NCBI GenBank assembly: GCA_963664705.1
Contig: OY761556.1
Coordinates: forward strand, 1,728,001 to 1,792,000
DNA: 64,000 bases
DNA from: Acidobacteriota bacterium
Lineage (GTDB): Bacteria > Acidobacteriota > UBA6911
Direction of reading: 5' to 3'
In this document: in pieces, positions 1 to 64,000 of the stretch
Layout: every line of letters begins with the position of its first letter
How positions within the stretch are numbered: position 1 is the stretch's first letter
Translations under genes and position numbers: made by a program
The notes under the pieces: model-generated
Seen by the model: the letters and a program-made list of their open reading frames with translations, nothing else
Told to the model about the DNA's origin: nothing
Database searches by the model: none

Positions 1-490
1 TTACAAAACCTGGATTCGCCAGTAACACGACCGGCGTGCCAAAGCCCTCGATAGCTATTCCGTTATAGACGAGGAACTTTGTGCAGGACCCTCAATCTCC
101 GACCAGCAAAATGACCGCATCGACTCCCTTGGCCCAGGCAATGAATTGGTCGCGGTTTTTGGTTTCGGTTTCCACGACATTCCATTCCGTGGAATTGAAA
201 GTTCGAATGTCGGAGTCCGGATACATGGACTTCAATCTTCTTTCGAGTGCCAATCCAATGGGGCGCGCCGCGCGCTTGTAATTGACAAACAATCCTATCT
301 TCTTCCCGGCGAGGCCGTCTATGCGCGGCGAAATACCCTTGAGCGGAATAGGATCCACTTCCGCCCACGGACTCAGAACTTCATACCGAATCGGCGGCGA
401 TGCTTGAGCAAATAGCATGTGCGAAGGCACCTGTGCCGCTGCCAGGGCAACGAGCAATCCCAGGGCCCAACGAATACCAAATCTGGGCAT
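1..490 (-). CDS. UGSC-family selenoprotein with N-terminal signal peptide; in-frame TGA (92-94) read as Sec; 3' end runs off the window
   Basis: The track ORF ends ...VILLVGD*, but the frame continues TGA GGG TCC TGC ACA = U-G-S-C-T and stays open to base 2 (KFLVYNGIAIEGFGTPVVLLANPGFV). The upstream part (PRIDGLAGKKIGL..N.K) is typical of the family. GGAGG precedes ATG at 490. Confidence 0.85.
41..80 (-). promoter_or_regulatory. Candidate bacterial SECIS hairpin downstream of the Sec codon
   Basis: On the minus strand AAAGTTCCTCG pairs with CGAGGGCTTT, with an inner CTAT/ATAG stem and an AACGGA loop. The stem starts 11 nt after the UGA. Folded by eye. Confidence 0.55.
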
Positions 491-592
491 AATGCTGACC
501 TCCATGCAATTGTTTATAAAGAGAAGGGGGCGATTATATCGCGATTTCGCGGAGTAAACAGAATTAACTCAGGATGAAAAAGGGTGGGAATT

Positions 593-628
593 TGGGGTCT
601 CGCCGGTATCCGAAATGGCGAGGCCCCA
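593..628 (-). terminator. GC-rich hairpin just after the kinase stop, possible terminator
   Basis: TGGGGTCTCGCC-N12-GGCGAGGCCCCA; no immediate U-tract. Confidence 0.45.
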
Positions 629-638
629 GAAGAGCGAT

Positions 639-3600
639 TCAGTTCAGCTTCCAGTTGCTGCCGAAAGCCTGGCGTCGGGCAGCGGATAATGCCTCTCGTA
701 ATTCGCTTTTTCGATAGGGCTTGCTAAGGAATACCTGAGGCAATTCTGCGCGGCCTTCTTTCCCAATCTGTGCCATGGCATATCCACTTGCAAGCACCAC
801 CGGAATTTCCGGACGGATTTTCCTAATGGCGGACAGAACTTCCCAGCCATCCATTCGAGGCATGGAAAGGTCCAGCAGTACGCAAGTGATCGTATCCTTG
901 TGCTCGCGAAACAGATTTACCGCTTCGACTCCATCGATGGCGGATAAGACTTTGTAGCCCAAACGCTCAACGATGCTGCAGGTCAGATTGCGGACCGACT
1001 CTTCATCTTCAGCAACCAGGACAATCCCCTCAAGAGGTCCTGCCGCAACCAGAGGACTCGGCGAGTCTTCGATGGGAGGTGCCTCCAGTCCGGAAACTGG
1101 CAGGAAGATCCGGAATGTTGTGCCAAATCCCAATTTTGAATCAATCGAGATGCCTCCCCTGTATCTGCGGACAACGCCCAGGACAAGGGATAATCCGAGG
1201 CCGCGACCAACGAACTTGGTTGAAAAGAAGGGATCAAAAACGCTTCCGACTATGGCGGGATCCAGACCGCAGCCGGTATCCTCAACGGCAAGGCTGATAT
1301 ATCGTTCTTCGCTTGGTTTCCAATCGGCGGGGAAAAGGCGCGCCCCCTGGAGCTTTTCAGCTTGAATGGTGCGAAGGGAGATGCGGATGGCGCCATCCTG
1401 ATCGCCAATGGCTTCTCCCGCATTCATGACGAGATTCGTAATGATCTGGCGGATATGTCCAGGATCCGCCACAATGGTCGGCCCGGGGAAGGGAATTTCC
1501 GTTGTGATCCGAACCTTTTTGGAGATTGCTTCGCTGGGCAGGACCAGTGCATCGCGGATAATGGCAGCAAGGTCGATGGGATCGACTTCACCGCTGGCCT
1601 GCCCAAGATAGACAAGCATCGATCTGCTTACATCCGCTGCGCGGTGCGATGCCTTCATCGCTTCTTTCAGGTGATCCTTCAGTCCGGGAAGATTGGGAAC
1701 ATCCTCCAGCGCCAGTTCGAGGTTTCCGAGAACCACGGACAGCATATTGTTAAAGTGATGTGCGATGGCGGCGGCCATGCGGCCCAGGCTTTCGGATTTT
1801 TGAACCTGGAAGAGTTTTCGCTCCAGGTCCAACCGATCGTTTTCCCCTTTGAGGCGTTCAGAAATATCGCGCGATATGCCGAGAATTGCCGGTTGGCCGC
1901 TCCATTGGGCGCGGACGATCCTGGTTTCCACGGGGATCGAATTTCCGGATTTTGTATGGAGGGGGATGGGGCAGAATTCCCGCGTTCCGGCCAGCATGTC
2001 GGAAATAATCTGCTCAGCCTCTTCTCGCCGATTCGGCGGATGAATCTGATGAACGGATTGCCCGATAAGCTCTCCTGCGGCATATTCGAGGCGATGCTCG
2101 GCAACCGGATTGGTGAAGATGATTTTACCCTGCTCATCGATGACGAAGACGAAATCCTGAAGCGAACTGAAAAGAGTTTCGAGGTTCTGTCGGAATTCCC
2201 GAAGCCGCTCTCCCGTTTTTATGCGCGCAATTGCCCCGCCAAGCTGAGCCGCAATCATTTCCAGCGCATTTCGGAATGGAATCGGAATTTCGTCATGCGA
2301 GTGGGATGCAACGTTAAGAACGGCGATGACGCGACTGTTATGCAATACCGGAATTACGGCAATCGCACGCAGTTCTTCACCCGTGGTTGCGGATTTGGCC
2401 TCCGGAAAGAGTTCCTGGTAAATCCGATATACAGGTTTTCCTGAAAGAGCAAGGCTAACCTGCGGGCTATCAGATCCAAGGCGCTGAGCGTTTTCCACAA
2501 ATTCGCTGGAGAGACCGCGGTGAACAATCAAATTGAGTCCTCCGTCACCATCGTCTCTAAGGTATACACCGCCGCAATCGGCTATTCCGAGATTGCAGAT
2601 CGTCTCAATGACGCGGTTGAGGGCGTCCAGGAGGTCTGTTGACGAACTCAGCGCGATGGCAAGATCTCGCTGAGCATTGGAAAGATCCATCAGTTGGTGC
2701 GCTTCCGAATTGTCCAGGTTGGTTCCCATCATTCTTAGCGGATGGTTGTTGCTATCTCGCTGGACAACCTTGCCTTTGGAGAGAATCCACTTCCATTCAT
2801 TCTTTCCCGTGAGCAGCCTGTGTTCAACTTCAAAGAATGGCGACTTCCCATCCAGATGCGGCTGCAGAGCTTCTTTTATCAGCGGCAGATCATCCGGATG
2901 AACCATTCCGCTCAGATCGTTGCTGGTAAGTGAGAGGCCGGGATCTCGATCCAGCATTCGAAACCACTGTTTGTTGAAGGCGAAGGTGCCAGTCGAGATG
3001 TCCCAATCCCACATTCCCATCCGACCACTATCCAGGGCCAGTTCAAGCCGTTGTCCCTGCATTGCTAACTGGTCTTGAGCCCTTTTGGCATCTGAGAAAT
3101 CGGAAATGACCTTAATGGCTCCGATCAATTCTCCTTTAGCGTCATAATATGGGAAGGCGCGTGAGAAAAACCAATTCCCGTATCCGGATGAATCCGGCAT
3201 ATGAGAGATGTCCTGGTGCGATAGCTGATCTTTGAATACTTCCACCGCTGAACAGGAATCACAAACTTGTTCTCGACCCCGTAAGACCTTATAGCAGGGC
3301 TGATGGAGTATTTCGGATGACATTCCGAATAGGGCCTCCGCCGTGCGATTGGCATATTGAAGCTTCATGTCGCGGGAGATGATGAACAAGCCGTCCTGAA
3401 CATTGGAGAGGATTTGTGCCTGGGTCCGGATCAGTTGTTCTCCCTGGCGTTGTTCCGTAATATCATCTGCCACGCATACAACATAAGCGATATTGCCCGC
3501 GTCATCCATTTTAGGAGTTTTTCTTATCGCCAACAGGCGCCGTTCCCCTTGGCCGTTGGGTACCCATTCTTCGGCATACACAGATTGCCGTGTTCGAAAC

Positions 3601-5102
3601 AACTCCATGTTGCTTTCGCGGCACACTTGCGCGACATCGGGAGGCAGGAATTCATCCAGTTTTTTGCCTGCTGCCCGGGAAACTGAAATGCCGAGAAAGT
3701 CCGCATGAGCCTTGTTCAGGTTGGCATAGGTGTTGATATCGGTTAAGTACCAGATCTGAGTTTCGATGTTGTCTAACAACAGCGATTGTTCATCCGTCTT
3801 AGCCCGCAGGGCATCCGTAATTCTCAAGTTTTCAATGAGGAGTCGACTGTTTTCGTCCGCTGTTTTTGCCGGCTGCGATAGTTCATTGCCCAGAGCCAAT
3901 AGCGCAATGACCAGGTTGTTGTGGCGGAGCAGCGCATCATCGGCCAATCCTTGTTCTCCAAAGGAATAGCAGCCAACCAGCGGGGCATTGGGCAGAATGG
4001 CCTGAAGTGCTTCAATCTCTTCCGAGGTGCGACGCCTTAAAATGCGGGGCCGAAGGGCGCAGGAAAATGCCAGAATCAATGAAGGCTGGGCAATATGCGC
4101 TCGCCACAGGGCTTTGCGCGCTGCGGTCGGAGCGGCCTCAATGATTTCGTCGGAATCAGCGGCCATTACAATCAACACGGCTCCCTGGACAACCGGTTGA
4201 GTCATTCGGATGCCGCCTTGAGGCGTGATGAAGCTGGCCACATTGACGCTATATTGGCCAAAAGCATCGGCGGTTCCACACGGTTTTTGTGTTAGGAGCG
4301 TAAGATGCTTCCCCTCCAGTTCGTTGCGCTCCATTTCCACCAGCTCGGCGTAGACATCGGCTGCAGGCCGTCCATCGAGTTCGATAACTTCGTGCCCTTG
4401 GCATCGCGTTACGGTTGCCCGGCGGCTTGTGGGTTTGAATCCGTGAGACATCGCCATTCCGAAGGCGAGGCGAGTGCGGAAAAGGACGAACAAAAGGCTA
4501 TCGGGATGGGCTTCCGTTCCGCAAAGTACGAAGTTGGTATCCATCCGCCAATCATCCGCCGCGCAGCCCCCAATAATGGGGAATCGGTCATTGGATAAGC
4601 CTTTTATCTTCTCAAGAATTTCAAATCCGCAGCAATTGGACTGCTGCGTGTTGCCCGGGGAGAAGAGCATTCCGAATACGTTCTCTCCCTTCCGGGTCAA
4701 TTCGGACCAGGTATCATCCTTTGCTTCGGAAAAGAAATCGCATAGCCCCTCCGCGGAGAGCGCTTCGTCAACTGCCGCAGCCCAGTTTCTCGAGACATTT
4801 CGGCCCAATCCCATTTCGACCTGAAGATAGGGAGATGCCAGTGCCGTGACCACCACGCTTCCCTCATGAACCCCGTTGCAGATTTCGCCTGCGGTGGTGA
4901 TTCCTGCCAGGGGAGCATCTCCCATCACGCTGGCGATGCCGGCAAGAAGACGTTGGAGGTCATAGCGAATGGAGGCGAAAACCAGGACAACAGATATGTC
5001 ATAGTTTTTAATTCCGCTCCGGGCTTGTTTTGCAGCCAAAACGCCGCACTCATAGGAGTCGTCCGCCCTAGATGTACCATAGCCAACTTCAATCAAATTC
5101 AT
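639..5102 (-). CDS. Hybrid sensor histidine kinase: FIST-N/FIST-C, multiple PAS, GAF, HisKA, HATPase, REC
   Basis: FIST motifs (GITTAGEI, GGCAADD, FSCALR, GCYSFGEQG); PAS/PAC repeats; H-box IAHHFNNML; PFFSTKFVGRGLGL; receiver EDEE/LLDLSMP/LSKP. Confidence 0.9.
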   Translation of the reverse strand: MNLIEVGYGTSRADDSYECGVLAAKQARSGIKNYDISVVLVFASIRYDLQRLLAGIASVMGDAPLAGITTAGEICNGVHEGSVVVTALASPYLQVEMGLGRNVSRNWAAAVDEALSAEGLCDFFSEAKDDTWSELTRKGENVFGMLFSPGNTQQSNCCGFEILEKIKGLSNDRFPIIGGCAADDWRMDTNFVLCGTEAHPDSLLFVLFRTRLAFGMAMSHGFKPTSRRATVTRCQGHEVIELDGRPAADVYAELVEMERNELEGKHLTLLTQKPCGTADAFGQYSVNVASFITPQGGIRMTQPVVQGAVLIVMAADSDEIIEAAPTAARKALWRAHIAQPSLILAFSCALRPRILRRRTSEEIEALQAILPNAPLVGCYSFGEQGLADDALLRHNNLVIALLALGNELSQPAKTADENSRLLIENLRITDALRAKTDEQSLLLDNIETQIWYLTDINTYANLNKAHADFLGISVSRAAGKKLDEFLPPDVAQVCRESNMELFRTRQSVYAEEWVPNGQGERRLLAIRKTPKMDDAGNIAYVVCVADDITEQRQGEQLIRTQAQILSNVQDGLFIISRDMKLQYANRTAEALFGMSSEILHQPCYKVLRGREQVCDSCSAVEVFKDQLSHQDISHMPDSSGYGNWFFSRAFPYYDAKGELIGAIKVISDFSDAKRAQDQLAMQGQRLELALDSGRMGMWDWDISTGTFAFNKQWFRMLDRDPGLSLTSNDLSGMVHPDDLPLIKEALQPHLDGKSPFFEVEHRLLTGKNEWKWILSKGKVVQRDSNNHPLRMMGTNLDNSEAHQLMDLSNAQRDLAIALSSSTDLLDALNRVIETICNLGIADCGGVYLRDDGDGGLNLIVHRGLSSEFVENAQRLGSDSPQVSLALSGKPVYRIYQELFPEAKSATTGEELRAIAVIPVLHNSRVIAVLNVASHSHDEIPIPFRNALEMIAAQLGGAIARIKTGERLREFRQNLETLFSSLQDFVFVIDEQGKIIFTNPVAEHRLEYAAGELIGQSVHQIHPPNRREEAEQIISDMLAGTREFCPIPLHTKSGNSIPVETRIVRAQWSGQPAILGISRDISERLKGENDRLDLERKLFQVQKSESLGRMAAAIAHHFNNMLSVVLGNLELALEDVPNLPGLKDHLKEAMKASHRAADVSRSMLVYLGQASGEVDPIDLAAIIRDALVLPSEAISKKVRITTEIPFPGPTIVADPGHIRQIITNLVMNAGEAIGDQDGAIRISLRTIQAEKLQGARLFPADWKPSEERYISLAVEDTGCGLDPAIVGSVFDPFFSTKFVGRGLGLSLVLGVVRRYRGGISIDSKLGFGTTFRIFLPVSGLEAPPIEDSPSPLVAAGPLEGIVLVAEDEESVRNLTCSIVERLGYKVLSAIDGVEAVNLFREHKDTITCVLLDLSMPRMDGWEVLSAIRKIRPEIPVVLASGYAMAQIGKEGRAELPQVFLSKPYRKSELREALSAARRQAFGSNWKLN

Positions 5103-5898
5103 GCAAACACTCCTGCTGCAGGGGAGATTCTGTCAGGGACGGCTGCGTTCGAGGTATACGAATATCCGCATGAACTGGAGCGTGAAAATGAGCTTGCAGC
5201 AATTGGTTCGATGTACCCGTATTTTGAATCAAAACCTGTCCTAAACCTGCCAGTCTGTACGATATGTCAAAACGAATGCCTATCCTACAATCTATACTCG
5301 GGTTTTAATACCAAGAGATTCCATGGGCCATGAGCTAAAACAATCATCATCTCATTATCGTCCTGTTGAGGGAGAAACTATAACTGCGAAAGGGGCTTGC
5401 TTGAGAAAGCGAAATTTCATCAGAAAAAGGAGGCCTGCAACAAAAGCGATGCGGGCCCGATTTATTCCGGTTGGCAGAAGGTTTGCGCTTTGGCTCACGA
5501 CTGTTGCTCAAATTTCCAGCTTGTATTATTATGATTTCAAACGTATTCCCAAAATAGTGATGAGACGTTCATGAAGGGGCAACCCCCATGAAGCGATCCG
5601 GATGGTGCCTATTGTGGTCAGCAGTCATTTTCGCAGGGATTGGCCGCGAGAGTGTGATTGTCGCGCTTTCCATGCCACGATAAAGGCAGTCCGTTCATGA
5701 GCGTCATGCCCGGATAGTAGTGAAAATGAATTATGAAGCCGGGATGGGATGCCGAAAAGGTAGGCAGCTATGCCAGGGCGAAACGACCCAGGCGCTGCAA
5801 CCAGCGATCGATCGATTCACTCGCGCAAAACGGCTCAAGCTAAGTTATAAAGTTGGTCAATATCAAGGATTGAATCACCGCCAGAAAAGGAGTGTGAC

Positions 5899-7020
5899 AT
5901 GTCCATCTACCGCCCAAGTATTTGGGAACAGGCACAGCAGCAGGGATTGTCTCGCCGCGAATTTCTGAAATTCTGTAGCTGGATCAGCGCCGCACTTGGA
6001 CTTGAGCAAATGGGAGTAGCTCAGGTGGTCAAAGCGCTCGATTCCAAGCCTCGACTTCCCGTTGTCTGGTTTCACTTTCAGGAATGCACCTGTTGCAGTG
6101 AGTCCTTCCTCCGGTCTTCGCATCCTACGGTGGGAAAGCTGCTCCTCGATACGATTTCGCTGGACTACACGGAAACGCTGCAGGCGGCATCCGGTCAGCA
6201 TGCGGAAGAAGCTTTGCACGAGACCATGGCGAAATATCGAGGGGAGTACCTGATGATGGTGGAGGGGTCGGTGCCATCGGCCGACGGAGGAATCTATTGC
6301 TGTATAGGCGGTCGTACCGCGACGGACATTGTTCAGGAAGCCGCAGCGGGTGCGAAAGCGGTCATTGCATGGGGAAGTTGTGCATCCAATGGTTGTATGC
6401 AGGCTGCGCGGCCGAATCCGACCGGAGCACAGCCCATTCGCGAAGTGATTTCGGGCAAGCCGATCGTCAATGTGCCTGGATGTCCGCCGATAGGCGAAGT
6501 TATGGCAGGCGTCATCGTGCATTTACTGGCCTTTGATCGCATCCCGCAGCTGGACGGGGCGGGAAGGCCGAAAGCTTTTTACTCGCGACGGGTTCACGAT
6601 ACCTGTTACCGGAGACCGAATTACGATGCCGGGCTTTTTGTTGAATCCTTTGATGATGAAAATGCCCGAAGAGGTTTCTGTCTGTATCGGATGGGGTGTC
6701 GCGGGCCGGTGACATATAACTCCTGCGGAGTCATGCGCTGGAATGAGGGGGTGAGCTATCCAATACAATCCGGGCATGGATGTATTGGCTGCAGCGAAAG
6801 CAGCTATTGGGATAACGGGCCATTTTATCGCCATTTGGCATCATTCCCCGGTTTTGGAATTGAAAAGACTGCAGATACGATCGGAATGGTTCTTGGTGCG
6901 GGCACGGCGGTCGGCATCGCGGCGCACGCCGTTGTCACGAATGTCCGCAAGCACCAGATCATTGCTGAGGGAGTTGAGGAAAGCAAGCGTCAGGCAGAAC
7001 TCGAGAAAGGAGATGAATAA
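5899..7020 (+). CDS. hyaA: [NiFe]-hydrogenase small subunit, Tat-exported, with C-terminal membrane anchor
   Basis: SRREFLK Tat motif; ECTCCSES, GSCASNGC, PGCPP, HDTCYRR, CLYRMGC, GCIGC; C-terminal hydrophobic helix; AGGAG RBS. Confidence 0.93.
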   Translation: MSIYRPSIWEQAQQQGLSRREFLKFCSWISAALGLEQMGVAQVVKALDSKPRLPVVWFHFQECTCCSESFLRSSHPTVGKLLLDTISLDYTETLQAASGQHAEEALHETMAKYRGEYLMMVEGSVPSADGGIYCCIGGRTATDIVQEAAAGAKAVIAWGSCASNGCMQAARPNPTGAQPIREVISGKPIVNVPGCPPIGEVMAGVIVHLLAFDRIPQLDGAGRPKAFYSRRVHDTCYRRPNYDAGLFVESFDDENARRGFCLYRMGCRGPVTYNSCGVMRWNEGVSYPIQSGHGCIGCSESSYWDNGPFYRHLASFPGFGIEKTADTIGMVLGAGTAVGIAAHAVVTNVRKHQIIAEGVEESKRQAELEKGDE

Positions 7021-8738
7021 TGGCAAACCGCATCGTTATTGACCCGATTACAAGAATTGAGGGCCATCTTCGAGTAGAAGTGGAAGTAAAAAATGGTGTG
7101 GTTGTTGATGCCTACAGCTCCGGAACCATGGTGCGCGGGATGGAAGCCATCCTCAAAGGCCGTGATCCGAGAGATGCCTGGGCGTTTACCCAAAGAGCGT
7201 GTGGTGTCTGCACGACCGTTCATGCATTGACTTCGGTGCGATGCGTCGAAGATGCATTGGGGATTGTTGTTCCCCCCAATGCCGAGATTATCAGAAACAT
7301 CATGGCATGCGCCGTTCAGATGCACGACCACATTGTCCATTTCTACCACCTTCACGCATTGGATTGGGTCGACGTGGTGAGTGCTCTGAAGGCGGATCCG
7401 GCGAAAACTTCCGAAATCGCCACCAGCATTTCGCGCTGGCCCAAGAGCTCGGCCAAGTATTTCTCCGATCTTCAGAAGCGTCTCAGTGCGTTTGTCGGAA
7501 GCGGACAACTCGGGATCTTCGCCAAAGGCTATTGGGGACATTCCGCATACAAGCTTCCGCCGGAAGTCAATCTCATCGGGGTGGCACATTATCTGGAGGC
7601 ACTGGAGTGGCAGAAGGAGATTGTCAAGATTCATGCCATTCTGGGCGGAAAGAATCCGCATCCGAACTACCTGGTCGGGGGCGTGCCCTGCGCGATCAAC
7701 CTGGATGAGGCCAATGCCCTTAATGCGGAACGCCTCGCCATGATTGGCACTCTATTGGATGAGGCCCAGGATTTTGTGGAGATGGTCTATCTGCCGGATC
7801 TTATGGCCATTGCATCCTTTTATAAGGATTGGGGTGCGATAGGAGGCGGATTGCCGAATTACCTGGTCTATGGTGATATGCCGACTAATGGATATCGGGA
7901 CCACTCCAAATACAAATTCCCGCAAGGAATCATACTGAACAGAAATTTGAACGAGGTCCTGCCGCTTGATGGGAAAAACCCGGACGAAATTCAGGAGTTC
8001 ATAGCCCGGTCCTGGTATGAATATGCGGAAGGAGACCAGGTAGGGAAGCATCCATGGGCAGGGGAGACGCGTCTGAAATATTCGGGCCCGAAACCGCCTT
8101 ATCAATTCCTCGAAGTCGACAAGAAATACAGTTGGCTCAAGACCCCTCGCTGGAAGGGGCATCCCATGGAAGTGGGACCTTTGTCGCGGATGCTGGTTGG
8201 CTATGCAGCCGGCAACACCGAAATAAAGGATGTGGTGACCGAGGCATTAAAACAGCTCCAGGTGCCGGTGGAGGCTCTCTTTTCCACTCTGGGGCGCACT
8301 GCCGCCAGAGGATTGGAAACCCGTCTGATTGCCCGATGGGCCAAGGAATTCTATGCGCAGCTGCTCGCGAATATCAAGAACGGGGACAGCCGTACATTCA
8401 ACAACGAAAAATGGAATCCGGAAGTCTGGCCGACAGAAGCCAAAGGAATCGGCATGTCGGAAGCTCCTCGCGGCGCGCTGGCTCACTTCATAGTAATCAA
8501 GGACAAGCAGATCGAGAATTATCAACTCGTTGTGCCGTCGACTTGGAATGGATCCCCGCGGGATGCGCAGAATCAGATGTCGGCCTATGAAGCCTCTCTG
8601 ATCGGAACCCCCGTACCTAACCCTGAACAGCCGGTCGAAATTCTACGCACTATCCATTCCTTTGACCCCTGCCTGGGCTGTGCGGTTCATCTTTACGATG
8701 AAAAGCAACGGAGTCTGCATAGGGTCAATCTCACATAG
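7020..8738 (+). CDS. hyaB: [NiFe]-hydrogenase large subunit (group 1 uptake type)
   Basis: DPITRIEGH; L1 QRACGVC; L2 DPCLGCAVH followed by a cleavable C-terminal extension; start overlaps the hyaA stop. Confidence 0.95.
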   Translation: MANRIVIDPITRIEGHLRVEVEVKNGVVVDAYSSGTMVRGMEAILKGRDPRDAWAFTQRACGVCTTVHALTSVRCVEDALGIVVPPNAEIIRNIMACAVQMHDHIVHFYHLHALDWVDVVSALKADPAKTSEIATSISRWPKSSAKYFSDLQKRLSAFVGSGQLGIFAKGYWGHSAYKLPPEVNLIGVAHYLEALEWQKEIVKIHAILGGKNPHPNYLVGGVPCAINLDEANALNAERLAMIGTLLDEAQDFVEMVYLPDLMAIASFYKDWGAIGGGLPNYLVYGDMPTNGYRDHSKYKFPQGIILNRNLNEVLPLDGKNPDEIQEFIARSWYEYAEGDQVGKHPWAGETRLKYSGPKPPYQFLEVDKKYSWLKTPRWKGHPMEVGPLSRMLVGYAAGNTEIKDVVTEALKQLQVPVEALFSTLGRTAARGLETRLIARWAKEFYAQLLANIKNGDSRTFNNEKWNPEVWPTEAKGIGMSEAPRGALAHFIVIKDKQIENYQLVVPSTWNGSPRDAQNQMSAYEASLIGTPVPNPEQPVEILRTIHSFDPCLGCAVHLYDEKQRSLHRVNLT

Positions 8739-8747
8739 GAGGGACGC

Positions 8748-9431
8748 ATGGAACCGACGACGATTCGCAGAATCTACGTGTGGGGACTTCCTGTGCGCTT
8801 TTATCACTGGCTGAATATGCTTTGCATCATCATGCTGATCGGCACAGGACTGGTAATCGGACGTCCCTGGAGCTTGCAGGTAGGTGGAGAGGCTTATACC
8901 GGGTATTGGTTTGGCACGGTGCGCTTCATCCACTTCCTTGCGGCGTTTCTTTTCTTTTTCAATTTCGTATTTCGGCTTTACTGGGGATTTGTGGGAAACA
9001 GGTATGCGCGGTGGCCTGTGTTTATTCCCTTCAAGAAAAAGCAGTGGGTTGAAATCGGTGAGGTCTTGAAGGTGGATATACTTCAGGCAGAGGTTAAGCC
9101 GCTGCACTCCATTGGGCATAACAGCCTGGCCGGATTGACATACTTTTTTTCATTCCTGGCCTTCCTCTTCCAATCGGTGACAGGATTTGGAATCTATTCG
9201 GCGATGAGCCATTCCTGGTTGCCGAAATTGTTCGCGTGGGTTATTCCCATAATGGGAGGGGATTTTGCCGCGCGGCAGTGGCATCACGCGATGATGTGGT
9301 TTTTTATCGTGTTCAGCATGATTCATGTCTACCTGGTTTTCTACCATGATTACGTTGAGGGGCGAGGCGTGATTTCCTCGATGGCAAGCGGTTGGAAGTA
9401 CATCGAGGAACGGGGTGGAGAAGGGAAATAG
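8748..9431 (+). CDS. hyaC: Hydrogenase b-type cytochrome subunit
   Basis: PVRFYHW, RFIHF, GHNSLA, RQWHH..IHVY heme-ligating His in TM helices. Confidence 0.92.
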   Translation: MEPTTIRRIYVWGLPVRFYHWLNMLCIIMLIGTGLVIGRPWSLQVGGEAYTGYWFGTVRFIHFLAAFLFFFNFVFRLYWGFVGNRYARWPVFIPFKKKQWVEIGEVLKVDILQAEVKPLHSIGHNSLAGLTYFFSFLAFLFQSVTGFGIYSAMSHSWLPKLFAWVIPIMGGDFAARQWHHAMMWFFIVFSMIHVYLVFYHDYVEGRGVISSMASGWKYIEERGGEGK

Positions 9432-9466
9432 ACGCAAAGCCGCAGCCTTTTGTTCCGGAGATACTG

Positions 9467-9946
9467 ATGTCTAAGGCGAAGCATACCCTGGTTTTAGGTA
9501 TTGGAAATTACCTGATGGGGGATGAGGGAGTCGGGATTCATGCGGTCCAATATTTGCAGCGCCAAGCATGGCCATCTGATATTGAGTTCATGGATGGTGG
9601 TACCGGTGGCTTTCATTTGTTGAGTTTGTTTGAGGAATTCAGTCCAGTTATTATCATCGATGCCTGCATGGATGATAATCCGCCTGGAACTGTCCGTGTG
9701 TTCCATCCGCAATTTGGATCCGAATTCCCGCCGCTGCTGAGCATGCATGAGATTGGATTGCGCGATCTGCTCGAATCGGCCGTCTTGCTGAATACAACTC
9801 CGGAAGTGCAGTTGATTGCGATCTCCATTTCGAATATGGAAGATCTGACGATCGAGCTCACCCCTGAGGCGAAGGGCGCTATGCCGGGAATCGAATCAGC
9901 GGTTCGGTCCTTACTGGAAGCGCCAGCAAGCCGGCGCTTCCAGTAA
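9467..9946 (+). CDS. hyaD: Hydrogenase maturation endopeptidase
   Basis: LGIGNYLMGDEGVG, DGGT, IIIDA, SMHEIGL; GGAG precedes ATG at 9467. Confidence 0.92.
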   Translation: MSKAKHTLVLGIGNYLMGDEGVGIHAVQYLQRQAWPSDIEFMDGGTGGFHLLSLFEEFSPVIIIDACMDDNPPGTVRVFHPQFGSEFPPLLSMHEIGLRDLLESAVLLNTTPEVQLIAISISNMEDLTIELTPEAKGAMPGIESAVRSLLEAPASRRFQ

Positions 9947-9948
9947 GA

Positions 9949-11403
9949 TCAGCACGGGAAGATCGCGCGAAATTCGCTGCCTGATCCGGGCGTGCTGGTG
10001 ATCCGCAGCCGTCCGGCAGCCCGGTCTATCAACCGTTTTACAATAGCGAGCCCGAGGCCATTTCCCTCAATCCCTCGGGTTTCGCTACGCTTTTCGCGGA
10101 AAAATTCCTCTCCAATGCGGGCAAGATTAGCCGGGTCAATCCCAATGCCTGTGTCGCGTACGGCAATTTCAACGCCCTTATTCGACCGCACCGCGCTGAT
10201 CAGGACCTTGCCGCCTGGTCGATTGTATTTCACCGCGTTACCGACCAGGTTGGTCAGGACTGTGCTCATATCTTCGGCGGAGATTGCGCAGGCAGGCAGG
10301 TCCGGAGCCAGTTCCACCTCAATGGTGACATCAGCGGCGGAGGCACGATCTTTCCACAATTCGACGACTTCTTTTAGAACCGGGGGGATTTTTGATGGCG
10401 CGGCAGGCGTCTGTACAGCGCCATCATGTTCAATGCGTGACAGGGAAAGCAAATCTGATATCAGCTCGCCCAGGCCGTCAATTCTTTCATCGGCGCGTGC
10501 GAGAAACGAGGTGTAGGGTTCGAGATCGTTTCCCAGGCTGCGATCGCGCATGACTTCGACAATGGACTTGAGGGCGGTGAGAGGTGCTCTTAATTCGTGC
10601 ACCAGTGTTCTGGTAAAGCGGGCTTTTTCTACCGCCAGACGACGTACGGCCGTTATATCCACCGCAGTCATAATTCGGCCGAGCAATCCGCCTTCATCAT
10701 CGTAGAATCCGCTCACCGTGACAAACAATCGTTTTGCCCCGGCATCGGTTTCAAATACGGCGGGAGACGGATTGACTGGATCAAACGCCGTCAGAGCCGG
10801 TGCCAGGATTCCGTTTGAAAGAACGGAGGAAACCTGAGTCCCGAGAAGCTTGTCGGAATCGACTCCAAGTATTTCCTCCATGGAGCGATTCGCTAAGGCA
10901 ATCTCACCCGCTCGGTTGACAACCAGAACGCCGTCGCGGAGGCTGGCAACCAGTGAATGGGTCTGGCTTTTCTCCGAGGCTAGTTCCTGGAGGCTTGCTG
11001 CATGGGCCTGACGCAGGCGCTCCGCTTCATCGCGAAGCTTCTTGTGTCCCAGCAGCGTGTCGACCGTGCTGAGCAGGTCATCGGGAGAAAAGGGTTTGGG
11101 CAGAAAGATATCAATGCCCTGGCGGGTAGCAAACACTGCGGTCTCGATGTTTGCGTACGCCGTGATCATGCAGATCATCGTCTGTGGCGATTTTTGCCGG
11201 ATGGACTGAAACAAGGTAAGGCCGTCAACATCCGGCAATCGATAATCGATGAACATCACATCATAGGAGGCACCTGCGACGAGTTCCTGCGCGGCACGAC
11301 CGCAATCCGCCGTATCAACATCATAGCCCTCGAGAGACAGGATCTCGCCTACGCCGGACCGAATCCCTGGTTCGTCGTCCACTACAAGGATGCGCGCGGC
11401 CAT
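9949..11403 (-). CDS. Hybrid response regulator/kinase (REC-PAS-HisKA-HATPase)
   Basis: N-terminal VVDDE/FIDYRLP/LPKPF; H-box HELRAPL; NLVGNAVKY, DTGIG, GNGLGL. Confidence 0.9.
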   Translation of the reverse strand: MAARILVVDDEPGIRSGVGEILSLEGYDVDTADCGRAAQELVAGASYDVMFIDYRLPDVDGLTLFQSIRQKSPQTMICMITAYANIETAVFATRQGIDIFLPKPFSPDDLLSTVDTLLGHKKLRDEAERLRQAHAASLQELASEKSQTHSLVASLRDGVLVVNRAGEIALANRSMEEILGVDSDKLLGTQVSSVLSNGILAPALTAFDPVNPSPAVFETDAGAKRLFVTVSGFYDDEGGLLGRIMTAVDITAVRRLAVEKARFTRTLVHELRAPLTALKSIVEVMRDRSLGNDLEPYTSFLARADERIDGLGELISDLLSLSRIEHDGAVQTPAAPSKIPPVLKEVVELWKDRASAADVTIEVELAPDLPACAISAEDMSTVLTNLVGNAVKYNRPGGKVLISAVRSNKGVEIAVRDTGIGIDPANLARIGEEFFREKRSETRGIEGNGLGLAIVKRLIDRAAGRLRITSTPGSGSEFRAIFPC

Positions 11404-11407
11404 TGTG

Positions 11408-11833
11408 TCACCTCTCCTCCGGTTTGACCGCCTGTTCGTTCAACCTGCGCTCTACGAGCATCAGGAGCCGGTGTGCACTTACCGGTTTGTCGATAAAGTC
11501 ATCCAGGTGAGACCAGCTTTTGAGCTCTTCGCGCTCACGGGTAAATCCCAGACCCGTTTCGGAGGCGACCCCCGATAGCATCACCAGAGGAATGGACTTC
11601 AGACGTTCTTCCCGGCGAATACGTCGGGCCAGGGTGAATCCCGAATCGGCATGCTCCATCATAAGATCGACGAAAATCATGTCCGGCGACTCTACGGAAA
11701 GGAGTTCCAGCGCCGCATCGGTGCCTTCAGCCGTCAATACGGTATAGCCACGGGCCTTGAAGAAGGCTGTTTGCGCCGCTAGAAAAATAGGATCGTCGTC
11801 AATGAATAAGAGCTTCGCTTTTCCTTCACTCAT
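11408..11833 (-). CDS. Stand-alone receiver (CheY-like) protein
   Basis: FIDDD, FVDLMM, IDKP; ATGA overlap with the upstream gene. Confidence 0.88.
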   Translation of the reverse strand: MSEGKAKLLFIDDDPIFLAAQTAFFKARGYTVLTAEGTDAALELLSVESPDMIFVDLMMEHADSGFTLARRIRREERLKSIPLVMLSGVASETGLGFTREREELKSWSHLDDFIDKPVSAHRLLMLVERRLNEQAVKPEER

Positions 11834-13824
11834 GGGGTCATACTCCTTGTCTGGCGCGCCTGGCTTACAGGCAGCTCGATGAAAAATGTCGCTCCTTTTT
11901 GGGGTTCAGACTCAAACCAAATGGACCCGTGATGCATCTTCACGATCCCATAGGTTATGGCCAGGCCGAGTCCGGTGCCGCGTCCAATACTTTTGGTCGT
12001 AAAAAAGGGCTGAAATACCCGGTCGTGATCTTCCGCCGGTATGCCGCATCCGTCATCTTTAACAGCCAATCGGATCCTGTCGCGACCTTCGGAATAGCTG
12101 AGTGCGATCGTGACATTGCCGCCACGCTCCCCCAGTGCCTCGATGCCATTCTGTATCAGGTTGACGAGGACTTGCACCATCTGATCGCGATCCATATCGG
12201 CTTCGATAGGTTCGGTGCATGCCGCCAGTGCCAGACGGATGTTCTTGCTCTCAAGTTGGGCGGCATTGAAAGATTTATCGATCACTTCCGCCGCCAATTC
12301 ATTCAGTCTGCAGGAGGAAAATTTCACACGGTTCTGGCGGGCAAAATCGAGGAGTCCGGAAACGATGCGCTTGCATCGTTGGGTTTCCTTTTGAACCAAA
12401 TCAATGTCTTTCGCGACCTGCGCGGAACCTCCAAGCTTCCGTTCAATAAGGCCCGAGTAGAGCAGAATGGTGCCCAGGGGATTATTGAGTTCATGCGCGA
12501 TTCCCGCCGCCAGCTGACCAAGCGACGCAAGTTTTTCAGTGCTCACCAGCTGACGATGGATTTCACGCAGGTCTCGCCATGGCACATGCAGCTCATGGCA
12601 TACCCGTTCGGCCTGGTCAATCAGGAATGGAAGGCACATGGCTTCCTCGGCAAGGCCGTTGAGAACGGCAGCGGCTTTGGCCCGGCAAGTGGGATAACCG
12701 CACGCGCCGCAGTTTAGCTCATCATCGACCGAAAATTTATTGGTGCGGGAGAGGATATTGCGAATCTGTTCTTCGCTGGGTTCCGCAAAACGGTGGTCAT
12801 CCGCGGTAAAGCTGCGGGAAAGAGCATCCGTTTTTTCAAATCCTTCGAAAGTGCGGGGCGTGCGCTGGGCATGCGCACAGATGTTGGCACGTCTGCGATG
12901 GGACGAGTCGAGGCGAGACATGCCTGGCCCTTCATGGCAGCCATGGCACATGAGCGCTTCAACGAGCCGGGGCCGGATTTCGCCTCGTTCCATGTCTGTA
13001 AGCACCTCGTCTGTTTCCCTGCGTCCCGTGGCAACAACAAAGCGGCCGTCCAGCGGGTCTGATTCCAGCCCGGCACTGATAAGAAGTCCTCCTACCAACG
13101 GGAAAGCCCGTCCGATACCGGCGCGCGGCGGATCGGGTTCAGATGGATCGAGGGATGCCGGATCAACACCGCGTTGAGCAAAGATACGCCTGGTTTCGGT
13201 GAAAGTCAGCGCTTCTTCGACAACGCGGGGCAGCAGTGGGTCCCGGGCCTCGATTTTCTTGGCTATACATGGACCGATAAAGACGCAATGGACGTCGCTG
13301 CCGTACATTTCAAGTACTTCGTGGGCGACAGCGATCATAGGAGAAACAACCGGAGCCAGGTGTGGAACCAGTTCCGGGTGGTATTTTCGTATGCGTTCGA
13401 CAATAGCCGGGCAGGCCGTAGCAATCCACGATCCATCCGGGTTGTCGCGCAGAAGCTCGGAATACGCAGCTGCTACCCGATCCGCGCCACGAGCTACCTC
13501 CACCACATATTGAAAGCCTGCAGCACGCAATGCCGCAATCACGCGCTCCGGCGCCACTTCAGAAAATTCCGCTGCATAGGAAGGGGCCAGCAGGGCTGCC
13601 ACACGTGACCCGCCATCAATCAGACCGAGGGTATATTCGACTCCGGATACACATGTCTTGGCATTTTGAGAACACACAGTTGTGCAACGGCCGCAGGCAA
13701 TACACCGCTCTGTGACGACCGAAGCCTGCCCATCAACGATTCGGATCGCCTTGACCGGACAGGAACGTACGCACGTATAGCATCGTCGGCAGTTCTGTTT
13801 GATGGTCTCAATTGCGGCGAACAT
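11830..13824 (-). CDS. Sensory (group C-type) [FeFe]-hydrogenase-like domain fused to a histidine kinase
   Basis: Two ferredoxin motifs (CRRCYTC..CP, CIACGRC..C); divergent H-cluster motifs TACPA, GPCIAKKIE, EALMCHGCHEGP; extra FeS motif CGACGYPTC..C; AHELNNPL H-box; PFFTTK..GTGLGL. Confidence 0.88.
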   Translation of the reverse strand: MFAAIETIKQNCRRCYTCVRSCPVKAIRIVDGQASVVTERCIACGRCTTVCSQNAKTCVSGVEYTLGLIDGGSRVAALLAPSYAAEFSEVAPERVIAALRAAGFQYVVEVARGADRVAAAYSELLRDNPDGSWIATACPAIVERIRKYHPELVPHLAPVVSPMIAVAHEVLEMYGSDVHCVFIGPCIAKKIEARDPLLPRVVEEALTFTETRRIFAQRGVDPASLDPSEPDPPRAGIGRAFPLVGGLLISAGLESDPLDGRFVVATGRRETDEVLTDMERGEIRPRLVEALMCHGCHEGPGMSRLDSSHRRRANICAHAQRTPRTFEGFEKTDALSRSFTADDHRFAEPSEEQIRNILSRTNKFSVDDELNCGACGYPTCRAKAAAVLNGLAEEAMCLPFLIDQAERVCHELHVPWRDLREIHRQLVSTEKLASLGQLAAGIAHELNNPLGTILLYSGLIERKLGGSAQVAKDIDLVQKETQRCKRIVSGLLDFARQNRVKFSSCRLNELAAEVIDKSFNAAQLESKNIRLALAACTEPIEADMDRDQMVQVLVNLIQNGIEALGERGGNVTIALSYSEGRDRIRLAVKDDGCGIPAEDHDRVFQPFFTTKSIGRGTGLGLAITYGIVKMHHGSIWFESEPQKGATFFIELPVSQARQTRSMTP

Positions 13825-13850
13825 GTTTCCGTTCCTTTCCCTGCGGTGGT

Positions 13851-15545
13851 TTACTGATCATCGCGACCGGTGTAATGCCTGTGAAGAAGCTCGTGACTCT
13901 CCGGGCTTCCCGGCTTGCCCAGCACATTTTCATATAATCGACGCACGGCGGCATTTTCATGCGCGGTATGCAGCTTCGCGCGCTTGTCGGCGTCGTGGAT
14001 CTTGGCACGTCTTGCCTGGAGTGCCCCTTCGGAAATGCTGCGGGGCTGCCCGCCGCCACCGATGCAGCCACCGGCGCAGCTCATGACTTCAATAAAGTCC
14101 AGGGACATTTTGCCGGCCTCAATCTGATCGAGCAGGGCGCGGGCCGCACCGAGTCCGCTGACAACGCCGCAGTGCAATTGGCGGCCGGCAAGGGTTACGG
14201 AAAAGGTTCGGATCCGTTCATCACTTCTCAGCGGCGCCACAACGGTTGGGCCGAAAGAGCTGGATTCGCCCAGTAGGTGCGCCGCGGTTCTGAGTGCTGC
14301 CTCCAGCACACCTCCGCTTCCTCCGAAAAGACGGCCTGCGCCGCTGGCCTCAGCAAAAGGCTCATCGAGTTTCGAGCGAACGGCGGAGTCTGCCGACAGG
14401 TTTACTCCAAAATTATCCAGCAGCCGCATCAGTTCCCGTGTGGTGATGACTGCATCGATATCCCCGACCTCAAAGGCCTCATGTTTTTTTGCGGTGCAGG
14501 GCATGATGGATACCGAAAAGATATGTCGACCGTCGCTATTCCCGCGCTTCTTGATAAGCGCGGCGGCCATCTGCTGCGGCGACTTGCAGGTGGACAGATT
14601 CGGAATAAACTGCGGTTTGTGAAGCTCGACAAACCGGACCCACGCGGGAGAACAGCTGGTAAACATCGGAAGCGGGCCGCTGTGACCCAGTCGCTCGACC
14701 AGCTCGTGCGCCTCTTCCATTACCGTCAGATCTGCTGCAAATGAAGTATCGTATATTGCATCGAAACCTATTTGCCGCAATGCTCCGGCAATCAGCAATA
14801 AGGCATCGGTTGCGTTGCGAATCCCGAGTTCAACGGCGATTGTGGCCGGAACCGCGGGGGCGATTTGCGCCACGACCGAAACCTGCGGATTGCCCAAGGC
14901 TTCCGCTACCTGGGATATCGCGCTTTTTTCACGCAAGGCACCGGTGGGGCATACCCGAACGCATTGGCCGCAGAAAACGCAGTCGGATACGTCCAGACCG
15001 GCATCATTACCCGGTTTGATATAGGTCCCGAAGCCCCGGCCGGCGTAGTCGATGGCTCCCACGCCCTGTTCCGAATGGCAAACCGTGACGCATCGTCCAC
15101 AGAGAATGCACTTATTCGGATCCCTGACAATGGCAGGAGAAGAAACGTCCACCGGATGTCCCTTGGGACCGCCGGGGAAACGATTACCGCGCACATCCAT
15201 GCTGGTAGCCAGCCGCGAAAGCTCGCAATCGCCTGCCCGTTCGCAGTAGAGGCAGTCATCGGGATGGCTGGCAAGTAACAGCTCAACAATATTTCGTCGG
15301 ACTCTCTGAACACGAGGCGAATGGGTCAGAACAGAAATGCCCTCACGTACGGCCATAGTGCAGCTTGTCTGAAGCCTGGACTCCCCTTCTATCTCAACCA
15401 GGCACACTCGGCACGAAGCATGCGGTACCGGAGCCATGTCCATCGCGCAGAGATGAGGGATGTGGATGCCAGCATGGGATGCGGCTGACAGAACCGTATC
15501 GCCATTTTTACATTCTATCGATCTTCCGTTAATTGTGATGTTCAC
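13851..15545 (-). CDS. hydA: [FeFe]-hydrogenase catalytic subunit (trimeric group A3)
   Basis: [2Fe-2S] domain, HxxxCxxC cluster, 2x[4Fe-4S]; P1 FTSCSPAW, P2 MPCTAKKHE, P3 EVMSCAGGCIGGGGQP; GTG start at 15545 with GGAGG, overlapping the hydB TGA. Confidence 0.93.
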   Translation of the reverse strand: MNITINGRSIECKNGDTVLSAASHAGIHIPHLCAMDMAPVPHASCRVCLVEIEGESRLQTSCTMAVREGISVLTHSPRVQRVRRNIVELLLASHPDDCLYCERAGDCELSRLATSMDVRGNRFPGGPKGHPVDVSSPAIVRDPNKCILCGRCVTVCHSEQGVGAIDYAGRGFGTYIKPGNDAGLDVSDCVFCGQCVRVCPTGALREKSAISQVAEALGNPQVSVVAQIAPAVPATIAVELGIRNATDALLLIAGALRQIGFDAIYDTSFAADLTVMEEAHELVERLGHSGPLPMFTSCSPAWVRFVELHKPQFIPNLSTCKSPQQMAAALIKKRGNSDGRHIFSVSIMPCTAKKHEAFEVGDIDAVITTRELMRLLDNFGVNLSADSAVRSKLDEPFAEASGAGRLFGGSGGVLEAALRTAAHLLGESSSFGPTVVAPLRSDERIRTFSVTLAGRQLHCGVVSGLGAARALLDQIEAGKMSLDFIEVMSCAGGCIGGGGQPRSISEGALQARRAKIHDADKRAKLHTAHENAAVRRLYENVLGKPGSPESHELLHRHYTGRDDQ

Positions 15546-17551
15546 AGACTTACCTCCTGCCACAGTGCGACTCCAATTGCATCCTTGGGACAAGCCGAGA
15601 CACAGGCTCCGCAGCCGATACAGCGATCTTCAATAACGTAATGCGCCTGCTTGCGTTCTCCGACAATTGCATTCTGGGGGCAGGCTTTACGGCAGATCCC
15701 GCAGCCGATGCAAAGGGCGTTGTCGACGGTGAAGGTGCGCAGTCCCTGACAGACTCCCGCCGGACAACGCTGCTCATGCAGATGTGCTTCATACTCATTA
15801 CGGAAGTATCGCAAGGTGGACAGAATCGGATTGGCTGCCGTCTGTCCCAGCCCGCATAGAGATCCTTCGCGAATGGTTTCGGCAAGCTCCTCGGCAGCAA
15901 GAAGTCCGCGAAAGCGGGATAATCGCTTCGCTTCGTCATTGGCCGGTTTTTCGCACAGTGATACCAGGATCTCGTACAGTCTCGTTGTTCCTTCACGGCA
16001 GGGTGTGCATTTTCCGCAGGATTCGGAGCGGATGAATTCCATGAAGTATTTGGCAACATCAACCATACAGGAGCGTTCATCCATGACCACCAGACCGCCG
16101 GAACCCATAATGGCCCCGCGTTCCTGAAGCGCGCGATAATCCACGGCTACATCCAGTTCATCGGCCGGCAAGCATCCACCACTGGGCCCTCCGATTTGAA
16201 CGGCTTTCAAGCGGTGGCCGGGAATAGCGCCGCCGCCGATATCCTCTACCAGCTCTCGCAGCGAAAGGCCAATCGGGACTTCGACCAGGCCCGTATTCCG
16301 AACGGCGCCGGAGAGTGCAAAGACCTTGGTGCCCGAATCGCCTTTGCCTATGCCCGCAAACCACTCGGCGCCATGATCGAGAATGCACGGCACATTGGCA
16401 AGGGTCTCTACATTATTCAGAACCGTTGGTTTTCCATATAAACCGCGTTCGGCAGGGTAGGGCGGCCTCGGCCTTGGCATACCTCTGCGTCCTTCGATGC
16501 TGGCGATGATTGCTGTTTCTTCTCCGCATACAAACGCACCGGCTCCCTGTTTGATTCGGACGTCGAAAGAGAACTGGCTGTCCAGTATGTTTTCGCCCAA
16601 CAAACCCGCTTCACGAAGACGGGCAATTGAGGTTTCAAGCCGCTCAATGGCCAGCGGATATTCCGCGCGGCAGTAAATGTAGCCGTGGCGCGCTCCGATG
16701 GCATAGGCGGCGATGGACAGCCCTTCCAGAACGCGGTAGGGGTCCCCCTCGAGCACCGCGCGATCCATGAATGCTCCCGGATCTCCTTCATCCGCATTGC
16801 AGATGACGTATTTGTCCGCGCTCACCTGATCATGCGCAATGCGCCATTTGCGGCCTGTAAGGAACCCCGCACCGCCTCGTCCACGCAGGCCTGACGCGAT
16901 CATCTGATCGCAGACCTCCGCCGGTGTCATGGAGGAGAGCGCGCGGCTCAAGCCGCGGAAAGCACCGCGGGAAAGTGCCCCGTCCAGAGAGATGGGATCA
17001 ATGATTCCGCAATTCTCCAGAACCACCTTCTTTTGACGGGCAAAAAACGGGATGGCATTGATGTCCGGTAATTCGGACAGGGGGCCGGTAGCGGCATCAT
17101 GGCGGGCGATCGTCAACGCATTCTCCAGTTCGCCACGAAGCAGGACGCCGGAGAGTAGAGACTCGACATTGCTTTTGGTGACGCCGGCATAGGAGATTCG
17201 GGGTTGGCCGGGAAGCGCAATATCGATAAACACCTCTTTCTGGCAATATCCAATGCAGCCTACATCGATGATGGATGCGCTGATCCGGTTTTCTGCCAGG
17301 AAGGCCTCAATTCTTTTCCGGATGGCAGCCGCGCCATTCGCCAGACCACAAGTGCCCAGTCCTACAAAAATGAGAATTCCATTCCCGCCTCTGCGCGCAC
17401 GAACCAATCGGTCTGCCTTCAATTGGCGACATGGATCATTTTCGTGGCAGAGCGGCCCGCTCTCAAGGCACTGGATGGCCTGAACGCATGGAGTGGCGGC
17501 CGTATGCCGGCACGAACTGCAGCAGGGTGTTAATAGTTCGACGTTTGTCAT
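15542..17551 (-). CDS. hydB: NuoF-like FMN/NADH-binding subunit of the [FeFe]-hydrogenase
   Basis: GRGGAGF, NADEGDPGAFMDR, GAFVCGEET, GGPSG, ESCGKCTPCREG; N-terminal thioredoxin-like [2Fe-2S]; C-terminal 2x[4Fe-4S]. Confidence 0.93.
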   Translation of the reverse strand: MTNVELLTPCCSSCRHTAATPCVQAIQCLESGPLCHENDPCRQLKADRLVRARRGGNGILIFVGLGTCGLANGAAAIRKRIEAFLAENRISASIIDVGCIGYCQKEVFIDIALPGQPRISYAGVTKSNVESLLSGVLLRGELENALTIARHDAATGPLSELPDINAIPFFARQKKVVLENCGIIDPISLDGALSRGAFRGLSRALSSMTPAEVCDQMIASGLRGRGGAGFLTGRKWRIAHDQVSADKYVICNADEGDPGAFMDRAVLEGDPYRVLEGLSIAAYAIGARHGYIYCRAEYPLAIERLETSIARLREAGLLGENILDSQFSFDVRIKQGAGAFVCGEETAIIASIEGRRGMPRPRPPYPAERGLYGKPTVLNNVETLANVPCILDHGAEWFAGIGKGDSGTKVFALSGAVRNTGLVEVPIGLSLRELVEDIGGGAIPGHRLKAVQIGGPSGGCLPADELDVAVDYRALQERGAIMGSGGLVVMDERSCMVDVAKYFMEFIRSESCGKCTPCREGTTRLYEILVSLCEKPANDEAKRLSRFRGLLAAEELAETIREGSLCGLGQTAANPILSTLRYFRNEYEAHLHEQRCPAGVCQGLRTFTVDNALCIGCGICRKACPQNAIVGERKQAHYVIEDRCIGCGACVSACPKDAIGVALWQEVSL

Positions 17552-18006
17552 GGCAGCCTCGCAAGGTCATCAAGGATCGCATCCAGTTTGTTGTCATCCA
17601 TGTTGCCGTGAAACTCCCCGTTGATGCGAACCACGGAGGCAATGGAGCAGGCACCAAGGCAGGCGGGTGTCAGCAGCGAAAATTTTCCATCGCGCGAATT
17701 GCCGTCTTTTTGCAGTTTCAGCCTTCGCCTCAGATGATCACACAGGAGGCCGCTGCCGCGGACATGGCAGGCCGTGCCGCGGCAGACTTCAATAACATTC
17801 TCGCCAAGCGGAATAAGGCGAAACTGGTTGTAAAAAGTCGCGACGCCGTAAACGGTGCTGCGCGGAATCCTCAGCGCCCGTGAGATACCGGCAATGGCTT
17901 GACCGGTAACATATCCATACTCCTTCTGGGTCGCCTGCAGCAGCGGGATGAGACTGGCAGGCGTCAATTCTCCCTGGGCGTCAATCAGTTCGGCTATGGT
18001 CAACAT
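17548..18006 (-). CDS. hydC: NuoE-like [2Fe-2S] subunit of the [FeFe]-hydrogenase
   Basis: VATFYNQF, CRGTAC, CLGAC; ATGA overlap with hydB. Confidence 0.92.
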   Translation of the reverse strand: MLTIAELIDAQGELTPASLIPLLQATQKEYGYVTGQAIAGISRALRIPRSTVYGVATFYNQFRLIPLGENVIEVCRGTACHVRGSGLLCDHLRRRLKLQKDGNSRDGKFSLLTPACLGACSIASVVRINGEFHGNMDDNKLDAILDDLARLP

Positions 18007-18031
18007 GATCTTCTCCTGTCGAAAACGTGCA

Positions 18032-18424
18032 TCAGGCCAGAACGCGATCTACCGCTTCATGAATGCGAGCGAGAGATGCGGGCTTTTTGATTTCTTCCAC
18101 TGCCGGCCAGTCATTGCCCATAACAAACTCAAAGGATGATGCCTTTTTATTCAGGTGATCCATGAACCCTGACATGATAATTATCGGGATCTTCCTGTAT
18201 TCCTCTTTAGCCTTAAGCGAGTAGGCCAGATTGAATCCGTCCGCATCCGTATCCATCATGATGTCGAGGATGATCAGATCAGGGCGGGCATTCTGTATGG
18301 CCTTCATCCCTTCCGAGCCACTGTGGGCGATCTGGATGCCATACCCGCGAGCTTCAAAATATGCCTTCAGTGAATTCGTCAAATCTCTGTCATCGTCTAC
18401 AACCAGAATGTTTTTCGTTGCCAT
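18032..18424 (-). CDS. Stand-alone receiver (CheY-like) protein
   Basis: VVDDD, ILDIMM, KKP; AGGAG RBS. Confidence 0.88.
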   Translation of the reverse strand: MATKNILVVDDDRDLTNSLKAYFEARGYGIQIAHSGSEGMKAIQNARPDLIILDIMMDTDADGFNLAYSLKAKEEYRKIPIIIMSGFMDHLNKKASSFEFVMGNDWPAVEEIKKPASLARIHEAVDRVLA

Positions 18425-18447
18425 AATCCATCTCCTTGATCAAAGTT

Positions 18448-18465
18448 GTGTTACGTTAATCACAA
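18448..18465. promoter_or_regulatory. Candidate Rex operator
   Basis: Minus strand TTGTGAT-TAAC-GTAACAC resembles TTGTGAA-N4-TTCACAA. Confidence 0.55.
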
Positions 18466-18488
18466 GGCACTGTTAGTTACATTGTTCA

Positions 18489-18506
18489 CTGTGTAAATAA
18501 ACACAA
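18489..18506. promoter_or_regulatory. Candidate Rex operator
   Basis: CTGTGTA-AATA-AACACAA; TGTG-N8(AT)-CACA core. Confidence 0.65.
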
Positions 18507-18523
18507 TGCAGTTCAAAAAATTT

Positions 18524-19249
18524 TTACTGTGCTACATTAGAATTTGAAAATCTGGATACAGGTTCGATGCCGCCTTCGCCACGGTTTTTAGCCAAAAAGG
18601 ATAACTTCTCCAGTTTTGCCGAAATATCTTCCATTTCGAGATGCACCCCTGGAGGCAAATCGATAATAGCGGGTACAAAGCTAAGAAACGATTTAACCCC
18701 TGCTTCTGCAAGCAGATGAACAATGCTTTGAAGCCCGTCCGGCTGGCACGCCAGAATAGCGATCTCAACAGGCCTTTCGCTGAGCACCGCCTTGGCATTA
18801 TTGATATCAAAGCATCGTCTTCCGGCAATTACCCTGCTGATTTTCGACGGGTCATTGTCGAAAACGATATCCACGGAAAAGCCCCGCTCGATAAACCCAC
18901 GGTAAGAGAGGAGCGTTCGGCCAAGATTTCCTGCGCCAACGAGCGCTACCGACTGGACTTTAGTCGTGCCCAGAAGTTCCGAAAGGGTAGTGATCAGAAG
19001 TTGAACATTGTATCCGCGGGAGATATTGCCGAAGGAACCGAAAGCGGAGAGATCACGCCGAAGCTGTGCTGGAGTAACATCAACGTATTCAGCAAGTTCA
19101 TGGGAATATACATATTGAATTCCCTTGCCGTGGAGATCTTCAAGCACGCGCCGGTAGGTCGAAAGCCTTTCGATCGTCTGCAGGGCGACTCGCTTGCCGG
19201 CGAACTGTACGGATTGGGTTCGTTCAAGCTGTCTTTGTATCGACCTCAT
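18524..19249 (-). CDS. rex: Redox-sensing transcriptional repressor Rex
   Basis: TIERLSTYRR, SHELA, PAQLRRDLS.FG..G...GY winged helix; VGAGNLG Rossmann motif. Confidence 0.92.
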   Translation of the reverse strand: MRSIQRQLERTQSVQFAGKRVALQTIERLSTYRRVLEDLHGKGIQYVYSHELAEYVDVTPAQLRRDLSAFGSFGNISRGYNVQLLITTLSELLGTTKVQSVALVGAGNLGRTLLSYRGFIERGFSVDIVFDNDPSKISRVIAGRRCFDINNAKAVLSERPVEIAILACQPDGLQSIVHLLAEAGVKSFLSFVPAIIDLPPGVHLEMEDISAKLEKLSFLAKNRGEGGIEPVSRFSNSNVAQ

Positions 19250-19273
19250 ATTTCCTTCCTCGTTACGATTGAT

Positions 19274-19302
19274 ATTGTGTACTCATACACAATGCATGTC
19301 AA
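19274..19302 (-). promoter_or_regulatory. rex promoter (-35 TTGACA, 17-nt spacer, -10 CACAAT) overlapped by a perfect Rex-like operator at 19275-19292
   Basis: TTGTGTA-CTCA-TACACAA palindrome; TTGACA on the minus strand at 19297-19302. Confidence 0.75.
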
Positions 19303-19508
19303 GCCCAAAGTGGATTTATTTTAAGAAAAGTGCAATTTGAAGAAGTTTGGGGGAGGTATTTATCCATGATGAACTCGGTGCCCGAGATCCTTAGACGAGT
19401 ATTGGCATCCCGCTTTCAATCGGCCTGGCATAGCCGTCTTCTATAGAAAAGTGCGCTACCGGCATAATTTCCACCCCTTCGTGGAAAGGCGGGTTAATAT
19501 CTGGTCCC

Positions 19509-19943
19509 ATGAAAATCTACTTTGCTGGTTCCATCAGGGGCGGGCGCGTCGATGCATCCACGTATCAGTCCATGATTCGATTCCTGTCCTTGCATGGGGA
19601 AGTACTTACAGAGCATGTTGGGGATACCTCCCTTACAGACGCCGGAGAAGATGGGCCCAACGATCGATATATATTCGACAGAGATTTGGCTTGGTTGATA
19701 CAAAGCGATGTGGTGGTTGCGGAGGTTTCGGTGCCATCGCTTGGGGTTGGCTTTGAAATCGGGTATGCGGTTGCCCTGGAAATGCCTGTGCTATGCCTCT
19801 ACCAATCCAAATCCGCCAACCGACTTTCGGCAATGATTGCAGGCTGTCCTCGCGTCGTTGTGGGGGAATATTCCTCGCTATCGGAGGCAACCGCAAAAAT
19901 GGAGGCCTTTCTCAAAGAAAGAGGGCAGGCGATATCCCGATAG
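19509..19943 (+). CDS. Nucleoside 2-deoxyribosyltransferase family, DNPH1/RCL-like deoxynucleotide N-hydrolase
   Basis: IYFAGSIRGGR, VLTEHV, IFDRDLAWL, PSLGVGFEIG, LSAMIAG. Confidence 0.85.
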   Translation: MKIYFAGSIRGGRVDASTYQSMIRFLSLHGEVLTEHVGDTSLTDAGEDGPNDRYIFDRDLAWLIQSDVVVAEVSVPSLGVGFEIGYAVALEMPVLCLYQSKSANRLSAMIAGCPRVVVGEYSSLSEATAKMEAFLKERGQAISR

Positions 19944-20004
19944 GGTACTCTTATGGATTGTGCCTGTGAGCGAGTTCTGAGTTTTATCATTGTTCGAGAT
20001 TAGG

Positions 20005-21834
20005 ATGCTCAACAAAAAGCCTCTCGAGTTGTTAGCGCCGGCGGGAAGTGCTGACATTGGTATCGCCGCTATTGATCACGGTGCGGATGCTGTCTATGTC
20101 GGGGCTCCGCGGTTCAGCGCGAGGGCGAACGCGGGTGTGGCGATGGACGAGATGGCGCGACTGATACGGCACGCACATCTCTACTATGCCAAGGTCTATG
20201 TTGCCCTCAATACGATTCTGACTGACGAGGAATTTCCTGAGGCACTTGACCAAATTAGCAGAGTGTACGAGCTAGGCGCGGACGGTCTGATTATCCAGGA
20301 TTTGGGCCTCCTTGAAATGGATCTTCCGCCCATCCCGTTGATTGCAAGCACGCAAATGCACAACGATACGCCGGGAAAAATTCAATTTCTCGAGGATGTC
20401 GGCTTCAAGAGAGCTATCCTGGCAAGGGAGCTTTCGCTGCCGGAAATTGCGGAGATCCGTCGGCACTCCAAAATAGAGTTGGAGTGTTTTGTTCATGGTG
20501 CACTGTGCGTTTCCTATAGCGGGCAGTGCTATATGAGTCACGCGATAACGGGCCGAAGCGCCAACCGTGGTGTCTGCGCGCAGCCTTGCCGGTCGCGTTA
20601 TACGCTCATGGACGGAGATGGAAAAGCAGTCATTCCCAACCGATTTCTGCTGTCATTGAAAGATCTGAATCTGCTGCATGATATTCCGGACCTGGCGGCG
20701 GCCGGGGTTACCTCGTTTAAGATTGAGGGACGATACAAGGAAATCGATTACGTTCAAAACGTGACGGCGGCCTACCGCCATGCTTTGGATGCATTCATTG
20801 CAGATCATCCGGAGTTTTGCCGCAGCAGTTCGGGGCACGGTGTTCCTGCTTTTGCGCCGGATCCGGCCAAGAGTTTTAATCGCGGTTTCAGTCGCTATTT
20901 TCTCAGAGGCGGCGAAGATAAAATTGCCTCCCTGTCCACTCCAAAATCCATAGGACAACTGCTGGGCCCCATTAAACGGCTGGATCGCGAATCTTTTCAA
21001 ATCGACGGCAGCGATCTGCAAAATGGGGATGGACTCTGTTTTTTTACCAGCGAGGGAGAACTCGCCGGCTTTCGTGTGGAGGGCATTGAGAAGGGAAGGA
21101 TTTATCCGAGCAGCATGAAGGGACTCACCAAAGGAGTCCCGCTATATCGAAACCATAATAGCGCGTTGATTCGGCAATTGCAGAAGGCCCCTGGTCCGCG
21201 TCGAATCAGTGTGGAAGCGGATTTTACCCAAACCGCTGATCTGATTCGGCTGGAGGTCCGGGATGAGGACGGAAACAACGCTGAATGGAGCTCTTCTGCG
21301 CCCTATGTGAAACCCAGGGACCCTTTGATGGCAAAGGAAATGGTGGAAAAGCATATCCGAAGCACCGGGAATACGCCTTTTCGAATAACAGAACTGCGCA
21401 TGGAGGGGCAACTCGGATTTCTGGCCGCTGCAATGCTTAATCAATGCAGGCGTCAGGCGCTCGAAAAGCTTTTGCAGATTCGGTATGAACGCTATCCTCG
21501 CGAAGCCAGGCCGCTGGTTCCAAACCGCGTTCCATATCCACTCAAAAAGCTGGATTTTCATGGCAATGTGTTGAACGGAAATGCCCGGAGCTTTTATGCG
21601 CGGCATGGGACTGAGATTCTTGAACCGGCATTTGAATCACTTCCGGAATTTGCAAAGAAGGAAGTAATGCGAACGCGGTATTGCCTGCGTCGGGAGTTGG
21701 ATGCCTGCCTGAAGGCCAAGGACGCGCGTCAGATCAGGGCTCCACTCCGGATTGTTGATGCGCATCATTCCTATTTGCTGGAATTTGATTGCACCGCCTG
21801 CAAAATGTCTGTTGTTTTTCTGGGCAGGAAATAG
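20005..21834 (+). CDS. rlhA: U32 peptidase family Fe-S protein, probable 23S rRNA 5-hydroxycytidine synthase
   Basis: ELLAPAG, ASTQM, HGALCVSYSGQC..NRGVCAQPCR, FKIEGR; long form with C-terminal Cys motif. Confidence 0.75.
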   Translation: MLNKKPLELLAPAGSADIGIAAIDHGADAVYVGAPRFSARANAGVAMDEMARLIRHAHLYYAKVYVALNTILTDEEFPEALDQISRVYELGADGLIIQDLGLLEMDLPPIPLIASTQMHNDTPGKIQFLEDVGFKRAILARELSLPEIAEIRRHSKIELECFVHGALCVSYSGQCYMSHAITGRSANRGVCAQPCRSRYTLMDGDGKAVIPNRFLLSLKDLNLLHDIPDLAAAGVTSFKIEGRYKEIDYVQNVTAAYRHALDAFIADHPEFCRSSSGHGVPAFAPDPAKSFNRGFSRYFLRGGEDKIASLSTPKSIGQLLGPIKRLDRESFQIDGSDLQNGDGLCFFTSEGELAGFRVEGIEKGRIYPSSMKGLTKGVPLYRNHNSALIRQLQKAPGPRRISVEADFTQTADLIRLEVRDEDGNNAEWSSSAPYVKPRDPLMAKEMVEKHIRSTGNTPFRITELRMEGQLGFLAAAMLNQCRRQALEKLLQIRYERYPREARPLVPNRVPYPLKKLDFHGNVLNGNARSFYARHGTEILEPAFESLPEFAKKEVMRTRYCLRRELDACLKAKDARQIRAPLRIVDAHHSYLLEFDCTACKMSVVFLGRK

Positions 21835-21911
21835 GGGCATGGTTTTCGCATTGCAGCCTACAATGCGGAATATCCGATAATGTTCATCGAACGGCTATCA
21901 CGGGATACAAG

Positions 21912-22673
21912 TTGAGCGGACTCGATTTTCTGGTTGTTGGTTTGGCCGCGGTTGCGGCCGGCGCCATCAATGCGCTTGCAGGTGGCGGTACCCTAATTAC
22001 CTTTCCGATATTGCTTGCAATTGGTGTTCCTCCGATAGCGGCCAATGTCACCAATACAGTGGCTCTCTGCCCGGGTTTCATGGGTGGAATTCTGGCGCAA
22101 CTCAAGGATCTGACGGGCCAGCGGCGCCGTTTCTGGGTTTTTCTGGGTGTCAGCGCCTTGGGCGGCATAATCGGAAGCCTTCTGCTTTTGTATACCGGAG
22201 AGCGCGCGTTTCAGGCGCTTGTTCCTTATCTGCTTCTGGTTGCTTCCTGCCTGATCGCCCTTCAGGGCGTTGTTCGAATGTGGCTTGCGCGGCGGTCCAT
22301 TCGCATAGAGTCAAAATCACGATCCGAAATGTGGGCGGTAATCCTGGTGGGGTTGGCCGCTATTTATGGTGGATATTTTGGCGTCGCCATGAGTGTCCTT
22401 GTGCTGTCGCTTCTTGGTTTTATGATCAATGACACGCTGACTCGGCTGAACGCGATCAAGCAGACCATTGCATTCGGTGCAAATGGTGCGGCCGCCATCC
22501 TCTTCCTTTTTTCGGGAAAGGTGGTCTGGCTGATTGCGCTGGTGATGGCAGGGGGAGCGCTGATCGGCGGAACGCTGGGTGGGCGCCTTGCCGCCCATAT
22601 CAAGCCGGATACCCTGCGCTGGACCGTTGTTGCAATCGGCATTGTCCTTTCGATTGTTTATTTCACTCGATGA
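21912..22673 (+). CDS. TauE/SafE (TSUP) family permease
   Basis: AGAINALAGGGTLITFP, ANVTN, YGGYFG; multiple TM helices; start uncertain (TTG 21912). Confidence 0.85.
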   Translation: MSGLDFLVVGLAAVAAGAINALAGGGTLITFPILLAIGVPPIAANVTNTVALCPGFMGGILAQLKDLTGQRRRFWVFLGVSALGGIIGSLLLLYTGERAFQALVPYLLLVASCLIALQGVVRMWLARRSIRIESKSRSEMWAVILVGLAAIYGGYFGVAMSVLVLSLLGFMINDTLTRLNAIKQTIAFGANGAAAILFLFSGKVVWLIALVMAGGALIGGTLGGRLAAHIKPDTLRWTVVAIGIVLSIVYFTR

Positions 22674-22772
22674 TTTGAATATGGATCAGATGCAGCCGGA
22701 TTCGCAAGCTTGCCGGAATTATTTGGGCGAGACGAACGCTGGGACCAATATTGTTAAACTGGAGGAGAAGAA

Positions 22773-23081
22773 ATGAAATTGCCGGGAAATCTTCAGCAGA
22801 TTATGCAACAGGCGCAAAAGATGCAGGAGGTGATGCAGCAGGAAATCGAAAATATCCGGGTGGATACGAGCGTGGGTGGGGGGGCGGTTACGATCCAGAT
22901 GGATGGGAAGAAAAATCTTGTCGACCTGAAGATCAATCCCGAAGTGGCCGGCGATGTGGAAATGATCCGCGACCTCATTTTGTCTGCTGTCCGCGAAGCA
23001 ACGGCCAAAGTCGATGAGGAAATAGGCAATAAAGTTGGAAACCAGATCGGGGGAATGGGGCTGCCGCCTGGCCTGTTCTAG
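22773..23081 (+). CDS. ybaB: YbaB/EbfC nucleoid-associated protein
   Basis: MQQAQKMQE, GGGAV..MDG, DVEMIRDLILSAV.EA, PGLF C-terminus; GGAG RBS. Confidence 0.9.
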   Translation: MKLPGNLQQIMQQAQKMQEVMQQEIENIRVDTSVGGGAVTIQMDGKKNLVDLKINPEVAGDVEMIRDLILSAVREATAKVDEEIGNKVGNQIGGMGLPPGLF

Positions 23082-23187
23082 CTGTGGGTCAAAATTTCAG
23101 ATGCTTCCTGGCAGGGAGATACTTACAACGGCGCTCTAAAACCACGTGCCTTTGCCCGCCTCAGGTCCTGTGTTTGCAGAATTTGCA

Positions 23188-23229
23188 AAATTCGCGGCGA
23201 TAAAAAAACCACAAAATCGCCGCGAATTT
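23188..23229. repeat. 14-bp perfect inverted repeat
   Basis: AAATTCGCGGCGAT-N14-ATCGCCGCGAATTT. Confidence 0.75.
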
Positions 23230-23285
23230 CCACAACGACCCTAGTATGATCAATGCACACCCCGCCGAAAGGGGAAAGGGTCCAC

Positions 23286-24347
23286 ATGGATAATGACAAG
23301 CCACAGCTGGTAATTCGCGATATTCCTTTTGGTCTCTGGTTTTTTGGTTTGGTTTTTTCCGGATTCGGCGTCCTGATGGCGTATTCGGGAGGACCGCCGC
23401 TTTTTATGTCGCTGCTTTTCCTGGGAGTCGGGCTCGCGATAGGGCTCTTCGCCAGTGTTGTAACTATTACGGCGGATAGGATCACGCGGTCACTGACCAT
23501 GGAATCGCGCTCGGCGCTCCGCAGCAAACGCATGGAAGTGCTTTGGGATGACATCATCGGCATCAACGTGGAAAGGACAGTCAGCTCGGGTCGCGGAGCC
23601 AGATATCTATATGGGCTAACATTGCTGCGCAAGGATGGGCAGGTGGTAGCTTTGCAGCAGTACAAATCCAGCGGCCGGGAAGGCAAAGAAAGCAGAGCGA
23701 TCCGGCTGCGCGAGTTTATCGGCATCCGGGACACAAACCGCGTTCCCAGCGGAATGATTCCGATGGAACTATCTCAGTTCTCTGAGGTCCATGAGACCGA
23801 CAGCATTCATTGGCAGATACAGCCTCTGACCACCTATGGCGCTACAGCTCCCACCGGTTTCCGCTGGAGCTCTACTGACTTCAAGACTACCGGCTGCTTT
23901 CTTTTTCTCGCGCAGAAAGGGGAGGGGCAGTCTTCAACCGGCTTTCTGGCATCCTTGGGCAAAATGCTGCTTCGGCAGGCTTTTTCGGCTCACGGGTTTC
24001 AGCCTGAGGAAGCTCCCAGCCTGGAAGATGCCATTACCCTCGAGCCGCTGGATCCAAGTATCGAAAGCCATTTCCTGGCGTATACCAATGAACCGGACCG
24101 CGCGCGTTCGTTACTTAACGCGACCACTACCGCGAAGTTGTCGCAGTGGGCCGGGAAATACCCTCTCAAGCAGCTTCAGTCAGGCGGGTCATATTGTCAG
24201 CTGATGGTCTTGTTTGGACCGAGCGGCGTAGCTATTGCAACCAATCACTTGCTGGAACGCAACCAGGCATACGAGCTGATTTCTTATGGCGTTGAGTTGG
24301 TGAAAAGTCAGAAGAGCGGTTTTGGGTGTTCCGCCTCGAACTTTTAG
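23286..24347 (+). CDS. Hypothetical membrane protein (two N-terminal TM helices plus soluble domains)
   Basis: Long ORF filling the gap; two hydrophobic segments; purine-rich RBS; start could be 23253 or 23286. Confidence 0.7.
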   Translation: MDNDKPQLVIRDIPFGLWFFGLVFSGFGVLMAYSGGPPLFMSLLFLGVGLAIGLFASVVTITADRITRSLTMESRSALRSKRMEVLWDDIIGINVERTVSSGRGARYLYGLTLLRKDGQVVALQQYKSSGREGKESRAIRLREFIGIRDTNRVPSGMIPMELSQFSEVHETDSIHWQIQPLTTYGATAPTGFRWSSTDFKTTGCFLFLAQKGEGQSSTGFLASLGKMLLRQAFSAHGFQPEEAPSLEDAITLEPLDPSIESHFLAYTNEPDRARSLLNATTTAKLSQWAGKYPLKQLQSGGSYCQLMVLFGPSGVAIATNHLLERNQAYELISYGVELVKSQKSGFGCSASNF

Positions 24348-24531
24348 AAATGTTTTGGCAAAAGCGATTCGATAAACTCAGCGTAGATAGGAGAGGAACC
24401 TGGAACATCCGGGAAATGCCGGAAATCCCAGCTCAATCTGCAAGTTTTCATCAATCATCAGGCGAGCGTCATCGAGCGGATAGTCCGTTGCGGACATTGT
24501 ATCTACCAGGCAGTCATTAGCAGGCGATGTT

Positions 24532-27435
24532 ATGGCGAAAAAAGATCGGGCAGCACCATCGACACCGAACTGGATTCCAAATCGTTGGATGGCTTGGAAA
24601 ATTTGTCTGGCATATGCAGCGCTGGGCGGAATCTGGATTTTTTCATCCGGCTGGTTATTGCACTTCCTGGTGAAGGATCAGGGGCAAATAGCCTTTCTGG
24701 AAAATGTAAAGGGATGGTTTTATGTCGCGGTAACTGCCGCGCTGCTATGGTATGCCCTGGATCGTTATTTCATGCAAATCCGTCGTTCTGCACGAATGCT
24801 GCAGGAGAGTGAACGGCGCTGGTATTTTGCTCTTGAAGGAGCGGGGCATGGCGTGTGGGACTGGAATGTTAAAACCAATGAGGTTTTTTATAGTCCCTTA
24901 TGGAAAGCGATGCTTGGTTTTGAACCCAATGAAATAGGCAATTCATATTCCGATTGGGAAGACCTCGTGCATCCCGAGGATTTGCCGAGAGTTTTGGCTG
25001 AATTGCAGCATTTCCTGACGGGTGGAGCACCCTTATACATAAATGAGCACCGCGTTCGATGCAAAGATGGCAGCTATAAGTGGATCCTGGATCAGGGCAA
25101 GATAATAAGTCGGGATGCGGATGGGAAGCCGTTGCGAATTCTCGGAACCCACTTTGATATGTCGGAGCTGAAGCGGGCGGATCAGTCGCTGCGGGAAAGT
25201 GAATCAAAATGGCGGTCCTATGTGGAGGATGCCCCCGTTGGTGTCGTGGTAGCCGACGCTGAGGGCAGCATTGCTGAAGCAAACAGATCTGCCGAAATGA
25301 TTCTGGGCTATGAGCAGGGAGGGCTTTTGAAAGCCCGGCTTGCGGACCTCCCCGTTTCCGGTATGGCAATGTCGGTCAGCGAATACTTTTCCGAAGTGGT
25401 TCGCAAGGGGCAGGCGGACGGGCAATTCCTTCTGAGGAAAAAGGACCGCAGCCTTGTGTGGACTTCCATGCGTGCATCCAGAATATCCCGTGATCGTTTT
25501 ATGGCGATCTTCCAGGATATCACTGCACACAAAAACGCGCAGGAAGCCCTCGAAAGGAGCGAGGCCGAGTTCCGCGCCATGTTTGAGATCGCATCCATAG
25601 GAATGGCGCAGGCAGATCCGGACACGGGGCGCTGGTTGCGCGTCAACCAGAAAATGTGCGACATGACCGGCTATTCCGACTTTGAATTGCGGCAAAAACG
25701 CATCCTTGATTTAACGCACCCGGAAGACCGGCAGAAAGACTGGGACATGTTCAGCCGTGTCGTTTCCGGCGAATTGCCTGCCTACCGTCTTGAAAAGCGT
25801 TATGTAAGAAAAGACGGTTCGATCGCATGGGTCAGCGTCAATATGACCATCCTCCGCGATGCTTCCGGAAGGGCTTTGCGGAGCATGGCCACCATTGAAG
25901 ACATTACCGAACGGAAGCAGTCGGAGTCCAAGCTCAGGGAAAGTGAGAAGCGCTTCAGAGAAACCTTGGAAAGCATGATGGAGGGGTGCCAGATCATTGG
26001 GTTTGACTGGCGATACCGATACCTCAACCCGGCAGCGGCGCGACAAGGACGAAGTTCGGTGGATGAATTGCTGGGAGCTACCGTTATCGATGCCTACCCG
26101 GGGATCGAGTCGACCGCCATGTTCCGGGCCTGGGAACGATGTCTGCTGGCGCGCGAACCGCAGCAGTTCGAGAGCGAATTCGTTTTTCCGGATGGAGCCA
26201 AGAGCTGGTTTCGGTATGCATGTCAGCCGGTCAGTGACGGAATTTTTATTCTTACTCTGGATATTACAGAGGAAAAGCGTCTCGAAGAGCGGCTGCGGCA
26301 GGCGCAAAAACTGGAGGCCATTGGCCAGCTTGCGGGAGGAGTCGCTCACGATTTCAACAATATCCTGGCTGCCATCATGATGAACCTCGGGCTGCTGCAG
26401 ATGACGCCTAATCTGGATCCCGAAACGGAATACGCGCTCAAGGATCTGGAGACCCACGCATTGCGCGCCTCTGCCTTGACGCGGCAGTTGCTGATGTTCA
26501 GCCGGCGTTCTGTCCTCGCCGTGAAGCCTTTGAACCTGAATGAGGTTATTACAAACCTGCTCAGAATGTTGAGTCGGCTTATCGGGGAACACATTGATCT
26601 GGAGTTCAAGGAAGCGCCAGGGTTGCCGCTGGTGTCTGCGGATACCGGACTCCTGGAGCAGGTAATCATGAATCTGGTTGTTAATGCCAGAGATGCAATG
26701 TCGAAAGGTGGACTCCTCACAATCCAAACCAGGGTGGCCGAATTCAGTGCCGCCGGAAACGATACATTCAGTGAGCGCAGATCAGGCCGGCATGTTTGCC
26801 TAGAGGTCTCCGATACCGGCCATGGGATGAATTCGGAAACGCTCAAACATATCTTTGAACCGTTTTTCACGACAAAAGATGCGGGAAGGGGAACGGGGCT
26901 GGGGCTTGCAACAGTTCACGGTATCGTTGCCCAGCATACAGGCTGGGTTGAGGTGGATAGCAGAGAAGGGTATGGATCCACATTCCGCGTGTTTCTGCCG
27001 ACAACGCAGCTGCCGGCATCGGAAGTGGTCGAAGACCGGAAAGAGGATGTCGTGCATCGCGGCATGGAAACAATCCTTTTGGTTGAGGATGAACCGAGCT
27101 TGCGAAGGCTGGCGTCCAGATCGCTGCGTAATCTGGGATACAATATTTTTGAGGCAGCCAATGGGAACGAGGCTCTGGCATTATGGGAACAGCATAATGC
27201 AGCCATCGATCTGATTTTTACGGATATGGTTATGCCGGAGGGGATGACTGGGCTCGAATTGACCGAGCGGCTGCGGGCGGAAAAGCCCGGAGTGAAGGCT
27301 ATTATTACCAGCGGATATAGCGTCGAAATGGCCACCGCCGGCGTTCCAACCGAAATGGGAATAGTCTATCTTTCCAAGCCGTATCAGCTCAAATCCCTGG
27401 CTGCCATGGTCCGGGATTGCCTGGATCGAAATTAG
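24532..27435 (+). CDS. Membrane hybrid histidine kinase (2 TM, 4 PAS, HisKA, HATPase, REC)
   Basis: GVWDW/VHPED PAS motifs; VAHDFNNIL; PFFTTK..GTGLGL; VEDE/TDMVMP/SKP. Confidence 0.92.
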   Translation: MAKKDRAAPSTPNWIPNRWMAWKICLAYAALGGIWIFSSGWLLHFLVKDQGQIAFLENVKGWFYVAVTAALLWYALDRYFMQIRRSARMLQESERRWYFALEGAGHGVWDWNVKTNEVFYSPLWKAMLGFEPNEIGNSYSDWEDLVHPEDLPRVLAELQHFLTGGAPLYINEHRVRCKDGSYKWILDQGKIISRDADGKPLRILGTHFDMSELKRADQSLRESESKWRSYVEDAPVGVVVADAEGSIAEANRSAEMILGYEQGGLLKARLADLPVSGMAMSVSEYFSEVVRKGQADGQFLLRKKDRSLVWTSMRASRISRDRFMAIFQDITAHKNAQEALERSEAEFRAMFEIASIGMAQADPDTGRWLRVNQKMCDMTGYSDFELRQKRILDLTHPEDRQKDWDMFSRVVSGELPAYRLEKRYVRKDGSIAWVSVNMTILRDASGRALRSMATIEDITERKQSESKLRESEKRFRETLESMMEGCQIIGFDWRYRYLNPAAARQGRSSVDELLGATVIDAYPGIESTAMFRAWERCLLAREPQQFESEFVFPDGAKSWFRYACQPVSDGIFILTLDITEEKRLEERLRQAQKLEAIGQLAGGVAHDFNNILAAIMMNLGLLQMTPNLDPETEYALKDLETHALRASALTRQLLMFSRRSVLAVKPLNLNEVITNLLRMLSRLIGEHIDLEFKEAPGLPLVSADTGLLEQVIMNLVVNARDAMSKGGLLTIQTRVAEFSAAGNDTFSERRSGRHVCLEVSDTGHGMNSETLKHIFEPFFTTKDAGRGTGLGLATVHGIVAQHTGWVEVDSREGYGSTFRVFLPTTQLPASEVVEDRKEDVVHRGMETILLVEDEPSLRRLASRSLRNLGYNIFEAANGNEALALWEQHNAAIDLIFTDMVMPEGMTGLELTERLRAEKPGVKAIITSGYSVEMATAGVPTEMGIVYLSKPYQLKSLAAMVRDCLDRN

Positions 27436-27497
27436 AAGGTTGTGACACACACTTAAGAAAGGTTGCCTTTATCCAACGGTTGCAGGCAGATTGACCT

Positions 27498-28775
27498 ATG
27501 CGCACCTTTGAAGCTTTTCGATATCGGGACTATCGACTGTTGTGGGTGGGAAATCTGTGCACGACCGTTGCCGTCTGGATTCAAACCACCACCCTAAGCT
27601 GGGTTTCCTATTCTTTAACTGGGATGGGCCGGACGATCGGCATTGTGAATGCAATGCGGATGGTTCCGACATTGTTCATGACGCCCATCGCGGGTGTCAC
27701 CGTGGATCGCTTCAGCCGGAACAAGATCATTGCGGCAAGTCAGCTGTCCATGTTTGCCTTGGCTCTTCTGATTGCCATCGATATTTATCTCGGGACACTC
27801 AAAGTCTGGCACCTGTTCCTCTTTGCATTACTGGGAGGCATCACCAATACCTTCAATTTGCCGGCCCGTCAGACTTTTGTCTTCGATATCGTTCCGCAGA
27901 AGGTGCTTCCGAATGCGATCGCTTTGGACAATATCGCGTTCAGTTCCGCTCGAACCCTGGCTTCAAGCGGGGCTGGAGCTCTGATCGTTGCATTTGGGGC
28001 TGCCAATAACTTTCTCATTCAGGCGTGCATGTACCTGGCCATCATGGCCACAGTTCTGTCCATCAAGACGAAACGCCGGGTTCAAGCCGCTCCCCGCAGG
28101 CAGTTTTTCCGGGAAATGGCGGAAGGGTACGGCTATGCAAGCCGGAATCCTAATGCCAGACTGCTTCTGCTCATGATGATCATCAACCCGATGCTGCTGA
28201 TCCCACTGCACCTGGCTCTTCTGCCGATTTATGCCACGAAGGTTCTTTCCGGTGGGGCTGCTTCGCTGGGATTGCTGCTGGGCTCCCTTGGAGTGGGTGG
28301 GTTCTTTGGAGGGTTGCTGACGGCATCGTTGAGCAAGGTTGACCGGCGTGGACTGGTACAGCTGATCTCATTGCTGATTCACAGCGTGGCTCATGCGGGA
28401 TTCTGCGTGGTTGCATACTGGACGGGCCAGATCTGGATGGCTATCCCATTTCTTATCCTTTCCGGCACCATGGAAAGCCTCCATATGACGACAAACCAGA
28501 CGGTTCTACAGCTGCTGGCCCCCGATCACCTGCGTGGACGACTGACCAGCGTGCTGCAATTGGCTCAACTCATTAACCCGGTGGGAATCCTATCGGCAGG
28601 GCTGCTGGCCGACCATTTCGGCCCGGTAAAGGTGGGAGTGATCTTCAGTGTATCCGCGTTTGTGATGACCGCCGCAATCTTTGTCTTTTCCTCGCGAATG
28701 CGCAATCTGCGACTTAGCGAACTGGGCAAGCTTGGCCAGGAGGGGCTTCCGGCCCCCGCCGCCGAAACGGCTTAA
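27498..28775 (+). CDS. MFS transporter
   Basis: About 12 hydrophobic segments; AGVTVDRFSR motif; PARQ; LRGRL. Confidence 0.88.
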   Translation: MRTFEAFRYRDYRLLWVGNLCTTVAVWIQTTTLSWVSYSLTGMGRTIGIVNAMRMVPTLFMTPIAGVTVDRFSRNKIIAASQLSMFALALLIAIDIYLGTLKVWHLFLFALLGGITNTFNLPARQTFVFDIVPQKVLPNAIALDNIAFSSARTLASSGAGALIVAFGAANNFLIQACMYLAIMATVLSIKTKRRVQAAPRRQFFREMAEGYGYASRNPNARLLLLMMIINPMLLIPLHLALLPIYATKVLSGGAASLGLLLGSLGVGGFFGGLLTASLSKVDRRGLVQLISLLIHSVAHAGFCVVAYWTGQIWMAIPFLILSGTMESLHMTTNQTVLQLLAPDHLRGRLTSVLQLAQLINPVGILSAGLLADHFGPVKVGVIFSVSAFVMTAAIFVFSSRMRNLRLSELGKLGQEGLPAPAAETA

Positions 28776-28826
28776 TGCCGCTTTTTGCCATCAGGCGCAA
28801 GCCTTCAGCAATAATCAGGCTACTCT

Positions 28827-29888
28827 TCACGGTTCCGGCGTGGAATACAGGTATACGGCAAAGGTCGCGAGCCAGTGCTCTCCTGCGTAATGCCCACTGG
28901 CAACATTGGCCAGCGCATCCTTGGCATGGCGCATCGCTGAATCAGACAGGCGTTTTCGCATGGGATCTTGTGGGGGTAGACCGGCGGCAATGAATCGCAT
29001 TGTCCAGGCACGGCTGAGATTGAGCCCATCGAGATGCACCAGCTTAGGATCGGCGCGATCTGTGACTGTGGCCGGGAGCGCGAGATTGGGCGGCATCGAG
29101 GGCAGAAAACGATGAAACCAGCCGGCAAATTCCTTCGGTTTCATGACGCGCCGCATGAGGTCTGCCTCTATAAGTGCCGGCGAGAAGAAATCCTCCCCGG
29201 AAGGTTCCCAGGCTGCCGGATAGTTGCGATCCCGGGAAAAATAATCCCTCGCTCGCTGCCTCACCATCAATTCCAGGGAGGAATCCCCGGCACTAATGGC
29301 GTAATCCAGAGCAAAAGATAGCGCGAATGCAGTGTTGGGATGAACGCCCGTGCGGATCGGGTAGGTTTGTTTGGGAAAGAAGGCGATGTACCTGGCCGCA
29401 ATCGCATTCGAGAGCGGTTTTAGATTGGAATACCAGCGGTGCCCGTCCGGATCATCCAACCCGTGAAGTTCTTCGGCAAGCTTGAGCAGCCATGCCCAGC
29501 CATAAGTGCGCTCGAAACTGGCGCGCTCTGTTCCTTCCAGGTAGGACAACTCTGCTTGGATTTTATCTGCCGATAGGTTGTCCGAAAGTACCGAGCGAAT
29601 AGCCGTTGATTCAGGCAAATCAGGAAATACCCTTAACAAATGAATCAGAAGCCAATGACCATGCACGCAGGAGTGCCAATCGTAGCATCCATAGAAGGCG
29701 GGGTGCTGTGATTTGGGCGTGCGCACATCCAACCTATCCGTTATGACATGCTCCGGTTTGTTCGGAAACTCGCGGTTCACGCAATTGAGAACCAGAGTGG
29801 CATAACGCGAGGCATCCGCTTTTGAGAGACTCAACTCCGCGGCATTGGCTGGAATTGAAAGGAGGAGCAGGATCAGGAGTCGTGTCAT
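28827..29888 (-). CDS. DUF2891-like secreted protein
   Basis: HPAFYGCYDWHSCVHGHW, FERTYGWAWLL, HLDGLNLSRAW, Y.GEHWLATFA; signal peptide. Confidence 0.8.
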   Translation of the reverse strand: MTRLLILLLLSIPANAAELSLSKADASRYATLVLNCVNREFPNKPEHVITDRLDVRTPKSQHPAFYGCYDWHSCVHGHWLLIHLLRVFPDLPESTAIRSVLSDNLSADKIQAELSYLEGTERASFERTYGWAWLLKLAEELHGLDDPDGHRWYSNLKPLSNAIAARYIAFFPKQTYPIRTGVHPNTAFALSFALDYAISAGDSSLELMVRQRARDYFSRDRNYPAAWEPSGEDFFSPALIEADLMRRVMKPKEFAGWFHRFLPSMPPNLALPATVTDRADPKLVHLDGLNLSRAWTMRFIAAGLPPQDPMRKRLSDSAMRHAKDALANVASGHYAGEHWLATFAVYLYSTPEP

Positions 29889-30007
29889 ACTCCTATATTA
29901 TCACGGTCTCCGGATTTTCACTTTTATCCCGTCATCCGCGGATTATGACAAGCGGGTTTGTCTCGTCGGTAAAAACGTAACAACAAGAGCTATTTATAAT
30001 TTGTTGC

Positions 30008-30541
30008 TTAATCCTTTCCCTGGGGTTTGTACTCCCTGGATTTTCCTCGTGGAATAGTAATGGTCTGCCAGCGTTCCCCGAGACGCTCTTTGGCGATGTG
30101 CATCATCTGGCCGATATGGGATGCACAATGCAGTACGTTTCTCAGGCATGCATCGATAACATCAAGCTGCTGGCCACGGATAGTTATGATATGCGTGAGA
30201 TCTGCGCCGGTTAACGTATCGATTACTGAGAATGTGCGATCCCATGCCTCTTCCCAGAGGGACAGGATTTCTTTTCTGGTTCTTGGCTTTGATTCAAATT
30301 CCGCATCGCGTTCCCGCCAGGGCTTATCGCCATCAGCGGTAAAAAAGTCAGTCCATCGCGACATCAGGTTCCCATGAAGATGCTGAACGATTATCGCAAT
30401 GCTGTTCGCCTCCGGGTTGATTTGCCAGTGCAGATCGCCCTCGTCTATCTGAGCCAGCGTTCGATCGCCAGTCTTTTTGAGTTCCCTGAATCGGTGGCGT
30501 AGTGATTGAAGAAATAGTTCATCGATGCTCATGTCATTCAT
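30008..30541 (-). CDS. DinB-superfamily (DUF1572-like) protein
   Basis: NSIAIIVQHLHGN..SRWTDF..DGDKPWRERDAEF, H..SHIGQ; AGGAG precedes ATG 30541. Confidence 0.82.
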   Translation of the reverse strand: MNDMSIDELFLQSLRHRFRELKKTGDRTLAQIDEGDLHWQINPEANSIAIIVQHLHGNLMSRWTDFFTADGDKPWRERDAEFESKPRTRKEILSLWEEAWDRTFSVIDTLTGADLTHIITIRGQQLDVIDACLRNVLHCASHIGQMMHIAKERLGERWQTITIPRGKSREYKPQGKD

Positions 30542-30585
30542 TGTTTGGCTCCTGCTGCTGAAACAAAAGGATATGTCCTGCTTCC

Positions 30586-31158
30586 TCACGGCTGTGGCGG
30601 CGGAATTGGCGCCGGTATTGGATTATCTACGGGCGGGAGGGATTTCAGGTAAGCGAAAATGGCCTTGAGATCCGAGTCCGTCATATTTCCAATCTCCTGC
30701 CAGGGCATTGGGGGAAGCATGTCGCGGGAGGTGCCCATGAATTTCCCCGATCGCAGCGTTTGGATAAACAGGCTTTCACCCCAATTCCCGGTGCCTGATG
30801 CCGGATGTGGAGTCAAATTGTAGGGAAAGCTGACACCCCAGGGACCTGCCCACGCGGTAAAATCGGAAGAGACAATGGCGCCCCATTGGCCCGGACTGAT
30901 AACCCCGCCCGGCACATCCGGAAGCTTTGCATCCGATGGAGATCCAGAAAGCAAGCGCTTGGAATCCAGAACAAAGCCTTTGGGTCCAAGCGTCTTTGGA
31001 GTGTGACATTCGTTGCAGTGTCCGGCCATCACGAGATAATTGCCTCGTTCCACTGGAGTGGCTTCCGTTTTTGTGGTGGAACAGCCTTCAATAACCAGAG
31101 TGGCGCTGAACAGGGAAATCAGAGAAGCGATGAGTGGCAATGATTTTTGTCGTTTCAT
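30586..31158 (-). CDS. c-type cytochrome (single CXXCH), probable lipoprotein
   Basis: RGNYLV..GHCNECHTP, GPWGVS..NLTP..GTG.W, PPMPW Met ligand; signal peptide ending IEGC. Confidence 0.82.
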   Translation of the reverse strand: MKRQKSLPLIASLISLFSATLVIEGCSTTKTEATPVERGNYLVMAGHCNECHTPKTLGPKGFVLDSKRLLSGSPSDAKLPDVPGGVISPGQWGAIVSSDFTAWAGPWGVSFPYNLTPHPASGTGNWGESLFIQTLRSGKFMGTSRDMLPPMPWQEIGNMTDSDLKAIFAYLKSLPPVDNPIPAPIPPPQP

Positions 31159-31318
31159 GGAGCGCTCCTTTTTCTGCGTGGTGACCCGGAAGGAGGAGGA
31201 TGTACGGACTTCGATTCCTTGCCGGAGAGAAAGGGTAGCGGGGGGAGGGGAATATCCCCGTTGTCACGATTATATAACCCGCATTGGCAATTAGGGAGGG
31301 GGATACGGAAAGTTTAAG

Positions 31319-33052
31319 CTAAATATTCACCGGCAATACCCGCCGATCCTTAAGACGGACGTATCCATCATGGTTAATCCGGAAATGCGGAATTGCCGCG
31401 GTTCCAAGCGTATCCACGGTAAGGATCGGCGTTTCCCAGGGGACGCCTCTTGCAAGCAGCGCGTTATCAAGGCTCCTGGTTTGTTCCTGAATCTTCCGCA
31501 TGGAATCGAGGGATGCGATCCCGCATATCGGGGCAGGGAATTCGGCAATAATATGTGGCCCCACTGCCAGGACCCCACCTCCCCCGATGGCGCGCAGGCG
31601 TTCCACCACCGTTTCTATGGATCGGATATCACATCCCACAACAATCAGATCGCGTGTATCCCAACACATGGTTGTTCCATAGGCGCCTTCTTTCAATCCA
31701 AATCCCTTGAGAAATCCAATGAATCCTTTTTTCCCCTCGGTCCTATCCAGGGCGCAAACCAGGTTCAGGGCGATTTTCTCTTCAGGGTTGTCCAGGTCGG
31801 CGATTCCTTCTTTGGTTACAAGCCTGGTTGTGAGTTCGATAACCCTGACTTTTCCCGAATGAGGATATTCGGGAAGACGCATCCCGGAAACGTTGACCGA
31901 TTGAAGCATGCAATCCGGATAGGTAACGCGTTCGGGCTGTTTAAGGGTACGCCCATCTTCGTAGAGAATTTTTCCATCGCACATTACAAGTCGGGGCGAA
32001 AATTCTTCGGGGGTAGGGCTGATGACGAGGTCTGCCAGCTTTCCCGGTGAAAGCGACCCAAGCAGCGCATCAAGCCCAAAATGCTCCGCAGGATTCAGGG
32101 TAACCATCTGGTAGGCAACTCTGGGGGGAGCGCCCAGTTTCAGAGCTTTTCTCAAAGAGCCATCCAGATATCCTGATTCGAGAAAGCCTGCCGCGTCCAC
32201 GCCATCGGTGGCGAGAGCCAGTCTTCTGAAATCGATATCTTTTTGAAAAATCCCCTTCACCGCTTCCAGCTCTTTGCGGATATATCCTTCGCGAAGCAAT
32301 ACCCAATAGCCAAGGCGAAGGCGTTCCAGCACTTCCGCCTCGGTAACCGGTTCATGGCAGGATGAAATACCGAGACAGGTGTAAGCCTGCAATTTTCTAG
32401 CGGATGAGCCGGCAGTATGACCCTCGACAACTTTGCCTTTTTCCAGCGCTAACCCGACCAGTTCCATAAGGCGAGACTGCTGGGGGCTTTTCAAAAGCAG
32501 ATTGCTCCAATAAACCTCGCCAATCCCGAGACACAAAGGATCGTCAAGTCGTGGCGCAATGTCTGACCCTGTAATAGCAAGGGTTTCTTCGGAAGCAGTG
32601 AGTCCGCACATGGGAGGGAAGGTGCAAAGCATCCGGATAGGCTGATTTCTGAAGGCATCCAGGATACAATCAAACCCGGCTTTCCCGACGATTTCGCAAA
32701 ATTCCACCGCTTCGGTGATGACCGTGGTGACCCCGCAGGGAATCACGTTTCTGACGAATTCTTCAATCCCATACCGGCTGCTCAAAACATGCGTGTGAGC
32801 TTCGACGAGTCCGGGAAGAATAACCATGCCGCAGGCATCGATGCGCTGAGTGTTTTCCGTGGTTGCGGGATCGCTGTCCGGTCCGGCATAGGCGATCATC
32901 CCATCTTTGATCCAGAGCGACTGGCCGGGAATGAACTCGCCCGTAAAGGCGTTGAAGATGGTGCCATTGGTGATGACGGTATCGGCAGGAGTTTCACCGA
33001 GGGCGACATCACTGATCTTTCGGCGTCTTTCCAGGCTTGCGTACGGTTTCAT
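31319..33052 (-). CDS. ade: Adenine deaminase family amidohydrolase (divergent)
   Basis: PGLVEAHTH, GVTT, EGH, CHE, LREG, TLNPAEHF, PGKLAD; length and C-terminal domain typical of Ade. Confidence 0.7.
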   Translation of the reverse strand: MKPYASLERRRKISDVALGETPADTVITNGTIFNAFTGEFIPGQSLWIKDGMIAYAGPDSDPATTENTQRIDACGMVILPGLVEAHTHVLSSRYGIEEFVRNVIPCGVTTVITEAVEFCEIVGKAGFDCILDAFRNQPIRMLCTFPPMCGLTASEETLAITGSDIAPRLDDPLCLGIGEVYWSNLLLKSPQQSRLMELVGLALEKGKVVEGHTAGSSARKLQAYTCLGISSCHEPVTEAEVLERLRLGYWVLLREGYIRKELEAVKGIFQKDIDFRRLALATDGVDAAGFLESGYLDGSLRKALKLGAPPRVAYQMVTLNPAEHFGLDALLGSLSPGKLADLVISPTPEEFSPRLVMCDGKILYEDGRTLKQPERVTYPDCMLQSVNVSGMRLPEYPHSGKVRVIELTTRLVTKEGIADLDNPEEKIALNLVCALDRTEGKKGFIGFLKGFGLKEGAYGTTMCWDTRDLIVVGCDIRSIETVVERLRAIGGGGVLAVGPHIIAEFPAPICGIASLDSMRKIQEQTRSLDNALLARGVPWETPILTVDTLGTAAIPHFRINHDGYVRLKDRRVLPVNI

Positions 33053-33105
33053 GGGTTTGATATTCCTGAAGACACATCACGCGGACTCGCCGATGATGAA
33101 GAACG

Positions 33106-33609
33106 TCAGAGCAATAATTCCATATAGATCACATCCAGCCATCGACCGAATTTGAGTCCGATCTGCTGCAGATGCCCGACTCGCTGGAACTTGAATTTGT
33201 CGTGCAGCCGCACGCTATGGGTTTGATCGGCGTCAATCACAGCAATGATGGCATGGTGCCCAATGGCTTTTCCTCGTTTGATGAGATCCTGCAGCAGGAG
33301 TGAGCCAATGCCGCGTCCATGCCAGTCTGGATGAACGTATACCGAATTTTCCACCGTATTGCGATAGGCCGAGCGCCGGTGATAGGGGGAAAGGGATCCC
33401 CATCCCACGACCTTTCTGGCGTGTTCCGCAACAATGATCGGGTGCCTCGATCCATGTTCGGAGAACCATTGATAGCGGCCGCTCAGTGGTTCAGGCTGCT
33501 CCTGGTAGGTACAGGTGGACCGCAGGACATAGTGATTATAGATATCGTTAATGGCACTCATATCCAGTTCGGTAGCCGGCCGCAGCATCACCTCTTCGCC
33601 TGAGTCCAT
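33106..33609 (-). CDS. GNAT N-acetyltransferase (phosphinothricin/YncA-like)
   Basis: IYNHYV, RSAYRNTVENSVYV, GRGIG, GLKFGRWLDV. Confidence 0.88.
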   Translation of the reverse strand: MDSGEEVMLRPATELDMSAINDIYNHYVLRSTCTYQEQPEPLSGRYQWFSEHGSRHPIIVAEHARKVVGWGSLSPYHRRSAYRNTVENSVYVHPDWHGRGIGSLLLQDLIKRGKAIGHHAIIAVIDADQTHSVRLHDKFKFQRVGHLQQIGLKFGRWLDVIYMELLL

Positions 33610-33773
33610 CCTGGAGTTTTCCCTATTGCGTAGCATAACCGGAGGAGTATGTGCTTTGTATCCATGCAGGTCAAGTCCAACTCCCGTTTTTATCGGATCC
33701 CGGCATGGTACGCTGAAACGCGATTGACGATAGCGATGGTGGCAGGGAGAATAGAATTTTCCGGAGAGCAGGC

Positions 33774-34745
33774 ATGGGATTGTCTCCAAGCACGGGACCG
33801 GCAATAGACTGCCGGGATTTGCGCAAACAGTACAAAGGACGAGGCGGGGTGGTTTCAGCCGTCAACGGACTCGATCTCACGATCGATCAAGGGGAATGCT
33901 TCGGCCTTCTCGGGCCAAATGGAGCCGGCAAAACAACAACCATAGAAATATTTGAGGGACTTCTTCCTCCAACCTCCGGCGACGTACGAGTGCTGGGAAT
34001 GCGCTGGGGAGAACATGACAATGAATTACGGCAGCAAATCGGCATCTCCTTGCAGGAGACACGGTTTACAGAGCGTCTGACAGTTCTGGAGACGCTCGTG
34101 CTTTTTCGAAGTTTCTACCGCGAGGGGAACGATCCCGCAGTTGTCATGGAAGATGTCGGGTTAAGTGAAAAATCCAAATCATGGGTCGGGAAGCTTTCCG
34201 GAGGGCAGCGTCAGAGATTGGCTGTTGCCTGCGCCTTGGTTGGGGATCCGCAGCTTCTTTTTCTGGACGAACCGACAACCGGGTTGGATCCGCAGTCGAG
34301 GCGGCATTTGTGGGACATTATCAGGAGACTTCGTGAAGGAGGGCGCACTGTCCTTCTTACAACCCACTATATGGATGAGGCCGAACGCCTGTGCAATCGC
34401 GTGGCAGTTATTGATCACGGAAGAATTATTGCCCTCGGTTCCCCGGATGAGCTGATTGCGGGATTGGGTGGAGAGCATATCGTGGAAATCGCATTTGAAA
34501 ATAGTAAAGGCGTCCACGGTGTCGATCTTTCAGGGTTGCCTGCGGTTAAAGAGGTGAGACAAAACGGGGATGGAATTGCGCTGACTGTGTCGGAACCGCA
34601 CATTGCCATCCCTGCCGTATTGCGGTATTTACAGGCAGAAAGGATCGAGCTTGCGCGGTTGTCGACGCGCAACGCAAGCCTTGAAGATGTATTTGTGAAT
34701 CTAACGGGAAGGCATTTGCGCGATGACGAAGTATCATCCGTTTAG
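33774..34745 (+). CDS. ABC-2 type exporter ATP-binding subunit
   Basis: GPNGAGKTT, LSGGQ, LDEPT, TTH. Confidence 0.93.
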   Translation: MGLSPSTGPAIDCRDLRKQYKGRGGVVSAVNGLDLTIDQGECFGLLGPNGAGKTTTIEIFEGLLPPTSGDVRVLGMRWGEHDNELRQQIGISLQETRFTERLTVLETLVLFRSFYREGNDPAVVMEDVGLSEKSKSWVGKLSGGQRQRLAVACALVGDPQLLFLDEPTTGLDPQSRRHLWDIIRRLREGGRTVLLTTHYMDEAERLCNRVAVIDHGRIIALGSPDELIAGLGGEHIVEIAFENSKGVHGVDLSGLPAVKEVRQNGDGIALTVSEPHIAIPAVLRYLQAERIELARLSTRNASLEDVFVNLTGRHLRDDEVSSV

Positions 34746-35757
34746 AGAATTGCTGAAGACCAGGATGCGAGAGTTCATTCGGGAACCGGAGACCGTTTTC
34801 TGGGTATATGCATTTCCCGTTCTTTTGGCGGTTGGCCTCGGGATCGCGTTCAGAAACAGACCGGTAGAGCGCGTATTCGTGGATGTCGAGCAGTGTGCTT
34901 TGGCGATGGAAACGGCAAACAACCTGAAAAAATATCCGGACTTTGTTGTTTCCGTTCGTCCCCGACAGGAATGCATGGACCGGTTGCGTCTCGGCCGAAG
35001 CGCCCTGGTGGTTGTGCCGGGGGTTACCTATGAATTCGATTTTGATCCGACTCGTCCTGAAAGCGTGCTGGCACGACAGCGGGCAGATGATGCGCTCCAG
35101 CGCGCCGCTGGACGCCGGGATCCGATATTGACCGAAGACCGGCACATTACGGAACCGGGAACGCGGTATATCGACTTTCTCATCCCTGGTTTGATCGGCA
35201 TGAACCTGCTGGCCGGAAGCATGTGGGGTGTCGGATATGTCATTGTGGATATGCGAGTGCGGAAGCTATTGAAAAGATTGATAGCAACTCCAATGAAGCG
35301 ATCCCACTTCCTTTGGTCGGCACTGGGAGGACGAATCGCATTTATGGTTCCCGAACTTGTCGTGATCATGGGTTCCGGAGTTGTTCTTTTTGGCTTCCCC
35401 GTTCGCGGGAACATATTGTCCATTTTGCTGGTTTCGCTTGTTGGAGCCATCTCATTTTCGGGACTGGGAATGCTGGCGGCATGCCGTGCTCAAAAACTCG
35501 AGACCGTTTCGGGGATTATGAACGTAATCATGATGCCGATGTGGTTGCTGTCAGGTGTTTTTTTCTCTCCCGAGCGTTTCCCGGAGATTTTCCAGCCCTT
35601 TATTCAAGTCCTGCCACTGACGCAGTTCAACTATGTTCTGCGTGCAATTATCCTCGAGGGCGCAACGCTGAGCTCTCAGATTTTTAAGCTGGCTCTTATT
35701 GCCGCGTGGGGAGCTATTTCCTACCTATTGACGCTTCGCTGGTTTCGCTGGAATTAG
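34723..35757 (+). CDS. ABC-2 type exporter permease
   Basis: REPETVFW, RYIDFLIPG, LKRLIATPM, SGVFFS; overlaps the ATPase gene. Confidence 0.9.
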   Translation: MTKYHPFRELLKTRMREFIREPETVFWVYAFPVLLAVGLGIAFRNRPVERVFVDVEQCALAMETANNLKKYPDFVVSVRPRQECMDRLRLGRSALVVVPGVTYEFDFDPTRPESVLARQRADDALQRAAGRRDPILTEDRHITEPGTRYIDFLIPGLIGMNLLAGSMWGVGYVIVDMRVRKLLKRLIATPMKRSHFLWSALGGRIAFMVPELVVIMGSGVVLFGFPVRGNILSILLVSLVGAISFSGLGMLAACRAQKLETVSGIMNVIMMPMWLLSGVFFSPERFPEIFQPFIQVLPLTQFNYVLRAIILEGATLSSQIFKLALIAAWGAISYLLTLRWFRWN

Positions 35758-35962
35758 CCCCGATTCCTGCTATCCGGCTTATCAGGCGTGTTCGAGCCCT
35801 GTCCGGGGAGAATCCGGACCGAAAAAGTCATCCATCCGCAGATGTGAGTCAGGAATCCAGATAAATTATTTGCTGTGAATTTCTTACGGGAAATACGCCG
35901 TCAAGCCGAATAGTTTATTGGCGCTTGTTTTGTATATGCTGTGTGTTGAACCCCGATAAGGT

Positions 35963-38407
35963 GTGGATCGTATGCCGCTTAAAAAGTCACCATCTCTAAA
36001 AAACGACATTCTCCGTCATGTCGAATTTACACTGGCCTGTGACCCGCAGATGGCGGATAAATACTCCTGTTTCATGGGTCTTGCTTATTCCATTCGCGAC
36101 CGCCTGGTCGAGAGATGGATGAAAACACAGCGTTCCCTCTATGACGTCATGGCGAAACGCGTTTATTTTCTTTCCATGGAATTCCTTCCGGGCAGGTTTC
36201 TGATGAACTACCTGCTGAGCCTGAATATGGTGGAGGAAGCGCGTGTTGCCCTTCATGAACTCGGGTTTGACCTGGACGAACTGGAAGAGGAGGAATCGGA
36301 TCCGGGATTGGGGAACGGCGGACTGGGCCGCTTGGCATCGTGTTATATGGATTCCATCGCCTGCATGCAATTGCCCGGATATGGCTACGGCATTCGATAT
36401 GATTACGGAATGTTCCAGCAGATCCTTGAGGATGGATACCAGAGGGAGGAGTGTGATAACTGGGTTCGGAGCGGCAGTCCCTGGGAAATCCAGAGAAGAG
36501 AGCGGATTGTGCCTGTCCGGTTTTATGGGCGCTCGGAGCCCTATCGAGACCGTGATGGGCGCGTGCGCTTCCGCTGGGTGGATGGGGAGCAGGTTCTTGC
36601 CCTGGCCTCGGATATTCTTATCCCGGGATTTGCCGGCGATTATGTGACGAATATGAGACTTTGGATCGCCCAATCAAGCCGCGAATTCAATCTTCAGGAA
36701 TTCAGCCACGGCGAATACGTTCATGCCGTCGAAGCCAAGGTGTTGAGTGAAAACATATCCAAGGTCCTGTATCCCAGCGATGACATCGCGCCGGGCCGGG
36801 AACTTCGTTTGAAGCAGCAATATTTCTTTGTTGCAGCCACCTTGTTTGACATTATCCGTCGATACAAAAATCAGAACAGCTCCTTCGAAAACTTCGCCAA
36901 CTCCGTGGCAATACAACTCAACGACACACATCCCACCATTGCAATTCCGGAGTTGATGCGGCTGCTGATGGATGAAGAAGGTATGGAGTGGGAGCAGGCG
37001 TGGAGTATCTGCGAAAAGACATTTGCCTATACCAACCACACGGTCCTGCCGGAGGCTCTTGAAAAATGGTCCACCGAGCTTTTGGGACGTCTTCTGCCCA
37101 GGCACCTGGAAATCATATTTGAAATCAATCGGCGATTCCTGGAAGCCGTGCGGACAGCGCATCCCCAGGATGCGGATCTTGCTGCCAGGGTCTCGCTTAT
37201 TCAGGAGGGTCCCGTACAGCAGGTAAGAATGGCCAATCTGGCTGTCGTCGGGAGCCATGCGGTTAACGGAGTCGCTGAATTGCATACCGATATCTTGAAA
37301 AAGCGACTCTTTGCCGATTTTGACCGAATTTTCCCGAATAAACTGCAAAACATTACCAATGGAATCTCACCGCGCCGATGGCTGATTCAGGCGAACCCCG
37401 GCCTTACCAAACTTATTACCTCGGCGATCGGTTCCGGCTGGACCAGCGATTTGACTCAGCTGGAGAAGTTGATCCCCTACGCGGAGGACAGCGCTTTTCG
37501 CGCAGACTGGATGCGAACCAAGCAGGAAAACAAAAAACGCCTTTCACGGTACATCCTGCGCAAAACCGGAATCGGCATCAACCCGGCTACGCTGTTTGAT
37601 GTACAGATCAAACGTCTGCACGAATACAAACGCCAGCTATTGAATGTTCTGCATCTGATCACGCTGTATAATCGAATCAAATCCCGGTCGGGTGTGGATA
37701 TTACGCCGCGTACGGTTATTTTTGCCGGCAAGGCGGCCCCGGCCTATCACCAGGCCAAGCGAATCATCAAACTGATCAATTCGGTTGCTGATATTGTGAA
37801 TCGCGATCCGGAAGTGAACGGCATTTTGCGAGCGGTTTTTCTACCCAATTACTGTGTGTCCCAGGCCGAGAAGATTGTCCCTGCGGCCGACCTGTCCGAG
37901 CAGATTTCAACTGCGGGCATGGAGGCATCCGGCACGGGAAACATGAAAATGGCGCTCAATGGCGCGCTTACGATGGGAACGCTGGACGGCGCCAATATTG
38001 AAATATTGGAGGCGGTTGGAAAGCAGAATATCTTCATTTTTGGGTTGAATGCGGAAGAGGCGTCCGCACTGCGAGCCAATGGATATGATCCGCGCGGGCA
38101 TTACCAGGAGGATGCGGAGTTGAAAATGGCACTGGATATGATTGGATCGGGATTTTTCTCTCCCCAGAATCCCCGGTTGTTTGAGCCCATATTCAGCGCT
38201 TTGGTCGAGCAAGGAGACTATTTTCTGCTTCTGGCCGATTACCGCTCCTATGTCATTGCTCAGGAAGAGGCCGGACGCACTTATCTGGATACGGAGGTTT
38301 GGTCAAAGCGATCCATTATTAATACGGCGTCTATGGGAAGATTTTCCAGCGATCGTTCCGTCCAGGAATATGCCGATCGCGTCTGGAACGCAATAGCGGT
38401 GCGCTGA
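35963..38407 (+). CDS. glgP: Glycogen phosphorylase
   Basis: GLGNGGLGRLA, QLNDTHP, KRLHEYKRQ, EASGTGNMK PLP site. Confidence 0.96.
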   Translation: MDRMPLKKSPSLKNDILRHVEFTLACDPQMADKYSCFMGLAYSIRDRLVERWMKTQRSLYDVMAKRVYFLSMEFLPGRFLMNYLLSLNMVEEARVALHELGFDLDELEEEESDPGLGNGGLGRLASCYMDSIACMQLPGYGYGIRYDYGMFQQILEDGYQREECDNWVRSGSPWEIQRRERIVPVRFYGRSEPYRDRDGRVRFRWVDGEQVLALASDILIPGFAGDYVTNMRLWIAQSSREFNLQEFSHGEYVHAVEAKVLSENISKVLYPSDDIAPGRELRLKQQYFFVAATLFDIIRRYKNQNSSFENFANSVAIQLNDTHPTIAIPELMRLLMDEEGMEWEQAWSICEKTFAYTNHTVLPEALEKWSTELLGRLLPRHLEIIFEINRRFLEAVRTAHPQDADLAARVSLIQEGPVQQVRMANLAVVGSHAVNGVAELHTDILKKRLFADFDRIFPNKLQNITNGISPRRWLIQANPGLTKLITSAIGSGWTSDLTQLEKLIPYAEDSAFRADWMRTKQENKKRLSRYILRKTGIGINPATLFDVQIKRLHEYKRQLLNVLHLITLYNRIKSRSGVDITPRTVIFAGKAAPAYHQAKRIIKLINSVADIVNRDPEVNGILRAVFLPNYCVSQAEKIVPAADLSEQISTAGMEASGTGNMKMALNGALTMGTLDGANIEILEAVGKQNIFIFGLNAEEASALRANGYDPRGHYQEDAELKMALDMIGSGFFSPQNPRLFEPIFSALVEQGDYFLLLADYRSYVIAQEEAGRTYLDTEVWSKRSIINTASMGRFSSDRSVQEYADRVWNAIAVR

Positions 38408-38456
38408 AAACCGTGCGCGGATTTTATCGGATGGAGATGTACTTGGAAGGGCAAAT

Positions 38457-39737
38457 ATGACAACAAAGACAGCGGATATAGAACTTCCTTCGGTTTCAAT
38501 CGCCCGGCAGCCTGTTTTTGACCAGAACGGGCGCCTGTGGGGATACGATCTGTTCTGCATTGGATCCCAGGGGAATCAGGCCGGCGAGTCGGCAGAACCG
38601 CTGAATGCTGCCGTTTGCATGGCATCAGGTGCATCCATTCACCTCAAGCAAATTCTGCAGGGAGGAAAGAAGGCGATTGTTGATTTTGTAAATGAGAGCA
38701 TTGCTGAGCATCTGCCCTATGCGCTCCCTCCCGTGCTGACAGTTATCAAGATCGATGAACGTATCTCACAGCAGGATTCGGCCTTGGAAGTATTACAGCG
38801 GTTGAAGACGGATGGGTATCTGGTTGCTATTGGCGGGTTCACTGGCGATCCTATCCATGATTCGCTATACAGCCTGGCGGACATCATTGAGATTGCCGTG
38901 AAGGACAGGACCGAGAACCTGGTGGACCGGGATATTGCTTCAGCCGGCAAATTCCAGGCGCAGCTGCTTGCCAGCAGAGTTCTGGATCGCAAATCCTATG
39001 AAGCATGTCGTAAGTTCGGTTTTCACCTGTTCAGCGGGCCGTTCTTTAAATACCCGGACACAATGGTAGCCCGTCGATTGTCGTCCAATGAAGTCCTGCG
39101 CTTCAAACTGCTGGATCTCATTGAAAGCCGTGAACCGGACATGAATGAGCTTGCGGATGCGGTTCAGGCGGATGTCACGATCAGTTTTCGTCTGCTCACC
39201 TTTCTCAATTCGGCCGCGTTTGCTTTTTCGCAGCGTATCCGGTCCATTCGACACGCGATTTACCTTTTGGGATGGGCGAAAGTGCGCAACTGGCTGCGCG
39301 TGGTTCTCCTGACGGATATGAGCCAAAGCAAGGATGCCGGCGAATTGGTTCTGCTGGCTGCCCAAAGAGGTATGTTCCTCGAGCTGGTGGCGCGAGACCA
39401 TGATTTCTGGGGATTCGATCCTGAAAGCCTTCATCTCCTCGGGTTGTTCTCGCTCTTGGATACATTGCTTCGATTACCCATGCCAGAAGTTGTCAGCTAT
39501 TTGCCAATCGATGATAAGATGAAGAGGGCACTCTGCCATGAAACTGATAATGAGTACTTGCCTCTTTTGCGCCTGGCGCAATGTTTTGAGGAGGCACAGT
39601 GGCAGCAGGCAGAGGCGATGGTCCAGCAGTTGAATCTAGATCGCGCAAAAGTAAATATTGCATTCCAAAAATCGATTGAATGGGCTGGAGGATTGGATTC
39701 TCTGCAATCCGCCGGTTCGTCGAGAGGTGACGCATAA
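38457..39737 (+). CDS. EAL-like plus HDOD domain protein (YuxH-like), degenerate EAL
   Basis: IARQPVFD...GYDLF, F.G.FF..P; HDOD segment DVTISFRLL.FLNSA, LLGLFSLLD. Confidence 0.8.
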   Translation: MTTKTADIELPSVSIARQPVFDQNGRLWGYDLFCIGSQGNQAGESAEPLNAAVCMASGASIHLKQILQGGKKAIVDFVNESIAEHLPYALPPVLTVIKIDERISQQDSALEVLQRLKTDGYLVAIGGFTGDPIHDSLYSLADIIEIAVKDRTENLVDRDIASAGKFQAQLLASRVLDRKSYEACRKFGFHLFSGPFFKYPDTMVARRLSSNEVLRFKLLDLIESREPDMNELADAVQADVTISFRLLTFLNSAAFAFSQRIRSIRHAIYLLGWAKVRNWLRVVLLTDMSQSKDAGELVLLAAQRGMFLELVARDHDFWGFDPESLHLLGLFSLLDTLLRLPMPEVVSYLPIDDKMKRALCHETDNEYLPLLRLAQCFEEAQWQQAEAMVQQLNLDRAKVNIAFQKSIEWAGGLDSLQSAGSSRGDA

Positions 39738-41038
39738 TGAATCGACGCGTGCTGGCAATGGTGCTCGCCGGCGGAAAGGGCACTCGTCTGTTTCCTCTAA
39801 CGAAGGACAGGTCGAAGCCGGCCGTCCCATTTGGAGGGAAATACAGGATTGTCGATTTTGTTCTGAGCAACCTTGTCAATTCCGGCGTTTATTCAACGTA
39901 TGTTCTGACGCAATTCAAAAGCCAATCGCTGCTGCAGCATTTGCGAGATACCTGGCAGTTCGGAGGACTATTGCCCCATCAGTTTATAATACCGGTACCG
40001 GCGCAGATGCTGTCGCCGGATGAAACCTGGTATCAAGGGACGGCGGATGCGATCTTCCAGAACATTGATTTGATTAAGCGGGCAGAACCTGACCTGGTTC
40101 TGGTCTTCGGCGCGGATCATGTGTATCGAATGAACATCCGGGAGATGATTGAGTTTCACAATGAAAAGAAGGCGGATGTGACGGTCGCCGCCATTCCGAT
40201 GGCGAAGGAACTTGCATCGGAATTTGGGGTGATGGAGCTTGCGGAAGATGGCCGGATCATTGGTTTTCACGAGAAGAAGAACGATGCGCCGACAATCCCC
40301 GGTGAGCCGGAAAAGATCATGGCCTCCATGGGGAATTACATCTTTGCCTCCGACACTCTTCAACGGGAACTCCTGATGGATTCCGCCCGGGAGGACAGCA
40401 GTCACGATTTTGGCAAGGATATATTGCCCAGTCTTATCCATCGTGCCAATGTCTATGCTTATGATTTTAGAAACAACCGTATTCCCGGAGATCCGCAATC
40501 CGTCCTGCCCTACTGGCGGGATGTAGGAACTATTGATGCTTTTTACGAAGCCAACATGGACCTGAGAGCCATTACTCCTGATTTGAACCTGTACAATAAC
40601 CAATGGCCACTGGGACCGACGCGGGAAATGTATCCTCCGGCCAAGTTTGTTTTTGACCAGGAGGGGCGTCGCGGACATGCGATCGATTCCATTGTATCGA
40701 GCGGGTGTATTCTTTCAGGCGGATTTGTGCGAGGCTCCGTATTGGGCCGTGCCGTGAGAGTGCACTCCGGGGCGATCATAGAGGATTCAGTTATTTTCGA
40801 TAATTGCGATATTGGGAGGAATGCCCGAATCCGAAGAGCGATACTCGATAAAAACGTTCATGTGCCGGAAGGGGCCGCAATCGGATATGACCGGGAAAAG
40901 GATGGGCGTTTAAATAGCGTTTCCGATTCCGGCGTGGTAGTCGTGGAAGGGGAGCATTCCTCGGTCGAGGTCACTATACTTCAGTTGTCGCAGCCGGTTG
41001 AAAGGCGGAGGAAATCCGATGTGACCAAAGGTCAATAA
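39737..41038 (+). CDS. glgC: Glucose-1-phosphate adenylyltransferase
   Basis: LAGGKGTRL.PLT..RSKPAVPFGGKYR, WYQGTADA, ASMGNY, HDFGKD, YWRDVGT. Confidence 0.96.
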   Translation: MNRRVLAMVLAGGKGTRLFPLTKDRSKPAVPFGGKYRIVDFVLSNLVNSGVYSTYVLTQFKSQSLLQHLRDTWQFGGLLPHQFIIPVPAQMLSPDETWYQGTADAIFQNIDLIKRAEPDLVLVFGADHVYRMNIREMIEFHNEKKADVTVAAIPMAKELASEFGVMELAEDGRIIGFHEKKNDAPTIPGEPEKIMASMGNYIFASDTLQRELLMDSAREDSSHDFGKDILPSLIHRANVYAYDFRNNRIPGDPQSVLPYWRDVGTIDAFYEANMDLRAITPDLNLYNNQWPLGPTREMYPPAKFVFDQEGRRGHAIDSIVSSGCILSGGFVRGSVLGRAVRVHSGAIIEDSVIFDNCDIGRNARIRRAILDKNVHVPEGAAIGYDREKDGRLNSVSDSGVVVVEGEHSSVEVTILQLSQPVERRRKSDVTKGQ

Positions 41039-41165
41039 GGACCGGTTGCCTGGAAGTAATACATAAAGATTGGAAATCTCGGATTCGCAGTGGCGCAAGG
41101 CTCCTTACAGCAAGTGATGCTCCTGGCTGCTGCAGCCGATATGGAAGTGGAAGAACGGAGGACGG

Positions 41166-42260
41166 ATGACAGACAAATTGAGAAGAATCGGAATTTTAAC
41201 CGGCGGAGGCGATTGCCCGGGACTGAATGCGGTCATCCGCGCGGTTGTAAAGACCGCGGCCTACGATCATGGAATTGATGTAATCGGCATCGAAAATGGG
41301 TTTGAAGGGTTGATCCGCGACCGCTGTCGACCGCTCAGCACAGGCGATGTCAGCGGAATCCTTGCCCGCGGAGGCACGATCCTTGGAACAAGCAATAAGG
41401 ACAATCCATTTCGAGTGCCCATTCGCGAAAATGGCGAAACTGTTTATCGGGATCTTTCAGAAGAGGCGATACGCATTGCCAAAAGACATGGGATTCAGCT
41501 GCTGATTACGGTTGGAGGAGATGGCAGCCTTTCTATTGCCCGGGATCTTGGCAGCCGCGGGCTTAAGGTCATCGGCGTTCCAAAGACAATCGATAATGAC
41601 CTTGATGCCACGGATGTGACATTTGGTTTTGATTCAGCTCTGGCGGTCGCAACCGAAGCGATTGATCGGCTGCATACCACGGCCCAGAGTCATCAGCGAA
41701 TTATGGTCATTGAGGTAATGGGACGTTACGCGGGATGGATTGCGCTTCAGGCCGGACTGGCCGGGGGAGCGGATGCCATCCTTATTCCGGAAATCCCATT
41801 CCAGATTGAGAAGGTCGCAGAATCGATTGGCGATCGCATCTATAGCGGGCGTTCGTTTGCCATTGTCGTGGTTGCCGAAGGCGCTGCCCCGGCCGGTGGA
41901 AGCATGAGCGTGCGGGATATGATTGCGGATTCCCCGGATCCTGTCCGCTTGGGCGGAATTGGGAACATTGTAGCCGGTCAATTGGAGAAACTGCTGGATC
42001 GGGAAACGCGCACTACGGTTCTCGGACATGTTCAACGAGGAGGCATTCCAACTCCGACGGATAGGATGCTGGGGACTCGCTTTGGCGCGCATGCGGTAAA
42101 GGCCGCAGTGGCGGGGGAAAATGAAGTGATGGTCCGGTTGCGCGGCCAAGTTGTGGAAACCGTTCCACTTTCAGAAGCAGTGGCCAAACTCCGCAGAGTC
42201 GACCCTGAAGGTGAATTGGTGCGCACGGCGCGAAGTCTCCACACCACATTCGGAATTTGA
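41166..42260 (+). CDS. pfkA: 6-phosphofructokinase (PfkA family, GGDG/PKTIDND type)
   Basis: TGGGDCPGLN, GGTILGTS, GGDGS, PKTIDND, EVMGR, LGHVQRGG. Confidence 0.92.
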   Translation: MTDKLRRIGILTGGGDCPGLNAVIRAVVKTAAYDHGIDVIGIENGFEGLIRDRCRPLSTGDVSGILARGGTILGTSNKDNPFRVPIRENGETVYRDLSEEAIRIAKRHGIQLLITVGGDGSLSIARDLGSRGLKVIGVPKTIDNDLDATDVTFGFDSALAVATEAIDRLHTTAQSHQRIMVIEVMGRYAGWIALQAGLAGGADAILIPEIPFQIEKVAESIGDRIYSGRSFAIVVVAEGAAPAGGSMSVRDMIADSPDPVRLGGIGNIVAGQLEKLLDRETRTTVLGHVQRGGIPTPTDRMLGTRFGAHAVKAAVAGENEVMVRLRGQVVETVPLSEAVAKLRRVDPEGELVRTARSLHTTFGI

Positions 42261-42269
42261 TCTGGAAGC

Positions 42270-42336
42270 GCCGCCGTCCCTGTTAATGCCATTTGCAATT
42301 ACAAAAAAGGCAAATGGCATTAACAGGGACGGCGGC
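42270..42336. repeat. 27-bp perfect inverted repeat (REP/REPIN-like or terminator)
   Basis: GCCGCCGTCCCTGTTAATGCCATTTGC-N13-GCAAATGGCATTAACAGGGACGGCGGC. Confidence 0.85.
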
Positions 42337-42743
42337 AGCGGCGCAATGAAAGTAGTCAGGCTGAGATGCCGGCGATCCCAAGGGCCACCTCCTGGTGTCG
42401 CATTCCGCAAATACAAATTACCGCAATAGTCAAATCCCAGTTTAGATTCCGTTCCCTTCCTGCTCCGACAAATCTTGACTCCAGAGCACCTGGATAGTTT
42501 TTCCAAACCAATTGTTGCGACCTTTTCCTGAGGCGGCGCCATTCGCGTATGGAATGGCTTGCGGATCAATGCCGGTAGTGTACACCGTCCCTAAGGCGTG
42601 CATGGACGTTGCTTTTCACGGAGGGTTGCGTAAGAATGCTGCAGGTCGCTTTTGTCTGCGATAGGAGTTTGGTCCAGGCGGATACCATTGTCGGCAATTA
42701 ATTCCAATATCCTTTTAGGACATTCAAATTTGGGGGAGGTTTT

Positions 42744-43571
42744 ATGATTCGCGCATTGGTAAGTATCGCTCTTTTGCTATGCAGCACGGCAGTGGTTCGC
42801 GCCCAGTGTACGCGTTCAATGCTCCAGGCGGCTGCAGACAGCTATATCGCGGCACAAAAGGCCGGCAATATCTCCAAGATGTCACTCGCGCCCAAAGTAA
42901 AGTTCATTGAAAACATGTCGGATACGACAAAGGAAAAAGGATTATGGAATACAGCGCTTCCGATTGCTTTACATCGGAGTATCTATGACGCTGCGCGCTG
43001 CAAGACCTTCAGTGAGGTAATTGTCACTGGAGGCGGGCATCCATATGTCATCGGGACGCGTTTGACCGTAAAAGACGGAGCCATTACGGAGATCGATAGC
43101 CTTGTTACGGACAAAGATGACTGGTTGTTTAATGCAGAGGACTATCTGAAATACTCATCCGCCGAAGATTGGCCGGTCCTGGCCGTGGATGATCGCGTCA
43201 GCCGGCAGGATCTTGTGGATGCTGCCAACCAATACTTTGATTTTGTATTTCTGGACCGGTTTATTCGACCACCATGGGGAACTCCATGCGCGCGGCTGGA
43301 GGGTGGCGCCTATACAAATGCCAAGAACGAGTCCAAGGATACCTGCCAGATACCGGCTCCATTAGGCAACATGTATGTCATTAACCGCAGCTACATTGTG
43401 GACGAGGAAATGGGTACCGTAAATGTTTTCTGCCGGTTCGGTGGGGACGCCGGTATGCCTGATTCCCATACATTCAGACTGGTGAATGGCCGGTATCGTT
43501 GGATCCACACCCTGAGTGTCAATCTGACCGGAAAACCTGTGGTTGTTCCCAAGTTCGAGCCGGAAAAATAG
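42744..43571 (+). CDS. Secreted protein of unknown function
   Basis: Signal peptide (..VVRA/QC); GGAGG RBS; several Cys; PCARLEGG and DSHTFR motifs. Confidence 0.8.
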   Translation: MIRALVSIALLLCSTAVVRAQCTRSMLQAAADSYIAAQKAGNISKMSLAPKVKFIENMSDTTKEKGLWNTALPIALHRSIYDAARCKTFSEVIVTGGGHPYVIGTRLTVKDGAITEIDSLVTDKDDWLFNAEDYLKYSSAEDWPVLAVDDRVSRQDLVDAANQYFDFVFLDRFIRPPWGTPCARLEGGAYTNAKNESKDTCQIPAPLGNMYVINRSYIVDEEMGTVNVFCRFGGDAGMPDSHTFRLVNGRYRWIHTLSVNLTGKPVVVPKFEPEK

Positions 43572-43904
43572 AAATTCTAGGGCAAAGCGTGGAATTCGTG
43601 GCGGAACTGCGGTCACGGATTTAGCACAAGCGAAGCGTAATTTGTGGCATAGCTTTTGGACATTTGGAGTAGAATGGATGCCATTAACCATCTGTTCTTA
43701 ACGGCGGCTGTCAACACCTTGATTCTCGACAGGGTGTTTCGGATAGAATACGTGAGAGCTATTCGGAAGCCGGACTCACAATTTGCATTCCTGGAATTAT
43801 CGTCGCGGGCAAACTGTACTTGTCCTGATTGCGATCATTGTTGGTGCTGAGGTTGGTAGTCCGATAGAAATCTGGATGCCGAAGTCTGGTATGGAGGTGT
43901 CTCC

Positions 43905-44933
43905 ATGAAAGAACAGGTTCTATTTGTGGACGACGACGGGCTCATTCTTCAAGCCATGAAGCGTGCTTTTCGACAGGATGTGGATCTGGCGGTTCTAACC
44001 GCATCCAATGCACGCGAAGCAATGCAGATCATAAGGGAAACAGAGATTCCGGTCATTGTCTCGGATCAGGATATGCCGGGGATGAGCGGTATCGAATTCC
44101 TGGAATGGGCCAAGAGGGCGAGGCCTGACAGTATTCGTATTTTGCTTACCGGGTTTGCGGATTTTGGCGTCGCCATCAATTCAATTAATCGATGCGAGGT
44201 ATACCGGTTTATCGCCAAGCCGTGGAACACAAAAGAACTTAGAGCTACGGTAAGAGAGGCGCTGCAGAAATACCGGGTTATTGCGTGTTTGAAATCCGGT
44301 CATGAATCAAAGCTCCTTTCGCTCGTTCGAACCATTGAACTGAAGGACCCCTATACGAGAGGGCATTCTGAAAGAGTGGCCGAGTATTCAATCCAGCTGG
44401 CGGATGCCATGGGACTGTCGCCGGAAGAGAAGTCGAATCTTCGATTTGGTGGCTTCATTCACGATATTGGCAAAATTGGTATTTCTGAGACTATTCTCAA
44501 TAAGAGAGAAGCGCTGACAACGGAGGAGCGGGAGATCATCAAGCAGCATTCGCGCTGGAGTGGAGAGGTCGCGGAAATGGCGGGATTACATCCTGGAATC
44601 GTGAATGTTGCGCTATATCATCACGAAAGATTTGATGGCAAAGGCTATCCCGGCGGGCTTGCCGGAAATGAAATCCCGGTTTTGGCACGCATTGCCAGTA
44701 TTGCGGATGTTTACGACGCTATGGCGCTGGATCGGCCTTATCGGAAAGGGATGGATCATGCCGCCCTCCTTGAATATCTGAAGAGCGAACGCCATCAGGC
44801 CTTTGATCCGGAAATTGCTGATCTCTTTATTGCAGAGATGAAAAAGAGAAGAAAAGGTAAAGTCATCCTCGCGCGCCCAAAAGGAAGAGAATCCAGAAAC
44901 GTTGTGCGGAAGACTGCAGCCGGACAGTGGTAA
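43905..44933 (+). CDS. Response regulator with HD-GYP phosphodiesterase domain
   Basis: FVDDD/SDQDMP/AKPW receiver; KDPYTRGHSERV, HDIGK, HHERFDGKGYP, ADVYDA. Confidence 0.92.
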   Translation: MKEQVLFVDDDGLILQAMKRAFRQDVDLAVLTASNAREAMQIIRETEIPVIVSDQDMPGMSGIEFLEWAKRARPDSIRILLTGFADFGVAINSINRCEVYRFIAKPWNTKELRATVREALQKYRVIACLKSGHESKLLSLVRTIELKDPYTRGHSERVAEYSIQLADAMGLSPEEKSNLRFGGFIHDIGKIGISETILNKREALTTEEREIIKQHSRWSGEVAEMAGLHPGIVNVALYHHERFDGKGYPGGLAGNEIPVLARIASIADVYDAMALDRPYRKGMDHAALLEYLKSERHQAFDPEIADLFIAEMKKRRKGKVILARPKGRESRNVVRKTAAGQW

Positions 44934-44986
44934 CAGGTTAGAGGAGACATGCCAGTTCGCGTGCAGGATGCATTCGAGCGCAATGC

Positions 44987-46762
44987 CTATTGCAAATCCT
45001 GCTTGGTTCTGCTGAAGATCTTGCGTCCGCGAAAATAGGTAGCAAGCACAAAGGTCTGGTGCGGATCGCCAATCATTTTTGGCGGAGTCCGGAGAATATC
45101 CCTGTTCAAGATAACGAAGTCCGCTGATTTCCCAGCCTCAATCGATCCCGAAATATTGTCAAGCGACATCGACTTCGCACCATTGATGGTGAAGCTGTCC
45201 ATCATTTGTTCAAGGGTGCATCGCTCCCTGGGCCAGAGCACCTCTTTGCCGCTCGATCCTTCCTGGTACCAGCGAAGCACGCCGGTTTCAATGCCGATGA
45301 GCGGGTTTGGGGGAAGGGTGACGGGATAATCGCTGGAGGAAGCTACCAGGACTCCATTTTTAAGAAAGCTATGCATCGGATACTCCCGGTCAGCCCGAAG
45401 TTTTCCCAGATAGGGGACTTGTATATTCCAGAAGTAGTATTTGTCGATGACAAACCAGTAGGGCTGAACAACGGCAATAGTGCCAAGCTTCTCAAATCGT
45501 AGAATATCCTCGGGGGCAACCAGCTGCAAATGCGTGATCGACGGCGGTATTGCCGGATTGCCTGCCGCGTTTTGGGCAGCCGCGATTGCATCCAGCGCCA
45601 TGCGCACTGCCGCGTCTCCAATGGCATGATAATGAAGGCCAAAACCCGCTTTCGCCGCTGCGGTGGATGCAGAGTTCAAGGCAGCGGAAGGCCACATCGG
45701 CATGCCGCGGTACCCGGGTTGCCCGTTATATTTTGCTGCATCTGTATAGGGGTGGAGCAAGTACCCGGTATGACCTTCGATAACACCATCGACAAAAAAC
45801 TTTGCGGAAGAAACCTGAAAGAGGGGATTTGCATATTTTGCACGTTCTGATGCCGCTGCCTGTATTTGTTGGGCAAGCGGCTCTTCGGGGCTGATCACTG
45901 CAGCGGTCCGAATACGCATGGAAAGCTTGCCGGATCTTGCGAGGCTTGCAAAGGCAGCCATTTGTGGCCCGCCGAGTGGAAGCCCCGGAACGAATATCTG
46001 GGTGATGCCCAAAGGCCCTGCCACCGTTTTCTGAAAATATACAATGGCGTCTTCATATTGCTGCTGCGTGTAGGCGGGAATTACATTATTAACAAGACTC
46101 ATGGCTTCTTCGCGAAGCGTTCCTGCGGGTATGCCATTCGGCAGCCGCTCTATCTTCCCATTTTGAGGATCCTTGGTGCTTTTTGTGATGTGCGCCAGTT
46201 CCAGAGCCTTGCTGTTGATCCAAACCGAATGGCCATCCTGGGAGCGAAGAACCACGGGTTTGGCAGGAATGATCCGGTCCAGATCCGATGCCAGAGGCCC
46301 GATTCCCGGTGCGACTCCGTTAACCCAGCCCATACCGCGATACCCGCGCAGGCCGGGAAACGCTTTAGCAAAGTCACCAATTTGTCGCAGATAGTCCTTC
46401 AATGTTGCATTGATTACATCTGTAAAGGAAATTTCGTAGAGTGCCTGGATGCCACCCTGATCAAGGTGGGCGTGGGCATCGGTAAACGCCGGCATCAACA
46501 GTCTTGATTTCAGATTGATCTGAATGGTTTTGGGGCCGATGTAAGATTGAGCCCGGGAGTCGTTCCCGACAAAAACAATTTTGTCGTCCCGGATGGCAAC
46601 AGCCTGGGCAATGGCATGTGCCTTGTCTGCGGTATAAATGACTCCATTGAAAAAGATCGTATCGGCTGGGGCCGGAGTTCCGGCCAGGCCGCATTGCGCT
46701 ATTACAAATAAAAGCAGGGCAGCGAAAGCCCGATTTGCGAATGTGTATTGCCCTTGCCTCAC
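44987..46762 (-). CDS. Secreted YtcJ-like amidohydrolase (amidohydro_3)
   Basis: DAHAH, DGHSVW.NS, KFFVDG, HAIGD, SSDYP, GSIEAGKSAD; signal peptide. Confidence 0.87.
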   Translation of the reverse strand: MRQGQYTFANRAFAALLLFVIAQCGLAGTPAPADTIFFNGVIYTADKAHAIAQAVAIRDDKIVFVGNDSRAQSYIGPKTIQINLKSRLLMPAFTDAHAHLDQGGIQALYEISFTDVINATLKDYLRQIGDFAKAFPGLRGYRGMGWVNGVAPGIGPLASDLDRIIPAKPVVLRSQDGHSVWINSKALELAHITKSTKDPQNGKIERLPNGIPAGTLREEAMSLVNNVIPAYTQQQYEDAIVYFQKTVAGPLGITQIFVPGLPLGGPQMAAFASLARSGKLSMRIRTAAVISPEEPLAQQIQAAASERAKYANPLFQVSSAKFFVDGVIEGHTGYLLHPYTDAAKYNGQPGYRGMPMWPSAALNSASTAAAKAGFGLHYHAIGDAAVRMALDAIAAAQNAAGNPAIPPSITHLQLVAPEDILRFEKLGTIAVVQPYWFVIDKYYFWNIQVPYLGKLRADREYPMHSFLKNGVLVASSSDYPVTLPPNPLIGIETGVLRWYQEGSSGKEVLWPRERCTLEQMMDSFTINGAKSMSLDNISGSIEAGKSADFVILNRDILRTPPKMIGDPHQTFVLATYFRGRKIFSRTKQDLQ

Positions 46763-46775
46763 TAAATATCCTTCG

Positions 46776-46817
46776 GAAAATTCAATATCGAGGTCCGACC
46801 CCCGATATTGAATTTTC
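46776..46817. repeat. 15-bp perfect inverted repeat
   Basis: GAAAATTCAATATCG-AGGTCCGACCCC-CGATATTGAATTTTC. Confidence 0.8.
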
Positions 46818-46834
46818 AGGTGAAAATCGGTGGA

Positions 46835-46874
46835 GGAGCGGGAGGTGCCCGATGGTCCATCGCACTCCCGTTCC
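46835..46874 (-). terminator. Imperfect hairpin immediately after the SDR stop
   Basis: GGAGCGGGAG..TGC..GATGG pairs with CCATC GCACTCCCGTTCC. Confidence 0.45.
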
Positions 46875-46877
46875 GGC

Positions 46878-47696
46878 TTAGCGGAATTGATTGCTTTCCT
46901 CGGAGGAAATGAATGTCGACTCAGTGGTCAGCATAGGCTGTCCACCAGCTACACACATAACCTGTCCGGTAACATAGGAGGAAAGCTCCGAAGCAAAAAA
47001 CAAAGCAGGGCCCGCGATATCTTCCGGAGTACCCATTCTTCCCAACGGCACTTCCTTCTTTGCCAATGCGGCGAAAAAGGCTTTCTTCTGCTCCGGGGTC
47101 ATACCCTTGGATAGTGGATCCCAGAAAGGCGTTTCAATCGGGCCCGGAACAATACAATTGGCGTAGATATTGAAAGGGGCAAGTTCGAACGCGAGGTTTT
47201 TAACAAGCCCGATGATTCCAGCCTTGGCAGAATGATAGGCTAAAACTGAGACGGATGGGCGAACGGCACCCATGGATGAGATGAAGATCAATTTGCCATA
47301 TCGCTGCTTTTTCATATAGGGCACGGCCGCCTTGCATGCCAGGAATGCGCCTTTGAGATTCAGCGCCAGCACATAATCCCATTCGTCTTCATCGGAAGCC
47401 TCCAGGCTGCCGCCTCCGGCGGCACCCGCGTTGTTGACCAGGATGTCGATTTTGCCGAACTTCTTAATGGACTGATCAATCAAGGACTTGATCTCGTTGC
47501 TTTTGGACATGTCTGCCTTGATCGCAATAGCCTGCCGTCCCGCGGATTTAATCTCATCCACAACGGTTTGTGCCTGATCCATTTTGATATCCGCGACCAC
47601 GATGTCGCATCCTTCGCGTGCGAATTTCAGGGCCATGGCCTTGCCCATTCCGTTGGCACTGCCGGTGATTACCGCCACTCTGTTATCAAGTAACAA
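46878..47696 (-). CDS. Short-chain dehydrogenase/reductase
   Basis: TGSANGMG, NNAG, YHSAK, PGP; TTG start. Confidence 0.92.
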   Translation of the reverse strand: MLLDNRVAVITGSANGMGKAMALKFAREGCDIVVADIKMDQAQTVVDEIKSAGRQAIAIKADMSKSNEIKSLIDQSIKKFGKIDILVNNAGAAGGGSLEASDEDEWDYVLALNLKGAFLACKAAVPYMKKQRYGKLIFISSMGAVRPSVSVLAYHSAKAGIIGLVKNLAFELAPFNIYANCIVPGPIETPFWDPLSKGMTPEQKKAFFAALAKKEVPLGRMGTPEDIAGPALFFASELSSYVTGQVMCVAGGQPMLTTESTFISSEESNQFR

Positions 47697-48081
47697 GTTG
47701 AATGCCTCCGTGTTCTGGAAATGCCGGGATGTCGATCCCGGGAAAGTGACGACAGAATATATGATTTATAAAATAAAAGAAGCGAAAACCTCGACAACAC
47801 GCTTCAACATTCCGGAAATACTCATCAGGCGCTTTTGCGCTCAAACCACAATGATCGCGCGAGAGCTTTGAGGTTTTATCGCATCGAATGGATGGTACGA
47901 CTCTATGGATCCATAATGGCCGGCTATCCTGCCGCCAAATGCAAGATCCTGAGAATCAGTCGAGATCACAGCGAAAAAGTATGATGTCGTTTTGGATTTC
48001 TGTGATAAATACAGGCCGGACGACTCAATTAAGCATCTGTTTAAGACAACCGAAGGGCTGGACCTCCCTTGCGCAGCGGAT

Positions 48082-48097
48082 TGCATTTGCAAATGCA
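48082..48097. promoter_or_regulatory. 16-bp perfect palindrome in a divergent promoter region, possible operator
   Basis: TGCATTTGCAAATGCA, about 100 bp upstream of the ALDH start. Confidence 0.4.
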
Positions 48098-48198
48098 GCG
48101 CATGGAAAAGTTCAGGGATACGCCAGTGGAATGCCCTGAAAAGGGCAAATCAAAACCAGGTTGTGAAGCCATGGGTATTGTCCGGCCAAGGAGAGACA

Positions 48199-49665
48199 AT
48201 GGAAAGATATAAAATGTGGATAGGTGGCCAGTGGGTGGACGCCGAATCAGGCAAGACATTCCGCACGTACAACCCGGCAAACGGGGAGGAGGTTGCGGAA
48301 GTTCCGCTGGGCAACAGGACAGATGTAGATAAGGCTGTTGCGGCCGCGCGAAAGGCATTTCCGGCATGGTCCAGGCGGACCCAAGAGGAGCGATCGGAGT
48401 GGGTTCTAAAGATCGCCGAAAAGATCAAAGAGCATAAAGAGGAGCTGGTGCAATATGAGATAAGAGAACACGGTGCAACAGCGCGGCATGCTCCCATGAT
48501 GATTACTTTTGCCACCAAGAATATCGAACTCGCTGCTGCCGGTGCCCGAGTTCACATGGGTAAGGTTCTGCCGGCAACGCCCAGCAAAGGCGCTGCTCCC
48601 GGCACATCCAATACTCTATGCTATTTGAAATACGAACCCTACGGCGTATGCGCGCTCATCACCCCCTGGAACGTACCCACATTACTGCTTGCCACCAAGA
48701 TCGGTCCATGTCTCGCGACCGGTAATACCTGCGTCGTCAAACCTCCAAGCATCAACTCGGGCATCGGCCTGAGACTTGCGGAGATTATCAGCGAGGTCGG
48801 ATTGCCGGAAGGCATCATCAATTTTGTCACCGGTCCAGGGAGCAAAATCGGCAATGATCTTTCCTCTCATCCGGGTATTGATTTCATCAGTTTTACCGGA
48901 AGCTCTGAGGTCGGTAAAACCATCATTGCCAATTCAAGCCAGACGGTTAAGACGCTCATGATGGAATTAGGCGGCAAGAATCCGGCTATTATCCTCGAGG
49001 ACGCCGATGTCGATGCCGCGGCTGAAGAGCTCTGCATGATCACCTTCGAAAATGTTGGGCAAAATTGCGCCCAGCCATCGCGGTTCTATGTACACGCAAA
49101 GGTTCACGACAGATTTGTTGAGAAGTTTGTTGCCACGGCAAACAGTATCAAGATCGGGGATCCGACGGACGAGGAAACGGTCATGGGGCCTGTGGTCAGC
49201 CAGGAACAACGCGATACCATTGAGCGCTATATAAAATCCGCGCTGGATGAGGGGGCAAAACTGGTATGCGGCGGAAAACGGCCAATGGGGCCGATTTTCG
49301 ACAAAGGCTTCTATCTGTCGCCCACGGTTTTTACGGATCTGACTCCCAATATGACCATTGCTCGTGAGGAAGTGTTTGGGCCGGTTGTGGGAATTTTTAG
49401 TTTTTCCTCCGATGAAAAGGTTCTGGAAGCAGCCAACGACAGTGTTTTCGGGCTGTGCGCCTCAGTTTGGACAAGGGACTATGCCCGCGGTATCAAGTTT
49501 GTAAATGAATTGCAGGCCGGTTCGGTTTGGATCAACCAGCATATGAATCTGGTCGCGGAAACTCCCTGGGGGGGATTCAAGGAGAGCGGTCTGATGAAGG
49601 AGGGGGGCGTCCTGGGGGCGGAGGGATATACGCAGCTGAAGTATGTGGTGATTAAGCATTGCTAG
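48199..49665 (+). CDS. Aldehyde dehydrogenase
   Basis: ITPWN, KP, FTGS, ELGGKN, GQNC (catalytic Cys), EEVFGP, PWGGFKESG; AAGGAG RBS. Confidence 0.94.
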   Translation: MERYKMWIGGQWVDAESGKTFRTYNPANGEEVAEVPLGNRTDVDKAVAAARKAFPAWSRRTQEERSEWVLKIAEKIKEHKEELVQYEIREHGATARHAPMMITFATKNIELAAAGARVHMGKVLPATPSKGAAPGTSNTLCYLKYEPYGVCALITPWNVPTLLLATKIGPCLATGNTCVVKPPSINSGIGLRLAEIISEVGLPEGIINFVTGPGSKIGNDLSSHPGIDFISFTGSSEVGKTIIANSSQTVKTLMMELGGKNPAIILEDADVDAAAEELCMITFENVGQNCAQPSRFYVHAKVHDRFVEKFVATANSIKIGDPTDEETVMGPVVSQEQRDTIERYIKSALDEGAKLVCGGKRPMGPIFDKGFYLSPTVFTDLTPNMTIAREEVFGPVVGIFSFSSDEKVLEAANDSVFGLCASVWTRDYARGIKFVNELQAGSVWINQHMNLVAETPWGGFKESGLMKEGGVLGAEGYTQLKYVVIKHC

Positions 49666-49757
49666 TTCTGTAATGCGGGTTCCTTCCTCTTTTGCCAAGC
49701 TGAATTCGGGAACCCGCTTCGGAATGGGCGCTTCAGTCAACAGACAAACACTTATCT

Positions 49758-50780
49758 ATGAGCCGCATGAAATTTCTTTTTGCAGGCCTTGGGGCCCTTT
49801 TTCAAATTGCCGCCCTTGCTTTTTGCATCGAAAACAGGGTAACAAGGCTGGAGTTCACCAGCGCGCTCCCATCCCACGATAAACTCAGTGCAGTTTTGGA
49901 GGATTGGTGCAGGGAACTGGAAAGACGAAGTGGAGGAAGCATCAAAGCTTCATTCCATCCCGGAGGGATATTGACGCCTTCTGCCCAGATATTTGACTCT
50001 GTTACAACAGGCATTGCGGATATAGGGTTTGGCCCGATGGGAGTAACTCCCGGCAGATTCCCCATGATGGAAATATTGGAGCAGCCGTTGGGTATTGACA
50101 GTGCTGTCATGATGACGCGGATATCCAACGATTTTCTTCGTGCCTTTCGGCCAAAAGAATTCCAAAGGGTGAAGGTTCTATTCCTCCTGAGCGCAAGTCC
50201 AGGGCTATTGCATACCAAAACTCCTGTACGCCAATTAGAAGATTTGAAGGGGATGAAGATACGATGCCTGGGCGGAAGTGCGGCAAAAGTGCTCAAGGCC
50301 CTTGGCGCGGTACCCATTGTGATATCAACGGGGGATACCTACGATGCGCTGCGGAAAGGAATCGTCGATGGCGTGATTGCCGCCTGGGATTCTCTTGAAA
50401 CCATGAAATGGGGAGAGATTCTTCCGTACACCACGGTCAGTCGATATGCCTCGGTAGGAGCCCCTGGTTTTGTGATCATGAATAAAGACAAATGGGATTG
50501 TCTGCCCGCGGAGACGAAAGCCGTGATGGAGAGCATGTCGGAAGAATATTCGGCAAAGCTCAGCAGTCTCTGGGATGAAAAAGATCAGCATACAATCGGA
50601 AAATGGAAGGCAAAGAATCATGTCTCGATATTTCTCAATGGGAATGAGGAAAGGAAATGGGAGCAGGCTGTGCTGCCTCTGTATGAGGCCTTTGTAAGAG
50701 AGAAATCCGCAAAAGGTTTGCCTGCCTCGGAAGCCTTAGCATTCTGCAAAAGCTGGGTTGAGAGAAATCGGAAGAAATAA
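49758..50780 (+). CDS. dctP: TRAP transporter substrate-binding protein
   Basis: Signal peptide; G.ADI, DLKGMKIR, YDALRKGIVDG, MNKDKW..LP. Confidence 0.9.
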   Translation: MSRMKFLFAGLGALFQIAALAFCIENRVTRLEFTSALPSHDKLSAVLEDWCRELERRSGGSIKASFHPGGILTPSAQIFDSVTTGIADIGFGPMGVTPGRFPMMEILEQPLGIDSAVMMTRISNDFLRAFRPKEFQRVKVLFLLSASPGLLHTKTPVRQLEDLKGMKIRCLGGSAAKVLKALGAVPIVISTGDTYDALRKGIVDGVIAAWDSLETMKWGEILPYTTVSRYASVGAPGFVIMNKDKWDCLPAETKAVMESMSEEYSAKLSSLWDEKDQHTIGKWKAKNHVSIFLNGNEERKWEQAVLPLYEAFVREKSAKGLPASEALAFCKSWVERNRKK

Positions 50781-50834
50781 AGACATCGGTTAGCGATAGC
50801 GAGTAGAAAACTGCTGATTTCCCAAGGGTTGAAT

Positions 50835-51329
50835 ATGAAGAGGCTGATGGACACTTTGGCCGGACGAATGAGCGCGTGGATGGAAGTTGTTGCGGGAAGT
50901 GCCCTCATTGCTGTGATGCTATTGATCGGGGCGGACATAATAGGAAGACTTTTCGGCCATCCTGTTCCCGGTGCATACGAAATCGTATCCCTTGCCGGCG
51001 GACTGGTTCTGGGATTAGCGCTACCGGCCACCTCGATGGCGAAGGAGCATGTGTCCACCGATTTCATGACGGCCAGGCTCTCGACGACAATGAGACGGTT
51101 GCTCCATTTCGGGACGCGGCTCATTGGGATTGGCATTTTTGCCCTGGCAGGCTATGGCATGTTGATGATGGGAGTTCGGCTGAAGGAAGCGGGTGAGGTG
51201 ACGGCAGTGCTCGCATTCCCCTTTTACTATGTGGTTTACGCCCTGGGCGGGGCCCTAATCATCCAAACCCTAGTGCTTGTGGCTGAACTGTTTGCCGGAC
51301 CCAAAGATGAAAGGACGACGCAGCCATGA
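50835..51329 (+). CDS. dctQ: TRAP transporter small permease
   Basis: 4 TM helices; DIIGR..PVPGAYE, HVSTD; start 50829 or 50835. Confidence 0.88.
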   Translation: MKRLMDTLAGRMSAWMEVVAGSALIAVMLLIGADIIGRLFGHPVPGAYEIVSLAGGLVLGLALPATSMAKEHVSTDFMTARLSTTMRRLLHFGTRLIGIGIFALAGYGMLMMGVRLKEAGEVTAVLAFPFYYVVYALGGALIIQTLVLVAELFAGPKDERTTQP

Positions 51330-52621
51330 ATGAGGTGCTGATCGGTTGTGTCGGGCTTGGAGCCTTGCTGGTTCTTTTCCTGACGGGAATTGAGCTGGCC
51401 TTTGCCATGACATTCATTGGTTTTGCCGGTTTTGCCTGTTTGCGTTCATTTTCGGCAGCGGTCGACCTGTTGGCCAAGGATTTCTTTGACGCGTTTGCTT
51501 CCTACACTTTTGTTGTCATCCCGCTTTTTGTTTTGATGGGGCAGGTTGCCTACAATTCGGGAATTGCCGAAAAAATGTACGGGACATCCCGGAAATTCAT
51601 TGGTCACGTTCCGGGCGGACTGGCGCTGGCAACAGTCGTGGGCGCCACGATTTTCAAGGCGATCTCCGGGTCCAGCCTTGCCACGGCTGCAACGTTTTCC
51701 AGCGTCGCCATTCCTGAAATGGATAAATGCGGTTACAGCCGACGGCTTTCAACGGGTGTGGTTGCAAGCACCGGGACGCTTGGCATTCTGATCCCACCAA
51801 GTGGAACGCTTATTATCCTGGCCATGATCACGGATCAATCTATAGGGAAGCTGTTTTTGGCAGGAATCATTCCGGGACTTCTGATTGCAGTTCTCTTTCT
51901 CATCACCATCGTGTCGTGGTGCGGAATCAATCCTTCGCTTGCGCCTCGCGGAATTGCATCGAACTGGCGTGAGAGAGTTCACTCCATACCGATGATTTTC
52001 TGGCCGCTATTGATTTTTGGCGTGACTGTCGGGGGATTGCTCGGCGGCATTTTTACTCCGACAGAAGCCGGCAGCGTAGGCGCCATTTCCGTTTTGGTCC
52101 TGACATTCCTGAAGCGCGATCTTCACTCCGAAGGGTTCAAAAAATCAATTCGGGAATCTTTGCGCATGGGATGCATGGTTTTGTTGCTCATCGGCGGATC
52201 TGCGGTCCTCGGGCATTTTGTTGTGGTTTCAAAAATTCCGAGTGTCGTGGCGAACTGGACGCTGAGCCTCTCGCTGCCTTCATCGATAATCATGATCGTG
52301 ATTTTGCTGATCTACCTGATTGGTGGGTCCTTTGTGGATGATATGGCGTTCATGATTCTGGCTACTCCTATATTCTTCCCGGTTGCCCTGAAATTGGGAT
52401 ATGACCCCATCTGGTTCTGCATTGTCATCGGGGTAACGATGATGATTGGCGTTATTACGCCCCCCGTAGCCGTGGCCGCATTTATTGTTCGAAATATTAC
52501 CCGTGAACCGATCGGACAAATTTATCGAGGCGTATTGCCGTTCCTGATAACGATGGTTCTTTGCCTGTTGCTTCTTTTTCTATTTCCGCAAATTGCAACT
52601 TATCTCCCAAAGCGGTTCTAA
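51326..52621 (+). CDS. dctM: TRAP transporter large permease
   Basis: IPLFVLMG, SGSSLAT, GTLGILIPPS, FTPTEAG, TPP. Confidence 0.93.
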   Translation: MNEVLIGCVGLGALLVLFLTGIELAFAMTFIGFAGFACLRSFSAAVDLLAKDFFDAFASYTFVVIPLFVLMGQVAYNSGIAEKMYGTSRKFIGHVPGGLALATVVGATIFKAISGSSLATAATFSSVAIPEMDKCGYSRRLSTGVVASTGTLGILIPPSGTLIILAMITDQSIGKLFLAGIIPGLLIAVLFLITIVSWCGINPSLAPRGIASNWRERVHSIPMIFWPLLIFGVTVGGLLGGIFTPTEAGSVGAISVLVLTFLKRDLHSEGFKKSIRESLRMGCMVLLLIGGSAVLGHFVVVSKIPSVVANWTLSLSLPSSIIMIVILLIYLIGGSFVDDMAFMILATPIFFPVALKLGYDPIWFCIVIGVTMMIGVITPPVAVAAFIVRNITREPIGQIYRGVLPFLITMVLCLLLLFLFPQIATYLPKRF

Positions 52622-52902
52622 ATGCGTTCATGAGCCCTTCCTCATTCGAATGAAATATTTGGACAAAATGCAAGTTCAGAGGTTGCTATTCCGCAAGACA
52701 TCTCTGAGAATAGGATCATCGAGATATAAACGATGAATTTATAAAGGAGCAGGAGGCTGTCAGCCTTCACCTGAAGGGAATCCCGATTGAGCGATGAGCG
52801 ATCAGGTTCGAGCGGTTCTACTCTGGACTGTCATTGTACAAGCGTGTAACACCAGCGTTAAACCCTGGAAGGGTTCTCTGGATAATGAGATACGGAGAGA
52901 AT

Positions 52903-53664
52903 ATGCCAAGTGAATACCAAGGCAAGGTTGTTCTGGTAACTGGAGGGGCCTATGGCATTGGCAGGGCCGCTGCCATAGGGTTTGCGCTGAGGGGTGCCAA
53001 GGTGGTGATTGCAGACCGCGATGCGAAGCGAGGGGAAGAAACAGTGCAGCAGGTTAAGGATGCCGGTGGCGATGCCCTGTTTGTTCGAACCGATGTTTCG
53101 TCTGAAACGGATGTCGAAGCGCTTGTAAAGAAAACGGTCGAAACTTACGGAAAGCTCGATTGCGCATTCAATAATGCCGGGATCCATAAACAGTTTGTGT
53201 CTACGGTTGATTTCAAATCCGCTGATTGGGATGAGATGATCAACATCAACTTGAAGAGCGTGTGGCTTTGCATGAAATACGAGATCGCGCAGATGCTCAA
53301 GCAAGGCAAAGGCTCGATCGTCAACACCTCCTCCGCTGCAGGTTTGGTAGGTGCTCCAAGCAATCCTGCATATCCGGCCAGTAAACATGGTGTGGTTGGA
53401 ATCACCAAGTCCACAGCGCTTGAGTTTGCGCGTAAGGGAATCAGGGTGAACTGTGTCTGTCCTGGGCCGACCCGAACCGGTATGAATGAGGAGCTGGTGG
53501 CCACGAATCCTGAGATTGTCAAGGCAATGGACCAGAAGGTTCCCATGGGAAGGATTGGGGAGCCGGAGGAGGTGGCTGCCGCGGCCATTTTCCTATGTTC
53601 CGATGAAGCCTCTTACATAACGGGGCACGCATTGCCGGTCGACGGCGGCATTGTCGCGGATTGA
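52903..53664 (+). CDS. Short-chain dehydrogenase/reductase (NAD-type alcohol dehydrogenase)
   Basis: TGGAYGIG, FNNAG, YPASKHG, CPG, VDGG; GGAG RBS. Confidence 0.93.
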   Translation: MPSEYQGKVVLVTGGAYGIGRAAAIGFALRGAKVVIADRDAKRGEETVQQVKDAGGDALFVRTDVSSETDVEALVKKTVETYGKLDCAFNNAGIHKQFVSTVDFKSADWDEMININLKSVWLCMKYEIAQMLKQGKGSIVNTSSAAGLVGAPSNPAYPASKHGVVGITKSTALEFARKGIRVNCVCPGPTRTGMNEELVATNPEIVKAMDQKVPMGRIGEPEEVAAAAIFLCSDEASYITGHALPVDGGIVAD

Positions 53665-53835
53665 AGCTGTAAATCGATGTCATTCGCGGGTGTATTGGAT
53701 CAACCGGGGAGTCCTTTCGGCTATTTGTGCTTTTGGCATGAACCGGAGGGAGCGCATCAGATCCGCTATCCCCGTTTACACGAAGAGATTCTGTTGCAAT
53801 AACTCGAAACTGAGAACGGAGATCAGGGGGGAGAA

Positions 53836-55314
53836 ATGAGTGCAGAATACAGAGTGTTAATTGATGGCGAATTGTGTGAATCGTCGACCAAGGAGACGAT
53901 GGAGGTAATCAATCCTGCCAATGGAAAGGTTGTGGGACTGGCGCCAAAATGCAGTTCCATCGAGATCGACAGAGCTGCCGAAGCCGCGCATAGGGCTGCG
54001 CCTGAATGGGCGGAAAAATCGCCAACCGAAAAGGCCGCCATATTCTTTAAGATGGCGGAGCTTTTGCGCAAAAATCGGGAGGAATGGGCGCGGCTGGAGA
54101 CAATGCAGTATGGCGGTCCTATTTTCAAAACATACAATTTCGATATGCGTTTCGATGCAGAGCATTTCGAATTCATGGCCGGCGTGGCCAGGGCTGTGAC
54201 TGGAAAGACTCTGCCGGTCGGGCCGCAAGCCATGTCGATGACTCTCCGCCAGCCCCTGGGCGTGGTCGGCTTAATTACTCCCTGGAATTTCCCCCTTGTT
54301 ACGGCCATATCCAAAATAACGCCCGCATTGATGATGGGGAATACGGCTGTGGTAAAACCGCCTTCCTGTGCGCCGCTGACGGTGCTCAAACTGGGTGAGG
54401 TTGCCATGGAGGCCGGGATCCCACCGGGAGTTCTCAACATTGTTACCGGACCCGGATCAACGGTGGGTGAGGCTTTGGTCAAACACCCCTATGTTGCCAA
54501 GGTCAATTTCACAGGCGACTCGGAAACAGGAAAACGTATTCTTGCCCTTGCAAGCGCCGCGGTCAAGCCGGTGGCATGCGAACTGGGCGGGAAGAACGCC
54601 TTTATCGTAATGCCGGATGCGGATATGAAGGCCGCAGTCGAAGGTGCTATCTGGGGCGGCTTTTTTAACTCGGGTCAGAATTGCGGCGCTTCCAGCCGAT
54701 ATCTGATTCACGAATCGATTTACGATGAATTTGTGGAGAAGTTTGTGGCAGCGGCGAAACTTCTGCGCGTTGGGGATCCTCTGAATCCGGAAACCATGAT
54801 CGGCCCGGTTGCCTACAAGGGACACCGGGATTCAATCGAACGATTCGTGGAGCGCGCAAAGAGGTCCAAGTGCAAGCTTCTGCTGGGTGGTGAACGCCCG
54901 AATACACCGGATACCAAGGATGGCTGTTTTGTCACCCCTACCATTTTTGGCGACTGTGATCCAAAGTCGGAAATAATGCAGGAAGAGGTATTCGGCCCCG
55001 TTGTTGCAGTGGCGCGGTTCAAAACGGCCGAGGAAGCTGTCGAGATTGCAAACGATTCCCGTTTCGGGCTGTGCGCTTCAATCTGGACAAAGGATATACG
55101 GCAGGGTCTCGTGATGACCAAGCAACTCAAGGTGGGGACCGTCTGGTTGAACCAGCACCTGTCAATCGTATTTGAGTGTCCCTGGGGTGGCTGTAAAGAG
55201 TCCGGACATAGCAAGGAAAATTCAATTATGGTTTTGGACGAATACAGCATGATGAAGAATGTATGGATTGATCTGGTGGGTACGCCGGCAACACCATGGC
55301 AGGGCCGCTTTTAG
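53836..55314 (+). CDS. Aldehyde dehydrogenase
   Basis: ITPWNFP, FTGD, ELGGKN, GQNC, EEVFGP, PWGG.KESG. Confidence 0.94.
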   Translation: MSAEYRVLIDGELCESSTKETMEVINPANGKVVGLAPKCSSIEIDRAAEAAHRAAPEWAEKSPTEKAAIFFKMAELLRKNREEWARLETMQYGGPIFKTYNFDMRFDAEHFEFMAGVARAVTGKTLPVGPQAMSMTLRQPLGVVGLITPWNFPLVTAISKITPALMMGNTAVVKPPSCAPLTVLKLGEVAMEAGIPPGVLNIVTGPGSTVGEALVKHPYVAKVNFTGDSETGKRILALASAAVKPVACELGGKNAFIVMPDADMKAAVEGAIWGGFFNSGQNCGASSRYLIHESIYDEFVEKFVAAAKLLRVGDPLNPETMIGPVAYKGHRDSIERFVERAKRSKCKLLLGGERPNTPDTKDGCFVTPTIFGDCDPKSEIMQEEVFGPVVAVARFKTAEEAVEIANDSRFGLCASIWTKDIRQGLVMTKQLKVGTVWLNQHLSIVFECPWGGCKESGHSKENSIMVLDEYSMMKNVWIDLVGTPATPWQGRF

Positions 55315-55328
55315 CTAATCGATGGATA

Positions 55329-55367
55329 AAAGACCGATGCCGCTTTATCCAATCGGCATCGGTCTTT
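55329..55367 (+). terminator. Intrinsic terminator-like hairpin
   Basis: AAAGACCGATGCCG-N11-CGGCATCGGTCTTT, 14 nt after the ALDH stop. Confidence 0.65.
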
Positions 55368-55438
55368 CAACGCACCAATCTTAGTGCTAATTCCTTTAAA
55401 CTGAGCTAAGCTGGGAATCTTACACAAAGGTTTAACAC

Positions 55439-57145
55439 ATGAGCGTGCCTAAAAAGCAGGGGAAGTTGCTTTCGCTTCAGGAAGCGATACGACAATACGT
55501 CCAGCCTGGAATGAAATTGCATCTTGCCGGCGGTATCGGTGGACCCAGCGCGGCTATTTGCGAAATCATTAGGCAATATTGGGGCCGGAATCCTGACTTC
55601 ACGCTAATTCAAGCAACAGTTACCGGTCTGGCGCTTAACCTGGTTCACGGCAAATTGGCCAAAAAGCTGATCTGTTCGGTTTGTGCGGAAATCTCAGGAT
55701 CGGGACGGCCGAGCAAAGTCATCCAGGCTGCCTATGAAAGCAAGAAGATTGAGCTCGAAAACTGGTCCCTGCTTTCGCTGCAACAGCGATTGATGGCGGG
55801 TGCTTTCGGCGTTCCATTCATGCCGACCAAATCTGTTTTGAATAGCAGTATTGCCAGCGATAACCCGACTACCTTCAAGACAATGGAAGATCCTTTCGGC
55901 TCCGGAGAGAAGGTCGGACTGGTAGGCGCGCTGGTCCCGGATCTGTCAATTGTGCACGGGTGCGTTGCCGATGTGGACGGTAATGTCATTCTGCAAGCTC
56001 CCTATGGTGAAGATCTATGGGGTGCCCTGGCAAGCAAAGGCGGGGTCCTTGTCACCGTCGAAAAGGTGGTCTCCAAGGATTTCATCAAGAGGTATAACGC
56101 CTTGGTTAAGATACCCGCCTATGCGGTCAAGGCTGTTGTGCCTGCCCCGTTGGGGCTTCATCCCTATTCGCTTACGAATCCCGGCATTTCCGATTTCGAT
56201 CCCTATGAAAAGGATGTGGATTTTCTGAACGTGCTTTTTGAGGCCGGGAGCACTGCCCATGCATTGGAAGGCTGGGTTAAGGAATGGATTCTGCAGTGCG
56301 AAAGCCATGAGGAATATTTGGGCAAGCTTGGCGATCAAAGGGTTGCCGACCTCAAGGGGCGATCAAGACGAGTGCTTGGGGAAATAGCGATGCCTTCGGT
56401 TTCACCCGATCCGGGCAGTGCAGAATACGATCCCAAGGAAATGATGCTGGTGGCGCTGGCCCGTGAGATCCTGCGCAGTGTTGAAGCGAACGAGCATAAA
56501 TTGATATTGGCCGGGGCAGGTGCCGGCGCGACAGCGGCATTTCTGGCCTATTACCGGCTCAAGTCTTCCGGTTTTGAACTGGGTACCGGAAACGGACAAA
56601 TTGGTTATACCCCTGTTCCGGGGGAATCGATTCTTGCAAGCGAGGCCGGTGTCCGAAGTTCCAAAATGCTGACCGATACGATCATGATGCAGGGCGTGTT
56701 TGTCGGAGGTGGCAACAATCGATGCCTGAGTATTCTCGGCGCGGGACAAATGGATAAGCACGGCAATATCAACTCCACCAAGACATCCAAAGGAAAGTTT
56801 CTTGTGGGTTCCGGAGGCGCCAATGATGCGCTGAATGCGTGCGAAACCATCCTCTGCCTGGACCAATCCAAAGACCGTTTTGTCGACAAGCTTGCCTATG
56901 TTACGGGCGTTGGCCATTCGGTAACGACGGTTGTATCAACAATGGGAATCTTCAGGAAAGAGCATCCGAAGGATGACCTCAAGCTCGTCGCCTGTTTTCC
57001 TGACACGCACGGCAAGAGCCTGGAGGATAGAATTAAAGACATTCGGATGCATTGTGGATGGGATCTGAAAGTGGCAGCCGGCGTTGAAGAAGTGCCCAAG
57101 CCTGGTTTGGAGGAACTGCAGCTGCTGCGCTGGATCAAAACATAA
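55439..57145 (+). CDS. Fused alpha/beta class I CoA-transferase-fold protein (glutaconate CoA-transferase-like)
   Basis: LSLQEAI..YVQPG, RLMAGAFGVPFMP, PD...VHG..AD.DGN, VTVE (alpha); LGAGQMDKHGNINST, LVGSGGAND (beta). Confidence 0.85.
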   Translation: MSVPKKQGKLLSLQEAIRQYVQPGMKLHLAGGIGGPSAAICEIIRQYWGRNPDFTLIQATVTGLALNLVHGKLAKKLICSVCAEISGSGRPSKVIQAAYESKKIELENWSLLSLQQRLMAGAFGVPFMPTKSVLNSSIASDNPTTFKTMEDPFGSGEKVGLVGALVPDLSIVHGCVADVDGNVILQAPYGEDLWGALASKGGVLVTVEKVVSKDFIKRYNALVKIPAYAVKAVVPAPLGLHPYSLTNPGISDFDPYEKDVDFLNVLFEAGSTAHALEGWVKEWILQCESHEEYLGKLGDQRVADLKGRSRRVLGEIAMPSVSPDPGSAEYDPKEMMLVALAREILRSVEANEHKLILAGAGAGATAAFLAYYRLKSSGFELGTGNGQIGYTPVPGESILASEAGVRSSKMLTDTIMMQGVFVGGGNNRCLSILGAGQMDKHGNINSTKTSKGKFLVGSGGANDALNACETILCLDQSKDRFVDKLAYVTGVGHSVTTVVSTMGIFRKEHPKDDLKLVACFPDTHGKSLEDRIKDIRMHCGWDLKVAAGVEEVPKPGLEELQLLRWIKT

Positions 57146-57240
57146 TTTCGAATTGCCAATGACGAATTTCAAATGATGGAGTTATCCGTACGGCTGTGTC
57201 AGTTCGTAATCGGTCATGGGTAATGTGAGACGGAGTCAAT

Positions 57241-58467
57241 ATGAGTGGTGGACCGCTTCAAGGTATAAGAGTTGTTGAATGTGCAGGCTATCTCAGCGCT
57301 CCTACAGCCTGTTATATGCTCGGGGATCTGGGCGCAGAAATCATCAAGATCGAGGATAGGGAAAAGGGCGATCCATCACGGGGAACCTCCGCGGTTTTCG
57401 GTTCATCCATGACATTGCCAAACGGTGAAAATATCCTGTTTGAGACTGCCAACAGAAATAAGAAGAGCATTACGCTTGATCTGAAAAAACAAAAGGGAAA
57501 AGAGCTTTTGTATGAGCTGGTTTCCAAAGCCGATATTTTTTGCACCAACTTTACCCAGTCTGCCATAAAGAAACTCGAAATCGATTTTGATACGTTGAAA
57601 AAATACAATCCCAAGCTGGTCTATGGCCTCGCGACAGGGTATGGGCTGCAGGGCCCAGAAAGCAACCGGCGCGCATTTGACAGCGTTGCTCAAGCGCGTT
57701 CAGGCATCATGTATGCGCTTGGAGGTGAGCCGGATTCGCCCCCGGCGCAGATTGGCGGTCCGGTATTCGATCAAATGACCGGCACGCTCCTGGTATACGG
57801 CATTCTGGCTGCTCTTGTTGCCCGGGATCAAAAGGGGATTGGGCAGCAGGTCGAGGTGTCGCTGCTGGGGTCAGGCATTCATTTGCAGGCGTATAATCTG
57901 AATACTGCGCTTTTGCGCGGGCGCCAGATTCCAAGACCTTCGCGACGCTCCCTGAAAAATCCAATGGCAAATCACTTTGAATGCGCAGACGGAGAATGGC
58001 TCCTGCTCTCTGAGCCTCAGGCCGATAGATTCTGGCCGGCGTTTTGCGATGCGTTGGATATCCAGCATCTTGAAAAGGATGAGAAGTATTCCGATGCTGC
58101 CCGAAGACGTGAGAACTTCAGAGAATTGCTCGTCATTATTGAGGGTGTGTTCAAGACAAGAAAGCGCGAAGAGTGGATGAAGATTTTGGATGAAAAGGGA
58201 GCCGGGATTGCCTATTCACCGGTTCTGCGACCGACGGATCTGGCTAATGATGATCAGGCATTGGCGAACGGCTACGTTGCACAAATCGAGCATCCATCAT
58301 TGGGATCCATCAAGATGGTGGGAAATCCCGTGAGTTTCACCGGAACACCCATTACTGTCGATGGGTTCGCACCTTGTTTCGGTCAGAATACGGAAGAGGT
58401 GCTGCTGGATATCTGTGGATACGATTGGGACAAGATACAGCAACTGAAGGATGAAGAAGTGATCTAG
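57241..58467 (+). CDS. Class III CoA-transferase (CaiB/BaiF), catalytic Asp present
   Basis: PLQGIRVVE, LGDLGAEIIKIE, GDPSR, NRNKKSITLDL, FDQMTG, GQQVEVSL. Confidence 0.92.
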   Translation: MSGGPLQGIRVVECAGYLSAPTACYMLGDLGAEIIKIEDREKGDPSRGTSAVFGSSMTLPNGENILFETANRNKKSITLDLKKQKGKELLYELVSKADIFCTNFTQSAIKKLEIDFDTLKKYNPKLVYGLATGYGLQGPESNRRAFDSVAQARSGIMYALGGEPDSPPAQIGGPVFDQMTGTLLVYGILAALVARDQKGIGQQVEVSLLGSGIHLQAYNLNTALLRGRQIPRPSRRSLKNPMANHFECADGEWLLLSEPQADRFWPAFCDALDIQHLEKDEKYSDAARRRENFRELLVIIEGVFKTRKREEWMKILDEKGAGIAYSPVLRPTDLANDDQALANGYVAQIEHPSLGSIKMVGNPVSFTGTPITVDGFAPCFGQNTEEVLLDICGYDWDKIQQLKDEEVI

Positions 58468-58544
58468 GAATGTCCGGCGTCTCCTGTTTCCGGTATGCGA
58501 TGTCGGAAAAGCGGAAGCGGGAAACAAGAAACGAGGAAGAACAG

Positions 58545-60008
58545 ATGCAGACGAAACTTACAAACAAGAGGCTGGATGAGCAAGAGTTTTTAAAAATGCG
58601 CAGCGCGGTCCTGGCACTTTGGCCGACAGGGCGTGAAGTGGACCTCGATGAAGCCATCGAATACCAGAAGAAGTTGCCGGATTCCAAAAACTGGCACAAG
58701 GTCGGACTCAAGCTTCGTAGCGATGGTCGCACCGCTATATTCCCGCGCGCGGGTACCGGACTTCTTGAGGATCAGATCAGTCTTTCCAAAAAGCTGGAGC
58801 AGTCGGGAGTCCCTTTTATCCCGGTTACCACGGATAGCTATACGCGTCAGCTGGACTTTGAAAAGGTGGATGGGCTTCTAGCCGAAATGCGCAAAACCGG
58901 CCGGAATCTGCTGAACGGATATCCAATCATCAACTACGGCGTCAAGCAGACGAGAAAGATCATTGAAAGCGTTGAACAGGGGGCCTTTAATCCAAGGCTT
59001 TCACTCAAATCCTATCCGCTCGCAACTGAGATTTCTTTTGCCGCAGGGATGACCGGCATCGCAGCCTCTTCATTCATCTCCTGGGCTGCCTATGAAAAGG
59101 ACGCTACGCTGGAGCAATCGATGGCCACCAATCAATACGTCCATCGACTCATTGGCTACTATGCGGACCGCGGGGTAATCATCTCGACCGATAATCATGG
59201 ATGGATTCTAACGGGGTTGCAGCCAATGACGGTTAACCTGGCCACAACCATTGTAGATGCCATCATGGTGGCGGAACAGGGAGGCAAAAGCATCACTTCG
59301 GTAGTGCACCTGATGGGAAACATGGCTCAGGATCTTGCATGGATGCGCGTTACGCCAAAACTGATGCGTGAGTATTTGGATAAGCTCGGATATAAGGATG
59401 TCAGTATCCCGGCTGTATTTGCGCAGCATACACCGCTATTCCCCATGCCCCAGGGAATGGGTGGGGCGTTTGCCTTTCCGAATTATACCGCGGTGGTGGC
59501 GGCGCTTGGAAAAGCCGAGGCCGTTTCGGTGCGAACCATTGACGAAGCATTGGGAATTCCTACAGAGGAATCGCATGCTCTCAGCTATGAATCCACCAAC
59601 TGGTTGCTCAACGTAATCCGAGGCCAGAACTTTGAATTCAAATCGGCGGCGGTCGATGAAGAAGCTGCAATGGCTGAAATGGAAATCCGCGCCATTATGG
59701 ACAAACTGCTCGAGATCGGCGACGGCGATGTTGTTGTTGGATGTCTGAAGGGTGTTGAAGAAGGAATTATCGATTCATGCTTCAGTCCGAACCGCCAGGT
59801 GAAGGACAAGGTAATTGGAGTCAAGGACGGCAAGGGCGCGATCCGATATCTCGATTGCGGAAACCTGCCGTTTCCGGAAGAGGTTAAAAAATTTAACAGG
59901 GATAAGATCGCCGAGAGAGAGAGAGCTGAAGGCAGAAAGATGGACTACGATGTCATCGTTCAGGACTTCTGGGCATTCAGTAAAGGTCAGCTGACTGGCA
60001 AAGCGTAG
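58545..60008 (+). CDS. Glutamate/methylaspartate mutase large (E) subunit homologue with divergent active site
   Basis: WPTGREVDLDEA, PRAG, DSYTRQ, LLNGYP..NYGV, QYV.RL.G.Y, AEQG, GNMAQD, EALGIPT, RYLDCGNLPF; colinear with GlmE. Confidence 0.9.
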   Translation: MQTKLTNKRLDEQEFLKMRSAVLALWPTGREVDLDEAIEYQKKLPDSKNWHKVGLKLRSDGRTAIFPRAGTGLLEDQISLSKKLEQSGVPFIPVTTDSYTRQLDFEKVDGLLAEMRKTGRNLLNGYPIINYGVKQTRKIIESVEQGAFNPRLSLKSYPLATEISFAAGMTGIAASSFISWAAYEKDATLEQSMATNQYVHRLIGYYADRGVIISTDNHGWILTGLQPMTVNLATTIVDAIMVAEQGGKSITSVVHLMGNMAQDLAWMRVTPKLMREYLDKLGYKDVSIPAVFAQHTPLFPMPQGMGGAFAFPNYTAVVAALGKAEAVSVRTIDEALGIPTEESHALSYESTNWLLNVIRGQNFEFKSAAVDEEAAMAEMEIRAIMDKLLEIGDGDVVVGCLKGVEEGIIDSCFSPNRQVKDKVIGVKDGKGAIRYLDCGNLPFPEEVKKFNRDKIAERERAEGRKMDYDVIVQDFWAFSKGQLTGKA

Positions 60009-60102
60009 ATCTGATTCCAGTTCGGATTTCCGGGTTCGAATCGCGTGTCAAACTTGCCGGGAACCCAGCACTGGGAACAGGGAACTCAAGGAGATTGGAA
60101 AG

Positions 60103-60525
60103 ATGAGTCAACCAACCGTAATTACTGGAACTGTGGGCAAAGATGCTCATGTCATTGGAACGAAAATTCTGTCCCGGGCGCTTCGTGATGCGGGTTTCAA
60201 CGTTGTGGAACTGGGGATTCTGACACCACCGGAAGAATTTGTAAAAGCGGCGCTTGACAACAAGGCGGATGCGATCCTGATGAGTTCCTTGTATGGAATG
60301 GGAGAGCATGATGTGCAGGGCTTCAAAGAGAAGTGCATCAGCGCCGGGTTGCAGGATGTGATCCTTTACATTGGTGGGAACCTGGGTGTGGGTAAACATG
60401 ATTTCAAAGATGACGAAGTGAAGTTTAAAAAACTCGGCTTCGACCGTGTTTATCCGCCCGCATCGGATGTAAAGACGGCAATCGCGGATCTTTGGGGCGA
60501 TCTAAAAGCCAAAGGGAAAGCATAG
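60103..60525 (+). CDS. B12-binding small (S) subunit of the mutase
   Basis: DAHVIG (DxHxxG), SSLYG, YIGGNL, GFDRVYPP; AAGGAG RBS. Confidence 0.92.
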   Translation: MSQPTVITGTVGKDAHVIGTKILSRALRDAGFNVVELGILTPPEEFVKAALDNKADAILMSSLYGMGEHDVQGFKEKCISAGLQDVILYIGGNLGVGKHDFKDDEVKFKKLGFDRVYPPASDVKTAIADLWGDLKAKGKA

Positions 60526-60530
60526 GATTT

Positions 60531-61775
60531 ATGTTGCGCAACAGAATGCTGGCCGGATACCGGGCTTTGGATCTTACGGATGAAAAAGGATTTTTGTGTG
60601 GAAAGATCCTGTCGGAACTCGGTGTGGATGTGATCAAGGTGGAAAAGCCGGGAGGAGATGATGCTCGAAAGGTTGGGCCCTTCTGGCATGATCAGGCCGA
60701 TCCCGAAAAAAGCCTGTATTGGTTCTCTTACAACAGCAGCAAGCGCGGAATTACGCTCGATATCCGGACGGAACGTGGTAAGGAGCTCTTCCGAGAGCTG
60801 ATTAAGACCGCCGATTTCGTCATCGAATCCTTTGCCCCCGGTGAATTCGACCGAATGGGGTTCGGCTATGGAGAACTGTGTAATATCAGGAAGGATATCA
60901 TTCTGACTTCGATCACCGCATTTGGGCAGAAGGGACCTTATAGCCAATATCAGGCTTCTGATCTGGTGATCATGGGTATGGCGGGCGAACTTTTTTTGAC
61001 CGGGGACTCTGATCGGCGACCGGTGAACATCAGTTTGCCTCAAGCATGTCTCCATGCCGGCGCGGATGCCGCCGTTGGATCCATGCTGGCGCACCATCAT
61101 CGGAGGAAATCGGGCGAAGGACAGCACGTGGACGTCTCCCTGCAGCAAAGCGCTGCCTGGTTCCTGGCTCAGACCGTGCCGCACTGGGAGTTGGATAATC
61201 TTATTTTGGGGCGGGTAGGAACTTTTCGAACCAGCAGTCGAGGCACGCTCCAGCGGCAGGTATGGCCGTGCAAGGACGGTTATATTTTCTTTTTCATGAT
61301 CGGCGGGCAGCAAGGCGCAAAGACATGCCGAAACCTTGTGAAATGGATGGTCGAGGAGGGCATGCCCAACGAATTTCTGCAGGCCTATGAGTGGGAACGG
61401 TTCGATATGGCCAGCGCTACGCAGGATCTGATCGATACGATCTCGGGTCCGATCGCTGAATTTTTCAGGACGAGGACGAAGAAGGAAGCTCTGGATGCGG
61501 CAATGTCCCGGAACATCTCGATATGTCCTCTGATGGGCATGCAGGACTTGCTTGTTGATCCCAATCTGACGGCCAGAGATTTCTGGCTTCCAATGGAGCA
61601 TCCCGAACTGAATGCAACCATTCCTTATCCGAGACAGTTTGCAAGATCGTCCGAAAACGAGATGACGACCAAATCACGTGCGCCGCTTATCGGGGAGCAT
61701 AATTCCGAAATTTACGGCGAGCTTGGTTTATCGAGTGACAGTATCGCGGAGCTGAAAAAATCCGGGGTGATCTAA
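60531..61775 (+). CDS. Class III CoA-transferase, BbsE-like chain apparently lacking the catalytic Asp
   Basis: RALDLTDEKG.LCGKIL..LG.DVIKVEKPGGD.AR, N.SKRGITLD, QACLHAG, GEGQHVDVS, AP.IGEHN. Confidence 0.88.
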   Translation: MLRNRMLAGYRALDLTDEKGFLCGKILSELGVDVIKVEKPGGDDARKVGPFWHDQADPEKSLYWFSYNSSKRGITLDIRTERGKELFRELIKTADFVIESFAPGEFDRMGFGYGELCNIRKDIILTSITAFGQKGPYSQYQASDLVIMGMAGELFLTGDSDRRPVNISLPQACLHAGADAAVGSMLAHHHRRKSGEGQHVDVSLQQSAAWFLAQTVPHWELDNLILGRVGTFRTSSRGTLQRQVWPCKDGYIFFFMIGGQQGAKTCRNLVKWMVEEGMPNEFLQAYEWERFDMASATQDLIDTISGPIAEFFRTRTKKEALDAAMSRNISICPLMGMQDLLVDPNLTARDFWLPMEHPELNATIPYPRQFARSSENEMTTKSRAPLIGEHNSEIYGELGLSSDSIAELKKSGVI

Positions 61776-61807
61776 TTTTCAGGCACTCCAAGGTGAAAGG
61801 TATGAGC

Positions 61808-63898
61808 ATGAATCCAATGTACGAAAAAATCCTCGAACCCGGCCGCATCGGGTCCGTAACGACGCGAAATCGAATCGTCAAATCCGGTGCCGGAATGCTC
61901 ATGTGGCATGAAGCGGATGTCCATATGCGTCCCGAAGTTCTGGCCTTCTATGAGGGGATTGCGAGAGGGGGCGTCGGATTATTGATCGTTGAATCGCCTA
62001 CGATCGACTACCCGCGAGGCGTGCGCTGGAAGGAACGGTATCGCATTGACGAGGACAAATATATCCAGGGGCTCAGCGAACTGGTCCAAATCATTCATAA
62101 GCACGGTTGCCCGACGTTTATGCAGATGAACCATGACGGGCCCTGGCAAGTCAAACTTCCTTTTGCCCCCGATCCTATGTATGACGGCCCGCCGATCGGA
62201 GCATCCGCAGTCAGTTTTAAGGCCGAGGCAGACTTCCATGAAGAAGTTCCCCACCCGCTGACGGTAGAGGAAATACAGGAGATCGTCGACAAATTTGCCA
62301 GCGCTGCCCTTAGAGCGCGACAGGCGGGGTTCGATGGCGTGGACATCAATGCTGCCAGCAGCCATCTTCTGCACAATTTCTTCTCGCCGTTCTGGAACAA
62401 ACGCGAAGACGCTTATGGCGGAAGCCCGGAGAATCGTGCCCGCTTTGCCATGGAAGTAATCCAGGCGGTCAAAAAGAAGGCCGGGAGTGATTTCCCTGTA
62501 TCGATCATTCTCAATGGTGTCGAAATCGGCGCGGGGATCGGAGTGCCGAACAGTCAGTGCCTGACACATGCGGATGCGCGCGAAATCGCCAAGTGCCTGC
62601 AGAAGGCGGGAGCCGATGCCATTCAGGTGCGCAGCCATTTCCTGGGCTATCACGTGGGTGCCTATCTGCCGGATGCGCTTTTTTATCCCGATGCGCCGAT
62701 ACCATTGGAGGATTTTCCAAAGGAATACAACACCAGTGATCGTGGCGTCGGATCGAATATCATTGCCGCTGCCGGAATCAAGAGCGTGGTTTCGATACCG
62801 GTTACAGTGGTTGGCAAGCTCGATGCCAATCTGGGAGAACAGCTGATCCGGGAAGGCAAGGTGGACTTCATCGCGATGACCCGCCGGCTGCTTGCTGATC
62901 CGGATTATCCAAAAAAGATCGCCGAAGGACGAGTCGACGACATTCAGCCATGCACTGGATGTGACAACTGCCTTGGGAGCAAGCGCTGCCGCATTAACGG
63001 GCTCTTAGGGACTGCCTACAACACAATCGAGAAATCTCCAAAAAAGAAAAAGGTCCTGGTCATCGGCGGAGGGCCCGGTGGAATGTCCGCAGCCAGAGTA
63101 TCTGCCATGCGTGGGCATGACGTAACATTGTTCGAAAGATCCTCTATGCTGGGGGGACTTCTGCCTCTTGCCGCCATTGTCAAAGGCAACCGACCGGAAG
63201 ATCTCACTTTGATTATCAACTATTTTACGCGGCAGCTTTCAAAGCTTGGCGTGAAGGTGGAACTGGGGAAAGAGGCCGATCTGTCTGTGGTTGACCGGAT
63301 CAAGCCGGACGTCGTTTTCCTGGCAACGGGCGGAACCTCCACCGTGCCGAAGATTCCGGGAATTGATAAGCCGAATGTTGTCAGTGGGGCGGCACTGCAT
63401 AGCCGATTGAAACTCGCGCTGAAGTTTTTTAAACCGGACACGCTGAGGAATCTGACCAAATACTACATGCCTATGGGCAAGCGGGTGATTGTCATCGGCG
63501 GAGCTATCCAGGGTTGCGAGCTTGCCGAGTTTCTGACAAAACGGGGGAGAAAGGTCACCGTTGTGGAAACCGGCAATGCAATTGGCGATGGCATGGTAGA
63601 TGCCTTGCTGGCCAACCTGCTTATCTGGTTCCGCAAAAAAGGTGTCCCTCTGATCAGCGGGGTGAAGGAATATGTCGAAATTACCGAAAAGGGACTGACC
63701 ATTATCACGCAGGACGGTGCTAGGCAAACCATTGAAGCGGACAGCATTGTGACCGCGCTGCCACTGACTCCGAACGACGAGTTGTTGGAGAAACTCAAAA
63801 CGAGGGTTGCTGAAGTCTATGCTATCGGGGATTGCCGGCAGCCGCAGCTCATTGCAGATGCTATCGGAACCGGATTGCGCACCGCCCGGGAGATTTAG
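61808..63898 (+). CDS. NADH:flavin oxidoreductase (Old Yellow Enzyme barrel + Fe-S + FAD domain; FadH/BaiH-like)
   Basis: RNRIV, ARGGVGLLI, AGFDGV, N.REDAYGGS.ENRAR, LADPD, CTGCDNC..C, IGGGPGG, IGDC; start among 61793/61802/61808. Confidence 0.9.
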   Translation: MNPMYEKILEPGRIGSVTTRNRIVKSGAGMLMWHEADVHMRPEVLAFYEGIARGGVGLLIVESPTIDYPRGVRWKERYRIDEDKYIQGLSELVQIIHKHGCPTFMQMNHDGPWQVKLPFAPDPMYDGPPIGASAVSFKAEADFHEEVPHPLTVEEIQEIVDKFASAALRARQAGFDGVDINAASSHLLHNFFSPFWNKREDAYGGSPENRARFAMEVIQAVKKKAGSDFPVSIILNGVEIGAGIGVPNSQCLTHADAREIAKCLQKAGADAIQVRSHFLGYHVGAYLPDALFYPDAPIPLEDFPKEYNTSDRGVGSNIIAAAGIKSVVSIPVTVVGKLDANLGEQLIREGKVDFIAMTRRLLADPDYPKKIAEGRVDDIQPCTGCDNCLGSKRCRINGLLGTAYNTIEKSPKKKKVLVIGGGPGGMSAARVSAMRGHDVTLFERSSMLGGLLPLAAIVKGNRPEDLTLIINYFTRQLSKLGVKVELGKEADLSVVDRIKPDVVFLATGGTSTVPKIPGIDKPNVVSGAALHSRLKLALKFFKPDTLRNLTKYYMPMGKRVIVIGGAIQGCELAEFLTKRGRKVTVVETGNAIGDGMVDALLANLLIWFRKKGVPLISGVKEYVEITEKGLTIITQDGARQTIEADSIVTALPLTPNDELLEKLKTRVAEVYAIGDCRQPQLIADAIGTGLRTAREI

Positions 63899-63910
63899 GG
63901 ATTGAAGATT

Positions 63911-63941
63911 TCAACTTCCGACACTCAAACTCGGAAGTTGA
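63911..63941. repeat. 11-bp intergenic inverted repeat
   Basis: TCAACTTCCGA-N9-TCGGAAGTTGA. Confidence 0.6.
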
Positions 63942-63956
63942 GATTAAAGGAGATCA

Positions 63957-64000
63957 ATGAACAAGGGAGTTTTTGAGGATCTCAAGATCGCCGCGTTCAA
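63957..64000 (+). CDS. Start of a probable class III CoA-transferase (truncated by the window edge)
   Basis: AAGGAG RBS, then MNKGVFEDLKIAAF, resembling the family N-terminus; only 14 codons visible. Confidence 0.5.
   Translation, partial: MNKGVFEDLKIAAF

Follow-up and report, generated by a model that had tools for sequence, protein, structure and literature searches.

The gene at the left edge of the window (the whole stretch of DNA analysed here, 64,000 nucleotides, G000:C1:1728001-1792000 of a genome of one contig and 6.89 Mb, with 98.15% completeness and 6.18% contamination) encodes a protein of the UGSC family, in which an in-frame UGA codon is very likely read as selenocysteine (Sec). 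The protein is predicted to be exported, the genome holds 31 Sec paralogues of the family, and the region around the Sec resembles the catalytic region of the reductase subunits GrdB and PrdB. The family, its motif and its fusion to a second domain are already known, and as a single gene this is a mis-split member of an orphan family; the unusual part is the expansion of the family across one genus, not export.

The gene is read from the minus strand. Under translation table 11, an open reading frame starting at 505 or 490 closes at 92, ending in ...VILLVGD followed by a TGA; the codons after the TGA read GSCTKFLVYNG, which gives the motif GD-U-GSC-T. Past the TGA, 435 further codons remain open as far as a TAG at G000:C1:1726784, about 1.2 kb beyond the left edge of the window, and the whole frame from 490 to this TAG contains the single TGA and no other in-frame stop. 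The first-pass annotation had proposed a selenoprotein missed by the ORF caller, with its apparent stop in GD-TGA-GSCT and a frame open to the window edge, and the sequence agrees with this, beyond the edge too. The extent of the protein was the part that had to be revised: the frame does run on past the TGA, but the full length is 568 amino acids, and about 60% of the protein is a second domain outside the window. The ATG at 490 is the likelier start, because GGAGG precedes it by 8 nt (568 aa, Sec133); residue numbers given here are those of P0002, a version of 573 aa counted from 505, in which the residue is Sec138. Contigs of runs X1 and X2, both from a single public sample that may be the source, show no differences across the TGA, and the same TGA is present in all 11 orthologous loci from other genomes, which excludes a lone sequencing error. 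In the protein collection, this gene is represented solely by a 414-aa product from behind the TGA (P0003), and the 120 best homologues listed, at 384-437 aa, are split in the same way.

Membership of the UGSC family rests on Pfam PF24696, which matches residues 43-216 with 81.7 bits (cut-off 25) and spans the TGA, with the (U/C)GSC motif present inside the domain. The short NCBIfam UGSC model, NF041046 (147 positions), scores 69.6 bits (E 2.7e-19), below its curated cut-off of 125, and the gene is therefore filed under the Pfam family and not under that equivalog. Homologues also align downstream of the TGA. The remaining ~350 residues match no Pfam or NCBIfam model; by eye, this C-terminal part contains the block AVNxVMAG..P..MP..NGP, which the supplement of PMC2398784 shows for Unknown_1, and the fusion of UGSC with Unknown_1 has been in print since 2008 (Zhang & Gladyshev, PMC2398784 Fig. 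S1A). The U-G-S-C motif and the Unknown_1 fusion form are thus common to this protein and to the family as described (PF24696, NF041046; PMC1976440, PMC2398784), whereas the signal-peptide-like N-terminus, the sub-cut-off NF041046 score and the 31 Sec copies per genome set it apart. In other genomes, 76 loci were found with the C-terminal domain (C-domain), and in 71 of these, from many phyla, a UGSC domain adjoins it, fused in 35 and separate in 36. The break in the 36 natural split forms falls after the UGSC domain and not at the UGA. In the copy counted for each locus, the residue at the Sec site is U in 61 loci and Cys in none.

The inference that this organism decodes Sec is borne out by its genome. 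NCBIfam models identify selA (541 bits, cut-off 268), selB (331, cut-off 242) and selD (369, cut-off 125) in one locus together with a tRNA-Sec gene, and a second tRNA-Sec gene is located elsewhere. The family match, the Sec machinery and the homology behind the TGA all hold, so neither a genome lacking the machinery nor a TGA lacking homology beyond it was found. The selB-selA and selD-selC cluster occupies L003:597-6306 (G000:C1:3072596-3078309); the SelD encoded there has Cys instead of Sec and is extended by a Cys-rich stretch at the N-terminus and a CMD/AhpD domain at the C-terminus. The second tRNA-Sec (L004:6015-6109) lies far from this cluster, ~0.5 kb from a transposase-like ORF, and the extra selC may have a role in a large Sec demand. 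Beside selC, an ArsM-like methyltransferase is encoded at L003:6481-7092 (minus strand), for which the best NCBIfam matches, below cut-off, are Sec-containing ArsM fusions; the ORF terminates at DAWST, at the place where such families carry Sec. A UGSC locus is found beside a selB-like gene in two unrelated genomes (L096, L111).

TGA at Cys-type sites also occurs in five further genes of this genome, which likely encode selenoproteins of well-known families, namely FdhA, two MvhD/FlpD and two rhodanese-domain genes (G000:C1:4400667, 44730, 3819517, 4666776 and 4399521; rhodanese motif YCT-U-PNE), and searches of the genome with PF00578 and PF02754 gave no TGA-bearing match. The selenoproteome amounts to at least 36 proteins, made up of 31 UGSC proteins and at least five from five family searches; a dicodon-score scan returned 2,983 candidates of 52,554, which is too noisy for a total. 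It is highly improbable that a variant tRNA or a reassigned code causes UGA to be read as Cys or Trp. ARAGORN gives three tRNAs with a TCA anticodon and three tRNA-Cys, but two of the TCA tRNAs are tRNA-Sec (70.6 bits with the Rfam model, cut-off 47) and the third is a degenerate 72-nt gene (L002:3657-3719). TGA is moreover an ordinary stop in this genome, so the code is not reassigned: the paralogue at C1:1684303 terminates at a TGA 435 codons past its Sec codon, where the present gene has a TAG at the same length.

A hairpin had been claimed at 41-80, at a SECIS-like distance behind the UGA, and it folds as claimed. Its stability is weak when compared with dinucleotide shuffles (z -1.49; 15 of 200 equally stable); compared with 60 synonymous recodings z is -2.8, another window of the same gene giving -2.2, and five subfamily members in the genome give -2.7 to -4.9 against synonymous recoding. 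The strongest sign is a constraint on synonymous codons among relatives. Over the 17 codons after the UGA, synonymous identity in 16 subfamily members is 0.80 of pairs, while the background has a mean of 0.465 (sd 0.049, max 0.617; 488 windows away from the site). Base pairing is preserved in 98.2% of the cells of the 11-pair stem; covariation amounts to a single compensatory pair, a level that 26 of 500 shuffles also attain and that is not significant by itself. When the 60 nt after the UGA are folded for all 31 Sec paralogues, the effect is modest (mean z -0.76, compared with -0.51 to +0.12 at other offsets); a shorter G+C-rich hairpin lies 10-30 nt behind the UGA in many of the other paralogues. 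The 41-80 hairpin is likely to be a SECIS. That the TGA is instead a true stop or a nonsense mutation, leaving two genes or a pseudogene, is scarcely credible: gene callers do split the gene here and split forms occur in 36 of the 76 loci, but the Pfam domain runs across the TGA with the motif Cys behind it, the same TGA recurs in other phyla and in 31 paralogues whose median identity is 35%, the synonymous constraint lies directly behind it, and the natural split comes after the UGSC domain.

Table 1. Features of the UGSC gene, in window positions unless the contig is named.
Feature	Position	Strand	Remarks
Shine-Dalgarno-like GGAGG	499..503	-	8 nt before ATG 490; from sequence
In-window part of the gene, first 163 of 568 codons	1..490	-	Continues to TAG at window -1216
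Predicted Sec-pathway signal peptide, ~28 aa, likely cleavage between A and Q of LFAQ	407..490	-	Hydrophobicity heuristic; xA/Q in several orthologues
UGSC domain PF24696, P0002 43-216, on to window -142	1..379	-	Predicted flavodoxin-like alpha/beta fold
In-frame TGA, probable selenocysteine of U-G-S-C	92..94	-	Resolving Cys codon 83-85
SECIS-like hairpin, core stem 41-80	40..81	-	Begins 11-12 nt after UGA
Read-through codons inside the window after the TGA	1..91	-
C-terminal 'Unknown_1' domain, P0002 ~230-573	G000:C1:1726787-1727818	-	Wholly left of window

Judged by its sequence pattern, the protein is quite probably exported. The signal-peptide-like start noted by the first-pass annotation shows an n/h/c pattern by a hydrophobicity heuristic, in which two Arg precede a hydrophobic core (best Kyte-Doolittle mean over 11 residues 2.55) that is followed by the junction given in table 1. 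By the same kind of heuristic, a hydrophobic start is present in 27 of the 31 Sec paralogues; one has a Tat-like SRRSFLK and three have none. Among the 35 fused forms from other genomes, 14 have a hydrophobic start (some loci are cut short), which makes export a property of some lineages. Export had also been called unusual. The sequence pattern fits export, but there is precedent in bacteria, where the selenoproteins SaoB, SaoX and SaoC have a signal or lipoprotein peptide (10.1101/2022.07.06.499078), and export alone is therefore less unusual than first thought. Those proteins resemble the present one in combining such a peptide with a UGA-coded Sec and a short hairpin behind it, but they are ABC substrate-binding proteins of unrelated families, with CU motifs, encoded in one conserved operon, and no NCBIfam model of the SaoB/SaoX/SaoC type matches this protein.

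The genome contains 35 PF24696 genes, all above cut-off, of which 31 have one TGA. In every one of the 31, the TGA occupies the same alignment column and forms part of a UxxC motif (UGSC, USSC, UDGC, USVC and others), and the resolving Cys is kept throughout. The other four (G000:C1:445674, 2729858, 2730692 and 5838329) have M, L, N or S at the site, and thus neither Sec nor Cys, with the open frame intact; one of them directly follows genes for an aldehyde:ferredoxin oxidoreductase and a Tat-like ferredoxin. The paralogues are scattered on the chromosome and cluster into 10 groups at 50% identity. Pairwise identity has a median of 35% and is at least 90% in just 4 of 595 pairs, so strain mixing does not explain the copy number. 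All 18 genomes drawn from the same genus have 9-44 matches to P0002, and four same-genus genomes picked for their high counts have 23-45 PF24696 matches. One sister-genus genome has 2, and in other families of the class 2 of 12 genomes have 2 matches each. In a draw of 300 genomes from the phylum, the domain occurs in 28 of the 297 outside the genus, at 1-3 copies and mostly in short stand-alone forms, and the three same-genus genomes have at least 11 copies each. Since kin are not independent, the same-genus counts represent one expansion, in a lineage that, judged by its named homologues, probably belongs to Acidobacteriota.

The scale of this expansion can be set against published counts. 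A survey of more than 5,200 genomes in 2016 gave 33 UGSC genes in 26 organisms (PMC5029168 Table 3), approximately the number found here in one genome. BSepDB contains 57,630 selenoproteins from 16,621 species, an average of ~3.5 per species compared with 31 from one family here, and its top ten have 46 to 63 and include no Acidobacteriota (PMC13326102 section 11); 'UGSC' is absent from the searched part of the BSepDB supplement. Within the openly accessible literature searched, no account of export, expansion or GrdB homology of UGSC proteins was found. Because gene callers split these genes, this share of the periplasmic proteome is unseen in annotations.

The surroundings of the genes are varied. 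Directly upstream of the present gene, window 639-5102 (minus strand) encodes a hybrid histidine kinase of 1,487 aa that combines PAS domains and a receiver with an N-terminal NosP/FIST-like region (NF041558, below cut-off), and window 5899-7020 (plus strand) encodes a [NiFe]-hydrogenase small subunit (TIGR00391, above cut-off). The two genes flanking the present one, leuB and that for the NosP-domain histidine kinase, recur in none of 19 related loci and offer no functional clue, and a promoter and terminator scan yielded no more than chance. Across the 76 loci, the recurrent neighbours are thioredoxin-reductase-like (6), SDR (6), CoA-transferase III (5), TctC (5) and MmgE/PrpD (4) genes. Within this genome, the Pfam scan covered 123 of 126 selected neighbours, all except the three next to this gene, two of which were scanned with NCBIfam instead. 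TonB-type outer-membrane barrels lie within 5 kb of 11 of the 35 paralogues where 1.9 would be expected, an excess inflated by the use of neighbours as seeds, and the same seed bias applies to aldehyde:ferredoxin oxidoreductases (near 6 of 35 UGSC loci, 1.2 expected) and MFS transporters (5 of 35, 1.1 expected). SDR dehydrogenases are near 3 of 35 paralogues (1.1 expected, p 0.09), which is not a significant enrichment, and that of xanthine-dehydrogenase-type, carboxylesterase, tannase, MCP and FAD-binding neighbours is not significant either.

BLAST from the neighbour seeds revealed other expanded families: 21 aldehyde:ferredoxin oxidoreductases, 20 xanthine-dehydrogenase-type subunits, 34 TonB-type barrels, 16 carboxylesterases, 13 tannases and 26 exported proteins without a Pfam match. 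A family of predicted exported (small Ig-like) proteins of ~190 aa is encoded at nine sites in G000:C1, eight of which abut a UGSC gene on the same strand, seven downstream and one upstream (for example L054:8897-9508:+, L037:4675-5238:- and L046:4075-4644:-). Five of these eight copies are in one close subfamily and none is beside the present gene; DUF4352 is above cut-off in one of three scanned copies. The genome also encodes a complete DsbD and a TlpA-like exported protein.

The structure of the protein was predicted with AlphaFold2 from a 58-sequence alignment (pLDDT 89.5, pTM 0.89). The N-domain matches flavodoxin-like proteins, namely azoreductases and FMN reductases (E 6e-5 to 1e-3), as well as alpha/beta domains of the TIR, receiver and related kinds, where the best match (Z 10.9, rmsd 4.2, 139 aligned) shares its rank with unrelated entries; thioredoxin is not among the structural matches listed for it. 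The Sec is positioned where a strand ends and a helix starts. A flavodoxin-like prediction differs from the 2008 description of UGSC, in which a Trx-like fold was supposed (PMC2398784).

Kinship of the Sec region was assessed by aligning profiles with hhalign. The profile of 35 UGSC N-domains matches the C-terminal regions of 12 members of the GrdB/PrdB family, taken from loci of the phylum that have PF07355 and lengthened past the UGA of each, with a probability of 94.3% and E 1e-7 over 72 columns, placing U on U and C on C and continuing through an E..G.P.V strand to an (H)P.G motif. Controls from the genome gave 0.4% for thioredoxin-type proteins, 1.1% and 2.8% for receiver domains and 0.9% for IlvD. 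PF07355 itself gives no match to this protein at E<=1; the model ends just before the Sec, so the shared part is invisible to it. Searches of PDB sequences with P0002 and profile A1 returned nothing significant. Common to UGSC, GrdB (glycine/betaine/sarcosine reductase) and PrdB (D-proline reductase) is a strand-UxxC-helix-E..G.P-strand module with Sec on Sec. In contrast to GrdB and PrdB, the present protein has an unrelated fused domain in place of the pyruvoyl subunit and is predicted to be exported to the periplasm, whereas Grd and Prd are cytoplasmic or membrane-associated complexes. No GrdB/PrdB turned up in this genome in a search that was positive in 37 of 151 genomes of the phylum.

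The C-domain alone is modelled with pLDDT 85.2, and a fold search found no clear match for it (best Z 5.7, rmsd 3.5, 85 aligned; none with Foldseek at E<=0.001), which does not prove a new fold. Two weak matches, one to class I fumarate hydratase (E 9e-3, rmsd 16) and one to F420-glutamyl ligase (Z 5.7), are not taken as relatives; kinship with IlvD/Edd, for which a Foldseek match (6nte, rmsd 18.7) and similar motifs had spoken, was also rejected, hhalign giving 0.9% on just 2 sequences. Among 127 sequences, the conserved C-domain residues are D256, P259, P263, T264, N301, M304, S/T335, T336, G347, N369, G373, R374, E408 and W415, with no Cys or His; the near-invariant polar residues are D256, T264, S/T335, T336, N369, R374 and E408.

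What these proteins do can be approached through PrdB, whose Sec attacks the alpha-carbon of a substrate bound to PrdA and whose activity was lost when Cys replaced the Sec (PMC11229817). Because their Sec region resembles the GrdB/PrdB catalytic region, the proteins of this genome would likely be bond-cutting reductases. By analogy, the reading that we favour, at a probability slightly short of even, is a PrdB-like periplasmic reductive C-X lyase fused to a substrate-binding partner, that is, a one-chain version of proline/glycine reductase in which UGSC keeps the nucleophile and the resolving Cys. The Unknown_1 C-domain would hold a small substrate, and the Sec would attack a substrate carbon and cut a C-N, C-O or C-S bond. 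Cys141, three residues on, would then release the product by forming an Se-S bond, which a periplasmic chain of the DsbD/TlpA type would re-reduce. Each of the 31 diverged paralogues would probably serve a different periplasmic substrate. That Cys forms are nearly absent agrees with a reaction dependent on Se, and the number of diverged paralogues close to genes for transport and catabolism agrees with a wide range of substrates. The C-domain has no clear structural match, so that its substrate-binding role is putative; the electron route and any substrate class can be suggested only weakly. Against the lyase reading, the GrdB match covers just 72 columns of a common alpha/beta fold with small profiles, and a pyruvoyl partner of the PrdA/GrdE type is not among the recurrent neighbour families named by Pfam.

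A Sec-dependent periplasmic oxidoreductase in the thioredoxin sense, acting on thiols or disulfides, peroxides or sulfoxides and using its C-domain for protein-substrate recognition or oligomerisation, is a rather doubtful alternative. The UxxC motif, the DsbD in the genome and the thioredoxin-reductase-like gene near 6 of the 76 loci are all consistent with it, and PMC2398784 files UGSC among likely Trx-fold proteins. The predicted fold is at odds with this assignment, since its matches are flavodoxin-like, receiver and TIR domains with thioredoxin nowhere among those listed, and so are the profiles, with 0.4% for thioredoxin-type proteins versus 94% for GrdB/PrdB. The divergence of the 31 paralogues also fits substrate diversification better than redox housekeeping.

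It is unlikely that the proteins are non-catalytic or slow, binding or sensing a ligand by using Sec and Cys to ligate a metal or metalloid or to capture an electrophile, an arrangement that would include outer-membrane receptors and the small Ig-like partner. The TonB-type barrels near 11 of 35 paralogues (inflated, as stated, by the seeds) and the small exported protein that abuts a paralogue in eight of nine copies would suit such a role, as would the four paralogues of 35 that keep an open frame without Sec or Cys at the site, and Sec as a ligand has been proposed for SaoB and SaoC (PMC13188914). Against binding as the function, no periplasmic-binding-protein fold spans the protein, the C-domain lacks conserved Cys or His, all 31 Sec paralogues retain the resolving Cys, and the module to which the protein is homologous is catalytic.

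The PrdB-like lyase can be placed in a wider and more tentative scheme, in which UGSC/Unknown_1 proteins would form a third branch of GrdB/PrdB, consisting of pyruvoyl-free reductive C-X lyases whose substrate domain would have a fold not yet described, and that this genus may have exported and multiplied into a periplasmic toolkit for anaerobic breakdown. UGSC is among the most abundant selenoprotein families in environmental data, and the match to GrdB/PrdB makes the function of this orphan family testable, with the C-terminal domain as a good structural target. If the scheme is true, tens of selenoenzymes (31 here, and 45 domain matches in a relative) would constitute most of the selenoproteome of these organisms, and the toolkit would degrade imported organic compounds, some of its members with a dedicated small Ig-like partner.
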